A stretch of DNA of 55,754 nucleotides. It comes from Flavobacteriales bacterium. GTDB taxonomy: Bacteria > Bacteroidota > Bacteroidia > Flavobacteriales_F > PHOS-HE28. The notes below the pieces were generated by a model. The model ran no database searches. It was not told the origin of the DNA and saw only the letters and a program-made list of their open reading frames with translations. The DNA is taken from NCBI GenBank assembly GCA_031371785.1, contig JANMKC010000190.1:1-55754 (forward strand), in the 5' to 3' direction. The translations under genes were made by a program, and so were the position numbers. Positions 1-55,754 of the stretch are shown here, piece by piece; positions within the stretch are counted from its first letter, which is position 1, and each line of letters opens with the position of its first letter.

Positions 1-1
1 T

Positions 2-442
2 GCGGATCAGCAGCCACATGCTCATCACACTGAGCAGGCAGAAGAGCGAATACGCCCGCACTTCATGCGCGAACCCGAAATGGTAGTTGCTGAACGTGAA
101 GAGCGAACACGCGGTGATCCCGAGCAGTTGCCCGCCGAGTCTCCGCGACAACAGGAACAGCGGCCACACCGTGAGCGCGCTGAACAGTGCGGACGGAACA
201 CGCAGCCAAGCGGCATGCAGCGGCACCACGCCGCTCCACCATTTCACCAACAGGAAGTACAACGGCGGATTGTTCTCTGTGCGCAACATCGCGAACAAGT
301 CGGCGAGGTCTTGCTGCGACCAGAAGATCGTGAAAGGTTCATCGTTGGAGATCTCGTTCACGCCGAGCCAACCGAACTTGAGCGCACCGTTCAGCGCCAG
401 CAGACCGACGACCAACAACGTGTCCGTGGAGACCTTGCGCAT
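2..442 (-). CDS. GT-C fold membrane glycosyltransferase (GT39/PMT/ArnT-like), runs off window start
   Basis: Not in the ORF track. Manual translation from ATG at 442: MRKVSTDTLLVVGLLALNGALKFGWLGVNEISNDEPFT...ENNPPLYFLLVKWW...RVPSALFS...AHEVRAYSL. The DE, NPPLY and RxYS motifs are typical of GT-C enzymes. Confidence 0.8.
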   Translation of the reverse strand, partial: MRKVSTDTLLVVGLLALNGALKFGWLGVNEISNDEPFTIFWSQQDLADLFAMLRTENNPPLYFLLVKWWSGVVPLHAAWLRVPSALFSALTVWPLFLLSRRLGGQLLGITACSLFTFSNYHFGFAHEVRAYSLFCLLSVMSMWLLIR

Positions 443-465
443 GCGCCGAAGCTAACGGCACACGA

Positions 466-900
466 TCACACGCGGCGCTGCATCACATAGTGCGCACCGA
501 TACCCGCCATGTCGAAGGGCTCGCCGTGTACCGTGAACCCCAGTCCTTCATAGAAGCGTTTCGCCCCGCCGCGTGCATTGCACCACAACAGGTCCGCCTG
601 CTGCGCGCGCAGATGCTCCATCGCGAAGCCGATCAGTTCGCTGCCCGCACCCTGCCCTTGAAGATCCGGATGAACGGCCATGCCGCGAAGGCGATATTGC
701 TTCCAGCCTTTCAGGCCCTCGTGTTTCTCGGCATAGAAAGACCCGACGCCGATCAGGTGCTCACCAAGGAAAACGCCCAGATGGAAACTCTCAGGGTTGC
801 GGTCGTTCGGGTAGTCGCAGTCAGCGAGGGTCTCGTGCGGGCGCAACACGAGGTGCCGCAGGGTGTGCGTGTCGGTGGCTTTGATGAACTTGATGCGCAT
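466..900 (-). CDS. GNAT family N-acetyltransferase
   Basis: RLRGMAVHPDLQGQGAG acetyl-CoA motif A; LWCNAR..AKRFYEGLGF motif B. Confidence 0.9.
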   Translation of the reverse strand: MRIKFIKATDTHTLRHLVLRPHETLADCDYPNDRNPESFHLGVFLGEHLIGVGSFYAEKHEGLKGWKQYRLRGMAVHPDLQGQGAGSELIGFAMEHLRAQQADLLWCNARGGAKRFYEGLGFTVHGEPFDMAGIGAHYVMQRRV

Positions 901-951
901 GGAGAATACCGGCGCAACAAAGTTGGGGAGATGGGCAACGCCGCGCCAGTA

Positions 952-2037
952 TCAACTGGTATGTTCCGTCGGCGCTTCCTCAAGCACCGCACGTTCGTAG
1001 TAACTGATGATGACCGTGGTGAGCGGTAGCGCGATGATCATGCCGGTGATGCCGAAGAGATAGCCCCAGATCGACAGCGAGAGAAGAATGTACTGTGGTC
1101 GCAACCCGGTGTTCTTCCCCTGTATGCGCGGGGTGAGCAACATGCCGTCCAATGCGTAGGCGACCATGTACACCAGCAGGGCGAGCAACATGATGGGACC
1201 TATCGAACGCTGCTCCTCCAGGGCCAACAGCCCCGCACTGAACAAGGCCATCGGCAAGGTGAGCAAGGACAAATAGGGGATCACGCTCAACACGCCCGCG
1301 ATCAACCCCAGTACAAGCGCCAGCGGCAACCCGATCATCCAAAAGCCGAGCACGTAGACCACGGTAAGCACCATCGCCAGTTTCAACTGGCCCCGGAACC
1401 AGAGGTTCATCACGCGCTGCAGATCCCCGATCACACCGGTGATGTGCCTGCGGTAGCCGGAAGGGATCAATTTCTCCCAGTTCTCTTTCACATCCTCCTC
1501 ATCGATCAGGATGAAAAGCAGATAGATGATCGTGGTGAACACACCGACCAGGCCAAGAACCCAACCGAACACATTGCTGATGCCCGACCAGAACCCGGGG
1601 AGCACTTTTCGCGCAGCAGCCAACACGTTCTCTTCCGTGAGGTACCGTTGCGGATCGATCGCCGCGATCCGAGCGAACACATCATGCAGCCACGGCGTTT
1701 GCTGCGCCTGCGCCTGCCAGAGCGGGAATTCGATCGCCATGAGCGAGCCGAAGCGCTGTGCCTCCTTGGTGATCTGCGGCGCGATCAGCATGACAAAGCC
1801 GATCATCAGCCCGAACAGCAGCGCGAGCGTGATCATCACGGCCACAGCTTGGTTCCGCACCAATTTCCTCACGCGGTCCACCGTGGGGTCGAGCAGGTAG
1901 GCGATCACCAGCGCGATGAAGAAAGGCATGAGCACCGCGCTCAATAGATGCAGAAACCAGCCAATGACAGCGATCACCGCTACGACCAGCACGATGTACA
2001 GGAAGCGTTCGAGGGAGATGGTGCGACCGGTGTTCAT
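952..2037 (-). CDS. AI-2E (PerM/UPF0118) family transporter
   Basis: 361 aa, multi-TM; PFFIALVIAYLLDP, IPYLS, LTPRIQG, FGITGMIIALP motifs. Confidence 0.9.
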   Translation of the reverse strand: MNTGRTISLERFLYIVLVVAVIAVIGWFLHLLSAVLMPFFIALVIAYLLDPTVDRVRKLVRNQAVAVMITLALLFGLMIGFVMLIAPQITKEAQRFGSLMAIEFPLWQAQAQQTPWLHDVFARIAAIDPQRYLTEENVLAAARKVLPGFWSGISNVFGWVLGLVGVFTTIIYLLFILIDEEDVKENWEKLIPSGYRRHITGVIGDLQRVMNLWFRGQLKLAMVLTVVYVLGFWMIGLPLALVLGLIAGVLSVIPYLSLLTLPMALFSAGLLALEEQRSIGPIMLLALLVYMVAYALDGMLLTPRIQGKNTGLRPQYILLSLSIWGYLFGITGMIIALPLTTVIISYYERAVLEEAPTEHTS

Positions 2038-2055
2038 GGGCGGGTCCGAAGCAAA

Positions 2056-2769
2056 CTATTCGCGCGGTCCGATATCCGCAGGAATGCCGATAACCGGGCC
2101 GATACGTTGGAGCAATGAATCGCATTGCGGGAAGAACCGCGCCTTGTCCATCCGGTGGTCGGCGTCAGGGAACCACGCGCATCCGATCACTTCCTGACCT
2201 GCACTGCCGGTGATGCTCACGTCGGCATGAATGCGCCTATGTGATAGGGATGGATCACTCTGTGACGATCCCAACAGAAGGATCCCGTTCCGGTCAAGCA
2301 TCTGTTCCATCGCCGTGAACGGCAAGGGCAGGTCAAGAAAGAGTTCCTTCTGGTAATGGATGACAATGGCATCGGGCAGGATATCGGCATACTTCCTAGG
2401 ACTGAACAAAGCCGCCCACAACGCCCAGATCAGGCCGGGGATCAAGGTGATCACCGCCACTTTTCGGAAGAGCCTGCCCTTGTCGCCGCGCAGAACAAGA
2501 GCGACCACGATGCCTACGGCGAACGCTGAGACCAATGCGATCGCCAACGCACCGAGGATCCTTTCAGATGCAGTGTGTTCAGCCACGACCAGGGTGATGC
2601 TCGACAATCCGAGGTAGCCATGCCTGAACATCAATTCCTCGGACGGCAGGCCACGGTAGGCGATCGCGTAGACCCCCCACCAACCGAGCCGTATCGCGCC
2701 GATCACCAACGCGCCCAGCATCAGGTAGTGTAGCGCACTACGCGTGTTGTCGTCCAGTTCCCACTTCAT
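2056..2769 (-). CDS. hypothetical membrane protein
   Basis: 237-aa ORF with about 3 hydrophobic segments; co-oriented and tightly packed between its neighbours. Confidence 0.65.
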   Translation of the reverse strand: MKWELDDNTRSALHYLMLGALVIGAIRLGWWGVYAIAYRGLPSEELMFRHGYLGLSSITLVVAEHTASERILGALAIALVSAFAVGIVVALVLRGDKGRLFRKVAVITLIPGLIWALWAALFSPRKYADILPDAIVIHYQKELFLDLPLPFTAMEQMLDRNGILLLGSSQSDPSLSHRRIHADVSITGSAGQEVIGCAWFPDADHRMDKARFFPQCDSLLQRIGPVIGIPADIGPRE

Positions 2770-2788
2770 CGCAGGACGAAGATCACGC

Positions 2789-3934
2789 TTACTTGATGTA
2801 GCGGAGATCCTGCCCGCTCTTCAATGCCCGCAAAGAAGCGGTGATCAACTTGATCACGTTCTCCACATCCTCGCGATGCACGCTTTCTACCGTGGTGTGC
2901 ATGTACCGCAGCGGCAAACTGATGAGCGCGCTCGGAACACCGGCTGCGCCATAAGCGAAGGCATCAGTGTCCGTACCCGTGGCTCGGCTTACCGCAGCGC
3001 GCTGGAACTTGATCTTCTCTTTGTCGGCCGCGCCGATGATCAGCTTCAGCAGGTTGTTGTGCACCGCCGGACCATAGCTCAGCACCGGCCCCCCGCCGCA
3101 GGATACATCACCGTTCTGGATCTTGTTCATCATCGGGCTCTGTGTGTCGTGCGTAACGTCCGTCACGATCGCCACATCGGGCTTGATGCGCTCCACGATC
3201 ATTTCCGCGCCGCGAAGACCCACTTCCTCTTGCACGCTGTTGGTGATGTACAGGCCGAAGGGCAACTTCACTTTGCTCTCCTTCAGCAGGCGTGCTACCT
3301 GCGCGATCATGAAGCCGCCCATGCGGTTGTCCAGTGCGCGGCCCACATAGTGTTTCCCGTTCAGCACCATGAACTCATCCTCGTATGTGATCACGCATCC
3401 CACATGCACGCCCAGCTTCTCCACCTCCGCCTTGTTGGCGCAGCCACAGTCGAGAAAAATGTTGTCCAATGAGGGCGTTACCTCCGTCTTGCCATTGCGC
3501 ACGTGGATCGCGGGCCAGCCGAAGATGGCTTTCACAACGCCCTTGTCCGTGTGGATGTTCACCCGTTTGCTGGGTGCGATGAGGTGGTCGCTTCCGCCAT
3601 TGCGCCGAACATAGATGAAGCCCTCCTTCGTGATGTAATGCACGAACCAGCTGATCTCATCCGCGTGTGCTTCGATCACCACTTTGTACTTCGCTGTGGG
3701 GTTGATCACCCCCACCGCCGTGCCGTAATTGTCCGTGAAGTGCGTGTCGATGTAAGGATTCAGGTAGTCAAGCCAGATGCGCTGCCCGCTACTTTCGAAA
3801 CCCGTCGGGCTGGCATTGTTCAGGTAGCGCTCCATGAAGTCGAGCGCTGGTTTGTCCAAGATGCTCTTCCACTTGCCCGCTTTGGTCGTTGAGACGGCGG
3901 TCCCCTTCTTCGTTCCTTTCTTCTTCTTGGCCAT
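2789..3934 (-). CDS. M42 family metallopeptidase
   Basis: AHADEI, RALDNR, VQEEVGLRGA, TGTDTDA and PLRYMHT metal-ligand motifs. Start set at MAKKKKG (3934), not the upstream extension in the track. Confidence 0.92.
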   Translation of the reverse strand: MAKKKKGTKKGTAVSTTKAGKWKSILDKPALDFMERYLNNASPTGFESSGQRIWLDYLNPYIDTHFTDNYGTAVGVINPTAKYKVVIEAHADEISWFVHYITKEGFIYVRRNGGSDHLIAPSKRVNIHTDKGVVKAIFGWPAIHVRNGKTEVTPSLDNIFLDCGCANKAEVEKLGVHVGCVITYEDEFMVLNGKHYVGRALDNRMGGFMIAQVARLLKESKVKLPFGLYITNSVQEEVGLRGAEMIVERIKPDVAIVTDVTHDTQSPMMNKIQNGDVSCGGGPVLSYGPAVHNNLLKLIIGAADKEKIKFQRAAVSRATGTDTDAFAYGAAGVPSALISLPLRYMHTTVESVHREDVENVIKLITASLRALKSGQDLRYIK

Positions 3935-4077
3935 GTTCGATGCGTTGGGGCGATCCCTGGATGAAGCTCCGGGTGCGTTACCATGCGAGCGCCCAAAACT
4001 ACCCGCCTGGGCGGTCGCGAACATCCGGCCCAACCTCCGCGTATTAACAGCCGCTTCGCAAAAAACCGAACTCCAAC

Positions 4078-6114
4078 ATGGACCTCCGCGCGTTCCTCTC
4101 CCCCGCGTCGTTGCTGATCCCCGCACTGTTGCTGGCCCAAGCCGCCGAGCAACGCACCGACACGCCCTTCGACAAGGAGCACTTCGCCAATGCCAATGGG
4201 CTGAAGAAAGCACTGTCCGCCATCAAGCAAGGGGATGCCCTGTTCCAGAACGGTGGCACGCACTATACCGAAGCGCTCGAGCAATACGACCAAGCATACA
4301 CCCTCAACCCCGACAATGCCGAGCTGAATTTGAAGATGGGCCTGTGCCACCTCAATGGCCGTTACCATTACAAAGCGGTCGGCTTCTTCCAGAACGCGTA
4401 CGCGCTGCAACCCAGCATACCCCGCATCCACTTCCTCCTCGGCTATGGCTACCAGCTCACCGCCGAATGGGACAAGGCGATCGCGGAGTATGGCCTGCAC
4501 CGCGCCTCGATGGGCCGCGCCGCACCGGATCCCGAACCGATGTACAACAGCGCCGACCGGCGCATCGCCGAGTGCAACAATGGCAAAGCCTTCTATGCGA
4601 AACCGACTTCCGGCCAGGTCAGCAACATGGGGCCGGCCATCAACAGCGAAGTGGCCGATTACGGCGTGCTGATCACCGCCGATGGTGAGCACATGATGTT
4701 CACCAGCCGCCGCAACAACAGCACCGGTGGGAAGATCAACAAGGCCACGCACGAGTACTTCGAAGACATCTATGCCTGCGATCGTGCCGCTTCGGGCTGG
4801 ACCGAACCCCTGCCCATGGCGCAGCCGGTGAATTCGCCCATCAATGATGCCTCTGTGGGCCTCTTCAACGACGGCCGTACCATGATCGTGTACCGCGACG
4901 TTGACGGCACGGGCGATCTGTTCGAAACCAAGCGCGAAGGCGATATATGGAGCGAACCCGTCACCTTGGGCGGCAATGTGAATTCCGGAGCCAACGAGAG
5001 CAGTGCCTGGTACAGTTTCGACCGCAAGCAACTCTTCTTCGTGAGCGACCGCGAAGGCGGGCAGGGCGGCCAAGACATTTATGTGAGCCGCTGGGATGAT
5101 GTGGACAAGCAATGGGGCATCGCGGAGAATCTCGGAGCGACCATCAATACGCCGGAAGATGAGGATGGCGTATTCATACACCCCGATGGAAAGACCCTCT
5201 ATTTCAGCAGCAAGGGCCACAACTGCATGGGGGGCTACGATGTGTTCAAGAGCACCCTTGCGGACGGTCATTGGTCCAAACCGGAAAACCTCGGCTGGCC
5301 GATCAATTCGCCCGACGACGATCTCTTCTTCGTGCTCACCGCGGACGGCAGCACCGGTTACTTCAGCAGCGTACGCCCCAGCGGGATGGGCGAGGATGAC
5401 ATCTATCGCGTGGATTTCCTGCCGGAAACAAAAGGCGAGGAAACGGCCTCGCTCACCACCACAGGAAAACCGGCCAAGGAGAATACGAACGCCATGAGGA
5501 CCGTGCTCCTGAAGGGGCGCATCATGGACCTGAAGATGCTCGCCGGCATGGAGGCCACCATCGAACTGATGGACCTGCAGGATGCCCATCTCGTGGCCAC
5601 CTTCACCAGCGATGCCAAGACCGGTGAGTTCATGGCCGCATTGCCGAGCGGGCACGACTATGCCATGAGCATTCATGCCGACGGTTTCCTTTTGCACTCC
5701 GAGAACATCAGCATGCCTGCCGATGGCGGATCACTGGAGATGAACATGAACATCACCTTGCAACCGATCGAGACCGGCCATCAGGAAGTGATGCGCAACA
5801 TCTTTTTCGAGCGCGACCTGGCCGCACTGAACCCCACCTCGCTCGCCGAAATGGGCCAGCTACTAAGCTTGTTGCGAGAGAACCCCAAGCTGCGACTCGA
5901 GATCGGCGGCCACACGGACAGCGATGGCACGGTTGAACACAATGACCAGCTGAGCAATGCCCGCGCACAGGCCGTGGTCGATCACTTGATCGCCAATGGT
6001 ATCGCACCCGATCGGCTGCAGGCCAAGGGCTATGGATCCAATCAAGGACTGGTGGCCAATGATACCGAGGAGCATAAGGCGCAGAACCGACGGACGGAGA
6101 TGCGCGTGCTCTAG
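4078..6114 (+). CDS. TPR + PD40 beta-propeller + OmpA domain protein (PorE-like)
   Basis: Signal peptide, TPR-like N-terminus, repeated NLGxxINS/T...FxS units, and C-terminal GHTDSDG...NDQLSNARAQAV...GYG...NRRTE OmpA motif. Confidence 0.88.
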   Translation: MDLRAFLSPASLLIPALLLAQAAEQRTDTPFDKEHFANANGLKKALSAIKQGDALFQNGGTHYTEALEQYDQAYTLNPDNAELNLKMGLCHLNGRYHYKAVGFFQNAYALQPSIPRIHFLLGYGYQLTAEWDKAIAEYGLHRASMGRAAPDPEPMYNSADRRIAECNNGKAFYAKPTSGQVSNMGPAINSEVADYGVLITADGEHMMFTSRRNNSTGGKINKATHEYFEDIYACDRAASGWTEPLPMAQPVNSPINDASVGLFNDGRTMIVYRDVDGTGDLFETKREGDIWSEPVTLGGNVNSGANESSAWYSFDRKQLFFVSDREGGQGGQDIYVSRWDDVDKQWGIAENLGATINTPEDEDGVFIHPDGKTLYFSSKGHNCMGGYDVFKSTLADGHWSKPENLGWPINSPDDDLFFVLTADGSTGYFSSVRPSGMGEDDIYRVDFLPETKGEETASLTTTGKPAKENTNAMRTVLLKGRIMDLKMLAGMEATIELMDLQDAHLVATFTSDAKTGEFMAALPSGHDYAMSIHADGFLLHSENISMPADGGSLEMNMNITLQPIETGHQEVMRNIFFERDLAALNPTSLAEMGQLLSLLRENPKLRLEIGGHTDSDGTVEHNDQLSNARAQAVVDHLIANGIAPDRLQAKGYGSNQGLVANDTEEHKAQNRRTEMRVL

Positions 6115-6140
6115 TTCCCGCAGGCCTCCTTCTGCGGGAA
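6115..6140. repeat. 9-bp stem hairpin after the OmpA gene (REP-like or terminator)
   Basis: TTCCCGCAG-N8-CTGCGGGAA; no U tract. Confidence 0.5.
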
Positions 6141-6251
6141 GGGCGTCCGTCCGGTCATCGACCTGTGTTGGCCAAATGGCCATACCCCTGATCCACCTAC
6201 ATTTGCCGGTCCTTTTCGCAGCCTATACCCCTTCCTTGGCAAATGGAAGCC

Positions 6252-6758
6252 ATGAGCGAACATACCATCCCCTTCTCAGGATTGAAAGACGGCGCGCATG
6301 CGTTCGACTTCCTGTTGAACGATGCCTTCTTCAAGGCCACCGGGGTGGAAGAGTATTTGGGAGGCAAGGTGAAGGCGCATGTGGACATGGACAAGAGCGA
6401 GCACCTGCTGGTGACCACCATACATGTCGACGGCAAGGTGGCCATGCTCTGTGACCACTGCAACGCACCGATGCAGCAGCTCGTGAAAGGTGACCAACGA
6501 CAGATCTTCAAGCTGCTCGATGAGGAGGATGGCGATGATGATGAACTGGTGACCATCGGTCCGCGCGCGCACGAGGTGAGCCTGACCCATTACTTCTTCG
6601 AGTGCATCAGCCTGCACATGCCCATTCGCCACGTTCACCCCAAAGGCCAATGCGACCCGGAAGTGGACGGTGCCCTGAAGAAGATCCAACTGGAACATGA
6701 ACCTGTGCCCGACCCTCGCTGGGAAGCGCTCAAGGCCCTGAAGAACAAGACCCGATAA
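6252..6758 (+). CDS. DUF177/YceD family protein
   Basis: IPFSGLKDG, CDHC, DPRWEALKAL; conserved position upstream of rpmF. Confidence 0.88.
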   Translation: MSEHTIPFSGLKDGAHAFDFLLNDAFFKATGVEEYLGGKVKAHVDMDKSEHLLVTTIHVDGKVAMLCDHCNAPMQQLVKGDQRQIFKLLDEEDGDDDELVTIGPRAHEVSLTHYFFECISLHMPIRHVHPKGQCDPEVDGALKKIQLEHEPVPDPRWEALKALKNKTR

Positions 6759-6807
6759 TCGAAAGACCCCGACATGCAACTGCCGGTCGGGACAACCCTG
6801 AACGACC

Positions 6808-6999
6808 ATGCCAAACCCGAAACGCCGATTTTCCAAGACCCGCACTGCGAGCCGCCGAAGCACCAAGAAGGCTGCCGTACCTACGCTGAGCACCGACAGC
6901 GCCACGGGCGAAATACACCTGCGTCACCGCGCTTACCAAGTAGGGGATGACCTGATGTACCGCGGCAAGGTGGTTTCCACCAAGACCAAGGCCGAGTAA
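6808..6999 (+). CDS. rpmF: 50S ribosomal protein L32 (no zinc-binding cysteines)
   Basis: MPNPKRRFSKTRTASRR...HLRHRA...YRGK; synteny. Confidence 0.95.
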   Translation: MPNPKRRFSKTRTASRRSTKKAAVPTLSTDSATGEIHLRHRAYQVGDDLMYRGKVVSTKTKAE

Positions 7000-7050
7000 C
7001 GCGCCTATGACCTTCATTTGCCCTCCGCCCGGAAGAGGGCCGGGTGAGGC

Positions 7051-7989
7051 ATGAGGATCGGATTGGACATCATGGGCAGCGACCACGGCCCGGTCGTGCC
7101 CATTCGTGCTGCCGTGTTGGCGGCGAAGGAACTGCCCGCTGATGTGCGGCTGGTCCTCATCGGCGATCCCGCCATCATTCAAACTGGCTTGAGGGCGGAA
7201 GGCGCAGACCCCGCAGCCTTCGATATCGTTGAGAGCGCTGACGATATCACCTTCGACGACAACGCCACCAAGGCGCTCGGCCTGAAACCCCGCAGCAGCA
7301 TCAGTATCGGTTTCCAACTGCTGAAGGAAGGAAGTCTCGATGCCTTCGCCAGCACCGGCAACACCGGCGCGATGCTCGTAGGCAGCATCTTCAGTGTGAA
7401 GCCCATTTCCGGCGTGATCCGGCCATGCATCCCTACCGTGATGCCCAAGGAAAGCGGCGGATATGGCATCATCCTCGACGTGGGTGCGAACGCGGATTGC
7501 AAGCCCGATGTGCTCTGCCAGTTCGGGCTGCTGGGCTCGCTCCTGGCGGAATCCGTCTATGGCATCCAGAACCCCAAGGTGGCGCTGCTCAACATCGGCG
7601 AGGAGGACAAAAAGGGCAACGTGGTGACCCAAAGCGCCTTCGGGCTGATGAAGGAGAGCGGCCAGTTCAACTTCGTGGGCAACATCGAAGGCCGCGATCT
7701 TTTCAATGACAAGGCCGATGTGATCGTCACCGATGGCTTCACGGGCAACATTGTCCTCAAGGCCGTCGAAGCGTTCCATGACCTGCTGAAGACACGGGGG
7801 GTGCATGAGCCCTTCTTCGATCGCTTCGATTACGAGAACTACGGTGGCTGTCCCGTGCTGGGGGTGAACGGCAATGTGATGATCGGCCACGGCATCAGCA
7901 ATGACATCACCATCAAGAACCTCCTGCACCTGAGCCGCAATGTGGTACACGCACGGCTGAACGAGCGGATCAGGGATGCGTTCCAATGA
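7051..7989 (+). CDS. plsX: phosphate acyltransferase
   Basis: IGLDIMGSDHGP, STGNTGA, LDVGANAD, LLNIGEEDKKG, TDGFTGN. Confidence 0.95.
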   Translation: MRIGLDIMGSDHGPVVPIRAAVLAAKELPADVRLVLIGDPAIIQTGLRAEGADPAAFDIVESADDITFDDNATKALGLKPRSSISIGFQLLKEGSLDAFASTGNTGAMLVGSIFSVKPISGVIRPCIPTVMPKESGGYGIILDVGANADCKPDVLCQFGLLGSLLAESVYGIQNPKVALLNIGEEDKKGNVVTQSAFGLMKESGQFNFVGNIEGRDLFNDKADVIVTDGFTGNIVLKAVEAFHDLLKTRGVHEPFFDRFDYENYGGCPVLGVNGNVMIGHGISNDITIKNLLHLSRNVVHARLNERIRDAFQ

Positions 7990-7993
7990 GTTG

Positions 7994-8082
7994 TACCGCA
8001 AAAAGCGTGAAGGAGAGAGACCGATGAAAAGACCACCGCTGCCCGATCCGCATTCTTTGCGCTCTTCGCGTCCTTTGCGGTA
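7994..8082. repeat. intergenic imperfect inverted repeat built from ~9-nt CGCAAAG/CGCGAAG units
   Basis: TACCGCAAAaagCGtGAAG ... CTTTGCGctCTTCGCGtcCTTTGCGGTA. Confidence 0.6.
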
Positions 8083-8092
8083 ATACCACACC

Positions 8093-9085
8093 ATGAAAAC
8101 CACCGCCGCCATCACTGCTGTCCAAGGCTACTTGCCAGATTTCGTTCTGAGCAACGCCGTGCTCGAAACCATGGTGGACACGAACGACGCGTGGATCACC
8201 GAGCGCACGGGCATCAAGGAGCGACGTATCCTGAAGGGCAAGGATCAAGGTCTGAGCGTGATGTGCGTGGAAGCCGTGAAGGGGCTCTGTGCCAAGCGCG
8301 GCATCGACCCGATGGAGATCGACCTGCTGATCTGTTGCACCGTTACCGCCGACTATCAGTTCCCGGCTACGGCCAATGTGATCTGCGACAAGGTGGGCGC
8401 GAAGAACGCGTGGGGCTTCGACCTGAACGCGGCATGTTCGGGTTTTCTCTATGGCCTTACCACTGGAGCGCAGTTCATCGAGACCGGCAAGCACAAGAAA
8501 GTAGTGGTGGTCGGTGGCGACAAGATGTCCTCGATCATCGACTATACCGACCGCGCCACGTGCATCATTTTCGGCGATGGTGCCGGTGCGGTCCTGCTCG
8601 AGCCGAACACGGAAGGCGTCGGCATCCTCGACAGCATCCTTCGCGCCGATGGCAGCGGCTGCCAATACCTGCACCAGAAGGCAGGCGGTTCAGCGCGCCC
8701 TTCCACGATCCGTAGTGTTGAGGCCAAGGAGCACTATGTGTACCAAGAGGGCAAGGCCGTGTTCAAGTTCGCGGTAACCAACATGGCCGACGTGAGCGCC
8801 GAGATCATGGAACGCAATGGCCTGAAAAGCGAGGACGTGGCGTGGCTCGTCCCGCACCAAGCGAACAAACGCATCATCGATGCCACCGCGCACCGTATGG
8901 GGCTCGACGATAGCCGCGTGATGGTGAACATCGAGAAGTTCGGCAACACCACCAGCGGCACACTACCTCTTTGCCTGTGGGAATGGGAGCCCCGACTGAA
9001 GAAGGGCGACAACATCATACTCAGTGCCTTTGGTGGTGGCTTCACATGGGGAGCTATCTACCTCAAGTGGGCTTACGGCGGCTGA
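8093..9085 (+). CDS. fabH: beta-ketoacyl-ACP synthase III
   Basis: WITERTGIKERR, AACSGF (catalytic Cys), FGDGAGA, PHQAN, GNT, FGGGFTWG. Confidence 0.97.
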   Translation: MKTTAAITAVQGYLPDFVLSNAVLETMVDTNDAWITERTGIKERRILKGKDQGLSVMCVEAVKGLCAKRGIDPMEIDLLICCTVTADYQFPATANVICDKVGAKNAWGFDLNAACSGFLYGLTTGAQFIETGKHKKVVVVGGDKMSSIIDYTDRATCIIFGDGAGAVLLEPNTEGVGILDSILRADGSGCQYLHQKAGGSARPSTIRSVEAKEHYVYQEGKAVFKFAVTNMADVSAEIMERNGLKSEDVAWLVPHQANKRIIDATAHRMGLDDSRVMVNIEKFGNTTSGTLPLCLWEWEPRLKKGDNIILSAFGGGFTWGAIYLKWAYGG

Positions 9086-9148
9086 GCCGGGACTTTCTAC
9101 ATTGGCGATCCTTCTTCGGAAGGCAGCCTGAACCAAATGAGCGAACCG

Positions 9149-9628
9149 ATGAACCTAACGCAGATCCAAGAACTGATCAAGTTCGTGGCCAAGAGCGGTG
9201 TGAGCGAGGTGGAGATCGAGCAGAAGGATTTCAAGATCAGGATCACCACCCCTTCCGGAAAAGTGCAAATGGTGGCCGCACCTGTGCAGATGCAGGTCGC
9301 TGCCGCACCTGCTGCTGCTCCCGCTGCCGCGACCGTCACTTCGAGCGGAGCCGAGAAGCCAGCCGCCGCACCTGCTGCCGACAGCAAGTACATCACCATC
9401 AAAGCCCCGATGATCGGTACGTTCTACCGCGCTGCCGGTCCGGGCAAACCCATTTTCGCCAACGTCGGAGACACCATCGAGAAGGGCAAGCCCATCTGCA
9501 TCATCGAAGCGATGAAGCTCTTCAACGAAATAGAGAGCGAGGTGACGGGCAAGATCATCAAGGTGCTCGTGGACGACGCGAAGCCCGTTGAATACGATCA
9601 GCCATTGTTCCTCGTGGATCCCGCTTAG
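9149..9628 (+). CDS. accB: acetyl-CoA carboxylase biotin carboxyl carrier protein
   Basis: Ala/Pro linker, PMIGTFY, EAMKL biotinylation motif; alternative start at 9137. Confidence 0.96.
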   Translation: MNLTQIQELIKFVAKSGVSEVEIEQKDFKIRITTPSGKVQMVAAPVQMQVAAAPAAAPAAATVTSSGAEKPAAAPAADSKYITIKAPMIGTFYRAAGPGKPIFANVGDTIEKGKPICIIEAMKLFNEIESEVTGKIIKVLVDDAKPVEYDQPLFLVDPA

Positions 9629-9632
9629 TTCC

Positions 9633-9778
9633 AAACGCAGAGGCGCGGAGGGGCGCAGAGGAACGCGGAGTTCTCTTTGCCACTGAGGCGCGAATCGCAG
9701 AGCATCATGCCATCGCTTCGGACCTTGATGTCAGCCTCCTACTCTGCGGAACTCCGCGTCCTTAGCGCCTCTGTGTTT
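9633..9778. repeat. intergenic imperfect inverted repeat built from CGCAGAG/CGCGGAG units
   Basis: Left arm AAACGCAGAGGCGCGGAGGGGCGCAGAGGAACGCGGAG; reverse complement of the right arm AAACACAGAGGCGCTAAGGACGCGGAGTTCCGCAGAG. Confidence 0.7.
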
Positions 9779-9795
9779 AATCCCCTGCGCCCTCC

Positions 9796-11142
9796 ATGTT
9801 CAAGAAGATCCTCATAGCGAACCGCGGCGAGATCGCCCTGCGCGTGATCCGCACCTGCCGCGAAATGGGCATCAAAACGGTGGCCGTGTACAGCACCGCC
9901 GACCGCGAGAGCCTGCACGTGCGCTTCGCCGATGAGGCCGTGTGCATCGGTCCACCGCCCAGCAAGGAGAGCTACCTGAACATGGTGCGCATCATCGCCG
10001 CAGCGGAGATCACCAATGCCGATGGCATCCATCCGGGCTACGGTTTCCTCAGCGAGAACGCCAAGTTCAGCAAGCTCTGCCAACAGCACGGCATCAAGTT
10101 CATCGGTGCCACACCGGAACAGATCGAAGCCATGGGCGACAAGGCCACCGCGAAGGCCACGATGAAGACCGCCGGCGTGCCGTGCATCCCCGGCAGCGAA
10201 GGACTGGTCACCGACCTCGCCTTGGCGAAGAAAGAAGCGAAGAAGATCGGCTATCCGATCATCCTGAAGGCGACTGCCGGTGGCGGTGGAAAAGGCATGC
10301 GCCAAGTGTGGAAGGAGGAAGAATTCGAACACGCTTTTGAGACGGCCAGCCAGGAGGCCGGTGCCGCATTCGGCAACGCGGGCATGTATATGGAGAAGTA
10401 CATCGAGGAGCCGCGCCACATCGAGATCCAGATCGCGGGTGATCAGTACGGCACCTTCTGCCACATGAGCGAGCGCGATTGCTCGATCCAGCGACGCCAC
10501 CAGAAACTTGTTGAAGAGACGCCTTCGCCCTTCATGACCAAGGCCCTGCGCAAGAAGATGGGCGAAGCGGCGATCAAGGCCGCAGCGAGCGTGAACTATG
10601 AAGGCGTGGGCACGGTGGAGTTCCTCGTGGACAAGAACCGGAACTTCTACTTCATGGAGATGAACACCCGGATCCAGGTGGAGCACACGATCACCGAGGA
10701 AGTGATCGACTACGACCTGGTTCGCGAGCAGATCAAGATCGCTGCGGGTGTTCCCATCTCCGGATTGAACTACGAGCCAACGCGCCACGCGATCCAGTGC
10801 CGCATCAACGCCGAGGATCCCTTCAACAACTTCCGCCCCACGCCCGGAAAGATCACGAGCTACCACAGCCCCGGAGGCCACGGTGTGCGCGTGGATACGC
10901 ACGTATACGCGGGCTATACGATACCGCCGAACTACGACAGCATGATCGCCAAGCTGATCGTAGTGGCCGCTACGCGCGAAGAGGCCTTGGCCAAAATGGA
11001 ACGTGCCCTCGGCGAATACGTGATCGAAGGGATCAGCACCACCATCCCCTTCCACCAACAGCTCTTCCAGAACGAGAAGTTCCGAGCAGGGGATTTCAAC
11101 ACGAAGTTTTTGGAGGGGTTTGAGTTGAAGAGGCCGGGGTAG
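9796..11142 (+). CDS. accC: acetyl-CoA carboxylase biotin carboxylase
   Basis: [52 protein letters not shown]. Confidence 0.98.
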
Positions 11143-11147
11143 GCCGG

Positions 11148-13967
11148 TCATTCATACGTGACCTTGGCGAACGGAAGTCTGTTCTTGAACTTGGTGATGA
11201 ACTCCTGTGCCTTCTCTTCGCTTGGAAAGTCGCGGTGACCGGTGAAGGTGAGTCCCTCAAACTTGGCCCTGACCGCATAGGCCCCGTTTACTTCGTCTTG
11301 GACGTAGGTCGGTTGCTCCGTACATAAGCGACGAATAGTCTTCATAAAGCCTTGTTGCCCTCCGGCAAGAACATTGGATGACGAGAGCACTCGAACATCG
11401 TTCTCATATATGTCGATCGTGAACTGACCGGGATGGCTGCTACCATTCCTTATCAAGAAGCTGTTGCGGAAGACCCGGTTCGCTCGTTCATCGAAATCCG
11501 GGAACATGAGGAGGTAGCCCGTTAATGCACCACCATGCACGGCCCGTGCAACGACCAGTATCAACCATAGTTTCAGCAGGCAAGCTTGTGCAATGGTGAT
11601 GATCTTAATCTGCTCGAATATGGCTTCGTTCACGCTACCAAACAGGACCATCAATGGTTGCATGCCAGCGTAGATCATCAGCCACCGGATCTCGGCTGTG
11701 TTCTGCCACATCAGCGTGCCATCGAAGCGCGCTATGAACAAAGCAAGAACAATGCTCACTAAAACGCCCGAAACCGTATTCCAAAGCAAAAGCCGTCCCT
11801 CATCTGGCGTGCTCAGGTCCGAGGCGCTTGACCACCTGTAGAACACCATGGCCCCCATGAGCACGAGCGCGCCGAACAGCATCCAGCTGAATCTGCGATA
11901 GAGCAGGCGTTTCTTTTTGTACCGCAAGCAGGTACGTGGCTTAGCGAGCTCCAAGAAAGACTGGAACAAAAAGAGGCCACTTGCGCCATTGAGAAGCACC
12001 AACACCATTGTCCTAAGCGCATCCGCTTGTCGAGTTGTGCCTGTAAGCAACCCCTTACCCCAAAGCTCCCATGCATAGAAGAGCACGAGGCAACCAAGGA
12101 AGGCGACGAACCGGGTCACGAACCGAGCTATTGCAGAATCGAGGTGCTGATTGTCCACCCAGACTTGTTCTTTGCTTTTCAACTTCTGGTCCGTAAGGGA
12201 GAGTTCATTCATCGATTCCCATGACGGCCAACGAAGAGTGAGACGATTCCAACGGCGCTTCGCTCTAACGGTATAATAGCAACTCCACCAGCGCATCAAA
12301 TTACCAACCTCGCGCTTTCGGTTTCCTCGGACAACGGATTTCCGACCGCTGAGCAACCAAATGGCACCCATCATTAGTCCAGACAGACAGACAGCCAGGT
12401 TCAGCCAGTCCAGCGGTTTTTCAAGTTCATGAAGAGCGACGTTAATAGCCTCAGGTCCTTTCCCCGAACCTATTTCCTTGTGGCTCAGCAAACCATACAG
12501 GGCAGTGATGACAATTAGCGCCATCGCGCCAAAGAATGTTCGCGATTTTTGCATTCGCCCAGCGATTGGTGTCCCTCTTCTGAGCTGGATTTCTGGTGCG
12601 CAGACCAGGTAGCAGAATATGCGCCCCTGAACGAGGGCATATTGAATGATGAAGAAGAAGTATAGCTTGAGAAAGAGCACCGCGTAGAGCGTGAACGCCT
12701 TGATCTCCACCATCTCCCCTGGGGGGAACACGGCGAAGAGGGTCTGAACCGCCGCATAGGCGTAAAGGACCCCGACCAGGTTCGATTGAAGTCCGATCAG
12801 TTTGCTGTCCAATCGGGAGATCAGAAGCATCATGACTACCGCAACGAAAAGGCCGGATACCCAATTCAGGACGATCGTAATACTGACGAGATCGCCAAAT
12901 GTGGGTTTACCAGCAATGGAGCAACCGACGAACAACGGGGCTACGAAGGCAACAAGAGCGGCGACCCCCGCCAGTACATATTTCCATCGAGTGGACCACT
13001 GCATCTTGCCCCATCGCCCAAGTCCTTCATTGGGCCGCCATAGTTGAAGGAAGCACAGCAGCAGAAAGACGCCCTCGATTGTGTTCAACACGAAACCTAC
13101 GTACTCGTCCTCAATGATCTTCATCAAGGAGAATATGCTCACTGGGTCCGATGTGATGGACTCATTCGGACAGTGCCCGTTGAACACCCGCACCTTGCAA
13201 TCGGCGCATGGGTTGGTGTTCTCATCCGGCGGGCGCGGGTCTGGTCTAAAGCAACTGTTATGGTTCGGGGACTCCTTCGCATCAATGCTCACCCAGGCAA
13301 CGCGAATGCTATCTACACGGAGATCTCGCTGAAGCTGAACTCGTTCGGCCTGGCGGGTTGTATCCTCCGCATCCCAAATGCTGTCCTTACGGACAATGCG
13401 CTGAACTTGCAGGGGCAGCCGGGTGCTGTTCCCCCCGACCCAAATGCTGTCAATGACGATTGCGGTCCCCCTTGTTTCTTTCGGCTCCTTGTCGTCCCAA
13501 GGGTTTTGACTGTTCCGAAAGGACCAGGCATAGTACATCAGTGTGCATGTTATGAACCCAAGGAAGTACAGTTTGAAATACCGCACGGCCTTTTCCGCAC
13601 TTTCTGTCTTGACTTTCCAGTCTTTCCAAATGTCTTCTTCGCGTGAATCCTTTGCACCAAAAAACAGGCTCTTCCAAAGGAACCCAGTTCGGGTGCGACC
13701 TTCTTGGTGGTCATCCAAATGGAATGCGAAGTAGATACAGGCGACAAGTAAGAGCGGGATATGAATGAGCGTGTTGATCCAAACCAATTGCCTTGCAGTG
13801 AGGTCCACATGACTGCCCAGTCCAGTGATGTAGTAGGTGAATGTCACAAAGCCGAGCACAGCCGCAATGGACTGTGATATCCACGCGATCGGATTGCCCT
13901 TCAGCCAAGCGAAGAAGGCTGGGTTGGGCAGGACCTTGCCGTGGGGCTCAGGGGCTGGGACGTTCAT
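11148..13967 (-). CDS. large multi-TM protein with an internally duplicated ~8-TM unit and a YegP/DUF1508-like C-terminus
   Basis: Long uninterrupted ORF with codon usage less GC-biased than the core genes; two alignable TM blocks; start at ATG 13967 or TTG 13976. Confidence 0.75.
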   Translation of the reverse strand: MNVPAPEPHGKVLPNPAFFAWLKGNPIAWISQSIAAVLGFVTFTYYITGLGSHVDLTARQLVWINTLIHIPLLLVACIYFAFHLDDHQEGRTRTGFLWKSLFFGAKDSREEDIWKDWKVKTESAEKAVRYFKLYFLGFITCTLMYYAWSFRNSQNPWDDKEPKETRGTAIVIDSIWVGGNSTRLPLQVQRIVRKDSIWDAEDTTRQAERVQLQRDLRVDSIRVAWVSIDAKESPNHNSCFRPDPRPPDENTNPCADCKVRVFNGHCPNESITSDPVSIFSLMKIIEDEYVGFVLNTIEGVFLLLCFLQLWRPNEGLGRWGKMQWSTRWKYVLAGVAALVAFVAPLFVGCSIAGKPTFGDLVSITIVLNWVSGLFVAVVMMLLISRLDSKLIGLQSNLVGVLYAYAAVQTLFAVFPPGEMVEIKAFTLYAVLFLKLYFFFIIQYALVQGRIFCYLVCAPEIQLRRGTPIAGRMQKSRTFFGAMALIVITALYGLLSHKEIGSGKGPEAINVALHELEKPLDWLNLAVCLSGLMMGAIWLLSGRKSVVRGNRKREVGNLMRWWSCYYTVRAKRRWNRLTLRWPSWESMNELSLTDQKLKSKEQVWVDNQHLDSAIARFVTRFVAFLGCLVLFYAWELWGKGLLTGTTRQADALRTMVLVLLNGASGLFLFQSFLELAKPRTCLRYKKKRLLYRRFSWMLFGALVLMGAMVFYRWSSASDLSTPDEGRLLLWNTVSGVLVSIVLALFIARFDGTLMWQNTAEIRWLMIYAGMQPLMVLFGSVNEAIFEQIKIITIAQACLLKLWLILVVARAVHGGALTGYLLMFPDFDERANRVFRNSFLIRNGSSHPGQFTIDIYENDVRVLSSSNVLAGGQQGFMKTIRRLCTEQPTYVQDEVNGAYAVRAKFEGLTFTGHRDFPSEEKAQEFITKFKNRLPFAKVTYE

Positions 13968-14206
13968 GGCTGGCAACCGAAGTCACTCAAAGATGATCCA
14001 GAATGTTCATTGCAACGTCCGGCGTGAGGTTATCGACTGGAGCGTCGAACCGAATCCCTACTGGCCCCCATCTGACACGAGTCTTCCGGTAACCTCGGCA
14101 CGGGAGTCAGGCCAGTTCGATAATATTCACGTGGTCCGCCGTCCTCCGTGCCTACGCTACTGGCGATGGAAGAGGGCGAAAGGGATGGCGGGGTCTGTGA
14201 CCCCAA

Positions 14207-14401
14207 CGATCCGCGGTCGAACGGGAGATCACCTCGCGCATGTCCTTCTCCAGGATACTGCGGGTCTTCACCTTGATCCTCCGAATGCTTTCCGAATGAT
14301 CGGCCACCGCGCGCTTGACCAACGGGTCGGACATCTCCCCTTCGATGCCGATCCAGTCCTTCAAGTGTTGGTTGGCCACGTCGAAGACCTCCTTGAGGTT
14401 C
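14207..14401 (-). pseudogene. 195-bp duplicate of the 3' half of the 14850-15281 gene
   Basis: Direct repeat of 14866-15060 with 9 substitutions and no indels. Confidence 0.85.
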
Positions 14402-14505
14402 TCCCTTTCCGGCGCTCGGCAATCCATTCCTCTGGTGCGCGCCGAGCGCCGCGAAGTTCTTCGGCCTCTTCCCCCTCCCCAACCAGCGGGCTTTTGTCCG
14501 CCGGA

Positions 14506-14841
14506 CTAAGCTGAGCCTTGCCCGAACACCACCGCGTTGATCTCGCGTAGCAACCGCTTGAACGCTGCTGGCTTCATCTTCTGCCGGTCCGGCGATACGT
14601 TGTCCGCAGGAAATCCACCGACCATGTGCAGGCGGACCTCGCATCGCTTGGACATCGGTGGTTCCACCATGTCGCTCGTCAGAGGGAAAGAGAATTCATC
14701 GTTCCAGTCGATCGTGGAGATCATCACGCACACTACCCAATCATCGTTGCCTTCATCCACGCTGAGGACAACAGCCGGATGTGGATGCGCCGAAACCGGA
14801 TAGCGAACGGTAACGATCTGTCGCTGCTCGATCCGGGCCAT
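14506..14841 (-). CDS. PemK/MazF-like toxin
   Basis: 111 aa; QRQIVTVRYP...HPAVVLS...VVCVMIST pattern and C-terminal helix match the MazF fold, with His in place of the usual Arg in RPAVV. Confidence 0.65.
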   Translation of the reverse strand: MARIEQRQIVTVRYPVSAHPHPAVVLSVDEGNDDWVVCVMISTIDWNDEFSFPLTSDMVEPPMSKRCEVRLHMVGGFPADNVSPDRQKMKPAAFKRLLREINAVVFGQGSA

Positions 14842-14849
14842 TGCGTCGG

Positions 14850-15281
14850 CTATCGCTTGGAAATGCGATCCGCGGTCGACCGGGAGATCACCTCGCGCAT
14901 GTCCTTCTCCAAAATGCTGCGGGTCTTCACCTTGATCCTCCGGATGCTTTCCGAATGATCGGCCACCGCGCGCCTGACCAACGGGTCGGACATCTCCCCT
15001 TCAATGCCGACCCAGTCCTTCAGGTGTTGGTTGGCCACGTCGAAGACCTCCTTGAGGTTCGCCGGGTCGAGCGAATCAAGAAATACAAGAAAGGCGGTGT
15101 TGCGATGCGTGTACGTCTCCACCAGCTTGGCGACATGCGCCCAACTTGGTGACATTCGGGGTGCTTTGTTCTTCCTCGCGATGATGGGGCGCAGGAAGGA
15201 GCCAACGACATCATCCCCCGCGAAGATCACGCGGTCGCGTACGATCCTCGATCGCTTAAGTGTGGTGTGGGGTAACGGCAT
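14850..15281 (-). CDS. hypothetical protein, putative antitoxin partner
   Basis: 143 aa from MPLPHTT; ends 8 nt before the MazF-like start; its duplicated half diverged mainly at synonymous sites, which supports this frame being coding. Confidence 0.6.
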   Translation of the reverse strand: MPLPHTTLKRSRIVRDRVIFAGDDVVGSFLRPIIARKNKAPRMSPSWAHVAKLVETYTHRNTAFLVFLDSLDPANLKEVFDVANQHLKDWVGIEGEMSDPLVRRAVADHSESIRRIKVKTRSILEKDMREVISRSTADRISKR

Positions 15282-15387
15282 GAAGTGGTCCCGCGAATGT
15301 ACTGTCTCGTGCCCTTCAACGCGCGACGCGATCCGCCAGTTCGGTACCCTCAAAGTTCGTTACCACTTGCGGGATACATTGCGTTGC

Positions 15388-15936
15388 ATGAGAACCCTCC
15401 TTCTCTTCTTCTGCACCGCACCGCTCGCTGTCCTCGCCCAGGACTATGTGCAGCAGCGCCCGGACAGCATGCACTATGCACCGCCGGGGAAGCAGGTGAA
15501 CATGGGCATCGGATTCGGATTCGATTATGGCGGCCTCGGTCTTCAATTGAACTACCTGCCGGAAAAGCACGTCGCCCTGTTCGCTGCGGGTGGGTATGTG
15601 TTCGTTGGCCTCGGGTACAACGTGGGCGCAGTGGGACGCATCCTTCCAGACCGTCGCGTTTGCCCATTCGTTACGGCGATGTACGGCTACAACGCCTTCA
15701 TCCAAGTGAAGGGAGCGGATGAGCTGAACAGGATCTACTACGGTCCCTCCTTCGGCGCGGGATGCGAGTTCCACAAGAAGTACACGAACAATTACTGGCG
15801 CGTCGCGCTCCTGATCCCCGTGCGGCCTGATGCCTTCCGTGATGACATCGATGCGCTCAAGCACAACCCGTCGATCAAGATCCAGTCGGAACCTCCGGGC
15901 TTCGGCATTAGCGGCGGCTACAACTTCTGGTTCTGA
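15388..15936 (+). CDS. putative small outer-membrane beta-barrel protein
   Basis: Signal peptide MRTLLLFFC...AQ, Gly/aromatic amphipathic strands, terminal GYNFWF. Confidence 0.7.
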   Translation: MRTLLLFFCTAPLAVLAQDYVQQRPDSMHYAPPGKQVNMGIGFGFDYGGLGLQLNYLPEKHVALFAAGGYVFVGLGYNVGAVGRILPDRRVCPFVTAMYGYNAFIQVKGADELNRIYYGPSFGAGCEFHKKYTNNYWRVALLIPVRPDAFRDDIDALKHNPSIKIQSEPPGFGISGGYNFWF

Positions 15937-15990
15937 TCCACGCATAACCGCGCGGTTACTTTGGCTCCCCTCTTGGGGCACCGATCACGC

Positions 15991-18900
15991 ATGCGCCGCC
16001 CGCTTCTCTTCCTTTTGATCGCCGCTTTTCCGGCGGCGATCGTTGCGCTGCTGAAAGAGCCTTCGCCGGAAGAACGGCTCAACGCGGAAGCCACGCGCCT
16101 GAACGGCCAGGTGGAGCAAGCGCAGGCCGAACTGCGCAGGATCAGCGACGACCTGTTGGACGCCGCGCACGCCATGGACTGCGCTAATTCCTCCGCAGGC
16201 TGGAAGATCGCGGATAGGCACAGCGCGCAACGATCCGCGCACGGGATCGAATACGCGATCTTCTGCAAGGGCGATCTGAAAGCTTGGAGCGGAAACCCGG
16301 TCGCCCCTGTGGCGGACACGGCCACTGGTGCGTTCATCCGCAATGCGAACGGTTGCTGGTTGCATGCGTTGGCGCGATCGTCTTCCGGCGTGGACGTACA
16401 CACCCTGCGTGCGCTGTGGTCGCAGCCACCCTTCGAGAATCGCTATCTCCACAAGCACTTCCACCCGTCGCTCCATGTGGGAACCGGAGTTGTGGCGGCA
16501 CTCGACGCGGGCCTTGGCCCGGTGGTGCATGACCGGAAGGGTGATGTGCTTTTCCGGCTGCAGTGGGCGAGCGATACACCGCCACCCGGAACGATCACAT
16601 GGCTCAGGCTCATGTTGCTCTTCGTTTGCGCCGCATTCGCACTTGCGGCATTGTGGGGCTGGCTTTCCAGCATCGCGATCCGTCGTGGTGCCTGGCTGTC
16701 CATCGGTGTGCTGTTGGCGATCATCACAGGTGCCCGCTGGTTGTCCTTGCACGCAGGACCGTGGCCCTTGCTTTCGGGCTTCCCGTTGTTCGATCCCGAT
16801 CTTTTCGCGGCTTCCGCAGTGCTGCCATCGCTCGGCGACCTGCTGGTCACGGTCGCATTGCTCGTTCTCCTGTGCGCGTTCGTGCGCAAGGTCTTGCGCG
16901 TTGCATCAACGCCCACGAGACCGGCCGTCGCCGTGCTCTTCGGCCTGCTCTTGCTCATCGCGTTCGCTGGCTGGATCAATATGGTGATGATCGCCCTCGT
17001 GCGCGACAGCCGCATCACGCTCGACCTGTTCCACGTGCAGAGCCTTGACGCCCATAGCGTGATCGCGCTTTTCGCCATTGCCTTCCTGCTCTTCGCATGG
17101 TTGCTGCTCGCTGATGCGCTCGTGCGATGGTGCGCGCCTGGACTTCGGCCCCGCATGCTTTCGCTTCTCGCCATCATCGCTTTCAGTGCCGCGCACGCCG
17201 CGTACCACCTGCATGGCAACTACGATTCGGTGCTGGTGCTATGGCCTCTGCCTCTGCTCCTCGCACTATTGCTAATACGGCGCGACCGGCCACGTTTCAC
17301 GCATGGTCTCTTGCTGGTCATCTCGCTTTCGTTGTTCACGGTCCATGTCCTGAACCGCCAGACATTCAAACGACAGGAGAGCGATCGTCTCGCCCTCGCC
17401 GAGGCCGCCAGCACGCGCGAGGATCCCGTGATCGAACTGCTCTTCCATGATGCGCGCAACGACATCGCTATCGATCGGGACGCGAACACGTTGATCGGTA
17501 CCGACAGTTCACGCATCTCCGCCGCCGAACTGGATCTGCGCCTTCGCCAGAATTTCTTTTCAGGCCCATGGAACAACTACGATGTGCGATTGCATCTCTT
17601 CAGCGGCTCCGGAACCTTGCGCGGGAGCACATCGCCGAACGCGCTCCCCACGCTGGACCAACTTCGTTCGCGCTTCGAGCAAGGCGTTCCTGTGGCGGGC
17701 GATCCCACGCTGCGCAATGTGCATCGACCTACTGAGGATGCGCTCTACATCGGCGTGATCGGCCCCATCGATGGCCCAGGTCGTGGACGGTTGATCGTGG
17801 AACTCCTGCCACGCGTGATGCCGGAGGGTCTTGGCTTCCCCGAACTGCTGCTGGCCGGTGATCGCGCTGTGGACCGCCGGTCCGACCGGTACGCGCGCGC
17901 GCGCTACGAGCGCGGTGCGCTCGTGGAAAGCTCGGGGCCCTTCGCGTTCCCCATCCATTGGACGCTCCCTGTGCCCGGCGATGGGCTGCTGCTCCAGCAA
18001 CAGGGTGTTGAACTGTTGGCCATCGGCGAAGTGGGCGGAACGCTGGTGGTGCTGGGGGTTTCCGCACCCACGTTGCTCGATCATGTGACCACGTTCTCCT
18101 ACGTGTTCATCTTCTTCGCGCTGCTCGGTGCAGGTTTTCTTGTGCTGCGCGCCCTCTTCACCGGGCGTGGTGTTCCACCGTTCGACGTGAGCGCCAAGTT
18201 GCGCGCCAAGTTGCGCGCCGGTATCCTCCTGTTCGCAGGAATCGCCCTTGTGCTGTTCGCCTTCGGGGCGCAACGCTTGTTGCGGAGGAACTACGCCGAT
18301 CATGCCGCGCAGCAGATCGATGAGCGCTCACGATCGGCCATCGCCGATCTGCGACGCCATGTACACCTCGAACAGGATATCGCCCCGAACATGCTGCGGG
18401 ATCTCGACCACTGGATCGATGACGCGAGCGAAGTACTGCTAACGGACCTCTCGCTCTATTCGCCCGAAGGAATGATGATCGCCACCTCGCGTGAGCAGGT
18501 CTTCACCAATGGCCTGCTTGGCCCGCGCATGGATCCGGATGCGTTCGTCGCGATGGCGATCCAGGGCAAAAGCGTTTTCGCACATGAGGAACGCATCGGT
18601 GACGCGGTTTTCCGTGCTGCGTACCGGCCACTGTTGAACGATCGTGGGCAGGTGCTCGCCTACCTCGCCGTGCCCTACTTCGCACGGCAGAGCGAAGTGG
18701 AGGAACAACGGACCGCGGGCTTCGTGGCCATCGTGAACCTCTTCGTGCTGCTCTTCGTGCTGAGCGTTGCGGCGGCGGCCATCATCACCACTTGGACCAC
18801 GCGGCCATTGCTGCTGCTGAAGCGGGGATTGGAGCGCATCGCACTTGGCGCGCGCAACGAACCGATCGTCTATCAGGGCAACGACGAGCTCGGTGATCTG

Positions 18901-19638
18901 GTGCGTGTGTACAACCGCAAGGTCGAAGAGCTGCGTGACAGCGCCGAGAAACTCGCGCGCAGCGAACGCGAAAGCGCGTGGAAGGAAATGGCCAAGCAAG
19001 TGGCGCACGAGATCAAGAACCCGCTCACGCCGATGAAGCTCGGCATCCAGCATTTCCAACGCTCATGGGATGCGGACGCGCCCGACGCAAAGGAGAAGCT
19101 CGATCGCTTCAGCGCGAGCATGGTGGAGCAGATCGATGCGCTAAGCCGCGTGGCCAGCGATTTCTCGCAGTTCGCGCAGATGAGCGCAGCGAACGAAACG
19201 GTGCTCGACCTGAACGAGGTGGCGAAGAGCGCCGTGGAACTTTTCAGCGGTGAACCGAACGTGGATATTTCGCTCAACACTTCATCGCCGTTAACGGTGA
19301 AGGCGGATCGTGAACACTTGTTGCGTGTGTTCAACAACCTGATCAAGAACGCGCTGCAATCCATTCCCGAAGGACGGCGCGGAAAGATCGATGTGATCCT
19401 GCGCAGCGAAGGGAACGAGGCCATCGCCGAAGTGCGCGACAACGGCAGCGGCATTCCGGAGGAAGCGCGCGAACGCATCTTCACGCCGAGCTTCACAACG
19501 AAAACGAGCGGTATGGGCCTCGGGCTGGCGATGGTGAAGAGGATGGTAGAACAGGCGGGGGGGAGAGTTTGGTTCGAGACGCGGATCAATGAATGCACCT
19601 CGTTCTTCGTAGCGCTACCGTTCGACCAATCGCACTGA
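15991..19638 (+). CDS. large membrane sensor histidine kinase (NtrY-like, HAMP-HisKA-HATPase)
   Basis: Many TM helices; DELGDL..YN HAMP; QVAHEIKNPLTP H-box; NLIKNA N-box; DNGSGI, FTTK and GMGLGL G-boxes. Confidence 0.93.
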   Translation: MRRPLLFLLIAAFPAAIVALLKEPSPEERLNAEATRLNGQVEQAQAELRRISDDLLDAAHAMDCANSSAGWKIADRHSAQRSAHGIEYAIFCKGDLKAWSGNPVAPVADTATGAFIRNANGCWLHALARSSSGVDVHTLRALWSQPPFENRYLHKHFHPSLHVGTGVVAALDAGLGPVVHDRKGDVLFRLQWASDTPPPGTITWLRLMLLFVCAAFALAALWGWLSSIAIRRGAWLSIGVLLAIITGARWLSLHAGPWPLLSGFPLFDPDLFAASAVLPSLGDLLVTVALLVLLCAFVRKVLRVASTPTRPAVAVLFGLLLLIAFAGWINMVMIALVRDSRITLDLFHVQSLDAHSVIALFAIAFLLFAWLLLADALVRWCAPGLRPRMLSLLAIIAFSAAHAAYHLHGNYDSVLVLWPLPLLLALLLIRRDRPRFTHGLLLVISLSLFTVHVLNRQTFKRQESDRLALAEAASTREDPVIELLFHDARNDIAIDRDANTLIGTDSSRISAAELDLRLRQNFFSGPWNNYDVRLHLFSGSGTLRGSTSPNALPTLDQLRSRFEQGVPVAGDPTLRNVHRPTEDALYIGVIGPIDGPGRGRLIVELLPRVMPEGLGFPELLLAGDRAVDRRSDRYARARYERGALVESSGPFAFPIHWTLPVPGDGLLLQQQGVELLAIGEVGGTLVVLGVSAPTLLDHVTTFSYVFIFFALLGAGFLVLRALFTGRGVPPFDVSAKLRAKLRAGILLFAGIALVLFAFGAQRLLRRNYADHAAQQIDERSRSAIADLRRHVHLEQDIAPNMLRDLDHWIDDASEVLLTDLSLYSPEGMMIATSREQVFTNGLLGPRMDPDAFVAMAIQGKSVFAHEERIGDAVFRAAYRPLLNDRGQVLAYLAVPYFARQSEVEEQRTAGFVAIVNLFVLLFVLSVAAAAIITTWTTRPLLLLKRGLERIALGARNEPIVYQGNDELGDLVRVYNRKVEELRDSAEKLARSERESAWKEMAKQVAHEIKNPLTPMKLGIQHFQRSWDADAPDAKEKLDRFSASMVEQIDALSRVASDFSQFAQMSAANETVLDLNEVAKSAVELFSGEPNVDISLNTSSPLTVKADREHLLRVFNNLIKNALQSIPEGRRGKIDVILRSEGNEAIAEVRDNGSGIPEEARERIFTPSFTTKTSGMGLGLAMVKRMVEQAGGRVWFETRINECTSFFVALPFDQSH

Positions 19639-19739
19639 GTTCGACGAACTGCGTTCTGTTCACAAGTGCGACCGGGGTTACCACCAGTGGGTTCGCGGCT
19701 TCGGCATCTTGCCATCATCAACAACGGTGACCCTCCCCA

Positions 19740-21296
19740 ATGAAATTAAGACCGATCCTTTCCTACCTCGGCCTCGCATGGTCGTTGGCCGCCTTTGCTC
19801 AAGCGCCCACCATCGAATGGCAGAAGTGCTTGGGCGGATCCGATGGGGATTTTGGCCAACGGATCAGGCCCACGGCCGATGGGGGGTACGTGCTGCTTGG
19901 TTCATCCACATCCACTGATGGCCAAGTGCAAGGTGCGCACGGGAATGAAGACGTGTGGCTCGTGAAGCTCAACGCGAGCGGGGATATACAATGGCAACGC
20001 GCCTTGGGTGGATCGGATGGGGACGAGTCGAACGACCTGACCGTTTGCTCGGATGGTGGTTACCTCATTCTGGGGTCCACGGTCTCAACGGATGGGGATG
20101 TGATGACGAACGACACCGTTGGGTTGATCCAGGCCTGGGTGGTGAAATTGGATACGTCGGGCACCATCGAATGGGAGCAGTGCTACGGGGTTATGGGCGG
20201 GGCGATACCCTATGCCATTCTCGAAACTTCGGGAGGCGGATACGCGCTCACCGCGAACGTCGGGACCGTCGATCAGGCGGACGATACATGGCTCGCCAAA
20301 CTGGACTCCGCAGGGACCATACTCTGGGAACGCACTTACGGTGGCTCCTCGTCGGACATAATCACCGCTATGCAACAAACGGTGGACGGTGGTTACATTC
20401 TCGCTGGCGTCACGGCCTCCAACGACGGGGACGTTTGGGGACTGCACAACAGCGAGGACGGCTGGGTGGTGAAAGTGGATGCATCGGGTAATATCGAATG
20501 GCAGCGTGCGCTCGGCGGGAGCTTCATCGATACGTTCATGGGCGTGCATCAAGCCATCGACGGCGGATACCTCGCCGTAGGTTACACGCACTCTACCGAT
20601 GGCGACGTCACCGGATGGCACGAAGGGTACGACCCCTGGGAGGGCTATCCATATCCGGACGGATGGGTCGTGAAGCTCAGCGCCGCCGGTGTGATCGAAT
20701 GGCAGCGCGCCTTGGGTGGTACGGACTTCGATAGCTTTTGGGGGTCCGCATATTCGACCGATGGGCTACTGACCCTCGTGGGCGAGGCCTATTCGGATGA
20801 TGGGAATGTATCCATCCAACACGGTGCCGGGGATCTTTGGGTGGCACAGCTCAATGCCTTCGGCACCTTGCAGTGGCAACGAAGTCTGGGCGGAACTGAG
20901 CTGGACCATGGGAACGGTGCAGCCTTCTGCGGTGATGGTAGCACTGTTCTTACGGGCTTCACCTCATCGGTGGATGGGGATGCATCCGGGAACCACGGGG
21001 GCGCTGACGCGTGGGTGGTGAAACTCGCTGGCAATAGCGCGGGCATCGCAGCACATAGCACTGTTGGCTTCGCCATTAACCCTGTTCCCGCTGCGGATGA
21101 ATTGTACATCACCGCAGCAGCGCCTTTGCGGAATGAACGCCTCACCCTCACCGATGCCCTCGGGCGCGAGGTCTTGCGCGCCTCCATGACCGGCACATCG
21201 CACACCCTCGCGGTGGGTGACTTGCCACGCGGGGTGTATGTCGTGACGTTGCGCACTGGCACCGCGATCAGTACGCAGCGGGTAGTACTGGAGTGA
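19740..21296 (+). CDS. T9SS type A sorting-domain protein with WQRALGG beta-propeller-like repeats
   Basis: Signal peptide, repeated DxWVVKL..G.IEWQRALGG units, CTD NPVPA...LPRGVYVVTL...QRVVLE. Confidence 0.88.
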   Translation: MKLRPILSYLGLAWSLAAFAQAPTIEWQKCLGGSDGDFGQRIRPTADGGYVLLGSSTSTDGQVQGAHGNEDVWLVKLNASGDIQWQRALGGSDGDESNDLTVCSDGGYLILGSTVSTDGDVMTNDTVGLIQAWVVKLDTSGTIEWEQCYGVMGGAIPYAILETSGGGYALTANVGTVDQADDTWLAKLDSAGTILWERTYGGSSSDIITAMQQTVDGGYILAGVTASNDGDVWGLHNSEDGWVVKVDASGNIEWQRALGGSFIDTFMGVHQAIDGGYLAVGYTHSTDGDVTGWHEGYDPWEGYPYPDGWVVKLSAAGVIEWQRALGGTDFDSFWGSAYSTDGLLTLVGEAYSDDGNVSIQHGAGDLWVAQLNAFGTLQWQRSLGGTELDHGNGAAFCGDGSTVLTGFTSSVDGDASGNHGGADAWVVKLAGNSAGIAAHSTVGFAINPVPAADELYITAAAPLRNERLTLTDALGREVLRASMTGTSHTLAVGDLPRGVYVVTLRTGTAISTQRVVLE

Positions 21297-21318
21297 ATGC
21301 ACATCATTGCTTCGTGGC
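21294..21318 (+). repeat. degenerate copy of the histidine kinase 3' end (19590-19613)
   Basis: TGAATGCACaTCaTTgCTTCGTgGC versus TGAATGCACcTCgTT-CTTCGTaGC: 21/24 identical plus one inserted base; the mismatches fall at third codon positions. Confidence 0.55.
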
Positions 21319-21345
21319 AATGCATTGCGCTAAAGACGACCGAAC

Positions 21346-21558
21346 ATGACACTGGCATCCCTTCGGGAAGAATGCAAGACGTTGGTGGATAGGATCCACG
21401 ACGAGCCCTCGTTGCGGACCTTCCGCGACTTGCTACTGCTTTCTCCGGAAGAGCAGAAAGCGTTCATCGTATGGGCACAAAAGCTTGAAAAGACCTCTCC
21501 ACTTTATCGCCCGTCGCTCCGTGACGCAGCGCTTTACTTGCAAGAGCGAAAGCGATGA
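21346..21558 (+). CDS. small hypothetical protein (orphan antitoxin-like helical)
   Basis: 70-aa ORF filling the gap; no recognised motif. Confidence 0.45.
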   Translation: MTLASLREECKTLVDRIHDEPSLRTFRDLLLLSPEEQKAFIVWAQKLEKTSPLYRPSLRDAALYLQERKR

Positions 21559-21599
21559 TCGGATCATATGTGATCACCGTGTCCGCAAGAAGAGGCCGA

Positions 21600-21607
21600 T
21601 ACATTTG
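21600..21607 (+). promoter_or_regulatory. Bacteroidota -7 promoter element for the enoyl-CoA hydratase operon
   Basis: TACATTTG matches TAnnTTTG, 41 nt upstream of ATG 21649. Confidence 0.6.
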
Positions 21608-21648
21608 CTTCCCTCGGCTGGCTCATTGGCTGATCGGCTGATCGACAC

Positions 21649-22455
21649 ATGGCATTCAACAACCTTCTTATCACCGATGATGGCGGCGTCCGCACCATCA
21701 CCATCAACCGGCCACAACAGCTCAACGCGCTCAACCGCGAGACCATCGCGGAATTCGACAGCGCGTTGAACGAAGCCGATGCGGACAAGAGCGTGCGCGT
21801 GCTCATCATCACCGGCAGCGGACCGAAGGCCTTCGTCGCGGGTGCAGACATCAAGGAGTTCGCGCACTTCGCTGTGGAAGAAGGCAAAGCCTTGAGCGCC
21901 GATGGCCAGAAGAAGCTCTTCGATCATGTGGAGCGCATGAGCAAACCGGTGATCGCCGCGGTGAACGGCTTCGCGCTCGGGGGCGGACTGGAACTGGCGA
22001 TGAGCTGCCACATCCGCGTAGCGAGCGACAACGCACGCATGGGCCTACCGGAAGTCTCGCTCGGCGTGATCCCGGGCTACGGCGGCACACAACGCCTGGC
22101 GCGACTGGTGGGCAAGGGCAAGGCGATGGAGATGATCTTCACCGCAGGCATGATCAAAGCCGACGAGGCCCTGCAATGGGGGCTCGTGAACCACGTTGTA
22201 GCACAGGCCGCAGGTCCCGGCGAAGTCGGGAACCAGTTGCTCGCCAAGTGCAATGAACTCGCCGCCGCCATCATGAAGAACTCACCTACCGCTCTCGCTG
22301 CCGCCATCCGCGCGGTGAACGCCGGTTACGAGCCGGGTGCCGATGGCCTGCAACGCGAGATCGAGGAGTTCGGTAAGCTCTTCGGCACGGCGGACTTCAA
22401 GGAGGGCACGAGCGCGTTCATGGAAAAGCGGGCGGCGAATTTCAGTGGACAGTAG
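21649..22455 (+). CDS. enoyl-CoA hydratase/isomerase (crotonase family)
   Basis: INRPQQLNAL, AFVAGADI, KPVIAAVNGFALGGGLELA, PEVSLGVIPGYGGTQRL. Confidence 0.95.
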   Translation: MAFNNLLITDDGGVRTITINRPQQLNALNRETIAEFDSALNEADADKSVRVLIITGSGPKAFVAGADIKEFAHFAVEEGKALSADGQKKLFDHVERMSKPVIAAVNGFALGGGLELAMSCHIRVASDNARMGLPEVSLGVIPGYGGTQRLARLVGKGKAMEMIFTAGMIKADEALQWGLVNHVVAQAAGPGEVGNQLLAKCNELAAAIMKNSPTALAAAIRAVNAGYEPGADGLQREIEEFGKLFGTADFKEGTSAFMEKRAANFSGQ

Positions 22456-22459
22456 CGGG

Positions 22460-22987
22460 ATGGATCCTGTAGAGAAGGTCTTCAAACTTCGGGTGGATCG
22501 TGGTTATATGGTTCCCGGAGGGCTGCTGGTTCTACTCTTGGGTTTGGGAATTTGCTACTTCGGCCTGCGGGGGGTCTTGCCCAAACCCCATTTTCGTTTC
22601 AATGACTATGTGACCATGTTTTTCTGCTTCGCGGTCGGCATCTTGTTTTGCATCGCTTACATGTTCCGTTTGTTCATCGTGAGCTTCAATGAAATCTCTT
22701 TGGATCTTGAGACCCGACGTATCGACGTGCATCCTCTTCTCGGCGGATCCTTCTCGTATCTGTCGAACGAACTGATCGGCTATAGCAACTCCACGGCGCA
22801 ATTCAGTGGAACAGGCAACAGTGGCCTTATCCTCTATTTTCCATCCGGCAAACATGTGGAGGTCTATGAATATTCGCATCAAGGGGTTGCTCGCTTCAAA
22901 GCACTATTGAAGCATCAGAAGGTCAAGTGTCTCGGCTCTGAGCTTTCGTGGTGCTTATTCCTGCGCTACAGTTTCGATCCCAAGTGA
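22460..22987 (+). CDS. cassette 1: 2-TM membrane protein with soluble beta-rich C-domain
   Basis: ATG 4 nt after the hydratase stop; paralogous to 23106-23618; stop overlaps the repeat R1 start (GTGA). Confidence 0.75.
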   Translation: MDPVEKVFKLRVDRGYMVPGGLLVLLLGLGICYFGLRGVLPKPHFRFNDYVTMFFCFAVGILFCIAYMFRLFIVSFNEISLDLETRRIDVHPLLGGSFSYLSNELIGYSNSTAQFSGTGNSGLILYFPSGKHVEVYEYSHQGVARFKALLKHQKVKCLGSELSWCLFLRYSFDPK

Positions 22988-23109
22988 GCATCCTCCGCAA
23001 ATTCGCCGACCAAACGGCCATCTATGGGTTGAGCAGCATCGTTGCGCGCTTCCTCGATCATCTGTTCGCCCCGCTCCATACGAACAAGGGTGTGAGTTCC
23101 GCGAGATGA
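22984..23109 (+). pseudogene. R1: flippase 5' remnant forming a 41-aa leader ORF
   Basis: First 72 nt match the flippase start (24644) at 67/72; translates MSILRKFADQTAIYGLSSIVARFLDHLFAPLHTNKGVSSAR*; stop overlaps ATG 23106. Confidence 0.9.
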
Positions 23110-23618
23110 GCAAGACGGCATTCACCCTTGCTCCGAACAAATTCAACCTTGGCTATTGTTGGCTCTTCTTCATTGCCCTTGCCGCCGTATCAGTCGCGCT
23201 GCTGCTGTGGCTACTACAGGGAGTGGAGGCCAAGAAGCTTCCAGCGATGCTCCTGTTGACAAGCATGATCGGGCTGCTCGCTGCCCAAGCGGGCTTGATC
23301 GTCCTGCGTCATCCATATCGACTGTCCTTGGATCACAGTACAGGGGATCTCCTTGGTACACGACCCTTTGGCGGTCCGCTGCGATTCAATGCGGCCGAGT
23401 TGCAGGGGTTCAGCAAAGCGCATGTTTGGATGGATGAGGAACATCACAAAGTGGTCATCCTTTATTTCAAGGATGGTCGGAAGATCGAGTTCTGCGAATT
23501 CATCGTTCGACCTATCGAAGCATTGTCCTTCTTCCTGAAACAGCGGAATGTGCCGCACTTCGGGGAAGAGCGTTCGTGGTTCCCGTTCAAGAAGATCAAG
23601 TACCGGTTCGACAAGTGA
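23106..23618 (+). CDS. cassette 2: 2-TM membrane protein, paralog of cassette 1
   Basis: 170 aa; shares SLD..T, GG, EL.G.S, ILYF..G, E.SW and Y.FD motifs with cassette 1. Confidence 0.75.
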   Translation: MSKTAFTLAPNKFNLGYCWLFFIALAAVSVALLLWLLQGVEAKKLPAMLLLTSMIGLLAAQAGLIVLRHPYRLSLDHSTGDLLGTRPFGGPLRFNAAELQGFSKAHVWMDEEHHKVVILYFKDGRKIEFCEFIVRPIEALSFFLKQRNVPHFGEERSWFPFKKIKYRFDK

Positions 23619-23710
23619 GCGTCCTCCGCAAACTCGCCGGGCAAACGGCCATCGACTCCCTGATCAAACCAATGTACCAACACATGGTATATTCGTGCTG
23701 CTTTCCCTGA
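23615..23710 (+). pseudogene. R2: flippase 5' remnant forming a 31-aa leader ORF
   Basis: First 39 nt match the flippase start at 38/39; MSVLRKLAGQTAIDSLIKPMYQHMVYSCCFP* stops 3 nt before the parD ATG. Confidence 0.9.
23675..23695 (+). promoter_or_regulatory. putative parDE operator and -7 promoter
   Basis: TACCA-N5-TGGTA palindrome overlapping TATATTCG, a TAnnTT(T/C)G element. Confidence 0.55.
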
Positions 23711-23713
23711 GCA

Positions 23714-23965
23714 ATGAGCAAAAACACATCCATCCTCCTGGGCGATCACTTCGAAGCCTTCGTGGCCAGGCAACTGAAGTCAGGCAAGTTCACCTCCGTA
23801 AGCGAAGTGATCCGCGCGGCCTTGCGGTTGTTCGAGGTCGAGGAATCAAAGAACGAAAGCCTCATCAAGGAGCTCAAGAAGGGCGAACGGTCGGGCTTCG
23901 TTCTTGACTTCGAACGCAACGACTTTCTGGCCGGTCTGCACCGCAAGCATGGCCGCAAGGCATGA
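23714..23965 (+). CDS. parD: ParD family antitoxin (RHH)
   Basis: KNTSILLGDHFEAFV...SGKF.SVSEVIRAALRLFE...GERSG. Confidence 0.9.
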   Translation: MSKNTSILLGDHFEAFVARQLKSGKFTSVSEVIRAALRLFEVEESKNESLIKELKKGERSGFVLDFERNDFLAGLHRKHGRKA

Positions 23966-24261
23966 AGCTGAATGTAAGGCGGGCCGCGACCGATGACCTG
24001 AAAAGCATCTGGCTGTACACGGCCGAGCATTGGTCCGTGGAACAGGCCGACCTGTACGTCAACCTGATCCTGGACGGATTCGATCATGTCCTGCGTGATC
24101 CAAGTGCTGGCAAGGACTTCGGGCATGTGCGGGAGGGCTACTTCGGCCTGAAGGTTGGATCACACCTGATCTTCTATCGGCAAGATGGAGTGGCCACCGC
24201 CATCGAGATCATCAGGGTGCTGCATGGACGCATGGACATAGAGGAGCGATTGAACCGATGA
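23962..24261 (+). CDS. parE: RelE/ParE family toxin
   Basis: AATDDLKSIWLYTAEHWS.EQAD.Y, HLIFYR, IEIIRVLHGRMD; ATGA overlap with parD. Confidence 0.9.
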   Translation: MKLNVRRAATDDLKSIWLYTAEHWSVEQADLYVNLILDGFDHVLRDPSAGKDFGHVREGYFGLKVGSHLIFYRQDGVATAIEIIRVLHGRMDIEERLNR

Positions 24262-24647
24262 GCATCCTCCGCAAACTCGCCGGGCAAACGGCCATCTATG
24301 GGATGAGCATCTCATGTTGTGTTGCGCTGTTGAGCGCTTGTTCCCTCTTCTTCGAAAAGAAGATCGAAGGCGATTGGACGGTGCATCGTCAGTCGCCACA
24401 GAGCGAAGGTGAACTGCAATTCATGGCAGGAGACTCGTTCGCCCTTGGGCCGGGACCGCACACTCCGCCGATCGATCCGCTCTCCCTTCCCTTGTCATCG
24501 CGCGGTACCTATCAGTTGTCCGGTGATTCGATCCAGTTCAACTCGGTTGGTGGGCGTATGAGCTTCAGGATCCGATGGCTCAACAAGGATCTCATCTCGT
24601 TGCGTGGTGATCGCGCCTACCTCGCACTATCGCGAAAAACCAAGTGA
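24258..24647 (+). CDS. cassette 4: lipocalin-like lipoprotein whose first ~17 codons are flippase remnant R3
   Basis: 24258-24309 match the flippase start at 49/52; continues in frame to lipobox LSAC, KKIEGDW and GTYQLSGD. Confidence 0.75.
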   Translation: MSILRKLAGQTAIYGMSISCCVALLSACSLFFEKKIEGDWTVHRQSPQSEGELQFMAGDSFALGPGPHTPPIDPLSLPLSSRGTYQLSGDSIQFNSVGGRMSFRIRWLNKDLISLRGDRAYLALSRKTK

Positions 24648-26182
24648 GCATCCTCCGCAAACTCGCCGGGCAAACGGCCATCTACGGGCTGAGCAGCATC
24701 GTTGCGCGCTTCCTCAACTACCTATTGCTGCCGCTCTACACGAGCGTGTTCCTGCCAGCGGAGTATGGCATCATCACCGCGCTCTATGCGCCGACGGCCT
24801 TCATGAACGTGGTGCTCACCTACGCGATGGAGACCACCTTCTTCCGCTATGCGAGCAGGGACCCTCATCCCCCGACCCCTTCTCCCGGGGAGAAGGGGAG
24901 CGAAGCTGTACGCGTCTACTCCACTGCTGTCTACGCGCTCACCATTTCCTCTTCGCTCTTCATGTTGCTGGGCTGCGTATTCGCGCAGGGCATCGCTGAC
25001 TTCCTCGGCTTTCCCACGCACACCAACATGGTGATCATGCTGGTGTTGATCATCGGCATCGACGCCATCACCGCTGTGCCGATGGCCCGGCTGCGGCAGC
25101 AGAACCGGCCGTGGAAGTTCGCCAGCATCAATGCGATGACCGTCGGCGTGAACATCGTCCTCAACCTCTTCGTGCTGCTCTACTGCATGCCGAAATACAA
25201 CGCAGGCCAACACAATGCGCTGATCGATGCGGTGTACGACCCGGCCCTCGGCGTGGGCTATGTCTTCTTCATCAACCTGATCAGCAGCGGCGTGAAGCTC
25301 CTGATGCTCCTACCGCAGTGGCCGCCTGTTCGGCTGCGCACCGGGCCGGACTATTTCTTCGGGATCGACAAGCAGTTGCTGCGGCCCATGCTGGTGTTCG
25401 CCACACCGCTCATGATCGCGGGCCTCGCCGGCATGGTGAACGAAACAGCGGACCGCATCCTGATGAAACACCTGCTGCCCGCGAACATCGCGGACACGCA
25501 GCTCGGCATCTACGGCGCGTGCTACAAACTGGCGATGCTGATCACCCTTTTCAGCCAGGCCTACCGGTTCGCGGCCGAGCCTTTCTTCTTCAGCCACGCC
25601 AAGGAAAAGGACAGCAAACACACCTTCGCGCACCTGATGAACGTGTTCGTGGCCGTGTGCATGGGCGCCTTCCTGCTGGTGATGCTCTTCCTCGACGTGT
25701 TCAAGCACTTCATCCCCAACCCCGCCTATTGGCCGGGCCTGCGCGTGGTGCCGATCCTGATGCTCGCCAATGTGTTCCTCGCCATCTACATCAACCAGGG
25801 CGTGTGGTACAAGCTGAGCGATCGCACGCGCGCCGGTGGAACCATCGCGCTCATCGGCGCTGCCATCACACTTGTGCTGCTCTTTTGGTGGATCCCGCTC
25901 TGGGGCTACATGGGCGCGGCCTGGGCCACGCTGGTGTGCTATGCGAGCATGGCCATCATCAGCTACGTGTGGGGGCAGAAGCACTATCCCATTCCGTACA
26001 ACCTCGTGCGCGTGTTGGGCTATATGGCCTTCGGTGTGGTGGCGTGGTGGGTGTGTGAGCAGTTGCCGTTGGAAGGAGTGATGAAGTATGCGGTGAGGGC
26101 GGTGGTGTTCTCTGGGTACTTGGGGTTGGTTTGGAGGGTGGAAGGGGCGAGAAGACCTACGAAGGATACGGCGCTGCAATAG
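24644..26182 (+). CDS. polysaccharide biosynthesis flippase (MOP/Wzx family)
   Basis: 512 aa, about 12-14 TM; LAGQTAIYGLSSI, YG....Y, METTFFRY, DRIL, GIYGACYKLA, YRFAAEPFFF. Confidence 0.9.
   Translation: MSILRKLAGQTAIYGLSSIVARFLNYLLLPLYTSVFLPAEYGIITALYAPTAFMNVVLTYAMETTFFRYASRDPHPPTPSPGEKGSEAVRVYSTAVYALTISSSLFMLLGCVFAQGIADFLGFPTHTNMVIMLVLIIGIDAITAVPMARLRQQNRPWKFASINAMTVGVNIVLNLFVLLYCMPKYNAGQHNALIDAVYDPALGVGYVFFINLISSGVKLLMLLPQWPPVRLRTGPDYFFGIDKQLLRPMLVFATPLMIAGLAGMVNETADRILMKHLLPANIADTQLGIYGACYKLAMLITLFSQAYRFAAEPFFFSHAKEKDSKHTFAHLMNVFVAVCMGAFLLVMLFLDVFKHFIPNPAYWPGLRVVPILMLANVFLAIYINQGVWYKLSDRTRAGGTIALIGAAITLVLLFWWIPLWGYMGAAWATLVCYASMAIISYVWGQKHYPIPYNLVRVLGYMAFGVVAWWVCEQLPLEGVMKYAVRAVVFSGYLGLVWRVEGARRPTKDTALQ
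24862..24900. repeat. REP-like palindrome inserted in frame in the flippase
   Basis: CCCTCATCCCCCGA then perfect 11-bp inverted repeat CCCCTTCTCCC-G-GGGAGAAGGGG; encodes PHPPTPSPGEKG. Confidence 0.75.
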
Positions 26183-26193
26183 ATGCACTTGTG

Positions 26194-27174
26194 ATGAGGA
26201 TCGTTGCCTACATCTCACTCTTGCTTATCTCCTGCTCAGGCGTTGCCCAAGAGCCCGACACACTGCGAACTGATTCGTCCATGGTCGTGACGACTGAATA
26301 TCCAGGAGGTGTTGAAGTACGGGAATTGATGAGGGCCAAGAACCTCATCTACTACCGCTTCTACTATCAAGGCTCGAAGGTCATTCACGAAACTGCTACC
26401 TACGATACACTGGGTAGGCGAATTGGAATTGGCAACGAGTTCGATGAGAAGGGACGGCTGGAGTTCACCAAGGACTATGACCGAGGCATTTGGACAGTGG
26501 TGAATGTGAAACGGCATCGATACGGCAAGCTCCAAGACCGGATGCGCGCAAAGGGAGACAGCTTGATCAAGGCGATCTATGGCTTGGAGTTCTTCAGCAA
26601 GAATGTCGTTTGGTGCATTGATGGGTCATACATGTACAATTCAGATCAGCAAGGCGATTGGGATGATGTATTCTCGAAGGAGCCGAAAAAATTCCTGCTC
26701 CGATACAACATCAAATTCGATGGCACGCATGTCTATGATGAGATGATCGAGTTCGAGCTGGACTCCGTTGGCAAGTTCATTCCGGACCCGTACGAGAGCA
26801 TCTATGGCTTCGAACAACTTCCAGACTCGGCCGACAAGGTTTTCAAACTCACTCATGCGATGGCCTTGGATATTTCGAGGCAGCATGGTCTGGTTGAAAC
26901 CGACACCACTCGCGCCGAAGCGTTCCTGAAATGGGAAGGACTTCGAACACATTCGCTCTACAACGGCCACTTCCGGTTCTATGTGACCCAACGGATAGGT
27001 TCCGATGTTGTGCGTGGTGCTAGGCCAAATCATTTTACTCGAACGAACCACTATCGCGTATGGGTCTTTAATCCCTGGTCCGGAGAGTTCATCGATGAAA
27101 AGAAGATGGACCAAGAGACCACTTGGGAAGGAGCTGGCGGGTATTCCACGGGGCTTTTCGCACCAAGCAAGTAG
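26194..27174 (+). CDS. hypothetical exported protein (accessory)
   Basis: Signal-like [19 protein letters not shown]; aromatic and acidic rich; more AT-rich than the flanks. Confidence 0.7.
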
Positions 27175-27260
27175 CTTCTCATTTGATCGAGACCTCCGCT
27201 TCGGGACACAGAACATGCATGGTGCTGTTCAGCATGAATCCTGGACGCGACCTTTGCTCC

Positions 27261-27389
27261 ATGTCCACCGTCTCAACTCTGCTCGAAACGACGACCATCC
27301 GCATCGTCAACAAGAGCAAGCACTCGCTCCCTTCCTACGCCACCGAGCATAGCGCCGGAATGGACCTGCGCGCCAACCGCTACTTTTGA
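27261..27389 (+). pseudogene. truncated dut 5' remnant
   Basis: [42 protein letters not shown]; 27298-27378 matches 28076-28156 at 76/81. Confidence 0.9.
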
Positions 27390-27395
27390 AGCACT

Positions 27396-27608
27396 ATGGC
27401 AGTGAAAGTGACGCGTAGCAAGAACGATGAGGTGGTGATCACCTTGTCCGGTGGTATCGAACCCGACGCGTTGCAGCGCGCGCTCGACTACCTCCGCTAT
27501 CTCGACCTTACAAAGGGAATGAAGGTGCCGCAAGCCGAGGTGGACAAGTTGGCCCGCGAGGTGAACGCCAGCATGGCCCGCAAACGCCGCAAGCGCGTCG
27601 CTTCGTGA
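27396..27608 (+). CDS. putative antitoxin
   Basis: 70 aa, GTGA-coupled to the PIN gene, preceded by a perfect TACTTTTG -7 element (27381-27388). Confidence 0.7.
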   Translation: MAVKVTRSKNDEVVITLSGGIEPDALQRALDYLRYLDLTKGMKVPQAEVDKLAREVNASMARKRRKRVAS

Positions 27609-28048
27609 AGCTGGTTGTAGACGCCAACATTGTGTTCAGCAGTCTGCTCCGGTCGGACAGCATTGTGGGTGATGTGTTCTTCAACTCGCACCCGCCACTT
27701 GATCTCTATGCGCCGGAACTTCTGCGGGAAGAGATCGCGGATCATCGCGCCAAATTGCTCAAGCTCAGCAAGCGGTCATCCCATACGATGCTCGAACTGG
27801 AGATGCTCTCATTGTCACGCATCACGTTCTTGAACGAGGGACTCATATCCACTGTGAACTGGGCCAAAGCGCGTGATATGATGACAGGGCTGGATGCTGA
27901 CGATGAGAACTACGTGGCGCTCGCCATTCATCTCGGTATCCCACTTTGGACCGGGGACAAGAAGTTGCTGCTCGGACTTCGCCGGAAAAAATTCGGCCTG
28001 CTTGTTTCCACCGCTGAGATCCCCGACATGATCCGCAAAGCCCAATGA
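27605..28048 (+). CDS. PIN-domain (VapC-like) toxin
   Basis: [24 protein letters not shown] and LWTGDKKL acidic motifs. Confidence 0.88.
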
Positions 28049-28503
28049 TCGACACAACAATGGACCACATCGCGGTCCGCATCGTCAACAAGAGCAAGCA
28101 CCCGCTCCCTTCCTACGCCACCGAGCACAGCGCGGGCATGGACCTGCGTGCCAACCTTGATGCGTCGATCATTCTCTCGCCGAACCAACGCGCGCTGATC
28201 CCTACGGGCCTCTTCCTCGAACTCCCCGAAGGCACCGAAGCGCAGGTGCGGCCGCGAAGCGGACTGGCTTTCAAACATGGTATCACCGTCCTCAACGCGC
28301 CCGGTACGATCGACGCGGATTATCGTGGCGAAGTGGGCGTGCTGCTCATCAATCTGGGCACCGAACCCTTCGAGGTGAAGGACGGCGAACGCATCGCGCA
28401 ATTGGTGGTGGCGAAGTACACGCGCATCACTTTGGCGGAAACTGATGACCTTCGCGCCTCGGAACGCGGTGCAGGTGGCTTCGGCCATACCGGAACGCGC
28501 TAG
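28045..28503 (+). CDS. dut: dUTP diphosphatase
   Basis: [40 protein letters not shown]. Confidence 0.97.
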
Positions 28504-28518
28504 AGCTATCAGCACGGA

Positions 28519-29526
28519 ATGAAGATCATCGTACCCATGGCGGGGATGGGCAAGCGGATGCGTCCGCATACCCACACCACCGCAAAGCCTTTGCTGCCCA
28601 TCGCGGGCAAGCCCATCGTGCAACGCCTCGTGGAGGATCTGGCCGCTGTTGCCGGTGAGCCGGTGGAAGAAGTCGCTTATGTGACAAACCCCGCCTTCGG
28701 CAAGAAGGTGGAAGAAGAACTGATCGCCATCGCGAAAGGCGTGGGTGCGAAAGGCACCATCCACTACCAGGAGGTCGCGCTCGGCACCGCTCACGCCATC
28801 CTCTGCGCGCAAAGCGCATTGAACGGTCGCGTGATCGTCGCTTTCGCTGACACGCTCTTCCGCGCGCAATTGAAATTGGACAAGGACTGCGATGGTGTGA
28901 TCTGGGTGAACAAGGTGGAAGACCCCAAGCCCTTCGGCGTGGTGAAGCTCGACGACAAGGGTATCATCACAGAGTTCGTGGAGAAGCCACAGACCTTCGT
29001 GAGCGACCTCGCGATCATCGGCATCTACTACTTCGCCGATGGCGAATACCTCCGCAAGGAAATGCAGTTCTTGATCGACAACGACATCAAGGACAAGGGC
29101 GAGTACCAACTCACCAACGCGATGGAGAACATGAAGCGCAAAGGCGCGCGCTTCAAGGCCGGCAGCGTGGACGTATGGATGGACTGCGGGAACAAGAACG
29201 CGATGGTGGACACGAACACGAAAGTGCTCGGCTTCCTCAAGGGCGACAAGACGTTGGTCAGCGTGAAAGTGAAAAGCGAGAACAGCGTGATCATTCCTCC
29301 TTGCTTCATCGGCGATGATGTGACGATCACCAACAGCATCATCGGGCCGAACGTGAGTATTGAAAAGGGCGCGAACATCAGCGGCAGTGTTGTGAAGAAT
29401 TCGATCCTGCGCGGCAATACGCGTGTACAGGACTGCGTGATGGACAACAGCATGATCGGTGAGCGCGCCGTGGTAACCGGTCACGCATTGGACCTGAGCA
29501 TGAGCGACGACAGCACGATCGGCTGA
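28519..29526 (+). CDS. sugar-phosphate nucleotidyltransferase
   Basis: PMAGMGKRMRPHT..AKPLLPIAGKP, FVEKP, WMDCG; C-terminal left-handed beta-helix repeats. Confidence 0.9.
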   Translation: MKIIVPMAGMGKRMRPHTHTTAKPLLPIAGKPIVQRLVEDLAAVAGEPVEEVAYVTNPAFGKKVEEELIAIAKGVGAKGTIHYQEVALGTAHAILCAQSALNGRVIVAFADTLFRAQLKLDKDCDGVIWVNKVEDPKPFGVVKLDDKGIITEFVEKPQTFVSDLAIIGIYYFADGEYLRKEMQFLIDNDIKDKGEYQLTNAMENMKRKGARFKAGSVDVWMDCGNKNAMVDTNTKVLGFLKGDKTLVSVKVKSENSVIIPPCFIGDDVTITNSIIGPNVSIEKGANISGSVVKNSILRGNTRVQDCVMDNSMIGERAVVTGHALDLSMSDDSTIG

Positions 29527-29538
29527 CCTTTGTACCCT

Positions 29539-31308
29539 ATGCTCCGCACCTGCTCTCCGGCCCTGCTCCTGTCAATGCTCCTCTTCGCCTGCGGTGGGAG
29601 CAAACCTGTTGCGGAGAAAACGCGGGACTTCGAGGGGGCCGAAGCGACGCACCTGCAAACGGGCAAGAACAAGCGCGCGCTGGTGATGCGGCTCTATATG
29701 GAAGCGGAGCAGGCGCGTTTGAAGGGTGAACTCCCCAAGGCCATCCAGATCTATGAGGCCACACTGAAGGAAGATCCGCTGAACGGCGCCAGCATGTTCG
29801 AACTGGCCAAGCTCTATAACCAGGCGCAACAGCCGGAGGCCGCATTGGCCCTGGCGAAAAAGGCCGTAGCCACGGAGAAGGAGAACATCTGGTACCGATT
29901 CCTGCTTGCTGACATGAGTACCCAGAACGGCGACCTGGGCGGCGCAGCGAAAGCCTACCAGGAAATCGTGAACAAATGGCCCGATCGTACTGAGGTGTAC
30001 TTCGGTCTTGCCAATGCGCTCGCCCAACAGAAGAAGATCACCGAGGCGCGGCAGGTCTTCCGCGACATGGAGAAACGCTTCGGCAGCAGCGAGGAACTGG
30101 TGATGCGCGAGTACGACATGCTCGCCAACGCCGGACAAACACAGGCCGCACGTGAACTTCTGGAGAACGCGATCAAGCAGGACCCTGAACAAATGCAGTA
30201 CTACGGCATGCTCGCCGAGGTCTGCGAAACCCTTGGCGATACGGCACGGGCACGCGAACTCTATGAGAAGACCCTCGCCCATGATCCGGACGACAGCATG
30301 ACGCGCATCGCCCTCGCGCAGTTCTACTACAACCAAGGGCATATCGCCGCAGGATTCCAGCAACTGCGCGTGGCCTTCGCTGATCCCGATCTCGACATCG
30401 ACCCGAAGATGCAATTGCTCCTGGGCTTCTATGAGATGACGGGGCGGGCGGGCGATACGTCATCGATGGATCTCGTGCAGCAGAGCCATGCGCTGATCGA
30501 CGAGTTGAAGAAGGCGCATCCGCAGAGCGGGAAACCCTACAGCATCGAAGGCGATTTTTTTTCGCGTGAAGGCCGGAAGAAGGAAGCGCGAGATGCGTTC
30601 GCCAAGGCGATCACGTATGAGCAGGACAAGTTCCCCATTTGGTCGGCGCTCCTGCAACTGGATGCGCAATTGAACGACTATCCCGCGTTGAACGAACACG
30701 CGCAAAAGGCCATAGAGCTCTTTCCCACGCAACCGGAATTCCACCTCTACGGCGGCATAGCATTGAGCCAGTTGAAGAAATACGATGAGGCCATCGAGGC
30801 GCTTGTCACCGGGCGCGATCTGGTGGTGGACAACAAACAACTGGAAGGTCAGTTCTGGAGCTCGCTCGGGGATGCCTACAACGAAACCAAGGACCATGAA
30901 AAGAGCGACGCCGCATACGACAAGGCGCTCGCGATAAACGGCGACGACGTGACCGTGCTGAACAATTACGCCTACTACCTGAGCGAACGCGGAGACAAAC
31001 TGGACAAGGCCGAGCAGATGAGCCACAAGGCCAATGACCTGCAGCCCGGTGTCGCCACCTATATCGACACCTACGCATGGGTGCTGTACAAGCAGGGCAA
31101 ATACGCGGAAGCACGGACCCAACAGGAGAAAGCCATCGCTGCACAAAGTGGTGCGGGTGAAGGCGTGCTCGTAGAACACCTCGGCGACATCCTCTTCAAA
31201 CTGGGCGACAGTTCCGGCGCAATGGAGCAGTGGAAAAAAGCCAAGAGCCTGGGCGGTGCGAGCGAACTGATCGACAGGAAAGTCACCGAAGGCAAGCTGG
31301 TGGAATGA
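29539..31308 (+). CDS. tetratricopeptide-repeat lipoprotein
   Basis: Lipobox LFAC, serial TPRs, VLNNYAYYL and DTYAWVLY. Confidence 0.88.
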   Translation: MLRTCSPALLLSMLLFACGGSKPVAEKTRDFEGAEATHLQTGKNKRALVMRLYMEAEQARLKGELPKAIQIYEATLKEDPLNGASMFELAKLYNQAQQPEAALALAKKAVATEKENIWYRFLLADMSTQNGDLGGAAKAYQEIVNKWPDRTEVYFGLANALAQQKKITEARQVFRDMEKRFGSSEELVMREYDMLANAGQTQAARELLENAIKQDPEQMQYYGMLAEVCETLGDTARARELYEKTLAHDPDDSMTRIALAQFYYNQGHIAAGFQQLRVAFADPDLDIDPKMQLLLGFYEMTGRAGDTSSMDLVQQSHALIDELKKAHPQSGKPYSIEGDFFSREGRKKEARDAFAKAITYEQDKFPIWSALLQLDAQLNDYPALNEHAQKAIELFPTQPEFHLYGGIALSQLKKYDEAIEALVTGRDLVVDNKQLEGQFWSSLGDAYNETKDHEKSDAAYDKALAINGDDVTVLNNYAYYLSERGDKLDKAEQMSHKANDLQPGVATYIDTYAWVLYKQGKYAEARTQQEKAIAAQSGAGEGVLVEHLGDILFKLGDSSGAMEQWKKAKSLGGASELIDRKVTEGKLVE

Positions 31309-32195
31309 ACCGGGCAACACGCTCCGGCCTCTGGATCTGCGCTGCGCTGCTCGCGGCCTGTCATCCGCGCCAGCAAACCGTGCAGGTGGTGCGCGATATC
31401 CCGGCCCGCGGTCCGGAGAAACTATTGGACAGCTTGCGCGCGCATCGGATCACGGATGTCCGGTACTTCAGCGCCAAGGCCGATGTGGACATGAAGGACA
31501 GCACGGGCTCGCGCAGTTTCAAGGCGCATGTGCGCTGCGTGATGGACAGCGCCGCGTGGATCAGCGTGGTGCCGCTGCTGGGGATCGAAGTGGCACGTGC
31601 GCTGCTCACGGTCGATTCGCTGAAGATGCTCGACAAGCTGGGCGATCATTTCTGGATCGGCGACACTGCGCAGGCGAAGAAGAAATTCGGCCTGCGGCCT
31701 GAACTGGGCCTCTTCCAACAAGCGCTGCTCGGCGAACCCATCGACCTGGAGCCGGACGAAAAATACAAGAGCGACCGTGAGGACGGACAGTACACGCTCA
31801 CCAACAAAGAGCGGCGGCGCTTCCGCCGCGCCGCCGAGGATCTTGCCATCGACGACACGTTGCCCGACGATAAGGACATGAGCGAGCGCCGACTGGAACG
31901 CACGCTGCGGAAAGCGGGAAAGAAGGACGCTATCGTGTACAAGTACTGGATCGAACCGGACAGCTTCCAAGTAACGCGCGTATTGATCGTTGATCTGGCA
32001 CATGATCAACAAGCGGACGTGCGTTATTCAGAGCGGATACGCGTGAATGGTCGATCACTGCCCGGCCGCATCAGCCTTTCTTTGTCGGACCCCCACCGCC
32101 GCGTGGATGCCACACTGTCACTGGACCGCATAAGTCTTGATGGACCCCTCCAGCTCAACTTCAGGATCCCGGAGAAGTTCACGCCCATGCCGTAG
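31305..32195 (+). CDS. DUF4292 domain lipoprotein
   Basis: Lipobox LAAC, WISV..LLGIEVARALLT.DS, terminal FRIP.KF; synteny. Confidence 0.8.
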   Translation: MNRATRSGLWICAALLAACHPRQQTVQVVRDIPARGPEKLLDSLRAHRITDVRYFSAKADVDMKDSTGSRSFKAHVRCVMDSAAWISVVPLLGIEVARALLTVDSLKMLDKLGDHFWIGDTAQAKKKFGLRPELGLFQQALLGEPIDLEPDEKYKSDREDGQYTLTNKERRRFRRAAEDLAIDDTLPDDKDMSERRLERTLRKAGKKDAIVYKYWIEPDSFQVTRVLIVDLAHDQQADVRYSERIRVNGRSLPGRISLSLSDPHRRVDATLSLDRISLDGPLQLNFRIPEKFTPMP

Positions 32196-32211
32196 ATCTT
32201 GGGTCGGGGCG

Positions 32212-33453
32212 CTGCATGCATCGCCCGTTCGGGTTCTCGTGTTCCTGTTCCTGCTCCTGCCTCTTCTTTCTTCCGCGCAGAGCCGTAAGGACTTGGAGAA
32301 GAAGCGCGACCAGCTCGACAAGCAGATCAAGACCACCACCGCGCTGATCGATGCGGCCCAGAAGGAACAGAAAGCCACGCAACAACAACTGCAGTTGCTG
32401 CAAGCGCAGATCCAACAACGCCAAGAGCTGATCAACACGATGAACAGTGAAGTGTTCCGCGTGGACCAGGAGATCGCCGAAACGGAGGACGTCGTGAGTT
32501 CGCTCGAAACCGACCTCGCGAAACTGAAGGACGAATACGCGCGCATGGTCCAGTATGCCTACATGAACCGGAATTCGTACGACCGTCTCAGCTACATCTT
32601 CGCCGCCGAAAGTTTCCAGCAGGCCTTCAAGCGTTCGCGCTACCTCGATCAGCTTGCGGAACAGCGCCGCCAACAAGCTGCGTTGATAGCGGAAACACAG
32701 GTGGGCCTCGAAAAGAAGGCCGATGACCTGAAAGGCCGACGTAAGGAGAAAGTGAGCCTTCTGAGCGCACAATTGCAGGAGAAGAAGAAGCTCACCACCG
32801 ATCGCAGCGGCCACGAAAGCGCACTGACCGGGCTGAAGAAGGAGGAAGGCAAATTGCGAGAGACCATGCACCGGCAGGAGCGTCAGCGCACTGATCTGGC
32901 GGCGGCGATCCGCAAAGCCATCGAAACGGAGATCGCCCGATCGTCGAAGACCTCCACCAAGAGCACTTCGAGCAAAGGCTCAGCGGCGAGGCCCGAATTC
33001 CTGCTCACCCCGGAGGCCAAGGAACTCGGCAACGACTTCGAGAAGAACAAGGGTAAACTTCCTTGGCCGGTATCGAAGGGCACCATCACCAGCGGCTTCG
33101 GCAAGCAACCGCACCCGGTGCTGAAGGGCATCACCATCGAGAACAACGGCATCGATATCGGCTGCGAGAAGAGCGCAAGTGTGAGGGCCATCTTCCGTGG
33201 CGAGGTGAGCAGCGTGATCGTGATCCCCGGTGCGGGCAAGGCCGTAGTGCTGAGCCACGGTGCCTACCGCACGGTATACAGCAACCTGCGCGAAGTGAGC
33301 GTGAGCAAGGGCCAGAAGGTGGATACCAAGCAGGCCGTAGGCACGGTGATGACCGATGACGATGGATCCACCGCCCACATCGAGATCTGGAAGATCACCG
33401 GCGATGGTGATCTGGTGAAAGTGGATCCCGCCCAGTGGATATTCCAGGAGTGA
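32212..33453 (+). CDS. EnvC-like murein hydrolase activator (coiled coil + degenerate M23)
   Basis: Long coiled coil, FEKNKGKLPWPV, NNGIDI, HGAYRTVYSNL. Start uncertain (CTG 32212 or GTG 32239). Confidence 0.85.
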   Translation: MHASPVRVLVFLFLLLPLLSSAQSRKDLEKKRDQLDKQIKTTTALIDAAQKEQKATQQQLQLLQAQIQQRQELINTMNSEVFRVDQEIAETEDVVSSLETDLAKLKDEYARMVQYAYMNRNSYDRLSYIFAAESFQQAFKRSRYLDQLAEQRRQQAALIAETQVGLEKKADDLKGRRKEKVSLLSAQLQEKKKLTTDRSGHESALTGLKKEEGKLRETMHRQERQRTDLAAAIRKAIETEIARSSKTSTKSTSSKGSAARPEFLLTPEAKELGNDFEKNKGKLPWPVSKGTITSGFGKQPHPVLKGITIENNGIDIGCEKSASVRAIFRGEVSSVIVIPGAGKAVVLSHGAYRTVYSNLREVSVSKGQKVDTKQAVGTVMTDDDGSTAHIEIWKITGDGDLVKVDPAQWIFQE

Positions 33454-33459
33454 GCGACC

Positions 33460-34005
33460 ATGGTCTGGCGCGCTTTCAAATGGGTCTGTGCCATTATGGT
33501 CGTCATCATTGTTGTCCTCTGGCTTTCACGAGGCACCATCTATAGAGCCTGCTTTCACTATGAGGTATTGCGGGAACGGAACGTAGTCGGTGCCAACTCA
33601 TTGACATTCGAACCCAAGCGAGCGGATGACATCAATGGCTGCATCAATACAGCGTTAGAGGAGACTTCCTGCTCACTCCGGTTCACCACTGGAAAAGCTG
33701 AGAGCAGACCGGATCGAGCGCTTGTGAGCGGAAAGGCCAATTGCATCGGCTATGCCGCTTTGTTCAAAGCCAGGTGCGACGCGTGCTTGAAGGATTCCGG
33801 CATGGACAAGGAATGGACCGTGCACCAAGAGGTAGCAGAGATCCACTGGGGTTCATTCAATATCCACTTGCTCTTCAAGTCGTCGTTCTGGAAAGACCAT
33901 GATATTGATTTGATCGAGAACAAACGAACGGGCGAGCGGATCTTCGTCGACCCAACGCTCTATGACACTATCGGAGTCGACCGGATAACCGGCCCGTCGA
34001 ACTGA
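33460..34005 (+). CDS. hypothetical membrane-anchored protein, transglutaminase-like
   Basis: N-terminal TM; ANCIGYA, DHD and FVDPT suggest a Cys-His-Asp triad; more AT-rich. Confidence 0.6.
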
Positions 34006-34060
34006 CTACCTTCGCCGCGCGGAACCGGCCCGGCACTTTTGGCCATTGCCGCTATCGATC

Positions 34061-34225
34061 ATGAGCAAAATCGGCCCAACTGAGATCATCCTCATCCTGG
34101 TGATCGTCCTGCTGTTCTTCGGCGGAAAAAAGATCCCTGAAATGATGCGTGGCCTGGGCAAGGGCATGAAGGAGTTCAAGGATGCCCAAAAGGACGATCC
34201 TGCTCCGCCTTCGAACCCGTCGTAG
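34061..34225 (+). CDS. tatA: twin-arginine translocase TatA/TatE subunit
   Basis: Not in the track; [43 protein letters not shown]... Confidence 0.93.
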
Positions 34226-34243
34226 TTGGCTGCGGCCCGCACG

Positions 34244-35659
34244 ATGTCTTCCTCCCCGCTTACGCTCCGTGAGGCACAGGCCGCATTGGTCAATGGCAGT
34301 ACTTCGGTTCTCGACCTGACGCGTGCCGCTTTCGACCGCGCACGCTCGCATGCGCACCTGAACATCTTCCTCGAACTCTTTGATGCAAGCGCGCTGGCCA
34401 AAGCCGCCGAGGTGGATGCGAAACGCAGCGCCGGGAACGCCGGCCCGCTCGCCGGTGCCATCGTCAGCCTGAAGGACAATCTCTGTTACAAAGGACACAA
34501 GGTCTCTGCCGCTTCGAAGATCCTCGAAGGTTTTGTGAGTCCTTACAGTGCGACCGTAGTCGAGCGCATGCTCGCTGCGGATGCGGTGATCATCGGCCGC
34601 ACGAACTGCGACGAGTTCGCCATGGGCAGCAGCAACGAGAACAGCGCTTACGGCAACGTGGGCAATCCGCTGGATGCATCCAAAGTCCCGGGGGGCAGCA
34701 GTGGTGGTGCGGCATCCAGCGTGGCGGCGGGCATCTGCAACATAGCGCTCGGCAGCGACACGGGGGGCAGCATCCGGCAGCCCGCGTCCTTCTGCGGCGT
34801 GCTCGGTTTCAAACCCACGTATGGGCGCGTTAGCCGCTATGGCCTGATCGCCTTTGCCAGTTCATTCGATCAGATCGGTCCGTTCGCACACACTGCGGAG
34901 GACGCGCTGGCCGTGCATCGCGTGATCGCGGGGCATGATCCGCTGGACAATACGAGCAGTGTCAGGGAAGTCGGCAGTAGCAGCAGGCAGGCTGCAGCTG
35001 GGACGTTGCGCATCGCTTACTACCGTGAGTGCTTGGAGCGACCGGGGCTGGATCCGGAGATCAAGGCGCACATGATCAAGCGGATCGAACGCTTGAAGGC
35101 GCAAGGGCATACGGTGGAACCGATCGAGCTTCCAATGCTGGACCACTTGGTGCCGACCTATTACATCCTGGCCACCGCTGAAGCCAGCAGCAACTTGGCA
35201 CGCTTCGATGGCATTCGGTATGGCCACCGCAGCAAGGAGGCCAAGGGCGTGGATGATACCTATCGTCGTAGTCGCTCGGAAGGCTTTGGGGCGGAAGTGA
35301 AGCGCCGGATCCTGTTGGGCACCTTCGTACTGAGCGCTGGCTATTACGATGCATACTATGCGCAAGGCATGCGCGTGCGTCGCCTGATCCGTGACAACAC
35401 GCTCAAGGCTTTCGAGACCTTCGACCTGGTGATGACGCCCACCTGTCCCAGCACCGCGTTCGGCCACGGCGAGATCAGCGATCCGGTAGCGATGTACTTG
35501 CAGGATATCTTCACGGTGCAGGCCAATCTGGCGGGCGTTCCCGCCGTCAGCATTCCTACGGGCACGCACAGCAATGGCCTGCCGTTCGGCACGCAGCTGA
35601 TGGCGAAGCCCTTCGATGATGAGCGCTTGTTGCGCCTCGCGCACCAATTGTTCGTTTAG
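34244..35659 (+). CDS. gatA: Asp/Glu-tRNA amidotransferase subunit A
   Basis: KDN, DEFAMGSS.E, PGGSSGG, GSDTGGSIRQPA, EASSNLARFDG, EVKRRILLGTFVLSAGYYDAYY. Confidence 0.95.
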   Translation: MSSSPLTLREAQAALVNGSTSVLDLTRAAFDRARSHAHLNIFLELFDASALAKAAEVDAKRSAGNAGPLAGAIVSLKDNLCYKGHKVSAASKILEGFVSPYSATVVERMLAADAVIIGRTNCDEFAMGSSNENSAYGNVGNPLDASKVPGGSSGGAASSVAAGICNIALGSDTGGSIRQPASFCGVLGFKPTYGRVSRYGLIAFASSFDQIGPFAHTAEDALAVHRVIAGHDPLDNTSSVREVGSSSRQAAAGTLRIAYYRECLERPGLDPEIKAHMIKRIERLKAQGHTVEPIELPMLDHLVPTYYILATAEASSNLARFDGIRYGHRSKEAKGVDDTYRRSRSEGFGAEVKRRILLGTFVLSAGYYDAYYAQGMRVRRLIRDNTLKAFETFDLVMTPTCPSTAFGHGEISDPVAMYLQDIFTVQANLAGVPAVSIPTGTHSNGLPFGTQLMAKPFDDERLLRLAHQLFV

Positions 35660-35809
35660 TTCCGTTACCCCCTCAGACCGTATGTCCGTTGGTTGGCTTT
35701 ATGTGTCTGTTCTTGTCGTTCATCGAAGTCGCCGTTCACATCCGATCGTTGACCGCTCCTTAGAACCATGCTGGCCGCGCCGCGTATGAACCCTACTTTT
35801 CGCCCCCTG

Positions 35810-37300
35810 ATGTTCAGACCCAGCCTTTTTGCCCTCGCGTTCGCGCTTCCCGCTTGGGTTTGTGCCCAGAACCCCGTGCCTGCGGATGACGCCGTGCTGG
35901 AACGGCTCAACGCGCTGAGCCAACTGCCCTGGTTGAAGAACGATCCGTTCGTCACCGATGTGGCGCAGCTCAACGTTCACCACTTCGCCGCGACCGACAC
36001 ACCGAGCTACTCCCCGGAGATGATCCGACAGCGACTGTCCATTCTGGATGAGCGCACACCGTTCAAGCTCACCTACAACGAGCCGGTGCAATCCTACATT
36101 GACCTCTATACCAGACGCAAGCGTGAGCAGACCGCACGCATGATGGGTCTTGCCCAGCTATACTTCCCGGTGTTCGAAGAAGCGCTGGACCGCTATGGCC
36201 TTCCACAGGAGCTGAAGTACTTGGCGGTTGTCGAAAGCGCACTTTATCCTGGAGCCCGGTCGCGCGCCTCGGCTGTGGGCCTGTGGCAGTTCATGATCGG
36301 CACGGGCAAATTGTACGGGCTGCATGTTGACAGCTACGTGGATGAGCGATGTGACATCTACCAGAGCACCGATGCGGCCTGCCGTTATTTGAAGGATCTC
36401 CATTCCATCTTCGGTAACTGGGAGCTTGCGCTGGCCGCCTACAACTGCGGGCCCGGTAACGTGAACAAGGCCGTGCGCCGCGCAGGTGGAACGCTGGACT
36501 ATTGGGCCATCTATTCCTACCTGCCCCGGGAAACACGCGGCTACGTGCCCGCCTTCATCGCGGTGAATTACATCTTCAACCACGCGGCCGATCACAACAT
36601 GTACCCGGTGATCCCGAACTACTGTTCCTACGAAGTGGACACCGTGCAAGTATGCTACCCGCTCACCTTGGAGAAACTCGCGGAGATCACCGGCGGAAAC
36701 GCCCAGGAACTGATCGATCTGAACCCGATGTTCAAGCGCGGCGTGGTGCCCGATGTGGAACAGTCGGCTACCGTGTACCTGCCACGCTCGCTCGTGAGCA
36801 ATTTCATCGATAACGAGGATCAGCTCCACTACAGCTACGTGCCCGACATGAGCACCCCCGCACCGGCCGGTCGCCAAGCGCATGTGCGAGGCGCGGAGAT
36901 CGATGCGACGTCGGAGCGCACACATGTGGTGCGGCGTGGTGAATCGCTCGGCACCATAGCCCGCAAGCATCGCGTGAGCCTCGGCGATCTGCGCGCATGG
37001 AACAATTTGCACAACGATCGCCTTCGTGCCGGGCAACGGCTTGTGGTGATGATGGCCAAACCCGTTTCCTCCGCATCGCAACGCGCGGAGAAGGCCGCGA
37101 TCGACCAACAGGTGAGCGCCGACGCGAAATCGCCTGTGGCCTACATCTATCACATCGTGCAGCCCGGAGATACACTTTGGGGCATCGCCCAACACTATCC
37201 CGGTACGACCGTGGCGGAGATCAGGCGTTTGAACGGCGACATGAACCTGCGCAAGCTCGTGGTGGGGAAGAAATTGAAGGTCGGCGTGCAGAAGAGCTGA
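35810..37300 (+). CDS. mltD: lytic murein transglycosylase with two LysM domains (MltD-like)
   Basis: LAVVES, GLWQFM, AAYNCG, ETRGYV, HVVRRGESL, HIVQPGDTLW. Confidence 0.88.
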   Translation: MFRPSLFALAFALPAWVCAQNPVPADDAVLERLNALSQLPWLKNDPFVTDVAQLNVHHFAATDTPSYSPEMIRQRLSILDERTPFKLTYNEPVQSYIDLYTRRKREQTARMMGLAQLYFPVFEEALDRYGLPQELKYLAVVESALYPGARSRASAVGLWQFMIGTGKLYGLHVDSYVDERCDIYQSTDAACRYLKDLHSIFGNWELALAAYNCGPGNVNKAVRRAGGTLDYWAIYSYLPRETRGYVPAFIAVNYIFNHAADHNMYPVIPNYCSYEVDTVQVCYPLTLEKLAEITGGNAQELIDLNPMFKRGVVPDVEQSATVYLPRSLVSNFIDNEDQLHYSYVPDMSTPAPAGRQAHVRGAEIDATSERTHVVRRGESLGTIARKHRVSLGDLRAWNNLHNDRLRAGQRLVVMMAKPVSSASQRAEKAAIDQQVSADAKSPVAYIYHIVQPGDTLWGIAQHYPGTTVAEIRRLNGDMNLRKLVVGKKLKVGVQKS

Positions 37301-37306
37301 TCCCGA

Positions 37307-37340
37307 GCGGCTACGATCCAAGAGTGGTCGCCTTTTTCTT
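37307..37340 (+). terminator. possible intrinsic terminator after mltD
   Basis: GCGGCTAC/GTGGTCGC stem (with G-U pairs) followed by CTTTTTCTT. Confidence 0.5.
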
Positions 37341-37518
37341 CGTGTTCCGCACATTCCCGTCTTCCCATTGACGATCAGGCAATAGCCGCGCGATCGATCC
37401 CGTTTTTCACACAGGTCGTCGCTGTATGTTCATAATTCGACGAGCGTATCACCCGCGTCGTCGTCTACTTTGCGGAGGCCCTTCCGACAGATTCCCCGTC
37501 AACTCCCAGCCTTCCGTC

Positions 37519-37749
37519 ATGGATCTCACACGCATCCGACCTTACGCGCACAAGCACTGCCGTTTCAAGCTGCGCAATGGAAAGGAGGTGTTCGGTGTGA
37601 TCTGGGAAGTGGAAGCTGCGGAGAAGCGCACACTTTTCTTCGCCAGCATAGGTGACTATGAGCGCTTGCAGCGCGACCCGAAGAAGCCCGTGAGCGTGAT
37701 CGACATGCAGCCCGAAGAGATCATGGCTGTGGAGAGCATCGCTTCCTGA
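37519..37749 (+). CDS. small hypothetical protein, possible Sm/SH3-like fold
   Basis: 76 aa with host-like codon usage; CRFKLRNGKEVFGVIWEVE. Confidence 0.7.
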   Translation: MDLTRIRPYAHKHCRFKLRNGKEVFGVIWEVEAAEKRTLFFASIGDYERLQRDPKKPVSVIDMQPEEIMAVESIAS

Positions 37750-37789
37750 AGGATCGACCGAGAGGCGGGTTTCGAAAAGGACGCGGGTT

Positions 37790-39946
37790 TCAGGTCACAA
37801 GCCCAGCGCGCCACACGAGGAACGCATAGATCAATGCGACTTCCTTCAACCGCTCGAAGCGACCGCTAGCCCCGCCGTGACCCGCCTCCAGGTTGGTGTG
37901 CAGGATGATAGGGTTCTCGCCCTGTTGATGTTCGCGCAGTCGCTGCACCCATTTCGCGGGCTCCCAATATTGCACCTGGCTATCATGGAATCCGGTGAGC
38001 ACGAGCATCGCCGGATACTTCGCGTCACGCACATTGTCGTACGGTGAATAGCCGAGCATCCGCTCGAAAGCATCCTTCTCCTTCGGGTCGCCCCACTCAT
38101 CGAACTCGCCAGTAGTAAGCGGGATCTTGTCGTCGAGCATGGTGGTCACCACGTCAACGAACGGCACTTCTGCGACGATCGCGTTCCACAGATCGGGGCG
38201 CATGTTCAACACCGCGCCCACCAGCAACCCGCCCGCACTGCCACCCATGGAGAACAGGCGTTGCGGGTCCGCATAACCTTTCGCGATCAGTTCCTCAGCG
38301 CACGCGATGAAGTCGGTGAAGGTGTTCGTCTTGTGCTCCATCCTCCCTTGCTCGTACCATGCACGGCCCAGATCCTCCCCACCACGGATATGCGCGATGG
38401 CGAAAACGAAGCCGCGATCGAGCAGGCTCAGACGCGTGCTGCTGAACGTCGGGTCCACTGTGATCCCGTATGAACCGTAGCCGTACAACAGCAGCGGTGC
38501 GGAGCCATCACGACGCGTTCCCTTCTTGTAAACGATGCTGACCGGAACGCGCGCACCATCCTTCGCATTGGCCCAGAGCCGTTCGCTCGCATAGAGCGTC
38601 GCATCGAAATCACCCACCACTTCCTGTTGCTTGAGCAAGGTGTCCTGTGCGGTGTTGAGGTCATGCTCGAAAATGCTGTTCGGAGTAGTGAGCGAGGTGT
38701 AGCCGTATCGCAATCGGTCCGTATCCCATTCGGGATTGGTGCCCGTGTAGGCGACATAAGCGGGGTCATTGAACGCGATCTCGTGTTCGTGGCCATCGCT
38801 CAAGCGGATGATGCGCAAGTGCGTGAGCCCTTGCTCGCGCTCGCTCAGTACCAAGTGGTCCTTGAAGATGTCCACATCCTCCAACATCACTTCTTCGCGG
38901 TGAGGGATGACTTCCTTCCACTTGCTCTTGTCGGCGTGATCGCCCTCCGCGCATTCCATCAGGCGGAAGTTCTTCGCGTTCCAGTTGGTGAGGATGCTCC
39001 ACTTACCCGACTTCGCTGACCCCGGAGTCGCATCCGGGGCGGTGGGCGAAGCCAACACATGCACCACGCTGTGCTCGTGCTCCTCTTCGCGCGGCAGGAA
39101 AACGCGGAACGCACCGAGCGGTTCTTCCACTGGCAGGAACCAGTTCTCTGTGGTGAGCGTGCTCTCCGTCCCGATCATCACGTATTTGTCCGAGCGACCA
39201 CGGTATACATCACAACTGTAGGCCTTGTCTTTCTCGTGGTAGACTTCCACGTCGCTTTTCTCGTCCGTGCCGAGCGTGTGCCGGAAGATCTTGTGGCTTC
39301 GCAGGGTCTTGTCCTTGCGTGAATAGAAGAAGGTCCTGTTGTCCGCCCAGGCACCGCCGCCACTGGTCTTCGTGATCACATCCGATAGTTCTTCACCGGT
39401 CGACAGGTCACGGAAACGGATGGTGTACTGACGGCGGCTCACCGTATCGATGCTGTACGCGACGATGGTATTGTTCGGGCTGATCTCATAGTCGCCGAGG
39501 TCGAAGTAGTCATGGCCTTCGGCGAGTTTGTTCTCATCGAGGATGTCATCGAACACGGTAGGCATGGTGGCCGGAGCCGCGGGATCGACCTTGACGCGCA
39601 TGTGTACGGGATACTCCTTTCCCTCCTCATAGCGGAAGTTGTACCAGTAGCCGTTCTCACGGTAGGGCACACTGATGTCCTCCTCCTTCACTCGCGCCTT
39701 CATCTCCTTGAAGAGGTTTTCGCGCAGGGCCTTCACCGGTGCGAGGATCGCGTCCGCATACACGTTCTCCGCCTTCAAGTGGTCCACGACGCGCTGCGTG
39801 TGCGCGTCCGGTTCCTTGGCCTCGCGCTGTTCTTCGCTGAGCCGCATCCAGAAATACTCGTCCGTTCTTGCACGGCCGTGCGCGGTGAGCACATGCGGTT
39901 CGGGGACGGCTGCGGGCGGAAGAAGTGGGATGGCTCGTGTGGTCAC
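37790..39946 (-). CDS. ptrB: oligopeptidase B (S9A)
   Basis: DEYFWMR, LYGYGSYG, HIRGG, GGSAGGLL (catalytic Ser), EWGDP, DSQV, AGHGG. Confidence 0.93.
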   Translation of the reverse strand: MTTRAIPLLPPAAVPEPHVLTAHGRARTDEYFWMRLSEEQREAKEPDAHTQRVVDHLKAENVYADAILAPVKALRENLFKEMKARVKEEDISVPYRENGYWYNFRYEEGKEYPVHMRVKVDPAAPATMPTVFDDILDENKLAEGHDYFDLGDYEISPNNTIVAYSIDTVSRRQYTIRFRDLSTGEELSDVITKTSGGGAWADNRTFFYSRKDKTLRSHKIFRHTLGTDEKSDVEVYHEKDKAYSCDVYRGRSDKYVMIGTESTLTTENWFLPVEEPLGAFRVFLPREEEHEHSVVHVLASPTAPDATPGSAKSGKWSILTNWNAKNFRLMECAEGDHADKSKWKEVIPHREEVMLEDVDIFKDHLVLSEREQGLTHLRIIRLSDGHEHEIAFNDPAYVAYTGTNPEWDTDRLRYGYTSLTTPNSIFEHDLNTAQDTLLKQQEVVGDFDATLYASERLWANAKDGARVPVSIVYKKGTRRDGSAPLLLYGYGSYGITVDPTFSSTRLSLLDRGFVFAIAHIRGGEDLGRAWYEQGRMEHKTNTFTDFIACAEELIAKGYADPQRLFSMGGSAGGLLVGAVLNMRPDLWNAIVAEVPFVDVVTTMLDDKIPLTTGEFDEWGDPKEKDAFERMLGYSPYDNVRDAKYPAMLVLTGFHDSQVQYWEPAKWVQRLREHQQGENPIILHTNLEAGHGGASGRFERLKEVALIYAFLVWRAGLVT

Positions 39947-40090
39947 GTAAGGTCGATGTGCTCAAGGCGCGAAGAAAGCGCAAGATCATCCCGCGCAGCC
40001 CGCAACAGCCCAAGGACGGCAAAGGTCGCATTGGGGATAACCGGCGGTGGGTGCCGTCCACGATCATCTACCTTGCGCAAAAGACACACG

Positions 40091-41062
40091 ATGAGGAACA
40101 TTCTACGCCGCACGTTCATCCCCATGATCCTGATCTCCCCGACGCTCTTGGCCCAAGTGAACATGGGCCTTGGGTTGCAAGGGTGCTATCCCTTCCATGG
40201 GAACGCCAACGACAATTCCGGGAATGGCCACAACGGCTTGGTAATCGGCGCACAGCTCACGCAGGACCGCAACGGGGCAGCGAACAGCGCCTATGCGTTC
40301 AATGGCACGGACCAACACATCGATGTGGTCGACTTCAATACGTTCGGCATCACCGACGAGGTGAGCATCGGCTTCTGGGTACGCGACCTTGGTTCCTATG
40401 GGAATTTCGCCGTGGCGCTGTGGCCTGATGATTTCTACGACAGGCTCGAATGCTCCCCGAACTACAACCACAATGGCGTGAATACCGTGTTCTGGGACTT
40501 CGGCGATGCCACCAACGGCGGCCGCACCTTTATCCAGCCGTATGACTTCGCCGCCGCTTGGCAACACTATATTTTCACTTCAAGCGCTGCCAGTGACCGC
40601 ATGCGCATCTATCACGACGGGGCGCTCCTGCTTGAAGAGAACCACCATAGTTCGTTGGTGGATGCCCAGCGCATATTGGGGTTCGGTGGCGGCGGCGATC
40701 AGGCTTACATGTATCTCAACGGCGACCTCGATGATGTGGTGATCTACGACCGCGAACTGAACGGGGAAGAAGCACAATACCTCTTCGAGCATGGCGTTGC
40801 GTGCGGCAGCGCGATCGCATCGGTACCATCGTTGGCGCCCGTTGCCCCGTCCATCCATTTCGATCCGGCGAACCGCCTGTTGTTGGTGCATGCTGAAAAC
40901 GCAGTGCGATTGGACATCGTTGATGCGAGCGGCCGGAGCGTATTGGCCCAGCACCTCGCTTCCGGCGATCATCAAGTGCCCGTGCGGGTTTCGAGCGGGG
41001 TCTACTTGGCTGTTGCGACTTCCGCCTCAGCCAGATCGACCATTCGTTTGTACGTTCCTTGA
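40091..41062 (+). CDS. LamG-like jellyroll protein with T9SS-type C-terminus
   Basis: YPFHGNANDNSGNG, DRNG..NSAYAFNG, WQH, GDLDDV.IYDREL, SGVYL. Confidence 0.82.
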   Translation: MRNILRRTFIPMILISPTLLAQVNMGLGLQGCYPFHGNANDNSGNGHNGLVIGAQLTQDRNGAANSAYAFNGTDQHIDVVDFNTFGITDEVSIGFWVRDLGSYGNFAVALWPDDFYDRLECSPNYNHNGVNTVFWDFGDATNGGRTFIQPYDFAAAWQHYIFTSSAASDRMRIYHDGALLLEENHHSSLVDAQRILGFGGGGDQAYMYLNGDLDDVVIYDRELNGEEAQYLFEHGVACGSAIASVPSLAPVAPSIHFDPANRLLLVHAENAVRLDIVDASGRSVLAQHLASGDHQVPVRVSSGVYLAVATSASARSTIRLYVP

Positions 41063-41773
41063 TCAATGCAGCACCTGCTGCAACACCTCCATTGATCGCA
41101 GTTCGCCGAAGCCGTGAACGTGCAGCCGGTAATAGACCAATAGCCGCTCGAGCAGTGAACGGCGAACGGATGCCACGATGTCACCAGTGACGTCCCCGAT
41201 GCCCGTGTCCATCAACATCGCGAAGGCCGCGCTATCCGTTCTGTCCATGCACTGCTCATGCGGCGGATCCCCGCGGAAAAAGGAACCCTCCCGCAGATCA
41301 AAACCCTCCTCGCCGGACGAAGGTGGCTCAGGGAAAAAGCCCAGGTGACGTGCGAGATGCACCAGCAACACCAGCGGGAAGTTCGACACGTTGCCGCCAT
41401 GATCCATGGCTTCGAGCACCTCCTGCGCGAAGGCGAACAGGGCCGGATCGGCGCTCTCTTCGCGCAACGTGCGGTAGAATACTTCCTGCGTGAACAGCGC
41501 GAGAGCGCCTCGTATGGGCTCGGTATGCAGATGGGTGTAAGGGCGGTCCATGCGCAACTCCCGCACTGCGTGCATCTCGCGTTCATGGGTTTCCGTCACC
41601 ACCAGTTCCAGGCGGCTCAGCGGTTGCAGTGCCGCATCACGCGCACCGCTGCGGCCGCCGGCGCGCACCATGTACGAGCGTGCGCCGAACGCCTCGGTAT
41701 ACGCCTTCAGTACCGTGCTGCGATCGCCATGCTTGAATGTGCGCAGCACGATGGCCCGCGTGGTGGAGAGCAT
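41063..41773 (-). CDS. recO: DNA repair protein RecO
   Basis: TRAIVLR, YTEAFG, LQPLS, LGFFP, YYRLH; adjacent to porZ. Confidence 0.9.
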   Translation of the reverse strand: MLSTTRAIVLRTFKHGDRSTVLKAYTEAFGARSYMVRAGGRSGARDAALQPLSRLELVVTETHEREMHAVRELRMDRPYTHLHTEPIRGALALFTQEVFYRTLREESADPALFAFAQEVLEAMDHGGNVSNFPLVLLVHLARHLGFFPEPPSSGEEGFDLREGSFFRGDPPHEQCMDRTDSAAFAMLMDTGIGDVTGDIVASVRRSLLERLLVYYRLHVHGFGELRSMEVLQQVLH

Positions 41774-41798
41774 GCGCGAAGTTCAGCGCCCGGCCCGA

Positions 41799-44150
41799 TC
41801 AATGCACCACCAACACGCGTGTGTTGCAATGGTGATCACCGGTGGGGTCGGAGGCGAGCACCATATAAACACCCGTGGCCACGCGCTCGCCGCTCAGGTT
41901 GGTGGCGGGCCATATGGCCTGGCCTCCGAGCGAAGTGGTCTTGTACACGAGGTTGCCCGCCACGTCAGTGATGCGCACATCGCTATCGGCACGTAGTCCG
42001 GTGATGGCCACCGGGCCTTGGTATGTTGCATGCACCGGATTCGGGAACACGCTGGCGCAAGTAGCTTCCTTGCTTTCCTCGATCGCTTCACCGCGATAAC
42101 TGATGATGCCCTGGTCCGTGCCGAAGAAGATCTCACCGGTCTGGCCATCAAGGGTCATGCAGGTGATGTTGTTGCTCGGCAGGGGGCTGTTCTCCGCCGT
42201 GAAATGCTCCAACTGTCGCGTGCCATCGGCGCTCACGAGATACACACCGCTGTTCTGTGTGGCGAGCCACTTGCGGTTCGCCCCGTCCACCACGATGGCG
42301 TTCACCGTTTCGGTCTCCAACAGGATCTGCACGTTGCCGTCCTGTTCGATCAGGATCTGTTGGCAGTCGAAATTCTCGCCGCTGAACACCGCGTCCGGGT
42401 TGTAGAACACCGCGACGCCTTTGCCGGTGCCCACCCAGACCTGGTCATCCTTGTCCTCGGCGATGCTGTAGACGTCAAGTGTGGGCAGCTTGCCTTGGTT
42501 CTCGAACGTGTTCATCACCTTGAACTGGTCGTCACCCGTGTCGTCGATGGTGCCGTTGTCGGTGAAGACCAGTATGCCATTGCCTCGCGGGCGCACGACC
42601 CATTTCAAGTGGTTGTGTCCGGCCACGATGTCGCCGATGATGTTCACGCTGTTCAACAGGTTGCCGGGGCTGAAGGACTTCCAGTTGCCGTCCTTCTTGC
42701 GCACGCTGATGAGGTCGTTGCAATTCGCGTTGGATACCCACAGGTTGCCGTCCGCATCGAAGTCGAAGCCGGCAATGTCCACAATGCCGTTGGCGGGATC
42801 CCCATTGGTGCCGAGCGAACTGTTCGTAGCGTTCCAGATCTTTGTGACCACCCCATCGCGCCATTCGAGGACGCCCTCTTCCCAGCTACCGGTGTAGGCA
42901 TGTCCGGGATCGTTCGGATCGACAGCAACGGCCATCTGGTCCACCGCCCCGCCACCAAAGTTGTTCACTCCGTACAACAAGGGGTCATCCAGATCGCGAT
43001 GCGTGTTCCAGGCACCCTCCTTGAAAATGTGGATGCCCTCATGCGAATACGTGTTGGTCCAGTTGCCGGCTACCGCACCGCAAACCACCATCAGCAGCCC
43101 GTTCTGAACGTCCATGCGCTGGGCACTGGTACTGCGGGGTCCGTTGGGCGAGAAGAACGAATCGCTCCCCGTCCCTTCTCCACGCCCAAGTCCATTATTG
43201 TCCGTGGCGATCCACACTCCGCCCGCACCGCGCGGCGCAGCCGCGTTCACCTTGAAAGACTGGCCCTGGATGGAACCGATGTAGGAGACCTCCTGCATGT
43301 TGCCATCATATTGCCGCACTTCCGCAGCATGGGGAACTACGAGCCGCTGGCCATCCGACGATGCGCTCAATGCACTGTTCCGATTACTGTATGCGCCGAC
43401 CAGCCTTTGCCACGAGCCATCGAAATAGAGAACGGTGTCCGCATTATTGGCGGTCGCGCTGTAGTTCGCCACGAGCTTGCCCGCGAAGGAGACCACCGAA
43501 TTGAAGTTGCCACCCTGCTGCGGCAGGTCCGGGCGCAAGTGCCAATTGGTGAAGGCGGCGAGGTTCGCTTCCTCGCGCCATGCGCTGAAGAGGCCGTGAT
43601 CGGTAGCAGCATAGATCGAATCCTGGTGGAAGGCCAGCGCGTTCACCTGTACTTGTGCCGCGTTCAAGCCGATGAGCCACGTATCGCGTACTTCCTGCCG
43701 GGAGAGGTCCATGACCACGACACCGAAGCCGCAGCACAGGTAGGCGAGCGGGCCATCATCGGTGATGGCATAGATCCGTTTGTCGCCGATCAGATTGCTC
43801 CGCTTGATGTCGCTCAGGTTCACTGTGCTCCCATTGGCGGTCACATCCAGGTTGCCATTGGCATAGCCCACGAGCAAGGCACCCATGCTGCTGTTCCATC
43901 CCAGCGCGGTAATATCCACATCGCTCAAGGCATTCACCTTGCTCAAGCGCGTCATTTCATTGGAGGCGGGATCGAAACTGAACACCGCGTTGCGCGTGGC
44001 GCAGTAAACAATGCCGTTGGCTTCCAGCACCGTTACGGTCTTAAGGTAGGGGAAGTGTTCGCGCCATTGGCCGATGGCGGTTTGTGCGTCCACCGCCCAC
44101 GGCAGGAGGAATGCGCTGGCCAGAAGGAGGCGGTATCCGTGTGGTCGCAT
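41799..44150 (-). CDS. porZ: T9SS PorZ-like beta-propeller protein
   Basis: IGQWREHFPY, VDGANRKWLAT, FTAENSPLPS, FFGTDQG, VFPNPV, GGQAIW, VATGVY; position next to recO. Confidence 0.85.
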   Translation of the reverse strand: MRPHGYRLLLASAFLLPWAVDAQTAIGQWREHFPYLKTVTVLEANGIVYCATRNAVFSFDPASNEMTRLSKVNALSDVDITALGWNSSMGALLVGYANGNLDVTANGSTVNLSDIKRSNLIGDKRIYAITDDGPLAYLCCGFGVVVMDLSRQEVRDTWLIGLNAAQVQVNALAFHQDSIYAATDHGLFSAWREEANLAAFTNWHLRPDLPQQGGNFNSVVSFAGKLVANYSATANNADTVLYFDGSWQRLVGAYSNRNSALSASSDGQRLVVPHAAEVRQYDGNMQEVSYIGSIQGQSFKVNAAAPRGAGGVWIATDNNGLGRGEGTGSDSFFSPNGPRSTSAQRMDVQNGLLMVVCGAVAGNWTNTYSHEGIHIFKEGAWNTHRDLDDPLLYGVNNFGGGAVDQMAVAVDPNDPGHAYTGSWEEGVLEWRDGVVTKIWNATNSSLGTNGDPANGIVDIAGFDFDADGNLWVSNANCNDLISVRKKDGNWKSFSPGNLLNSVNIIGDIVAGHNHLKWVVRPRGNGILVFTDNGTIDDTGDDQFKVMNTFENQGKLPTLDVYSIAEDKDDQVWVGTGKGVAVFYNPDAVFSGENFDCQQILIEQDGNVQILLETETVNAIVVDGANRKWLATQNSGVYLVSADGTRQLEHFTAENSPLPSNNITCMTLDGQTGEIFFGTDQGIISYRGEAIEESKEATCASVFPNPVHATYQGPVAITGLRADSDVRITDVAGNLVYKTTSLGGQAIWPATNLSGERVATGVYMVLASDPTGDHHCNTRVLVVH

Positions 44151-44340
44151 CGGGTCGTTCGGGGCTCTATCAACGCATCCGCGGCGCGATCGGTATGGCA
44201 AGGTAGCCGCAGAAATGAAAAGATCCCCCGCTGTGCGAGGGATCCTCTCGAGGTCACGTGCGGATTCGAACCGCAGTAGCAGCTTTTGCAGAGCTGTGCC
44301 TAGCCACTCGGCCACGTGACCGCTGAATGGTCCGCGAAGA

Positions 44341-44411
44341 TAGATGGTCGGTGGTTCATGGTCCTTGGTTGATCATTGCTGGGCTGCCGAACTACCATCA
44401 ACCAACAACTA
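44341..44411. repeat. 7-nt-period imperfect inverted repeat
   Basis: AGATGGT CGGTGGT TCATGGT CCTTGGT TGAT ... ACTACC ATCAACC AACAACTA. Confidence 0.55.
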
Positions 44412-44415
44412 CGCT

Positions 44416-44766
44416 CTACCCTTCAAGCACATACACCACATGGTCCACTGCGCCGGCCACGGGCGGGTGCTCCTTGGTGAGACGCAAACGCCAGGTGTAG
44501 GTGGTACCCCATTCGGCCTTCAAGGCGTCGATGACGCGACGGCCCACATGCTCGATCAATTTGCTGCGTTCGGCCATCTGCTCTTTTACGATCTCTGTCA
44601 CCCGCGCGTAGTCGATCGTGTCCTTCAACTTGTCCGTGCGCTCTGCCTTGTCGAAGTCGCCGGTAATGGTGACATCCACTTGATAATGCCCACCGATGCG
44701 CCCCTCTTCGCTCAGGCAGCCATGGTAGGCGTACACCTTGATGCCGTTGACCTCGATCACGCCCAT
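44416..44766 (-). CDS. folB: dihydroneopterin aldolase
   Basis: YAYHGCLSEE, DKLKDTIDY, SKLIE, KEHPPV. Confidence 0.93.
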   Translation of the reverse strand: MGVIEVNGIKVYAYHGCLSEEGRIGGHYQVDVTITGDFDKAERTDKLKDTIDYARVTEIVKEQMAERSKLIEHVGRRVIDALKAEWGTTYTWRLRLTKEHPPVAGAVDHVVYVLEG

Positions 44767-46292
44767 GTGCGGCACAGTTCAAGTCCGGCCTTCATGCGTG
44801 CCACTACTTCCTCGCGGCCCAGCAACGCGCTCACATCGAACATGCCCGGGCCTTGTATGCGGCCCGCGACAAAGAGGCGGTACAGCGGCATCACCTGGCC
44901 GATCTTCATGCCCAGCTCGTGCAGCACCGCGTTGAATTCGGCTTCGATGGCGGCCGATGTGAATTCCTTGATACGCTCCAGTTTCAACAGGAAAGCTTCA
45001 ATGGCCGGTGCGGCTTCGGGCTTCCATTTCTTCCGCAGTTCCTCGCTGGCCGCATCGTTGTTCACCAGCGGGGAGCCGCTTGTGAACAGGTAGGTGCCTT
45101 CGAGCATATCATCCGCGAAGGTGGCGCGCTCTTTCAACAGGTGCGCGGCGTGCGTTGCGCGGGCGAGCGTGGTTTCGATACCCTTTTCCACCAACTTCGC
45201 ATGCAGTTGCGCGCCGAGCTCGGCATCGGGCCGCATGCGCAAGTATTGCTGGTTGAACCATTTCGTTTTCTCCGGATCGAATTTCGCCCCGGCCTTGTGT
45301 ACACGTTCCAGGTCGAAGAGTTGTGTGAGTTCTTCCAAGCTCATGATCTCCTGCTCGGTGCCGGGGTTCCAACCCAGCAGCGCGAGCATGTTCACGAAGG
45401 CCTCAGGGTAGTAGCCGCGTTCGCGATAGCCGCTGCTCTGCTCGCCGGTGGTCGGGTCGGTCCAGTTCAAGGAGAATACCGGGAAGCCCAAGCGGTCACC
45501 ATCGCGCTTGCTCAGCTTGCCATTGCCATCGGGTTTCAGGATGAGCGGCAAATGCGCGAATGCCGGGCGCTCCCAGCCGAACGCGCGATAGAGCAGCACG
45601 TGCAGCGGCGCGCTGGGCAACCATTCCTCGCCGCGGATCACATGCGTGATGCGCATCAGGTGATCGTCAACGATGTTCGCCAGATGATAGGTGGGCATGC
45701 CATCGCTCTTGAAAAGCACCTTGTCGTCGATGTTGGCGCTGTGTACCACCACCCATCCGCGTATCACATCCTCGAAGCGTACTTCCTCGTGGCGTGGCAC
45801 CTTGAGGCGGATCACGTACTCATCTCCGTTCGCGAGCCGCGCTTTCGTTTCATCGGCGCTCAACGTGAGCGAGTTCTTCATGTGCTCGCGTGTCACCCCA
45901 TTGTAGGCGGGGGCAGCGATTCCCGCCGACTTCAAGCGTTCGCGCATGGCGTCCAGCTCCTCCGTTGTGTCGAAGGCGTAGTAGGCATTGTCGCTGGCGA
46001 TGAGCTGGTCCGCATACTGCTTGTACATCGCTTGGCGCTCGCTCTGGCGGTATGGACCATCAGGCCCTCCGACCCACGGGCTTTCATCGGGGATCAACCC
46101 GCACCACTCCAACGACCGCTTGATGTACTCCTCCGCACCGGGCACAAAGCGCGCTTGATCAGTGTCTTCGATGCGCAAGAGGAACTGCCCGCCGTGCTTG
46201 CGCGCGAAGAGGTAGTTGTACAGCGCAGTGCGCACACCGCCCATGTGCAGCGGACCGGTGGGGCTGGGGGCGAAACGGACTCTTACCGACAT
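44757..46292 (-). CDS. gltX: glutamate--tRNA ligase
   Basis: RFAPSPTGPLHMGG (HIGH), RIEDTD, YRQSER, HVIRGEEW, KLSKR. Confidence 0.97.
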   Translation of the reverse strand: MSVRVRFAPSPTGPLHMGGVRTALYNYLFARKHGGQFLLRIEDTDQARFVPGAEEYIKRSLEWCGLIPDESPWVGGPDGPYRQSERQAMYKQYADQLIASDNAYYAFDTTEELDAMRERLKSAGIAAPAYNGVTREHMKNSLTLSADETKARLANGDEYVIRLKVPRHEEVRFEDVIRGWVVVHSANIDDKVLFKSDGMPTYHLANIVDDHLMRITHVIRGEEWLPSAPLHVLLYRAFGWERPAFAHLPLILKPDGNGKLSKRDGDRLGFPVFSLNWTDPTTGEQSSGYRERGYYPEAFVNMLALLGWNPGTEQEIMSLEELTQLFDLERVHKAGAKFDPEKTKWFNQQYLRMRPDAELGAQLHAKLVEKGIETTLARATHAAHLLKERATFADDMLEGTYLFTSGSPLVNNDAASEELRKKWKPEAAPAIEAFLLKLERIKEFTSAAIEAEFNAVLHELGMKIGQVMPLYRLFVAGRIQGPGMFDVSALLGREEVVARMKAGLELCRTWA

Positions 46293-46418
46293 AGGAGCGA
46301 TCTGAAGATCAGAAAATGAGGTGATCGGTCGCCGTCGCCAAGGCTATGGCGACCGAAAGACAATAGGGCCGCGAAGGTAGCGGCGGCGCATAGTGGTTCC
46401 GGCCCGACCTTCGCCCCC

Positions 46419-46778
46419 ATGCTCAACGCCTACAAGCTCTTCACCGGCCCTGATGGCAACTCGCATGTGCTGAAGGGCACGGTGGCCGAGCACAAGCGCA
46501 ACGATGTGGTGGCGATCCACTTCGCGGAATCCCCGCCGCACAGTTCTTACGACTGGCATACCGCGCCGGAAGCACAGTATGTGATCACCCTCAGCGGCAC
46601 ACTGGAGTTCACCATGCATGATGGCAGCACCTTCCTGCTGCGGCCAGGCGATGTGCTCATCGCACTGGACACCACCGGCAGCGCGCACAAATGGCGGTTG
46701 ATCGATGACCAGCCTTGGCGGCGAGTGTATGTGGTGCTGAAGCCCGGTGTGCCAGACCTCTTCATGCCGGAAGGGTAA
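46419..46778 (+). CDS. cupin-fold protein
   Basis: DGNSH, WHTAP..QYVITLSG.LE, PGDVLIA.DTTG..H. Confidence 0.8.
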   Translation: MLNAYKLFTGPDGNSHVLKGTVAEHKRNDVVAIHFAESPPHSSYDWHTAPEAQYVITLSGTLEFTMHDGSTFLLRPGDVLIALDTTGSAHKWRLIDDQPWRRVYVVLKPGVPDLFMPEG

Positions 46779-46789
46779 GGGAGGCCCTC

Positions 46790-47062
46790 TCAGTCCTTGC
46801 TCTCCTTCTCCCTGCTTTCCTTGATCGCCTGGCGTCGCTCCTCCGCTTCTTTCCGCTCGGCCGCATCCTTGGCAGCGAGTTGTTCCGCAGGACTCTTGTC
46901 GGTGATACGCCCGAACTCGTCCACGTAGGCGATCATGTCCTTCAGGTCACCGCTCTTGGCCGCAGCGGCGCGTTCTGCCTTGCGCTCGGCCTTATCAGCA
47001 CGGTGCTTCAGGCGGGAGAGCTCTTTCTGTCGTTTCGCGAAGGTCTGTTGTCCTTTGGCCAT
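46790..47062 (-). CDS. basic protein resembling the N-terminal part of Bacteroidota cold-shock proteins
   Basis: MAKGQQTFAKRQKE...DMIAYVDEFGRITD; no cold-shock RNP domain. Confidence 0.7.
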   Translation of the reverse strand: MAKGQQTFAKRQKELSRLKHRADKAERKAERAAAAKSGDLKDMIAYVDEFGRITDKSPAEQLAAKDAAERKEAEERRQAIKESREKESKD

Positions 47063-47139
47063 GGGCGCAAGGTAGCGCCGACGTTGCCTTCACGTTCGCG
47101 ATCGATGCTCACGGCCATGATGGAACATCCTGTCCGTTC

Positions 47140-47676
47140 CTACTTGTTCGCGCTCACGTTATCGCTCTTGTAGGTCTTCATCCACTCGCGAACATCCTGC
47201 ACCTCCTTCATCTGGCTCTCGCGGATCGACGCCCATGTGCTATCGGTGGATGCTTCCATCGCAACGAGTGCGCGGTCTACGCGTTCCAGCCCTTGGGCCA
47301 GTTCAGCGGCGCGCTTTTGATCCGCTTCACGTTGCGGGTATGGATTGGTGCCCACGTTCAGCCGATCGCGCACTTCTTCCAAGTCCGCTACCAAGCTGGC
47401 GCGCGATCCGCGCATATCGGTCATGGCTGTTCGACGTTCCTCGGCCGCCGTCATCAATGATGCCTTGGCATCCCCATCTCTCACCGGGGTATTCGGGGCT
47501 GCCATGGGCGAGCGCTGTAGCGTATTGGCGTCCATGGTGGTCTTGTCCTGATCGCCATAGGATCCGTCACTGTTGGTGCCGGCACCGGGACTCGAACATT
47601 GCACAGCGAGCAAGGCCACGAGGCTCATGGGTAGGAAGAGCGCGCACATGCGGGCGATCGGGTTGGGGGTTCGCAT
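47140..47676 (-). CDS. hypothetical lipoprotein with helical C-domain
   Basis: Hydrophobic signal ending AVQC; coiled-coil-like C-half; start uncertain. Confidence 0.6.
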   Translation of the reverse strand: MRTPNPIARMCALFLPMSLVALLAVQCSSPGAGTNSDGSYGDQDKTTMDANTLQRSPMAAPNTPVRDGDAKASLMTAAEERRTAMTDMRGSRASLVADLEEVRDRLNVGTNPYPQREADQKRAAELAQGLERVDRALVAMEASTDSTWASIRESQMKEVQDVREWMKTYKSDNVSANK

Positions 47677-47818
47677 CAGTTGGTTGTTTGGAGTTGTGGC
47701 AACAAGCTCCGGACCATTGCCAGTCTCCACGGGAACCTTGAACGATATGGCGCAGTGCGGGAAAGGATCGTGGACAACCCTCCCCAAATGGGGAACGCAA
47801 TTGGTCATGCATGCGGCG

Positions 47819-48043
47819 CTATCCCCTGTATTGGGCCTGTCCTCTGCGGTGCGACTTGAGCGAGGCGTGGGGGCAGATCGAGGCCAGGTCGGAGAGCACT
47901 TTCAATGCCCGGTCAAGGGGGACGTGATCGCTGAGCGGAGCTTGATGCCCTTCGAGGAAGGCCTGCCACTCATCGTTCTCGCATTGTACCAGGTAGAAAT
48001 GAGGGATGCTCGTCTGTTCGACAGGCGCTTGTTTGCGGGTCAT
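47819..48043 (-). CDS. small hypothetical protein
   Basis: 74-aa ORF from MTRKQAP, co-oriented in the stress cluster. Confidence 0.4.
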   Translation of the reverse strand: MTRKQAPVEQTSIPHFYLVQCENDEWQAFLEGHQAPLSDHVPLDRALKVLSDLASICPHASLKSHRRGQAQYRG

Positions 48044-48157
48044 GGTCGTCGGGTTTGTCAATGATCCGATCCGATCGCATGCCATGACCGCAGAACCCAC
48101 CGACCCTTATGAACAGGTTCTGGTGCGCGCACATGTGGAAGTGGGACCTGCATCCCA

Positions 48158-48331
48158 CTAACCCGTTTTCTTCCAGAGCACATCACCGAACACAAGGGCG
48201 AGCACGATGAGGGTACAGAAAACGAAGAAGATGAACTTGGCGATGGTGGCAGCTTCAGCGGCTATGCCTGTAAAACCGAAGATGCCCGCGATGATCGCGA
48301 TGACGAGAAAGGTAACCACCCAGCGTAGCAT
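48158..48331 (-). CDS. DUF1328 small membrane protein
   Basis: Not in the track; [38 protein letters not shown]... Confidence 0.9.
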
Positions 48332-48644
48332 GGTCTATTTGTTTTGCATCCTTGGAACAGCAACCGTGCCTTGGGAACGGATCACCTTCTTGTCATATGT
48401 CCGGAACAGCTGCTCAGTAAGGAGTTGCATAACGCCTACCGCTTCCGTTCCGCGCGCGAGCGAAGAAGGTCGCTGTGTGGAACAAGCGCCCCGGCATGGA
48501 AAGGAAGTTGTCCGATCAAGCCTACGATACCACCCTGTTCGCACACACGGGTAGGGGAACCCGTCAAGGCAACTCGAACCTGGTCGGCGTGGTGCTACCG
48601 ATGTTCACCCCGAAGCGTTTCCCGTGGTTCGGACTTCGCCGGGA

Positions 48645-48971
48645 TCACAGATGCAGCCCTTTCAACAGCAAGCGCTTCCATGCGGTGTGCTGGCGCAAGT
48701 AGGCTTTCACATCGGGGCAAAGCGGCACGAGCTTCAGCTTGTTGTCCTCGATCCACGTGAACACACGTTCGGTGAGCACTGCCCCTACGTCTTGGCCCAC
48801 AAGGGCCAGTGGTACATCGGTGCGCGTGAGGAACATGCGATCTCCCTGTTGGTCATACTCGATGCGTGCTCGATAACGACCCACTTGCAACACGAACTGA
48901 CGTGAATCGGGTTCGTTCTCCAAGGGCAGTGTGGCCAGATCGGGCAGGGGTGGTGTGGCGGCTTTGTTCAT
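48645..48971 (-). CDS. YjdJ-like small GNAT N-acetyltransferase
   Basis: TDVP.ALVGQDVG, KLVPLCP.VKAYLRQH; TACCTTTG element upstream. Confidence 0.8.
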   Translation of the reverse strand: MNKAATPPLPDLATLPLENEPDSRQFVLQVGRYRARIEYDQQGDRMFLTRTDVPLALVGQDVGAVLTERVFTWIEDNKLKLVPLCPDVKAYLRQHTAWKRLLLKGLHL

Positions 48972-49212
48972 GGTAAGGATACAAAGGTACCATCCTTGGC
49001 CCGGAGCCATCTGTTCCCGAATGTGGGATCTTCGACCCACGTCAAGTACATGTCTTCCAAGCAGCCCACGCTCAACACGTTCGCCGGGCAGAAACCACAG
49101 CGGCTTTCATCAGTACGTGGTTGAGCATCGCCTTCATCGTGGTGGAGCAGCTCAACTATGCCTCGCGCTCTTCTTCCGCAGCGAACGCAAGACCTGAAGC
49201 TCTTTCACTCGG

Positions 49213-49226
49213 TTGAACTGGTTCAA
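49213..49226 (+). promoter_or_regulatory. Fnr/Crp-like box upstream of the nitroreductase
   Basis: TTGAA-CTGG-TTCAA, 23 nt before -7 element GACCTTTG (49250-49257). Confidence 0.55.
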
Positions 49227-49264
49227 TGTCCAAGGGGTCACGACAGCCGGACCTTTGCGCACGC

Positions 49265-49867
49265 ATGGAGAACATACCTGTCATTGATACGAACACGCTG
49301 AAGCTTGCGCGCACGACGCATGATGTGCTGCCCCTGATCCGCGAACGTTGGAGCGCACGCGCCTTCAGCGACAAGCCCATTACCGACGACATGATGCGCA
49401 CGCTGATCGAAGCCGCTTCGTGGGCGCCCAGTGCGATGAACGAGCAGCCTTGGCGCTATCGCTATGCGCTGCGTGGAACCGAATGGTTCGACCTCCTATG
49501 GGCCTGCCTTGGCCCCGGCAATCAGCCTTGGGCGAAGAACGCAGCAGCGCTCGGCGTGTGTTCCGGCATCAAACTGCTGCACCGCAACAACGAGCCGAAC
49601 CATGCCTGGCAGCATGATGTGGGACTGGCCAACGCGCAGCTGCTCCTGCAAGCCACGAGCATGGATATCTACTGCCACCTCATGGGCGGCTTCGACCATG
49701 CGAAAGCGAACGCGACGCTCGCGATAGACACCGCACAGGAGGAGATCGTGTGTTTCATCGCGCTCGGTCATCTGGGCCATGCGGAGCAACTGATCGAGCC
49801 CTTCCATACGCGCGAGATCACGCAACGCACGCGAAGGCCATTGGAGGAGACGATCGTTGTGCTCTGA
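49265..49867 (+). CDS. nitroreductase family protein
   Basis: RWSARAF, WAPSAMNEQPW, HDVGLA, MGGFD, RTRRPL. Confidence 0.92.
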   Translation: MENIPVIDTNTLKLARTTHDVLPLIRERWSARAFSDKPITDDMMRTLIEAASWAPSAMNEQPWRYRYALRGTEWFDLLWACLGPGNQPWAKNAAALGVCSGIKLLHRNNEPNHAWQHDVGLANAQLLLQATSMDIYCHLMGGFDHAKANATLAIDTAQEEIVCFIALGHLGHAEQLIEPFHTREITQRTRRPLEETIVVL

Positions 49868-49945
49868 GCAAAAGCCCGCATGCTGACAAGGCTTGTCCGC
49901 ATGATCATTGCCCATCGGCGAACAGCTCCGGATATCTTGCCTGCG

Positions 49946-51118
49946 ATGCGCGCGCTCCGCTTCTTTCTTGGCTTCCTGCTCGTGCTCGTTCCAGAGATCC
50001 TGCGCGTCTTTTGGATCATGCCCTTCCCCGGCAGCCAGCAGGACCTGCCGACGGACAATGCGCAGGTGGATCAAGCGTACTTCCTGCACAACAACATCTG
50101 GTGGATCCGCCTCATCGGTCTTGCGCTGATGATCGGACCATTCGTCTACTACATGCGCTATGGCGGCGCGTGGGAACGGATCGGCGTGTTGCTGCCTTCC
50201 GCTCTCTGCGCGCTCGTCTTCTATGCGTTCAATTTCAAGTTCATGGCGGACAAGCTGTTCATTCCGCCGAAGGAAAAATTGATGCAGGTGCCGGTAGTGA
50301 ACGACAGCACGGCGAACAGCCTGGTCATCGGAGTGGAGATCAATGGCGACGCACGCGCGTACCCCATCGAGATCATCGGATACCATCATCAAGTACTCGA
50401 TACCATCGGTGGCGAACCCGTGCTGGTGACCTATTGCACCGTGTGCAGAACGGGGCGAGCGTTCAGTCCGAAGGTGAACGGTGCGCAAGAAACTTTCCGG
50501 CTCGTAGGCATGGACCACTACAACGCGTTGTTCGAGGACTCGCGCACGAAAAGCTGGTGGCGGCAGGTGAACGGTGAGTGCATCGAAGGGCCGCTGAAAG
50601 GGCAACATCTCATCGAAGTGCCATCGCAACAAATGACCCTGAAGGAGTGGGCTGCGGAACATCCCAAGACACTGGTGCTACAACCTGACCCGCTGTTCAG
50701 CAAGCAATACACCGGCCTCAAGGGCTATGATGACGGTACGATCGAGGGCTCCCTTGAAGCGCGCGATACAGCGAGCTGGCAACCGAAGAGCTGGGTGGTG
50801 GGCATGGTACACAACGGCGTGGCGCGGGCGTATGATTGGAATGATCTGCTCGATGCTGGCGTGATCTCGGATACGCTCGGAGGACAGCGGATAGAGCTGA
50901 CGCTTGGGCACAACTCTGCCGACTTCGTAGCAACGCGAGTGGCGGTGGATACCTCATCGGACAGGATCGCCTACTCCAATATGATTCTGGTCGGGACGGT
51001 CGACACGATCGTCACTTCCATACAGGAAACCTCGTTCTCAATTCCCGCCTACCAGGAATTCTGGCATAGCTGGCGCACCTTCCACCCGAACACCACGCGG
51101 TATGTGCCGAAGCGTTGA
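49946..51118 (+). CDS. DUF3179 domain membrane protein
   Basis: ARAYP, TYCTVCRTG, D..T.SWWRQ..G..I.GPLKG, FWHSW..FHP.T. Confidence 0.82.
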   Translation: MRALRFFLGFLLVLVPEILRVFWIMPFPGSQQDLPTDNAQVDQAYFLHNNIWWIRLIGLALMIGPFVYYMRYGGAWERIGVLLPSALCALVFYAFNFKFMADKLFIPPKEKLMQVPVVNDSTANSLVIGVEINGDARAYPIEIIGYHHQVLDTIGGEPVLVTYCTVCRTGRAFSPKVNGAQETFRLVGMDHYNALFEDSRTKSWWRQVNGECIEGPLKGQHLIEVPSQQMTLKEWAAEHPKTLVLQPDPLFSKQYTGLKGYDDGTIEGSLEARDTASWQPKSWVVGMVHNGVARAYDWNDLLDAGVISDTLGGQRIELTLGHNSADFVATRVAVDTSSDRIAYSNMILVGTVDTIVTSIQETSFSIPAYQEFWHSWRTFHPNTTRYVPKR

Positions 51119-51169
51119 ACCCGTGTCCGCACTTCTTCACATCTTCACGGCACAGTTGAGCGCGCAACC

Positions 51170-51598
51170 ATGGCCCACGATCCCCTCCCGATGAATCGGG
51201 ACAAAGACGTCTTCGAGCAACGCATCGCCGAAATGCTGAAAGCACAAGGTGCGAAACCGGAACACAAGAAGATGTTCGGCGGTGTGGCCTTCCTGGTGCG
51301 GGGCCATATGACTGTAGGCATCACCAACAAGGGCGACTTCATGGTGCGCTTCGATGGTACACGACATGATGAACTTCTGAAATGGCCGGGTGCCAAGTCG
51401 ATGACCTTCGGCCACAAGAGCATGAAAGGCTTCCTCTTCGTGGATGCCGATGCGGTGGAAAGTCCGAAGGCCTTGGAGAAGTGGGTGAAGCTCTCGCTGG
51501 AATACGTGAAGGGGCTGCCGAAGAAAACTGTGGCGACCAGGAAACCAGCAGCCAAACCGGCTTCAAAAAAGAAGCTGGCTCCGCGATCGAAACGTTAG
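51170..51598 (+). CDS. TfoX N-terminal domain protein
   Basis: KKMFGGVAFLV.GHM, MKGFLFVD, LEKWV..LP.K. Confidence 0.82.
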   Translation: MAHDPLPMNRDKDVFEQRIAEMLKAQGAKPEHKKMFGGVAFLVRGHMTVGITNKGDFMVRFDGTRHDELLKWPGAKSMTFGHKSMKGFLFVDADAVESPKALEKWVKLSLEYVKGLPKKTVATRKPAAKPASKKKLAPRSKR

Positions 51599-51616
51599 GG
51601 GCGCGCGATTGACCGA

Positions 51617-52120
51617 TCACGCATATTTCATCGCCTCATAGCCGAAGAAGCGCCGCAGGAGGCCGATCTGGCCGATGGTGTACGCTTCATGGTGCGCGAT
51701 GAACGCGATGAAGTCTACGATGCGCTTGCCAGTTCCCATGGCGAAGGGGGCATCGGCCAAGAGTTCGGCTTCGGTCATTTCCTGGATGCGCGTCATCATC
51801 TTCGCAGTGATGCCGGGCCAATCCTTCAACAATGCTCGCATCGATGGAAAGGTGACTTCGGCGCTCAAGCCCTTGCCGTTCGCGAAGAGATCGGGAAAGG
51901 GTTCCACGTCCGGCAGGCCGATGATGTTGGCGAGCATGTAACGCGTGGCCACGGTATGACCGGTGAGCCAAGCGATGTGGTTGGTGTTCGCGTTGGGGCG
52001 GGTGTGCGCGTGCTCATCGGAAACGCCGACGGTGACGTTGGTGAACAGGCGCGTTTGCAGATCGAACTGTTTGACGAGCATCTCCGTGAGCGGAGCAACG
52101 GCGGTGGATGTGGTGTTCAT
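51617..52120 (-). CDS. DinB family protein
   Basis: NHIAWLTGH and HHEAYTIGQI metal motifs. Confidence 0.85.
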   Translation of the reverse strand: MNTTSTAVAPLTEMLVKQFDLQTRLFTNVTVGVSDEHAHTRPNANTNHIAWLTGHTVATRYMLANIIGLPDVEPFPDLFANGKGLSAEVTFPSMRALLKDWPGITAKMMTRIQEMTEAELLADAPFAMGTGKRIVDFIAFIAHHEAYTIGQIGLLRRFFGYEAMKYA

Positions 52121-52185
52121 GAAGCTGGGCCCGGTGCGTGGAAGCGATAACGAAGGTACTCGCGTCGGCAGTGCCGATCGAAGGT

Positions 52186-52215
52186 CGCGGATCCGGACAA
52201 AGTTCCGGATCCGCG
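52186..52215. repeat. perfect 12-bp inverted repeat between the cupin and DinB genes
   Basis: CGCGGATCCGGA-CAAAGT-TCCGGATCCGCG. Confidence 0.65.
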
Positions 52216-52248
52216 GAAGAAACTCTCGTTCGATCGCGTTGCGCTTTT

Positions 52249-52728
52249 TTATTTCGGCGGCATGATCGTCATTCCGTACTTGGCGAAGAGCGCTGCGACC
52301 TTCGGAAAGTCGGGCGGGCCGGGAGGGAAATCGCCAAGCTCATCGAAGAAGGCTTCGAACTTCTTGCCTGGATCAACGAACCAGAGTGTTTTGCCCGGCA
52401 TGTTGCCGATGTTGCGGAAGCCGTGCGGCAGCGGCCGCTTGAAGTTGAGCCAGGTTCCCGCTTCGGCCGTGAAGGTCTCCTCGCCCAGTACCACTTCGAA
52501 GATGCCGCTCTGCACGTAGATCACTTCATCCTCTTCTGTATGGCTGTGCGGCGGAATGCCCAGGCCCGGCGGCGTCACTACTTCAAAGACGTAATTGCCG
52601 GCGCCTTCCTCGCTGCGCATTTTCACCGTAACGGTGTGCCCGAGGATGTTCTTCTTCTCGCCGGTCATCGGTGCGATCACCGCCGACACGTCGGGGCTGG
52701 CCGACGCGCTCAATGTGTTGGTGTTCAT
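52249..52728 (-). CDS. cupin domain protein (quercetinase-like)
   Basis: PPHSHTEEDE, PHGFRN, KYGM. Confidence 0.87.
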   Translation of the reverse strand: MNTNTLSASASPDVSAVIAPMTGEKKNILGHTVTVKMRSEEGAGNYVFEVVTPPGLGIPPHSHTEEDEVIYVQSGIFEVVLGEETFTAEAGTWLNFKRPLPHGFRNIGNMPGKTLWFVDPGKKFEAFFDELGDFPPGPPDFPKVAALFAKYGMTIMPPK

Positions 52729-52780
52729 GGTGTGTTGTTGTTGGTTGGGCAAAAGTGTCCGTTTCGTGAAGGGCGTTTCC

Positions 52781-52794
52781 TTGATCCGGATCAA
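52781..52794 (-). promoter_or_regulatory. Fnr-type binding site upstream of the cupin gene
   Basis: Perfect TTGAT-N4-ATCAA, 23 nt before -7 element CACTTTTG (52757-52750); next to a Crp/Fnr gene. Confidence 0.7.
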
Positions 52795-52824
52795 GAAGTG
52801 ATCGTCACGGGGAAAAGTGCATGG

Positions 52825-52897
52825 CACACGGAGACACGGAGGCACGGAGAATGACTACGGCAATGCAAAAGCCAGCGCTCTGTGCCTCTGTGGTGAA
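52825..52897. repeat. intergenic imperfect inverted repeat of 8-nt CACGGAG/CACAGAG units
   Basis: CACACGGAGACACGGAGGCACGGAG ... CTCTGTGCCTCTGTGGTGAA. Confidence 0.65.
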
Positions 52898-52900
52898 CGA

Positions 52901-53488
52901 TCACCTCCCAACTCGCCGCGCCCGAATGCGGCTCAACGCCTCAGGCGTGATCCCCAAATATGCCGCGATGTGGTAGAGCGGAATGCGCTCCATCAGCGTG
53001 GGGTACTTCTTCACGAATTGCTCATAGCGTTCCTCAGGCGTGCTGGTCATCGCTTGGAAGGTGCGCTCCTGATTACCGGTGTAGGCGCGCCGCCATTTGA
53101 TCTCCAGGAATTTCCGGAACGAAGGCACGGTCTCCTTCGCTTGTTCGAAGGCCGCAAGGTTGAAGGCCAGCAGCTCGCACGGCTCCAGGGCTTGCAAACT
53201 GTTCGCGGTCGGCTCGTTGCTGTAGAAACTTTCCAGATCGCCCACCCACCAACCTTCAACCGCGAAATACAGGATGCGCTCCAGACCATCCGCATTGTTG
53301 GTGTAGTAGCGCAAGCAGCCTTTGTCCACGTGCGCCACATACTTGCTGATGTCGCCCTGCTGGAAAAGGTGTTCGCCTTTTTTCATGCGCATGAGCGATG
53401 GCAACGCGCGCAAGGTGTCGAACTCGGCATCGCTGATGGGATGCGTGGCTTCGATGTGCGCTCTGAGCCGGGCGTGGGCGGGATCCAT
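52901..53488 (-). CDS. Crp/Fnr family transcriptional regulator
   Basis: KKGEHLFQQG, KGCLRYY, ALEPC, ERY, HIAAYLGITPEALSRIR HTH. Confidence 0.92.
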   Translation of the reverse strand: MDPAHARLRAHIEATHPISDAEFDTLRALPSLMRMKKGEHLFQQGDISKYVAHVDKGCLRYYTNNADGLERILYFAVEGWWVGDLESFYSNEPTANSLQALEPCELLAFNLAAFEQAKETVPSFRKFLEIKWRRAYTGNQERTFQAMTSTPEERYEQFVKKYPTLMERIPLYHIAAYLGITPEALSRIRARRVGR

Positions 53489-53565
53489 CGGCGAAAGATC
53501 GCACTGCCCTGTGATCGGTCGCGCGTGTATGGATGCTCTACCTTGTCATCTTCATCCGCACTATC

Positions 53566-53991
53566 ATGTTCACCTTCGAATATTCCGACATCATCCACGC
53601 TCCTGTCGAAATGGTCTTCGCTATTGTGTCGGATCCGCGCCGCATCCCGGAATGGCGCAACGACGTGCCCGGCATCAGCGATGTGAAGGGCAGCGGTGTG
53701 GGCATGACGTTCCTTGAGGAAGTACACTTCATGGGCAAAAAGCAATTGCTCATGAGGGTGACGGAGCGCGTTGCGAATTCGCGGCTCGTGATCGAAGCGC
53801 AAGGCGGCATGAAGTTGTTGCCCACGCAGACGTTCACCTTCATCGCGGAAGGCCCGGTAACACGGCTTCAGCTTTCGGTGCTCATGCGTACCTCTGGTTT
53901 CTTCCGACTTATGGAACCCATCCTGCCCGGACAGATGAAGGGGATCTGGGCGAAGTACTTCGAGAACTTGGACCGACTGGTGAAGGACTGA
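53566..53991 (+). CDS. SRPBCC family protein
   Basis: IHAPVEMVFAIVSDP..IPEW; C-terminal helix ENLDRLV. Confidence 0.82.
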   Translation: MFTFEYSDIIHAPVEMVFAIVSDPRRIPEWRNDVPGISDVKGSGVGMTFLEEVHFMGKKQLLMRVTERVANSRLVIEAQGGMKLLPTQTFTFIAEGPVTRLQLSVLMRTSGFFRLMEPILPGQMKGIWAKYFENLDRLVKD

Positions 53992-54070
53992 TCGCCAGAG
54001 CAGGAATTCTTTTCCGGATCGATAGGTTCGGTTCGTCCAAGAAGGCGATCAACGACCAAAACCCCAACCC

Positions 54071-54101
54071 ATGAGCAAGTACATCTTCTTTTTCCGCGGC
54101 G
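54071..54101 (+). pseudogene. duplicate of the YciI gene 5' end
   Basis: 28/31 nt identical to 54256-54286 (MSKYIFFFRG versus MNKYMFLFRG). Confidence 0.7.
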
Positions 54102-54208
54102 ACGACCTGATCCGCATCGAGATGCATGAAGCAATGCCGTTGCCGTGGATGCAAGGGGAACGCTCTTGTCCAGATCCGTCATGCTCATTCGTCAATGGAA
54201 CGAACAAC

Positions 54209-54232
54209 CCGCCTACGCTGAGGCTTCGGCGG
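54209..54232. repeat. REP-like hairpin in the YciI leader
   Basis: CCGCCTACGCTGAGGCTTCGGCGG; resembles a dispersed CCTACGCT..AGCTTCGGCGG repeat I recall from Bacteroidota. Confidence 0.5.
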
Positions 54233-54255
54233 ATAAAACCAAACAACCAACTACC

Positions 54256-54600
54256 ATGAACAAGTACATGTTCCTTTTCCGCGGCGGCATGAGCCCGGCG
54301 GACACCGCGCCCGAGCAGATGCAGGCGCAAATGATGAAATGGAAAAATTGGATGGACGCCTTGGCGGCGAAGGGCAAGCTGCTTGGTGGTGAGCCCTTGG
54401 AGGGTGGTGGCAAAGTGGTCAACGGCCGCGCCAAGAAGATCACTGATGGGCCTTTCGCGGAAAGCAAGGAGATCGTTGGTGGCTATTTGGTCGTGGATGC
54501 CGCGAGCCTCGATGAAGCCACCGAGTTGAGCAAGGACTGCCCGGTCTTCGAAGCTGACGGAAGCGTTGAGGTGCGGGCCGTGATGGCGATGAACATGTGA
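54256..54600 (+). CDS. YciI/DGPF domain protein
   Basis: ITDGPFAESKEIVGGY, CP......VEVR. Confidence 0.9.
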   Translation: MNKYMFLFRGGMSPADTAPEQMQAQMMKWKNWMDALAAKGKLLGGEPLEGGGKVVNGRAKKITDGPFAESKEIVGGYLVVDAASLDEATELSKDCPVFEADGSVEVRAVMAMNM

Positions 54601-55754
54601 TCCCGCCCGATCGCGATACCAACGAACTGGCCGACCATCTTTTCCGCCGCGAGGCGGGAAGGATGGTGGCCTCGTTGACGCGCTTCTTCGGCAGCAAGCA
54701 CTTGGAACTTGCCGAGGATGTCGTGCAGGATACCCTGATGAAGGCCATGGTCGATTGGCCGTTCAAGGGGATCCCCGATGACCCCGTGGCCTGGCTGCAT
54801 CGCGTGGCGCGGAATGGCGTCATCGACAAGTTGCGTCGCGACGCACGCGGTCTCGATCTGCTGAAAGAGAACGCCGCCCTCCTGCGCAGCGAATGGACAC
54901 TGACCGCAACGGTGAACATGGAATTGAACGAAGCCTCGATCACCGACGACCAGCTGCGCATGTTCTTCGCGTGCTGTCACCCATCGCTTCCACCGGAACA
55001 ACAAGTGGCGCTCGCGCTGCGAACGCTTTGCGGTTTCAGCGTGCCGGAGATCGCGCGCGCTTTCGTTACCCATGAAGAGACGATCAACAAACGATTGTAC
55101 CGCGCACGCGAAATTTTCCGTGCGATCGGCCGACTGGAGATCCCGGAAGGCGAGGCCCTCAATGATCGTGTGGAACAAGTGCTCTCGGCGATCTACCTGC
55201 TTTTCAACGAAGGCTACAATGCGACCGATCACGACGATCTGATCCGTGAGGATCTGATCGAAGAAGCGCTCCGGCTCTGTCGCTTGTTACTGGATCATCC
55301 GGCCACCGCCTTGCCCGAAGTACACGCGTTGCTCGCGTTGATGATCTTCCACGCGGCGCGATCCGTCGCGCGCGTTGATGCCGAAGGGGCGATCATCCTT
55401 TTGCAGGACCAGGACCGCGCGAAGTGGGATCGCTCATTGATCACGTTGGCGAACGATCACCTCACGCAAGCGGCCACGGGCGATCGGATCAGCACCTATC
55501 ATATCGAGGCAGCGATCGCCTCCTTGCACGCGAACGCGGCCACTTACGCTGATACCGACTGGGCGGCGATCATCGGCATGTACGATGAACTGATGCGTAT
55601 GAAGTCCTCATCCATTGTTGAATTGAACCGCGCTATCGCCGTGGCGGAGCGCGAAGGTCCATCACGTGGGCTGGAGGAACTCGAACGGATCAACGGGCTC
55701 GGGCAACAACATCTTTTCCACGCGACGCGTGGAGAGTTCCTTCGGCGGTGCGGA
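54597..55754 (+). CDS. ECF sigma-70 factor with TPR-like C-terminal extension (ECF42-like), runs off window end
   Basis: Not in the track; from GTG 54597: LFRREAGRMVASL...LAEDVVQD...AWLHRVARN..ID.LRR...DDQLRMFFACCHP...IYLLFNEGY...QDRAKWD; coupled to the DGPF gene. Confidence 0.9.
   Translation, partial: MIPPDRDTNELADHLFRREAGRMVASLTRFFGSKHLELAEDVVQDTLMKAMVDWPFKGIPDDPVAWLHRVARNGVIDKLRRDARGLDLLKENAALLRSEWTLTATVNMELNEASITDDQLRMFFACCHPSLPPEQQVALALRTLCGFSVPEIARAFVTHEETINKRLYRAREIFRAIGRLEIPEGEALNDRVEQVLSAIYLLFNEGYNATDHDDLIREDLIEEALRLCRLLLDHPATALPEVHALLALMIFHAARSVARVDAEGAIILLQDQDRAKWDRSLITLANDHLTQAATGDRISTYHIEAAIASLHANAATYADTDWAAIIGMYDELMRMKSSSIVELNRAIAVAEREGPSRGLEELERINGLGQQHLFHATRGEFLRRCG

Follow-up and report, generated by a model that had tools for sequence, protein, structure and literature searches.

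Stacked cassettes and repeated flippase gene starts between a hydratase and a polysaccharide flippase gene in a Flavobacteriales genome

Genes and repeats of the interval

The window, that is, the whole 55,754-nucleotide stretch of Flavobacteriales DNA that was analyzed, carries three copies of a flippase 5′ end, referred to here as scars, and four cassettes stacked before the intact flippase gene. The features of this interval are as follows.

21649..22455, plus strand: enoyl-CoA hydratase gene (Pfam ECH_1, E 6.5e-68), the conserved anchor upstream of the variable interval
22460..22987, plus strand: cassette 1, ORF A, a 175-aa membrane-type protein, ending on the TGA within the scar 1 GTGA
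22980..23083, plus strand: scar 1, copy of the flippase 5′ end, ~104 nt, 85% identity
23106..23618, plus strand: cassette 2, ORF B, a 170-aa membrane-type protein
23612..23656, plus strand: scar 2, copy of the flippase 5′ end, ~39-45 nt, 1 mismatch in 38
23714..24261, plus strand: cassette 3, parDE toxin-antitoxin pair (ParD 23714-23965, ParE 23962-24261)
24258..24309, plus strand: scar 3, copy of the flippase 5′ end, 51-52 nt
24258..24647, plus strand: cassette 4, lipoprotein-like ORF (129 aa) that forms an in-frame fusion with scar 3 and has a lipobox-like LLSAC
24644..26182, plus strand: intact Wzx-type polysaccharide flippase gene (Pfam Polysacc_synt, E 1.2e-11), the insertion target

The flippase 5′ end is present four times in direct orientation, at 22984, 23615, 24258 and 24644, the last being the intact gene. 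A 38-nt pattern allowed up to 3 mismatches has exactly 4 sites in the window, none in 100 shuffles and no further sites across the whole 4.3-Mb assembly; all four copies listed in an earlier note on this DNA were confirmed. From the distal to the proximal scar there are 3, 1 and 0 mismatches to the intact start per 38 nt, and the farthest copy is the most diverged, as that note had it. The matches that it gave as 72+, 39 and 52 nt exist, the first two being somewhat longer (104 and 45 nt) and the third 51 nt.

A different accessory unit stands ahead of every copy (membrane protein, paralogue, parDE, lipoprotein-like ORF), and all four upstream ORFs stop on the TGA of an NTGA start supplied by the repeat (ORF ends 22987, 23618, 24261 and 24647), both just as described before. 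ParE thus stops on the TGA of the scar 3 ATGA and the lipoprotein-like ORF on that of the flippase GTGA start. Scar 1 is a still-open 41-codon remnant that terminates on the ATGA of the ORF B start. Scar 3 now provides the start codon and the first ~15 codons of the lipoprotein ORF, and their joint sits at a TGAGCA microhomology, the only joint where microhomology was seen. Comparable scar-fused ORFs were found at four related loci (L028, L036, L038, L045).

Pfam scans of ORF A, ORF B and the lipoprotein-like ORF returned no match. ORF A and ORF B are distant paralogues (29% identity, E 1.1e-5), and a cluster lookup placed ORF B in hypothetical-protein clusters only. Both partners of the toxin-antitoxin pair scored above the Pfam cut-off (ParD_antitoxin, E 8.8e-25; ParE_toxin, E 4.9e-16), and a TACCA-N5-TGGTA palindrome lies upstream of parDE.

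Variation among relatives and the same footprint at other genes

The interval was compared in related genomes, all from uncultured Flavobacteriales. The flippase start sequence was detected in 97 of the 101 genomes of the family and hydratase-flippase synteny is kept in 85 of 96 unique related loci, while the gap between the two genes ranges from ~10 to 2274 nt. Among unbiased loci (n = 69), 29 are empty and 40 occupied; one to three scars were present in 17 of 80 unbiased loci and in none of 34 empty ones. The parDE cassette region was found at the same locus in 23 of 95 other unique loci (96 including L043). The ORF B family has 10 matches in 9 of the 101 genomes, and all 10 adjoin a flippase start or scar, a position separately confirmed for the homologue in G055; this runs against the earlier note's refuting case of cassette homologues never lying next to flippase starts. 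The relatives thus vary in length and occupancy, and their alignment gave the variable cassettes that the note had predicted for an accretion site rather than an invariant interval. When the states empty, occupied without scar and scarred were placed on a 77-locus tree, at least 32 changes were needed versus 35.4 (30-41) in 200 shuffles. This near-shuffle number of state changes amounts to fast cassette turnover at the locus.

Comparison with empty sites is informative about the insertions. Of 20 scarred loci, 8 have their first scar 96-111 nt past the hydratase stop, which is the position of the start in empty genomes, in agreement with the claim that the old start remains as a scar. L043 and the empty L047 are colinear through the hydratase, the spacer and the flippase up to +48, and again from -41 on, an alignment that implies a 492-nt insert and a target duplication of ~89 nt. 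The site is also empty in G070, the nearest relative by flippase-start DNA identity (92%). Addition strictly next to the intact gene found no support, since the place of parDE differs: it is adjacent to that gene in L103, in second position in the window and farthest away in L106.

The proposed genome-wide search for duplicated gene termini detected, in the same genome, 104 local direct-repeat pairs (73 loci) versus 16 inverted ones (14 loci). The boundary was located no more than 4 nt from a stop codon in 26 direct pairs, compared with a mean of 5.3 (maximum 12) when positions were shifted. Pfam scans at 18 direct-pair loci, for which the largest same-locus ORFs were chosen, identified a toxin family at 10 (ParE, AbiEii, DUF433/DUF5615, PIN, HepT/MNT, PemK), two of these ten matches being just below the Pfam cut-off; the remaining loci had Fic, GIY-YIG, a STAND ATPase, YhcG, a secretion-tail protein or no family. 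The direct pairs are found mainly around toxin-antitoxin modules, and the window itself contains two of these. The same footprint at many other gene ends contradicts the view that the locus is special to the flippase gene. Two further loci of the window are listed below.

27298..28048, plus strand: second locus, dUTPase start; 81-nt copy of the 5′ end at 27298-27378, 94% to 28076-28156
14207..15063, minus strand: third locus; last ~198 nt of a 167-aa gene (14850-15353) repeated at 14207-14404 (95%)

The cargo at the dut locus is an antitoxin-like ORF (27396-27608) followed by a PIN toxin (27605-28048; PIN_2, E 2.6e-25) that terminates on an ATGA 12 nt ahead of the likely dut start. At the third locus a PemK/MazF-like toxin ORF (14506-14841; PemK_toxin, E 1.4e-4, just below the cut-off) lies between the copies, and the 167-aa host gene matches no Pfam family. 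Of 45 relatives, 22 have 4-17 nt between flippase and dut. Since no scar is present in 27 of the 40 occupied hydratase-flippase loci of the unbiased set or in 21 of 23 occupied flippase-dut junctions, duplication is a minority outcome or scars decay quickly.

Origin of the array

We consider it probable, with room for doubt, that the array arose by repeated "insertion with long target duplication", through combined one-ended homologous and illegitimate recombination or through Campbell-type integration. The hydratase-flippase junction would then be, with similar probability, a recombination hot spot that lacks a local recombinase and takes up cassettes from related lineages. This reading builds on the observed structure, the variability of the relatives, the empty-site comparison, the genome-wide recurrence of the footprint, biased to toxin-antitoxin cargo, and the divergence of the copies in the manner of alleles.

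The recombination pathway that we propose begins with donor DNA that would consist of a cassette and the donor's own flippase start. Pairing of this start with the resident flippase gene would anchor the donor DNA by homology on one side, and the non-homologous end would join illegitimately, at a microhomology located a few tens of bases into that gene. A small circle made of the cassette and a short flippase-start segment could produce the same topology by integrating through a single crossover. The resident DNA would be fully kept: its first 19-100 nt would be left as a scar and the gene would continue from the imported start, and repeats of the event would yield three scars and four cassettes. 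Survivors would be those insertions that keep the flippase translated, and such selection for translational coupling, if it operates, would lead to the chain of 4-nt stop/start overlaps and to the reuse of a scar as an ORF start. Random joining does not predict the exact match of repeat boundaries to stop or start codons; homology between diverged alleles that ends at a coding boundary, together with selection, may account for it.

The earlier note had offered homology-facilitated illegitimate recombination (HFIR) or an unknown trans-acting enzyme; the former is favored, and the variable junctions and many unrelated sites speak against the latter. No donor genome was identified for any event, and no excised circles or deletion variants were seen in contigs, which cannot show rare forms. 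As to the route of DNA entry, which is conjectural, a ComEC homologue is encoded in the genome and is weak support, as such a homologue was likewise present in 10 of 14 control genomes. A Ku homologue was not found in the genome, which gives no help to the circularization step. Homologies of 19-50 nt are short for a RecA-dependent crossover.

The divergence of the copies bears on whether the duplication could have arisen in situ. In that case the gene end would suffer a double-strand break or widely staggered nicks, which the selfish module may itself provoke, in line with a proposal made for restriction-modification systems; filling in around the cassette would leave copies that are identical at first and a scar that decays later. 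Some pairs are indeed 100% identical (C489, 61 nt; C221, 31 nt). However, mismatches between intact and scar copies fall 36/15/71 on codon positions 1/2/3 (71 of 122 at the third), 55 of 100 differing codons are synonymous, and GC-to-AT and AT-to-GC changes are nearly balanced (49 versus 38). Intact and scar copies in C48, C429 and C31 have different stop codons or conservative end variants. The excess at third positions could come in part from the higher mutability of GC-rich third positions. Taken with the end variants, the codon bias argues for allelic divergence rather than pseudogene decay; the differences being mainly synonymous, the copies appear to have diverged as working alleles, with the cassette bringing the donor's gene end, so that each cassette does seem to arrive with a foreign gene start. 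With the exception of ParE, the toxin families encountered here are mostly known RNases and not DNases, which also weighs against breakage by the module. An in-place duplication is therefore unlikely, even if the footprint (long direct repeats, no mobility genes, addiction cargo) fits the class of Furuta et al., who in the cited part of their report suggested DNA breakage as a common property (PMC2853133).

It is less likely still that the attachment site of a recombinase encoded in trans lies in the first ~20 nt of the flippase gene and that cassettes move in and out there, after the model of integrons or of integrase-less elements mobilized in trans. The first ~19-23 nt are common to all scars, the left boundary is nearly constant (-5 to +2 in 31 of 35 scars), arrays reach four copies, ORF B-type cassettes occur only at the flippase site, and tyrosine recombinases are encoded on other contigs of the genome. 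Against this, the 35 scars end anywhere from +19 to +78 and form 23 junction classes, the ends vary within one cassette family (nine ParDE cassettes are joined to scars ending at +24 to +53), and the duplication reaches 30-76 nt upstream of the start in L026, L032, L034 and L043. Identical footprints are present at more than 20 unrelated gene ends whose sequences are unrelated, and a single recombinase could not recognize them all. This contig has no Phage_integrase match, the only matches of the genome being on C378 and C370; the assembly (92% complete) has no RVT_1 match, and no attC-like hairpins were found (z-scores -0.4 to +1.7 on 8 of 8 strands), consistent with the earlier statement that the window lacks an integrase, attC and reverse transcriptase. 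The term "integron-like" suits the architecture and fails for the mechanism. Identity as an integron was rejected, as the window lacks an integrase and attC-like hairpins and the junctions are variable.

It is very improbable that the array is an old, vertically inherited operon that received nothing horizontally and grew through the birth of genes and through tandem duplication of the flippase 5′ region on the spot. The paralogy of ORF A and ORF B, the confinement of the ORF B family to the flippase locus and the coupled chain of genes on one strand agree with such an origin, but the pattern of presence and absence across the tree is close to random, cassette order varies between genomes, and ParDE-type and other toxin-antitoxin modules show the same footprint at unrelated loci.

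The array could also have been created by an assembler that threaded one-cassette strains in series via the common repeat; the metagenome bin consists of 501 contigs, a stretch of 38 bases is nearly the same in copies 2-4, and public contigs break inside the repeats, for which reason the cassette order is not independently proven. In contigs from three runs of one study, which may be the source of the window itself, every cassette is nevertheless joined to its flanking repeats, each scar-to-next-cassette junction is found in 2-3 runs, and one contig covers 22453-23651 (hydratase end, ORF A, scar 1, ORF B, scar 2). Cassette depths (8.3-9.9) match those of the flanks (6.8-10.1) and do not sum to them. 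Flippase-start scars occur in the single-contig genomes G001 and G007 and in many other assemblies, and a 400-kb stretch of G007 contains 2 loci of this kind, each at the 3′ end of a gene, and 0 inverted pairs; the footprint is not a draft-assembly artefact. Contig depth and complete relatives thus argue against the chimera that the earlier note had named as a refutation, and threading of strains is the least credible origin of the array.

Relation to known systems

Insertion with long target duplication was reportedly described for restriction-modification systems by Nobusato et al. in 2000. The kind of insertion proposed here is one already described, poorly understood and integrase-free. 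According to the cited parts of PMC2853133 and PMC3874152, restriction-modification insertions have variable target duplications of 46-423 bp, carry no mobility genes and are found mostly in competent species. The same sections describe features that are shared with our locus: "addiction" cargo inserted without integrase or transposase; direct repeats, tens to hundreds of bp long and variable in length, whose two copies align to a single empty-site sequence and which often overlap the end of a flanking gene; and gene fusion at the joint. The present case differs in several respects. Its cargo is made up of toxin-antitoxin modules together with small genes for membrane proteins or lipoproteins instead of restriction-modification genes, as many as three events have piled up one after another at a single gene start, and dozens of loci in one genome bear the footprint; the repeat copies resemble diverged alleles rather than fresh duplicates, and many boundaries fall exactly on start or stop codons.

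Orphan arrays of Rhs, CDI and T6SS loci are also anchored on a conserved segment, where the incoming module displaces the older one and leftovers accumulate. In the part of Kirchberger et al. 2017 cited here (PMC5361080), HFIR, with no integrase involved, was proposed for the stacked T6SS immunity-gene arrays, which the authors liken to integrons; those arrays grow at the variable 3′ tip of the toxin gene and contain immunity genes. In contrast, the anchor here is the flippase 5′ start and the leftovers are gene starts and unrelated cassettes. In the classic HFIR experiments (Acinetobacter, Streptococcus, Pseudomonas), the recipient DNA that lay between anchor and joint is mostly reported as lost. 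Unlike in those experiments, the anchored segment is duplicated here and nothing is lost, because the joint lies inside it. The shared elements are the one-sided homology anchor and the illegitimate joint at the other end of the incoming DNA, as set out in the cited portion of PMC3240628, where HFIR in natural transformation is defined.

Integron arrays have in common with this locus the one-directional, small, mostly single-gene cassettes separated by repeats, a toxin-antitoxin cassette included, but IntI, attI and attC hairpins are absent here, the repeat is a protein-coding gene fragment of variable length and the junctions vary. Integrative elements that restore the end of the gene they enter, and the integrase-less derivatives stacked next to them (for example SXT at the prfC 5′ end and CIMEs at fda), depend on a dedicated tyrosine recombinase, a fixed crossover core and one specific site. 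They too bring in a replacement gene end, and their tandem accretion leaves repeated att-like gene fragments, whereas the footprint described here recurs at many unrelated sites with variable joints.

The flippase-start array in the window

Four cassettes are located between the genes for enoyl-CoA hydratase and a Wzx-type flippase (Pfam Polysacc_synt), and the first part of the flippase gene is present as four direct copies in 22460-24715. A 38-nt pattern, with up to three mismatches allowed, had exactly four sites in the window and none in 100 shuffles, and the same pattern detected no further flippase start elsewhere in the 4.3-Mb, 501-contig assembly. The partial copies left beside the inserted cassettes are referred to as scars. 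The features are as follows:

22460-22987, ORF A, the cassette unit before copy 1
22984, flippase-start copy 1 (scar 1), 104 nt matched to the intact flippase gene at 85%
23106-23618, ORF B, a paralogue of ORF A (29% identity)
23615, flippase-start copy 2 (scar 2), about 45 nt matched to the intact gene
23714-24261, ParD/ParE, both domains exceeding the Pfam cut-offs
24258, flippase-start copy 3 (scar 3), 51 nt matched to the intact gene
24258-24647, lipoprotein-like ORF, the last unit before the intact flippase gene
24644-26182, intact flippase gene (copy 4, start at 24644)

The pattern search and the ORF and Pfam maps confirmed the description in the earlier note of four flippase starts, each preceded by a different unit. 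The proposal that the repeat supplies the stop codon was also correct: all four units terminate on the TGA within the NTGA start of the following copy. Seven successive reading frames form an unbroken chain from 22460 to 26182, in which six junctions are 4-nt stop/start overlaps and one is a 3-nt gap. The joints are GTGA between ORF A and the scar 1 remnant, ATGA between this remnant and ORF B, GTGA between ORF B and the scar 2 remnant, the 3-nt gap before ParD, ATGA between ParD and ParE, ATGA between ParE and the scar 3/lipoprotein frame, and GTGA between the lipoprotein ORF and the flippase gene. Two scar remnants remain open frames inside this coupled chain. The lipoprotein ORF starts at the ATG of scar 3, and its first ~15 codons are read from the old flippase start; similar scar-fused lipoprotein-like ORFs recur in four related loci (L028, L036, L038 and L045).

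The inserts are 0.4-0.65 kb each, and ParD and ParE are the only Pfam families in them. The ParD_antitoxin domain scored 87.4 bits (cut-off 21) and the ParE_toxin domain 59.5 bits (cut-off 23), and the two genes are adjacent with a 4-nt overlap at 23962-23965, as expected of a type II ParDE module. None of the other cassette ORFs scanned belongs to a Pfam family, including seven further non-ParDE ORFs from related flippase loci (plus two alternative frames), none of which scored above the cut-off. ORF B had no match in Pfam, and the protein atlas returned clusters of hypothetical proteins and a DUF5381 lead.

The array is probably not an assembly artefact. In three public runs from one freshwater-sediment study, which may be the window's own source, contigs join every cassette to its flanking repeats, and one contig (22453-23651) carries in succession the hydratase end, ORF A, scar 1, ORF B and part of scar 2. 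Contig depths in run X1 were 8.3-9.9 for the cassettes, comparable to those of the flanks (6.8-10.1) and not fractions of them. These public contigs end inside the repeats; therefore, the order of the cassettes is not independently proven. More telling is that other assemblies share these scars, among them the single-contig genomes G001 and G007. Joints between repeat copies were absent from the assembled contigs of the three runs, in which rare excision forms would be invisible.

Empty and occupied loci among relatives

The flippase start was present in 97 of the 101 genomes of the family, and in 21 of those 97, counting the one with the window (G000), additional partial copies lie no more than about 2 kb away on the same contig. 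The relatives are uncultured Flavobacteriales of sludge, sediment and fresh water. The synteny of the hydratase and flippase genes is conserved, and the interval between them is as short as about 10 nt and as long as 2274 nt. Among the 80 best flippase relatives, taken as an unbiased set, 69 loci include the hydratase stop. When an interval of 160 nt or less was defined as empty, 29 of these were empty and 40 occupied, which bears out the variable accretion site postulated in the earlier note. Scars were found in 13 of the 40 occupied loci (one scar in eight, two in five) and in four of the 11 loci that do not take in the hydratase gene, two of which have three scars. Thus, 17 of the 80 loci have at least one scar; scar counts are lower bounds, as a degenerate scar in one genome (G055) fell below the blastn threshold. 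In a larger set of 96 unique loci, partly chosen for showing extra copies, none of the 34 empty loci had a scar.

In this larger set, the first scar is located 96-111 nt past the hydratase stop in eight of 20 scarred loci, which is the position of the flippase start in empty genomes. Counted from the flippase start, the left end lies between -5 and +2 for 31 of the 35 scars, and the right ends range from +19 to +78; the 35 scars fall into 23 junction classes, and there is no fixed crossover point. The occupied locus L043 is colinear with the empty locus L047 through hydratase, spacer and flippase up to +48, and then again from -41. With L047 as the reference, the 492-nt insert in L043 is flanked by a target duplication of ~89 nt (-41 to +48). 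A donor search found similarity in other loci starting ~25 nt inside this insert, so the joint could not be dissected. The duplication takes in 30-76 nt of the upstream spacer in four loci (L026, L032, L034 and L043), and the flippase start codon is therefore not a fixed boundary. As for the window, the relative with the highest flippase-start DNA identity (G070, 92%) has an empty locus, and the three scars (39-104 nt) as well as the intact start all align to its single start.

Three scars and an intact start, as in the window, were found in L103, and two scars in L106. ParDE is the cassette nearest to the flippase gene in L103, the second from it in the window and the distal one in L106, and of the 95 other unique loci, 23 also have ParD(E) between hydratase and flippase. 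The ORF B family is highly diverged (22-32% identity), with 10 matches in nine of the 101 genomes. All 10 abut a flippase start or scar, as the earlier note predicted for cassette homologues, and none among the 101 genomes lies away from one. When a three-state label was mapped on a FastTree phylogeny of 77 loci, built with the duplicated part left out, at least 32 changes were needed, against a mean of 35.4 (range 30-41) after shuffling. The cassettes turn over quickly compared with the divergence of these species.

Two loci have other arrangements. L031 (genome G018) contains a 461-nt direct repeat (oriented positions 4059-4519 and 5558-6018, 90%) that duplicates an entire ParD-type cassette with its flanking flippase-start copies, so whole units can be copied within an array. 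L042 (G074:C1, about 40979-41302) is an inverted duplication with two complete flippase genes head to head; their starts are ~110 nt apart and both genes are 58.7% identical to the window's protein.

The same footprint at other gene ends

The earlier note regarded the accretion as anchored on the flippase gene, a view that fails, as the same footprint was found at many other gene ends in G000. Self-comparison of this genome for pairs of 25-260 nt with at least 84% identity, 250-3500 nt apart, yielded 104 local direct-repeat pairs (73 loci) and only 16 inverted pairs (14 loci). A boundary no more than 4 nt from the stop codon of an ORF of at least 150 aa is present in 26 of the 104 direct pairs, compared with a mean of 5.3 and a maximum of 12 in a control in which the pairs were shifted by 30-300 nt. 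The alignments show an intact gene end, an insert of 0.4-1.9 kb and then the final 30-240 nt of the gene once more. The mirror-image arrangement was found at gene starts. The cargo at these other sites consists mostly of toxin-antitoxin modules; a Pfam scan of the largest ORFs at 18 repeat loci identified such families at 10:

ParE, two loci, with two tandem modules at one
PIN, four loci, one match just under the Pfam cut-off
AbiEii + DUF6922, one locus
DUF433 + DUF5615, one locus
HepT + nucleotidyltransferase, one locus
PemK-like, one locus, just under the Pfam cut-off

The remaining scanned loci had Fic, GIY-YIG, a STAND-type ATPase, the YhcG nuclease, a secretion-tail protein or no family.

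Two of these loci are within the window, at the dUTPase start (27298-28048, PIN module) and at a gene end (14207-15063, PemK-like ORF). In the former (27298-28503), the 5′ part of the dUTPase gene (28076-28156) is duplicated at 27298-27378 (81 nt, 94%), with an antitoxin-like ORF and a PIN_2 toxin between the copies; the stop of the toxin overlaps an ATG that precedes the likely dut start by 12 nt. In the latter (minus strand, 14152-15353), a 167-aa gene without a Pfam family has its final ~198 nt repeated 659 nt downstream at 95%, and a PemK/MazF-like toxin ORF is located between the copies. The flippase-dut interval is a second hypervariable slot beside the same flippase gene: of 45 relatives, 22 have a spacer of 4-17 nt and 23 have one of 108-2247 nt. 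Only the window and L111 showed scars in this spacer; the duplication in L111 takes in the flippase end, the whole spacer and dut up to +62. The window's own spacer (1877 nt) includes a 347-aa lipoprotein-like ORF with no Pfam family (26131-27174).

The genome-wide pattern is not an artefact of draft assembly, since a 400-kb stretch of the single-contig genome G007 also has two such loci, both at 3′ gene ends and one with two scars, and no inverted pairs. The two-scar array is at the end, not the start, of a 546-aa gene (G007:C1, about 1089149-1091851), the 3′ end of which is repeated twice downstream (157 nt, 87%; 65 nt, 89%). In G000:C490:12272-13363, two tandem antitoxin/ParE modules are located between the stop of a 1119-aa gene and a 48-nt copy of the gene end, and the stop codon of the second ParE directly adjoins the scar. 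A possible mobility gene was seen at just one gene-end repeat locus, G000:C489:544-1595: the ORF between the two copies of a perfect 61-nt direct repeat looks, on visual inspection, like a REP-associated tyrosine transposase.

Origin of the copies and comparison with known systems

The evidence speaks against a site-specific, integron-like system that moves the cassettes. The scar joints are variable (+19 to +78), some duplications reach upstream of the flippase start, and the footprint recurs at many sequences unrelated to it. No integrase (PF00589) was detected on the window's contig (C335); in the assembly, which is 92% complete, matches were limited to two other contigs (C378 and C370). 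The stability of single-strand DNA folds of the four repeat regions, on both strands, was not in excess of that of shuffled sequences (z from -0.4 to +1.7), and the repeat itself is part of the flippase coding sequence; attC-like structures were therefore rejected. Retro-mobility was set aside, as no reverse transcriptase (RVT_1) was matched in the 92%-complete assembly. A TGATC target motif after host stops (5 of 10 TGA cases, P = 0.034) was dropped because 20% of the long ORFs of G000 that end in TGA continue with TC. Reading of 35 junctions identified no motif shared by cassette ends, other than an operator-like palindrome of ParD inside the ParDE cassettes. What stands of the earlier interpretation is accretion, the arrival of a fresh gene start and the option of homology-facilitated illegitimate recombination; its integron-like character and its anchoring on this one gene do not.

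Duplication of the target in place predicts that scars decay like pseudogenes, with changes over all codon positions. Mismatches between intact and scar copies numbered 36, 15 and 71 at codon positions 1, 2 and 3 for the gene-end loci of G000 (second position, 15 of 122) and 28, 14 and 47 for the flippase scars across genomes, a third-position bias that may be somewhat inflated if GC-rich third positions mutate faster. Of 100 differing codons 55 were synonymous, GC-to-AT and AT-to-GC differences were nearly balanced (49 to 38), and several pairs had different stop codons or conservative end variants. Given the synonymous and third-position bias and the end variants, both copies look like alleles that diverged while functional, and one of them looks to have come from another lineage together with the cassette. 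This allele-like divergence points to recombination with foreign alleles rather than to in-place duplication. The fresh gene start that the earlier note had arriving with each cassette agrees with it, and homology-facilitated illegitimate recombination is consistent with both the allele-like copies and the variable joints.

The most economical reading is donor-anchored insertion with an illegitimate joint, or integration of a small circle. Homology to the conserved gene would anchor incoming DNA made up of a cassette and the donor's gene end, and the opposite end of this DNA would be joined illegitimately at a point slightly inside the anchored segment; integration of a small circle via one crossover would be equivalent. 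By either route, the anchored segment would be duplicated and the resident DNA kept entire. One repeat boundary would be the point where the likeness of donor and recipient stops, usually a start or stop codon because the cassette lies beyond, and the other would be the variable joint. Joints inside the resident gene end would be harmless because the donor supplies a complete end, which may be the reason for their survival. At one joint (scar 3/lipoprotein) there is a TGAGCA microhomology between flippase +47 to +52 and the lipoprotein's own start. Once formed, a unit could spread by ordinary recombination through its two repeats, and selection for continued translation of the flippase would favor the 4-nt overlaps. 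Ku-dependent end joining as a route of circularization was set aside, as the assembly has no match to Ku; this absence says little because only one of 14 control genomes has Ku. Products of homology-facilitated illegitimate recombination are expected to depend on DNA uptake and RecA; a ComEC homologue is present in the assembly and is uninformative.

It is improbable, in our judgment, that a dedicated integrase-free system is at work, in which small selfish cassettes, toxin-antitoxin modules among them, insert precisely at host start or stop codons with long target duplications, are translationally chained to the host gene and are stacked into integron-like arrays at favored genes. That proposal takes the codon-level boundaries (26 of 104 pairs against 5.3 expected) as a mechanistic signature, as opposed to a by-product of conservation and selection.

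The movement of toxin-antitoxin and small accessory genes without a mobility gene is poorly understood, and most documented cases of insertion with long target duplication are restriction-modification systems. Natural replicates are plentiful in this lineage, with dozens of loci per genome and a hot spot with up to four stacked copies. Related genomes in empty, single and multiple states, together with the allele-like signal, make the mechanism directly testable. Donor-anchored insertion would mean that ordinary recombination can build integron-like arrays, and the reuse of scars as start codons and signal-peptide leaders shows one way in which new gene starts can arise.

An integron has an IntI gene beside the array, attC hairpins and a fixed crossover, and all three are absent here. 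Kirchberger et al. (PMC5361080) proposed homology-facilitated illegitimate recombination for stacked immunity-gene arrays and drew an analogy to Rhs orphan strings and integrons; the present array would work alike. Furuta et al. (PMC2853133) defined insertion with long target duplication for restriction-modification systems in 2010: repeats exceed 30 bp, with tabulated lengths of 46-423 bp, and match a single sequence in the empty genome, and the insert is shorter than 20 kb, with restriction and modification genes both present and no other mobile-element genes. Most cases were in naturally competent species, some joints had gene fusions, and the mechanism was given as unknown. The summary of this class by Mruk and Kobayashi (PMC3874152) agrees. 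Our literature search, which is not proof of absence, found no toxin-antitoxin modules with long target duplication. Nor did the articles considered describe dozens of loci per genome, a cargo made up mainly of toxin-antitoxin modules and other small cassettes, allele-like repeat divergence, or stacks at a 5′ gene start in which scars serve as starts of cassette ORFs. The loci described here share with that class repeats of more than 30 bp that align to a single empty-site sequence (L043 with L047, the window with G070), inserts of less than 20 kb and, by the Pfam scan of the inserts and the integrase scan of the contig, no mobile-element gene. They differ in cargo, which in the array is ParDE, two membrane-type ORFs and a lipoprotein-like ORF. 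Since this cargo is without restriction and modification genes, the array is a variant of the class and not a strict member.

Follow-up and report, generated by a model that had tools for sequence, protein, structure and literature searches.

A recombination scar inside the start of dut that holds a PIN_2 toxin-antitoxin cassette between two dut alleles

The window analyzed here, the whole 55,754-nucleotide stretch of contig JANMKC010000190.1 from a Flavobacteriales bacterium (genome G000), carries, inside the start of dut, a recombination scar of a general type that is already known. A stranded dut start is followed by an antitoxin/PIN_2 toxin cassette and then by an intact dut that, on protein comparison, is a chimera of a foreign-type start and a native-type body. 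Our preferred reading, to which we give a probability of about one half, is that two diverged alleles of a single species complex have recombined at this locus, with the cassette and the donor dut start as the incoming DNA. The locus contains the following features.

24644..26182, + strand: polysaccharide flippase-like gene, left core flank of the variable spacer (PF01943, E = 1.2e-11)
26194..27174, + strand: orphan 326-aa gene with a lipoprotein-like N terminus, accessory cargo of the spacer
27249..27256, + strand: GACCTTTG, candidate native dut -7-like box, ending 4 nt 5' of the remnant ATG
27261..27389, + strand: stranded dut start, 39 native-type codons followed by three foreign codons (RYF) and a stop
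27298-27378, + strand: repeat copy 1, the old allele (repeat search, codon comparison)
27378..27379, no strand: illegitimate joint of dut nucleotide 118 to the cassette left end, reading AACC/GCTAC
27381..27388, + strand: TACTTTTG, candidate -7-like box of the cassette itself, 7 nt 5' of the antitoxin ATG
27396..27608, + strand: antitoxin, 70 aa, paired with a PIN_2 gene in genus loci
27605..28048, + strand: PIN_2 toxin, 147 aa (PF10130, E = 2.6e-25)
28045..28503, + strand: intact, chimeric dut (PF00692; single match in G000)
28076-28156, + strand: repeat copy 2, the allele in use (repeat search, codon comparison)
28519..29526, + strand: nucleotidyltransferase gene, right core flank (PF00483)

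The flippase gene was found 5' of dut in every locus that reached far enough, and the nucleotidyltransferase gene was found 3' of dut in 27 of 29 other-species loci, the remaining two contigs ending soon after dut. Two orphan flippase starts are also present in the window, upstream of the real flippase. The orphan 326-aa gene (or 347 aa from an alternative TTG start at 26131) matched no family in Pfam, NCBIfam or PADLOC, forms a singleton 90% cluster, and had only three weak matches (26 to 27% identity) in 130 genus genomes; its GC content is 47 to 52%, versus 58 to 62% in the flanks.

The dut direct repeat was recovered as a single pair of 81 nt, 94% identical and with a spacing of 778; the second-longest direct repeat family in positions 26500 to 29500 was 25 nt at 72%. 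The copies differ at five positions (27324/28102, 27350/28128, 27356/28134, 27359/28137, and 27371/28149), giving in the dut frame the codon pairs TCG/CCG (Ser/Pro), CAT/CAC, GCC/GCG, GGA/GGC, and CGC/CGT, and the N termini encoded 5' of the repeat are unrelated; the repeat search, codon comparison and comparison of both copies agree on these points with the initial annotation. Four of the five changes are synonymous, compared to a random expectation of 23 to 28% (P for at least four of five, 0.012 to 0.025). The remnant open reading frame (ATG 27261, stop 27387-27389) is undecayed, with no internal stop or indel and one nonsynonymous change. This codon comparison shows the two copies to be diverged alleles, and the earlier proposal that both were once functional is supported by the synonymous bias, the conserved GACCTTTG, and the occurrence of remnant-type starts in intact dut genes.

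Such starts were found in P0001 and P0002, which match the remnant at 8 of 13 residues, and similar ones were found in G146 and G029. The remnant type of N terminus therefore exists in intact genes of relatives, as had been predicted, while the exact MSTVSTLLE start foreseen for them was not found. The ACCTTTG motif is present at the equivalent position 5' of dut in five relatives (G146, G029, G003, G139, and G073b). Compared in this way, the remnant is shown to be native in character. The working dut has a body 0.99 identical to that of P0002, whose start is remnant-like at 8 of 13 residues and new-like at only 1.5 of 11. The starts nearest to the first 11 residues of the working dut match it at 6 of 11, and the bodies of those proteins are 0.81 to 0.86 identical. 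From codon 18 onward, the G000 dut does not differ from cassette-free P0002, while it differs from the cassette-linked form in run X4, a metagenome from an unrelated study, by K18H, S29N, I42L, and P53S. The predicted discordance between the 5' and 3' parts of dut is thus present at the protein level, and the comparison is as expected if an imported start precedes a native body. A metagenome scan with the dut protein, which was dominated by generic dUTPases, gave a best locus at 77% identity, and 0 of 80 loci carried either cassette gene or the orphan gene. The MIDTT start was present in none of the six proteins examined, out of 120 matching shorter dut fragments.

The 697-bp insert between the repeats contains the antitoxin and toxin genes alone, and no recombinase or transposase was detected in it by Pfam or open reading frame analysis. 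The toxin scored 89.6 bits against PF10130 over residues 4 to 127 (cutoff, 22.4). Residues D6, E43, D97, D100, and D118, which we take to be the PIN catalytic quartet, are invariant in an alignment of 17 genus homologues, drawn from 17 full-length antitoxin/PIN_2 pairs with the pair of the window among them, and on this alignment the PIN active site is shown to be intact. The antitoxin matched no family in Pfam, NCBIfam or PADLOC; its homologue adjoins the PIN gene in 27 of 29 other loci. The antitoxin stop and toxin start overlap in GTGA (27605-27608), so that a small upstream partner is kept as a pair with a stop/start overlap, which is the type II toxin-antitoxin layout. The toxin stop (TGA, 28046-28048) overlaps the dut ATG (28045-28047) as ATGA, in accord with the initial annotation. 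The predicted antitoxin-toxin complex scored 0.87, versus 0.00 for the best of three controls, although likeness to solved PIN-antitoxin complexes may contribute to this score; 116 of 157 solved complexes attained this mark, compared with 2 of 215 mismatched pairs. Agreement between prediction runs was at least 95% of contacts, with a partner pLDDT of at least 83. Predicted antitoxin contacts include toxin residues 6-8, 43-44, 97-102, and 118, with the C-terminal half of the antitoxin placed over the toxin active site, and the complex model supports antitoxin-toxin binding. VapBC-type PIN pairs likewise combine a PIN-fold toxin with an acidic quartet, a small upstream antitoxin, and a stop/start overlap. 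However, the VapC family is PF01850, against which the toxin reached 18.0 bits, under the 23.6 cutoff, so that it is assigned to PIN_2, and VapBC antitoxins have a known DNA-binding fold, whereas the antitoxin here matches no DNA-binding family. Membership in VapBC was rejected on these two grounds.

The -7-like boxes were called with the flavobacterial promoter consensus, as given in the relevant part of PMC9723704, and by its likeness to that consensus GACCTTTG may be a promoter. The cassette had been credited with a promoter element of its own 2 nt past the break; the position of TACTTTTG agrees with this, and the box is unchanged in four of four cassette copies although their flanks have diverged, but the motif itself occurs at chance level. 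TAnnTTTG is not enriched in the window (5 matches versus 7.7 expected by chance), and support for the TACTTTTG box therefore comes from conservation in the four cassette copies and not from motif frequency. A sigma-70 promoter scan returned no sites, as expected for the phylum, and terminator-like sites numbered 5 versus 2.9 expected, an uninformative count. The intact dut does not have a -7-like box of its own. From this arrangement we infer promoter use and cotranscription: dut probably behaves, in both transcription and translation, as a third gene of the toxin-antitoxin operon.

A dut-linked cassette is present in 4 of 131 genus genomes. The antitoxin-PIN-dut order without a remnant was found in G032, G073 (contig 6), and G086, so that, with run X4, three further species and one unrelated metagenome have the cassette directly 5' of dut without a remnant. 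The X4 cassette is ∼91% identical, and among the differences listed for the X4 contig none falls in 28036-28095, the interval with the ATGA overlap and the new-start codons; the X4 toxin agrees with P0191 at seven of seven substitutions within the stretch of listed X4 differences, and P0191 differs from the G000 toxin at 9 of 147 residues. These comparisons show that the new dut start is linked to the cassette elsewhere. The earlier claim that the new start came with the cassette from another genome is thus upheld for the linkage, while the direction of transfer is not settled by it. Homology to the G032, G073a, and G086 cassettes begins at GC-TACTTTTG, preceded there by CCTGATC versus GCCAACC in G000, and in G086 and G073a the cassette begins inside the native box (ACCT/GATCTACTTTTG). 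The left joint at 27378/27379 has no homology to the sequence upstream of the cassette in the three species or in X4.

In the preferred account, and as its best reading, the two alleles were connected at one point by an illegitimate joint and at another by a homologous exchange in register. Parent one would have carried the flippase, the orphan gene, the native promoter, and a dut with an M(N/S)xVST-type start; parent two would have carried the antitoxin/PIN_2 operon directly 5' of a dut whose start was different and overlapped the toxin stop. With parent one, the native arrangement, as the recipient, the donor DNA would comprise the cassette and at least the first ∼110 nucleotides of the donor dut, exchanged in register with the resident dut, and its other end would have been joined illegitimately to resident dut nucleotide 118. 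The outcome would be, in order, a stranded old promoter with 39 codons, the cassette, and a working chimeric dut. We infer this direction of transfer, and either of two pathways could have produced the result: linear homology-facilitated illegitimate recombination (HFIR), or closure of the fragment by end joining to a ∼778-bp circle, which then integrated through a single RecA-type crossover within the 81 nt of homology. For linear HFIR, a joint within the region homologous to the incoming DNA is not the commonest outcome. Both pathways are documented in the part of PMC3240628 that deals with them, which gives microhomology of 3 to 10 bp at illegitimate HFIR joints; the primary papers of 2002-2003 on HFIR and circle integration are cited in the corresponding part of PMC5361080. 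At the present joint the microhomology is ∼1 nt, as measured against cassette homologues rather than the parents. Microhomology between the recipient CCTTGATG and the donor-like CCTGATC was considered and rejected, as the recombinant does not contain TGAT. The right side runs in register into the intact dut and the left joint is without homology, which is the layout of HFIR and of single-crossover integration, and the participants appear to be diverged functional alleles, as expected for both (four of five differences synonymous; start and body discordant). A genome screen for same-strand repeats (60 to 300 nt, at least 86% identical, 300 to 3500 nt apart) gave ∼26 similar diverged pairs around small inserts, several with toxin-antitoxin genes. 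In a codon-phase test of frame-free three-base periodicity, 98 of 158 differences in the 19 indel-free pairs were in codon phase, compared to 79.3 ± 3.7 expected (P ∼5e-5), and allelic scars are therefore recurrent in this genome.

Several observations count against the preferred account and raise the possibility of the reverse direction, which we regard as a serious but tentative alternative. The cassette-dut operon would then have been resident, as it is in the X4 form, and DNA of a cassette-free relative would have come in from the left, using homology within the flippase or to its left as its anchor. This DNA would have brought the native dut promoter and dut nucleotides 1 to 118, together with the orphan 326-aa gene as cargo, and would have been joined illegitimately at its end, 2 nt 5' of the cassette box. 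The orphan gene 5' of the remnant is indeed a compositionally foreign, unsampled piece, with its low GC content, its singleton cluster, and the lack of a close homologue in the 130 genus genomes. Divergence between G000 and the X4 form is similar in the cassette (8.6 to 16.7%) and in the downstream gene (9.0%), as vertical inheritance of the cassette would also give, and a flippase of 94% identity and an antitoxin of 97% identity (P0188/P0197) appear to lie on one 3870-nt contig, so that a close relative may carry the cassette. The undecayed state of the remnant points the same way, and a full double crossover would delete the toxin-antitoxin pair, an outcome that addiction would be expected to select against. 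On the other side, the dut body is nearer to cassette-free P0002 (0.99) than to the X4 form, with its four changes in codons 18 to 53, and the box and start type of the remnant are those of the clade of the downstream flank, in which the TPR gene is 80% (G003), 75% (G029), and ∼70% (G146) identical to the cassette-free relatives versus 51 to 54% for cassette-bearing species.

A site-specific integrative mini-element, bringing a replacement dut start and moved by a recombinase encoded elsewhere, is improbable. The layout resembles that of integrative elements that restore the gene into which they insert, the two repeat copies are identical over stretches of 26 and 25 nt, and the same genome has many repeat-flanked inserts, one of them at infB. 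However, the insert holds only the antitoxin and toxin, with the orphan gene and dut as neighbors; the cassettes of G032, G073a, G086, and X4 have other left borders and do not have a remnant; and the other repeat pairs of the genome lie at many different genes, a spread that one recombinase with one target site cannot account for.

That two cooccurring strains were stitched together in assembly is very improbable. The genome is a metagenome bin of 501 contigs, and run X3 holds a related strain whose dut begins differently (MNEVSTTLDL...). Against such stitching, the partners at 27378/27379 have no word in common, so that a de Bruijn graph would offer no path by which to invent the joint, and the separate Logan assembly gave the same joint free of mismatches in two runs. 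In X1, one 3429-nt Logan contig spans 26600-28900 with 0 differences, and in X2 two contigs cover 26600-27866 and 27844-28233, each with 0 differences; as X1 and X2 may be the source samples of the genome, this is an independent assembly and not an independent sample. The locus is not a binning chimera, because the Logan contigs of both runs span it without mismatch. An excised, cassette-free joint between the copies was not listed in the contigs of four runs, in a form of data that drops rare variants. One X4 contig departs from dut at 28289 into unrelated sequence, at a point where the assembly graph is tangled around the conserved core of dut.

A further alternative, that the 5' region of dut was duplicated in place, one copy decayed, and the cassette was inserted later, is scarcely credible. 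Although a direct repeat is the primary product of tandem duplication, the sequences 5' of the repeat are unrelated, four of the five differences are synonymous, and the N terminus of the new start is of another family. A transposon target-site duplication, already discounted in the initial annotation, was likewise rejected (81-nt repeat with five differences, unrelated upstream sequences, no terminal inverted repeats at the insert ends, no transposase).

The locus is a clean natural case of a toxin-antitoxin pair without mobility genes entering a chromosome with both parental alleles still legible. In several species within one genus, a pair of this kind has taken over both the promoter site and the start codon of a housekeeping gene. 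A bolder reading, which we consider unlikely, is that small selfish cassettes move without a recombinase as units of cassette and adjoining gene end, and that the dut cassette is doubly protected. Circles would pop out via the diverged flanking repeats and reenter a naive genome by a single crossover in the gene end; if this is true, the dut cassette, in place of the promoter of an essential gene and up against its start codon, would be costly to delete twice over, through toxin release and through lost dut expression. A scar frequency above that of related complete genomes would point to a recombinase-free route of cassette gain, one that would be directly measurable in population metagenomes.

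Parts of this arrangement are known from other systems. In Escherichia coli icd, e14 and phage 21 supply a substitute gene end and leave the original end orphaned beyond the insert, and the gene is likewise kept intact by an imported copy of its end that has diverged mostly at synonymous sites; those elements are prophages with an integrase and a defined 3' attachment site, whereas the insert here is 697 bp, recombinase free, and at the 5' end. HFIR and circle single crossover, as described in the pertinent part of PMC3240628, likewise have one homologous and one illegitimate end, require no dedicated recombinase, and in HFIR trap ∼1 kb of foreign DNA beside the anchor, as here. The usual outcome there is a deletion, whereas the present locus has a net 81-nt anchor duplication and is a natural product deduced from its sequence. 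In Vibrio cholerae, type VI secretion system (T6SS) effector-immunity modules are displaced sequentially and leave orphan Rhs ends (PMC5361080, in the part concerned); a module anchored on a conserved gene part likewise orphans the resident variable end, and repeated events build arrays, with which the two orphan flippase starts here may be compared. There, however, a 3' toxin end with immunity genes is displaced, while here it is a housekeeping 5' end with promoter and start codon, and the cargo is an unrelated toxin-antitoxin pair. Chromosomal toxin-antitoxin islets, according to the relevant part of PMC13617665, spread by homologous recombination at flanking core genes and are likewise compact, free of mobile-element genes, located between core genes, and patchy in distribution. 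In the present locus one flank is without homology, so that a scar was left, and the cassette also occupies the place of the next gene's promoter, directly against the start codon of that gene.

The window is all of contig C335 (55,754 bases) of a metagenome genome, G000, which comprises 501 contigs and is 92% complete. The genes at the dut locus are as follows.

24644-26182, flippase-like gene
26194-27174, orphan gene
27261-27389, remnant of an old dut start: a 42-codon ORF made of the first 39 dUTPase codons, RYF and a stop
27396-27608, antitoxin, a 70-aa gene
27605-28048, PIN_2 toxin gene (PF10130, E 2.6e-25)
28045-28503, intact dut (PF00692), with no other dut in the genome
28519-29526, nucleotidyltransferase gene

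A repeat search recovered the 81-nt direct repeat described in the initial annotation (27298-27378 and 28076-28156; 94% identical) as the sole long repeat within 26500-29500, and codon comparison in the dut frame confirmed its five differences (TCG/CCG, CAT/CAC, GCC/GCG, GGA/GGC, and CGC/CGT), four of them synonymous. Under random change, at least four synonymous differences of five have a P of 0.012 to 0.025. The longest stretches without a mismatch between the copies measure 26 and 25 nt. Stop and start codons overlap between antitoxin and toxin (GTGA) and again between toxin and dut (ATGA), the latter as previously noted. A 17-nt inverted repeat (28044-28060 and 28157-28173; 88% complementary) surrounds the new dut start and the second repeat copy, with one arm beginning directly after the repeat end; it may be due to chance, as five such pairs occur within 3 kb.

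The cassette between the repeat copies is a probable toxin-antitoxin pair. PIN_2 homologues were present in 36 of 131 genus genomes, and an antitoxin homologue adjoined the toxin gene in 28 of 30 fetched loci, including that of the window. Toxin residues D6, E43, D97, D100, and D118 were invariant in an alignment of 17 full-length pairs. The antitoxin matched no family in Pfam, NCBIfam, or PADLOC. The predicted antitoxin-toxin complex scored 0.87, versus 0.00 for the best control (a level attained by 116 of 157 complexes of solved structure but by just 2 of 215 mismatched pairs), with contact agreement between runs of at least 95% and a partner pLDDT of at least 83. Antitoxin residues 28 to 64 were placed over toxin residues 6 to 8, 43 to 44, 97 to 102, and 118. 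At the level of a prediction, the model supports binding of the toxin by the antitoxin, with a score that may partly reflect likeness to existing solved PIN-antitoxin complexes. Three more PIN_2 loci (35 to 54% identity) are present in G000, on contigs C80, C318, and C103; an in-frame TAG interrupts one of them, and another is broken into two pieces.

The usual gene order in the genus is flippase, variable spacer, dut, nucleotidyltransferase, and TPR gene. An ACCTTTG box ends 4 to 5 nt 5' of the dut ATG in genomes G146, G029, G003, and G139 and at G073b (the contig 8 dut locus of G073), and the same box (GACCTTTG, 27249-27256) lies 4 nt 5' of the remnant ATG. The box is similar to the −7 box of flavobacterial sigma-A promoters, TAnnTTTG, located at −12 to −5 according to an excerpt of PMC9723704; such placement would put the transcript start at or beside the ATG. 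Starts of the same type as that of the remnant were found in the intact dUTPases P0001 (MNDVSTPLDLTTI) and P0002 (MNEVSTPLDLTTI), in those of G146 and G029 (MNKVSTPLDLTR(I/V)), and, before 27291, in a low-depth contig of sequencing run X3 (MNEVSTTLDL). No exact match to the remnant's start was found, so the expectation that relatives would carry intact dut genes of the remnant type was borne out in type only. The nearest species by downstream genes are G003, G029, and G146, with TPR gene identities of 80%, 75%, and about 70%, compared with 51 to 54% for cassette-bearing species. The remnant has the character of the native dut start and occupies its native place.

The starts and bodies (the part after ...RAN) of 180 dUTPase proteins were then compared. 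The G000 body was 0.99 identical to that of P0002, whose start matched the remnant at 8 of 13 residues and the new start at 1.5 of 11. Closest to the new start were MIVTTSEGLAV and kin (6 of 11 residues), whose bodies were 0.81 to 0.86 identical. The working dut is thus a chimera of start and body, and the 5'/3' discordance anticipated for dut was evident at the protein level, with a P0002-like body and a start from another family. Among close relatives, dut and the next gene also disagree: in the protein pairs P0002/P0193 and P0001/P0195, the dut bodies of P0002 and P0001 are 0.99 and 0.86 identical, and their presumed neighbors are 92.2% and 94.8% identical, respectively, with co-location taken from equal contig size only.

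The antitoxin-PIN-dut arrangement also occurs in G032, G086, and contig 6 of G073 (antitoxin, 83% identical; toxin, 65 to 78%). No second dut fragment was found 5' of these three cassettes within 1.3 to 1.5 kb or within the 2.5 to 6.5 kb fetched, and none of the remaining 26 fetched PIN_2 loci had dut nearby. In G086 and G073a (the contig 6 locus), the cassette is preceded by the same sequence that precedes native dut in G073b, through ...cgACCT, after which comes GATCTACTTTTG...ATG of the antitoxin; the cassette therefore sits inside the native box. All four cassette copies carry the element TACTTTTG unchanged; taken by itself, the motif is no more frequent in the window than chance predicts (5 matches versus 7.7 expected). 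An overlap between the toxin stop and the dut ATG is present in G086 as well.

A contig of run X4, from an unrelated study, carries a cassette ∼91% identical to that of G000, with different sequence 5' of 27393. All seven toxin substitutions in the stretch with listed differences (27755-28201) are shared with P0191, whose toxin is 94% identical to that of G000 (9 of 147 residues differ). No difference is listed over 28036-28095, so that, if the list is complete there, X4 combines its cassette with the dut start seen in G000. The X4 divergence is mosaic (16.7% over 27755-27892, 2.8% over 27893-28035, 0% over 28036-28095, and 12.3% over 28096-28201), giving a near-identical block of ∼200 nt that comprises the 3' third of the toxin and the dut start, with breakpoints that fall within two conserved stretches, DxDD and VRIVNK.

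G073 has two full flippase-dut-nucleotidyltransferase-TPR loci (contigs 6 and 8; L156 and L157), one with and one without the cassette, which could mean either that the bin (3% contamination) includes another organism or that the locus is truly duplicated; the antitoxin of its cassette locus is identical to that of G086. Just 5' of dut/cassette in G086 (L158, 5647-6061) is a divergent HicA/HicB pair (PF07927, E 1.6e-12; PF15919, E 5.7e-8), and HicB-like ORFs of the same sequence occupy the same place in G029, G073b, and G073a (among L155 to L157); the Pfam scan covered the G086 pair and the G029 HicB. The flippase-dut spacer thus collects toxin-antitoxin genes in several species. In G007 (C1, 38795-43486), two inverted copies of dut and the next gene's start lie ∼3 kb apart.

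Because no TTTG-type box was found 5' of the new dut ATG, dut probably relies for its expression on the toxin-antitoxin operon, in which it would be the third gene. The cassette box would then drive it, joined in G000 by the native promoter left stranded 125 nt upstream. Rare recombination between the repeat copies could drop the cassette and rebuild dut with its old start; no such excision joint was listed in the Logan contigs, which rare forms escape.

The repeat copies are diverged alleles and did not arise by duplication in place; one joint is illegitimate and the other in register. The earlier rejection of a target-site duplication is upheld. In an excerpt of PMC3240628, homology-facilitated illegitimate recombination (HFIR) of a linear fragment is a documented pathway that gives such a result, as is circularization of a fragment by end joining and its subsequent integration through a single crossover, a route that by its nature leaves the homologous segment in two copies.

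We estimate a probability of roughly 0.5 that the cassette is the immigrant half, because G000 dut from codon 18 equals that of cassette-free P0002 and not the X4 form (K18H, S29N, I42L, and P53S) and because the remnant and the downstream flank both belong to the cassette-free clade. The reverse direction, in which the upstream half with the orphan gene and old start immigrated, is a tentative alternative. In its favor, the GC content of the orphan gene is low, and the gene is a singleton at 90% identity among 15 billion proteins and is absent from the genus save for three weak matches in 130 genomes; the X4-form divergence is alike in cassette and downstream gene; and a relative's 94% identical flippase seemingly shares a 3,870-nt contig with the cassette (judged by equal size only). 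The proposal that the new start was imported with the cassette was right in kind, given the diverged alleles and the linkage in X4, with its direction unproven. Movement of the cassette as a site-specific element is unlikely because the insert contains no recombinase and its left border in G000 differs from that in other carriers. An assembly artefact is highly improbable, since Logan contigs of run X1 (3,429 nt, spanning 26600-28900) and run X2 (26600-27866 and 27844-28233) reproduced the structure with 0 differences (as a second assembly, not a second sample, because both may be source samples of G000) and the sides of the left joint (27378/27379) share no word, leaving a graph assembler no path to create it.

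Similar structures were sought by self-comparison of G000, the sole genome screened, for same-strand repeats of 60 to 300 nt, at least 86% identical and 300 to 3,500 nt apart. Of 46 pairs, 26 (on 24 contigs, e.g., C31, C48, C52, C247, C251, C287, C353, C429, and C487) were taken on, and those on C32, C49, C117, C124, C179, C198, C217, C301, C320, C427, and C489 were left out. About 26 small inserts are thus flanked by diverged direct repeats (60 to 240 nt; 86 to 97% identical). In 19 indel-free pairs, 98 of 158 differences fell in the pair's commonest codon phase (79.3 ± 3.7 expected; P about 5e-5), a periodicity that marks the pairs, as a class, as diverged coding alleles. Contig C48 (49967-51271; L167, 330-1634) has two copies of the infB 3' end (139 nt, 96% identical, spacing of 1,166) on either side of a 1.0-kb insert with a GGACT-domain ORF and a 157-aa ORF, the orphan IF-2 end lying at 49972-50106. 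Pfam scanning of cargo at 23 of the 26 loci placed toxin families above the cutoff at five (PIN, HicA, AbiEii [twice], and PIN_2) and just below it at two (PIN, 23.0 versus 23.6; PemK, 22.5 versus 23.1); DUF5615 occurred at one locus, and further cargo included Fic, GIY-YIG, AAA/STAND-like ATPases, and a 23S rRNA IVP protein. Within the window, a 198-nt direct repeat (14207-14404 and 14866-15063; 95% identical, spacing of 659) flanks a minus-strand 111-aa PemK/MazF-like ORF (22.5 bits versus a cutoff of 23.1). The flippase start occurs three times within 22980-24743, at ∼22984, at 24258 (heading a 129-aa ORF), and at 24644 (the real start), forming an array of orphaned starts that resembles what is seen at dut. 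Between the first two lie a 170-aa membrane-like ORF and ParD/ParE (PF03693, E 8.8e-25; PF05016, E 4.9e-16), and the ParE stop overlaps the ATG of the second copy (ATGA).

The mechanism belongs to known classes, namely, HFIR/single-crossover scars, displacement arrays, and toxin-antitoxin islets. What is new here is its action on the 5' ends of housekeeping genes, with the cassette taking over promoter and start. Immigration of the cassette parallels T6SS and Rhs displacement arrays as presented in an excerpt of PMC5361080, and the dut case falls within the class of toxin-antitoxin islets that spread by recombination at core flanks, as portrayed in part of PMC13617665.
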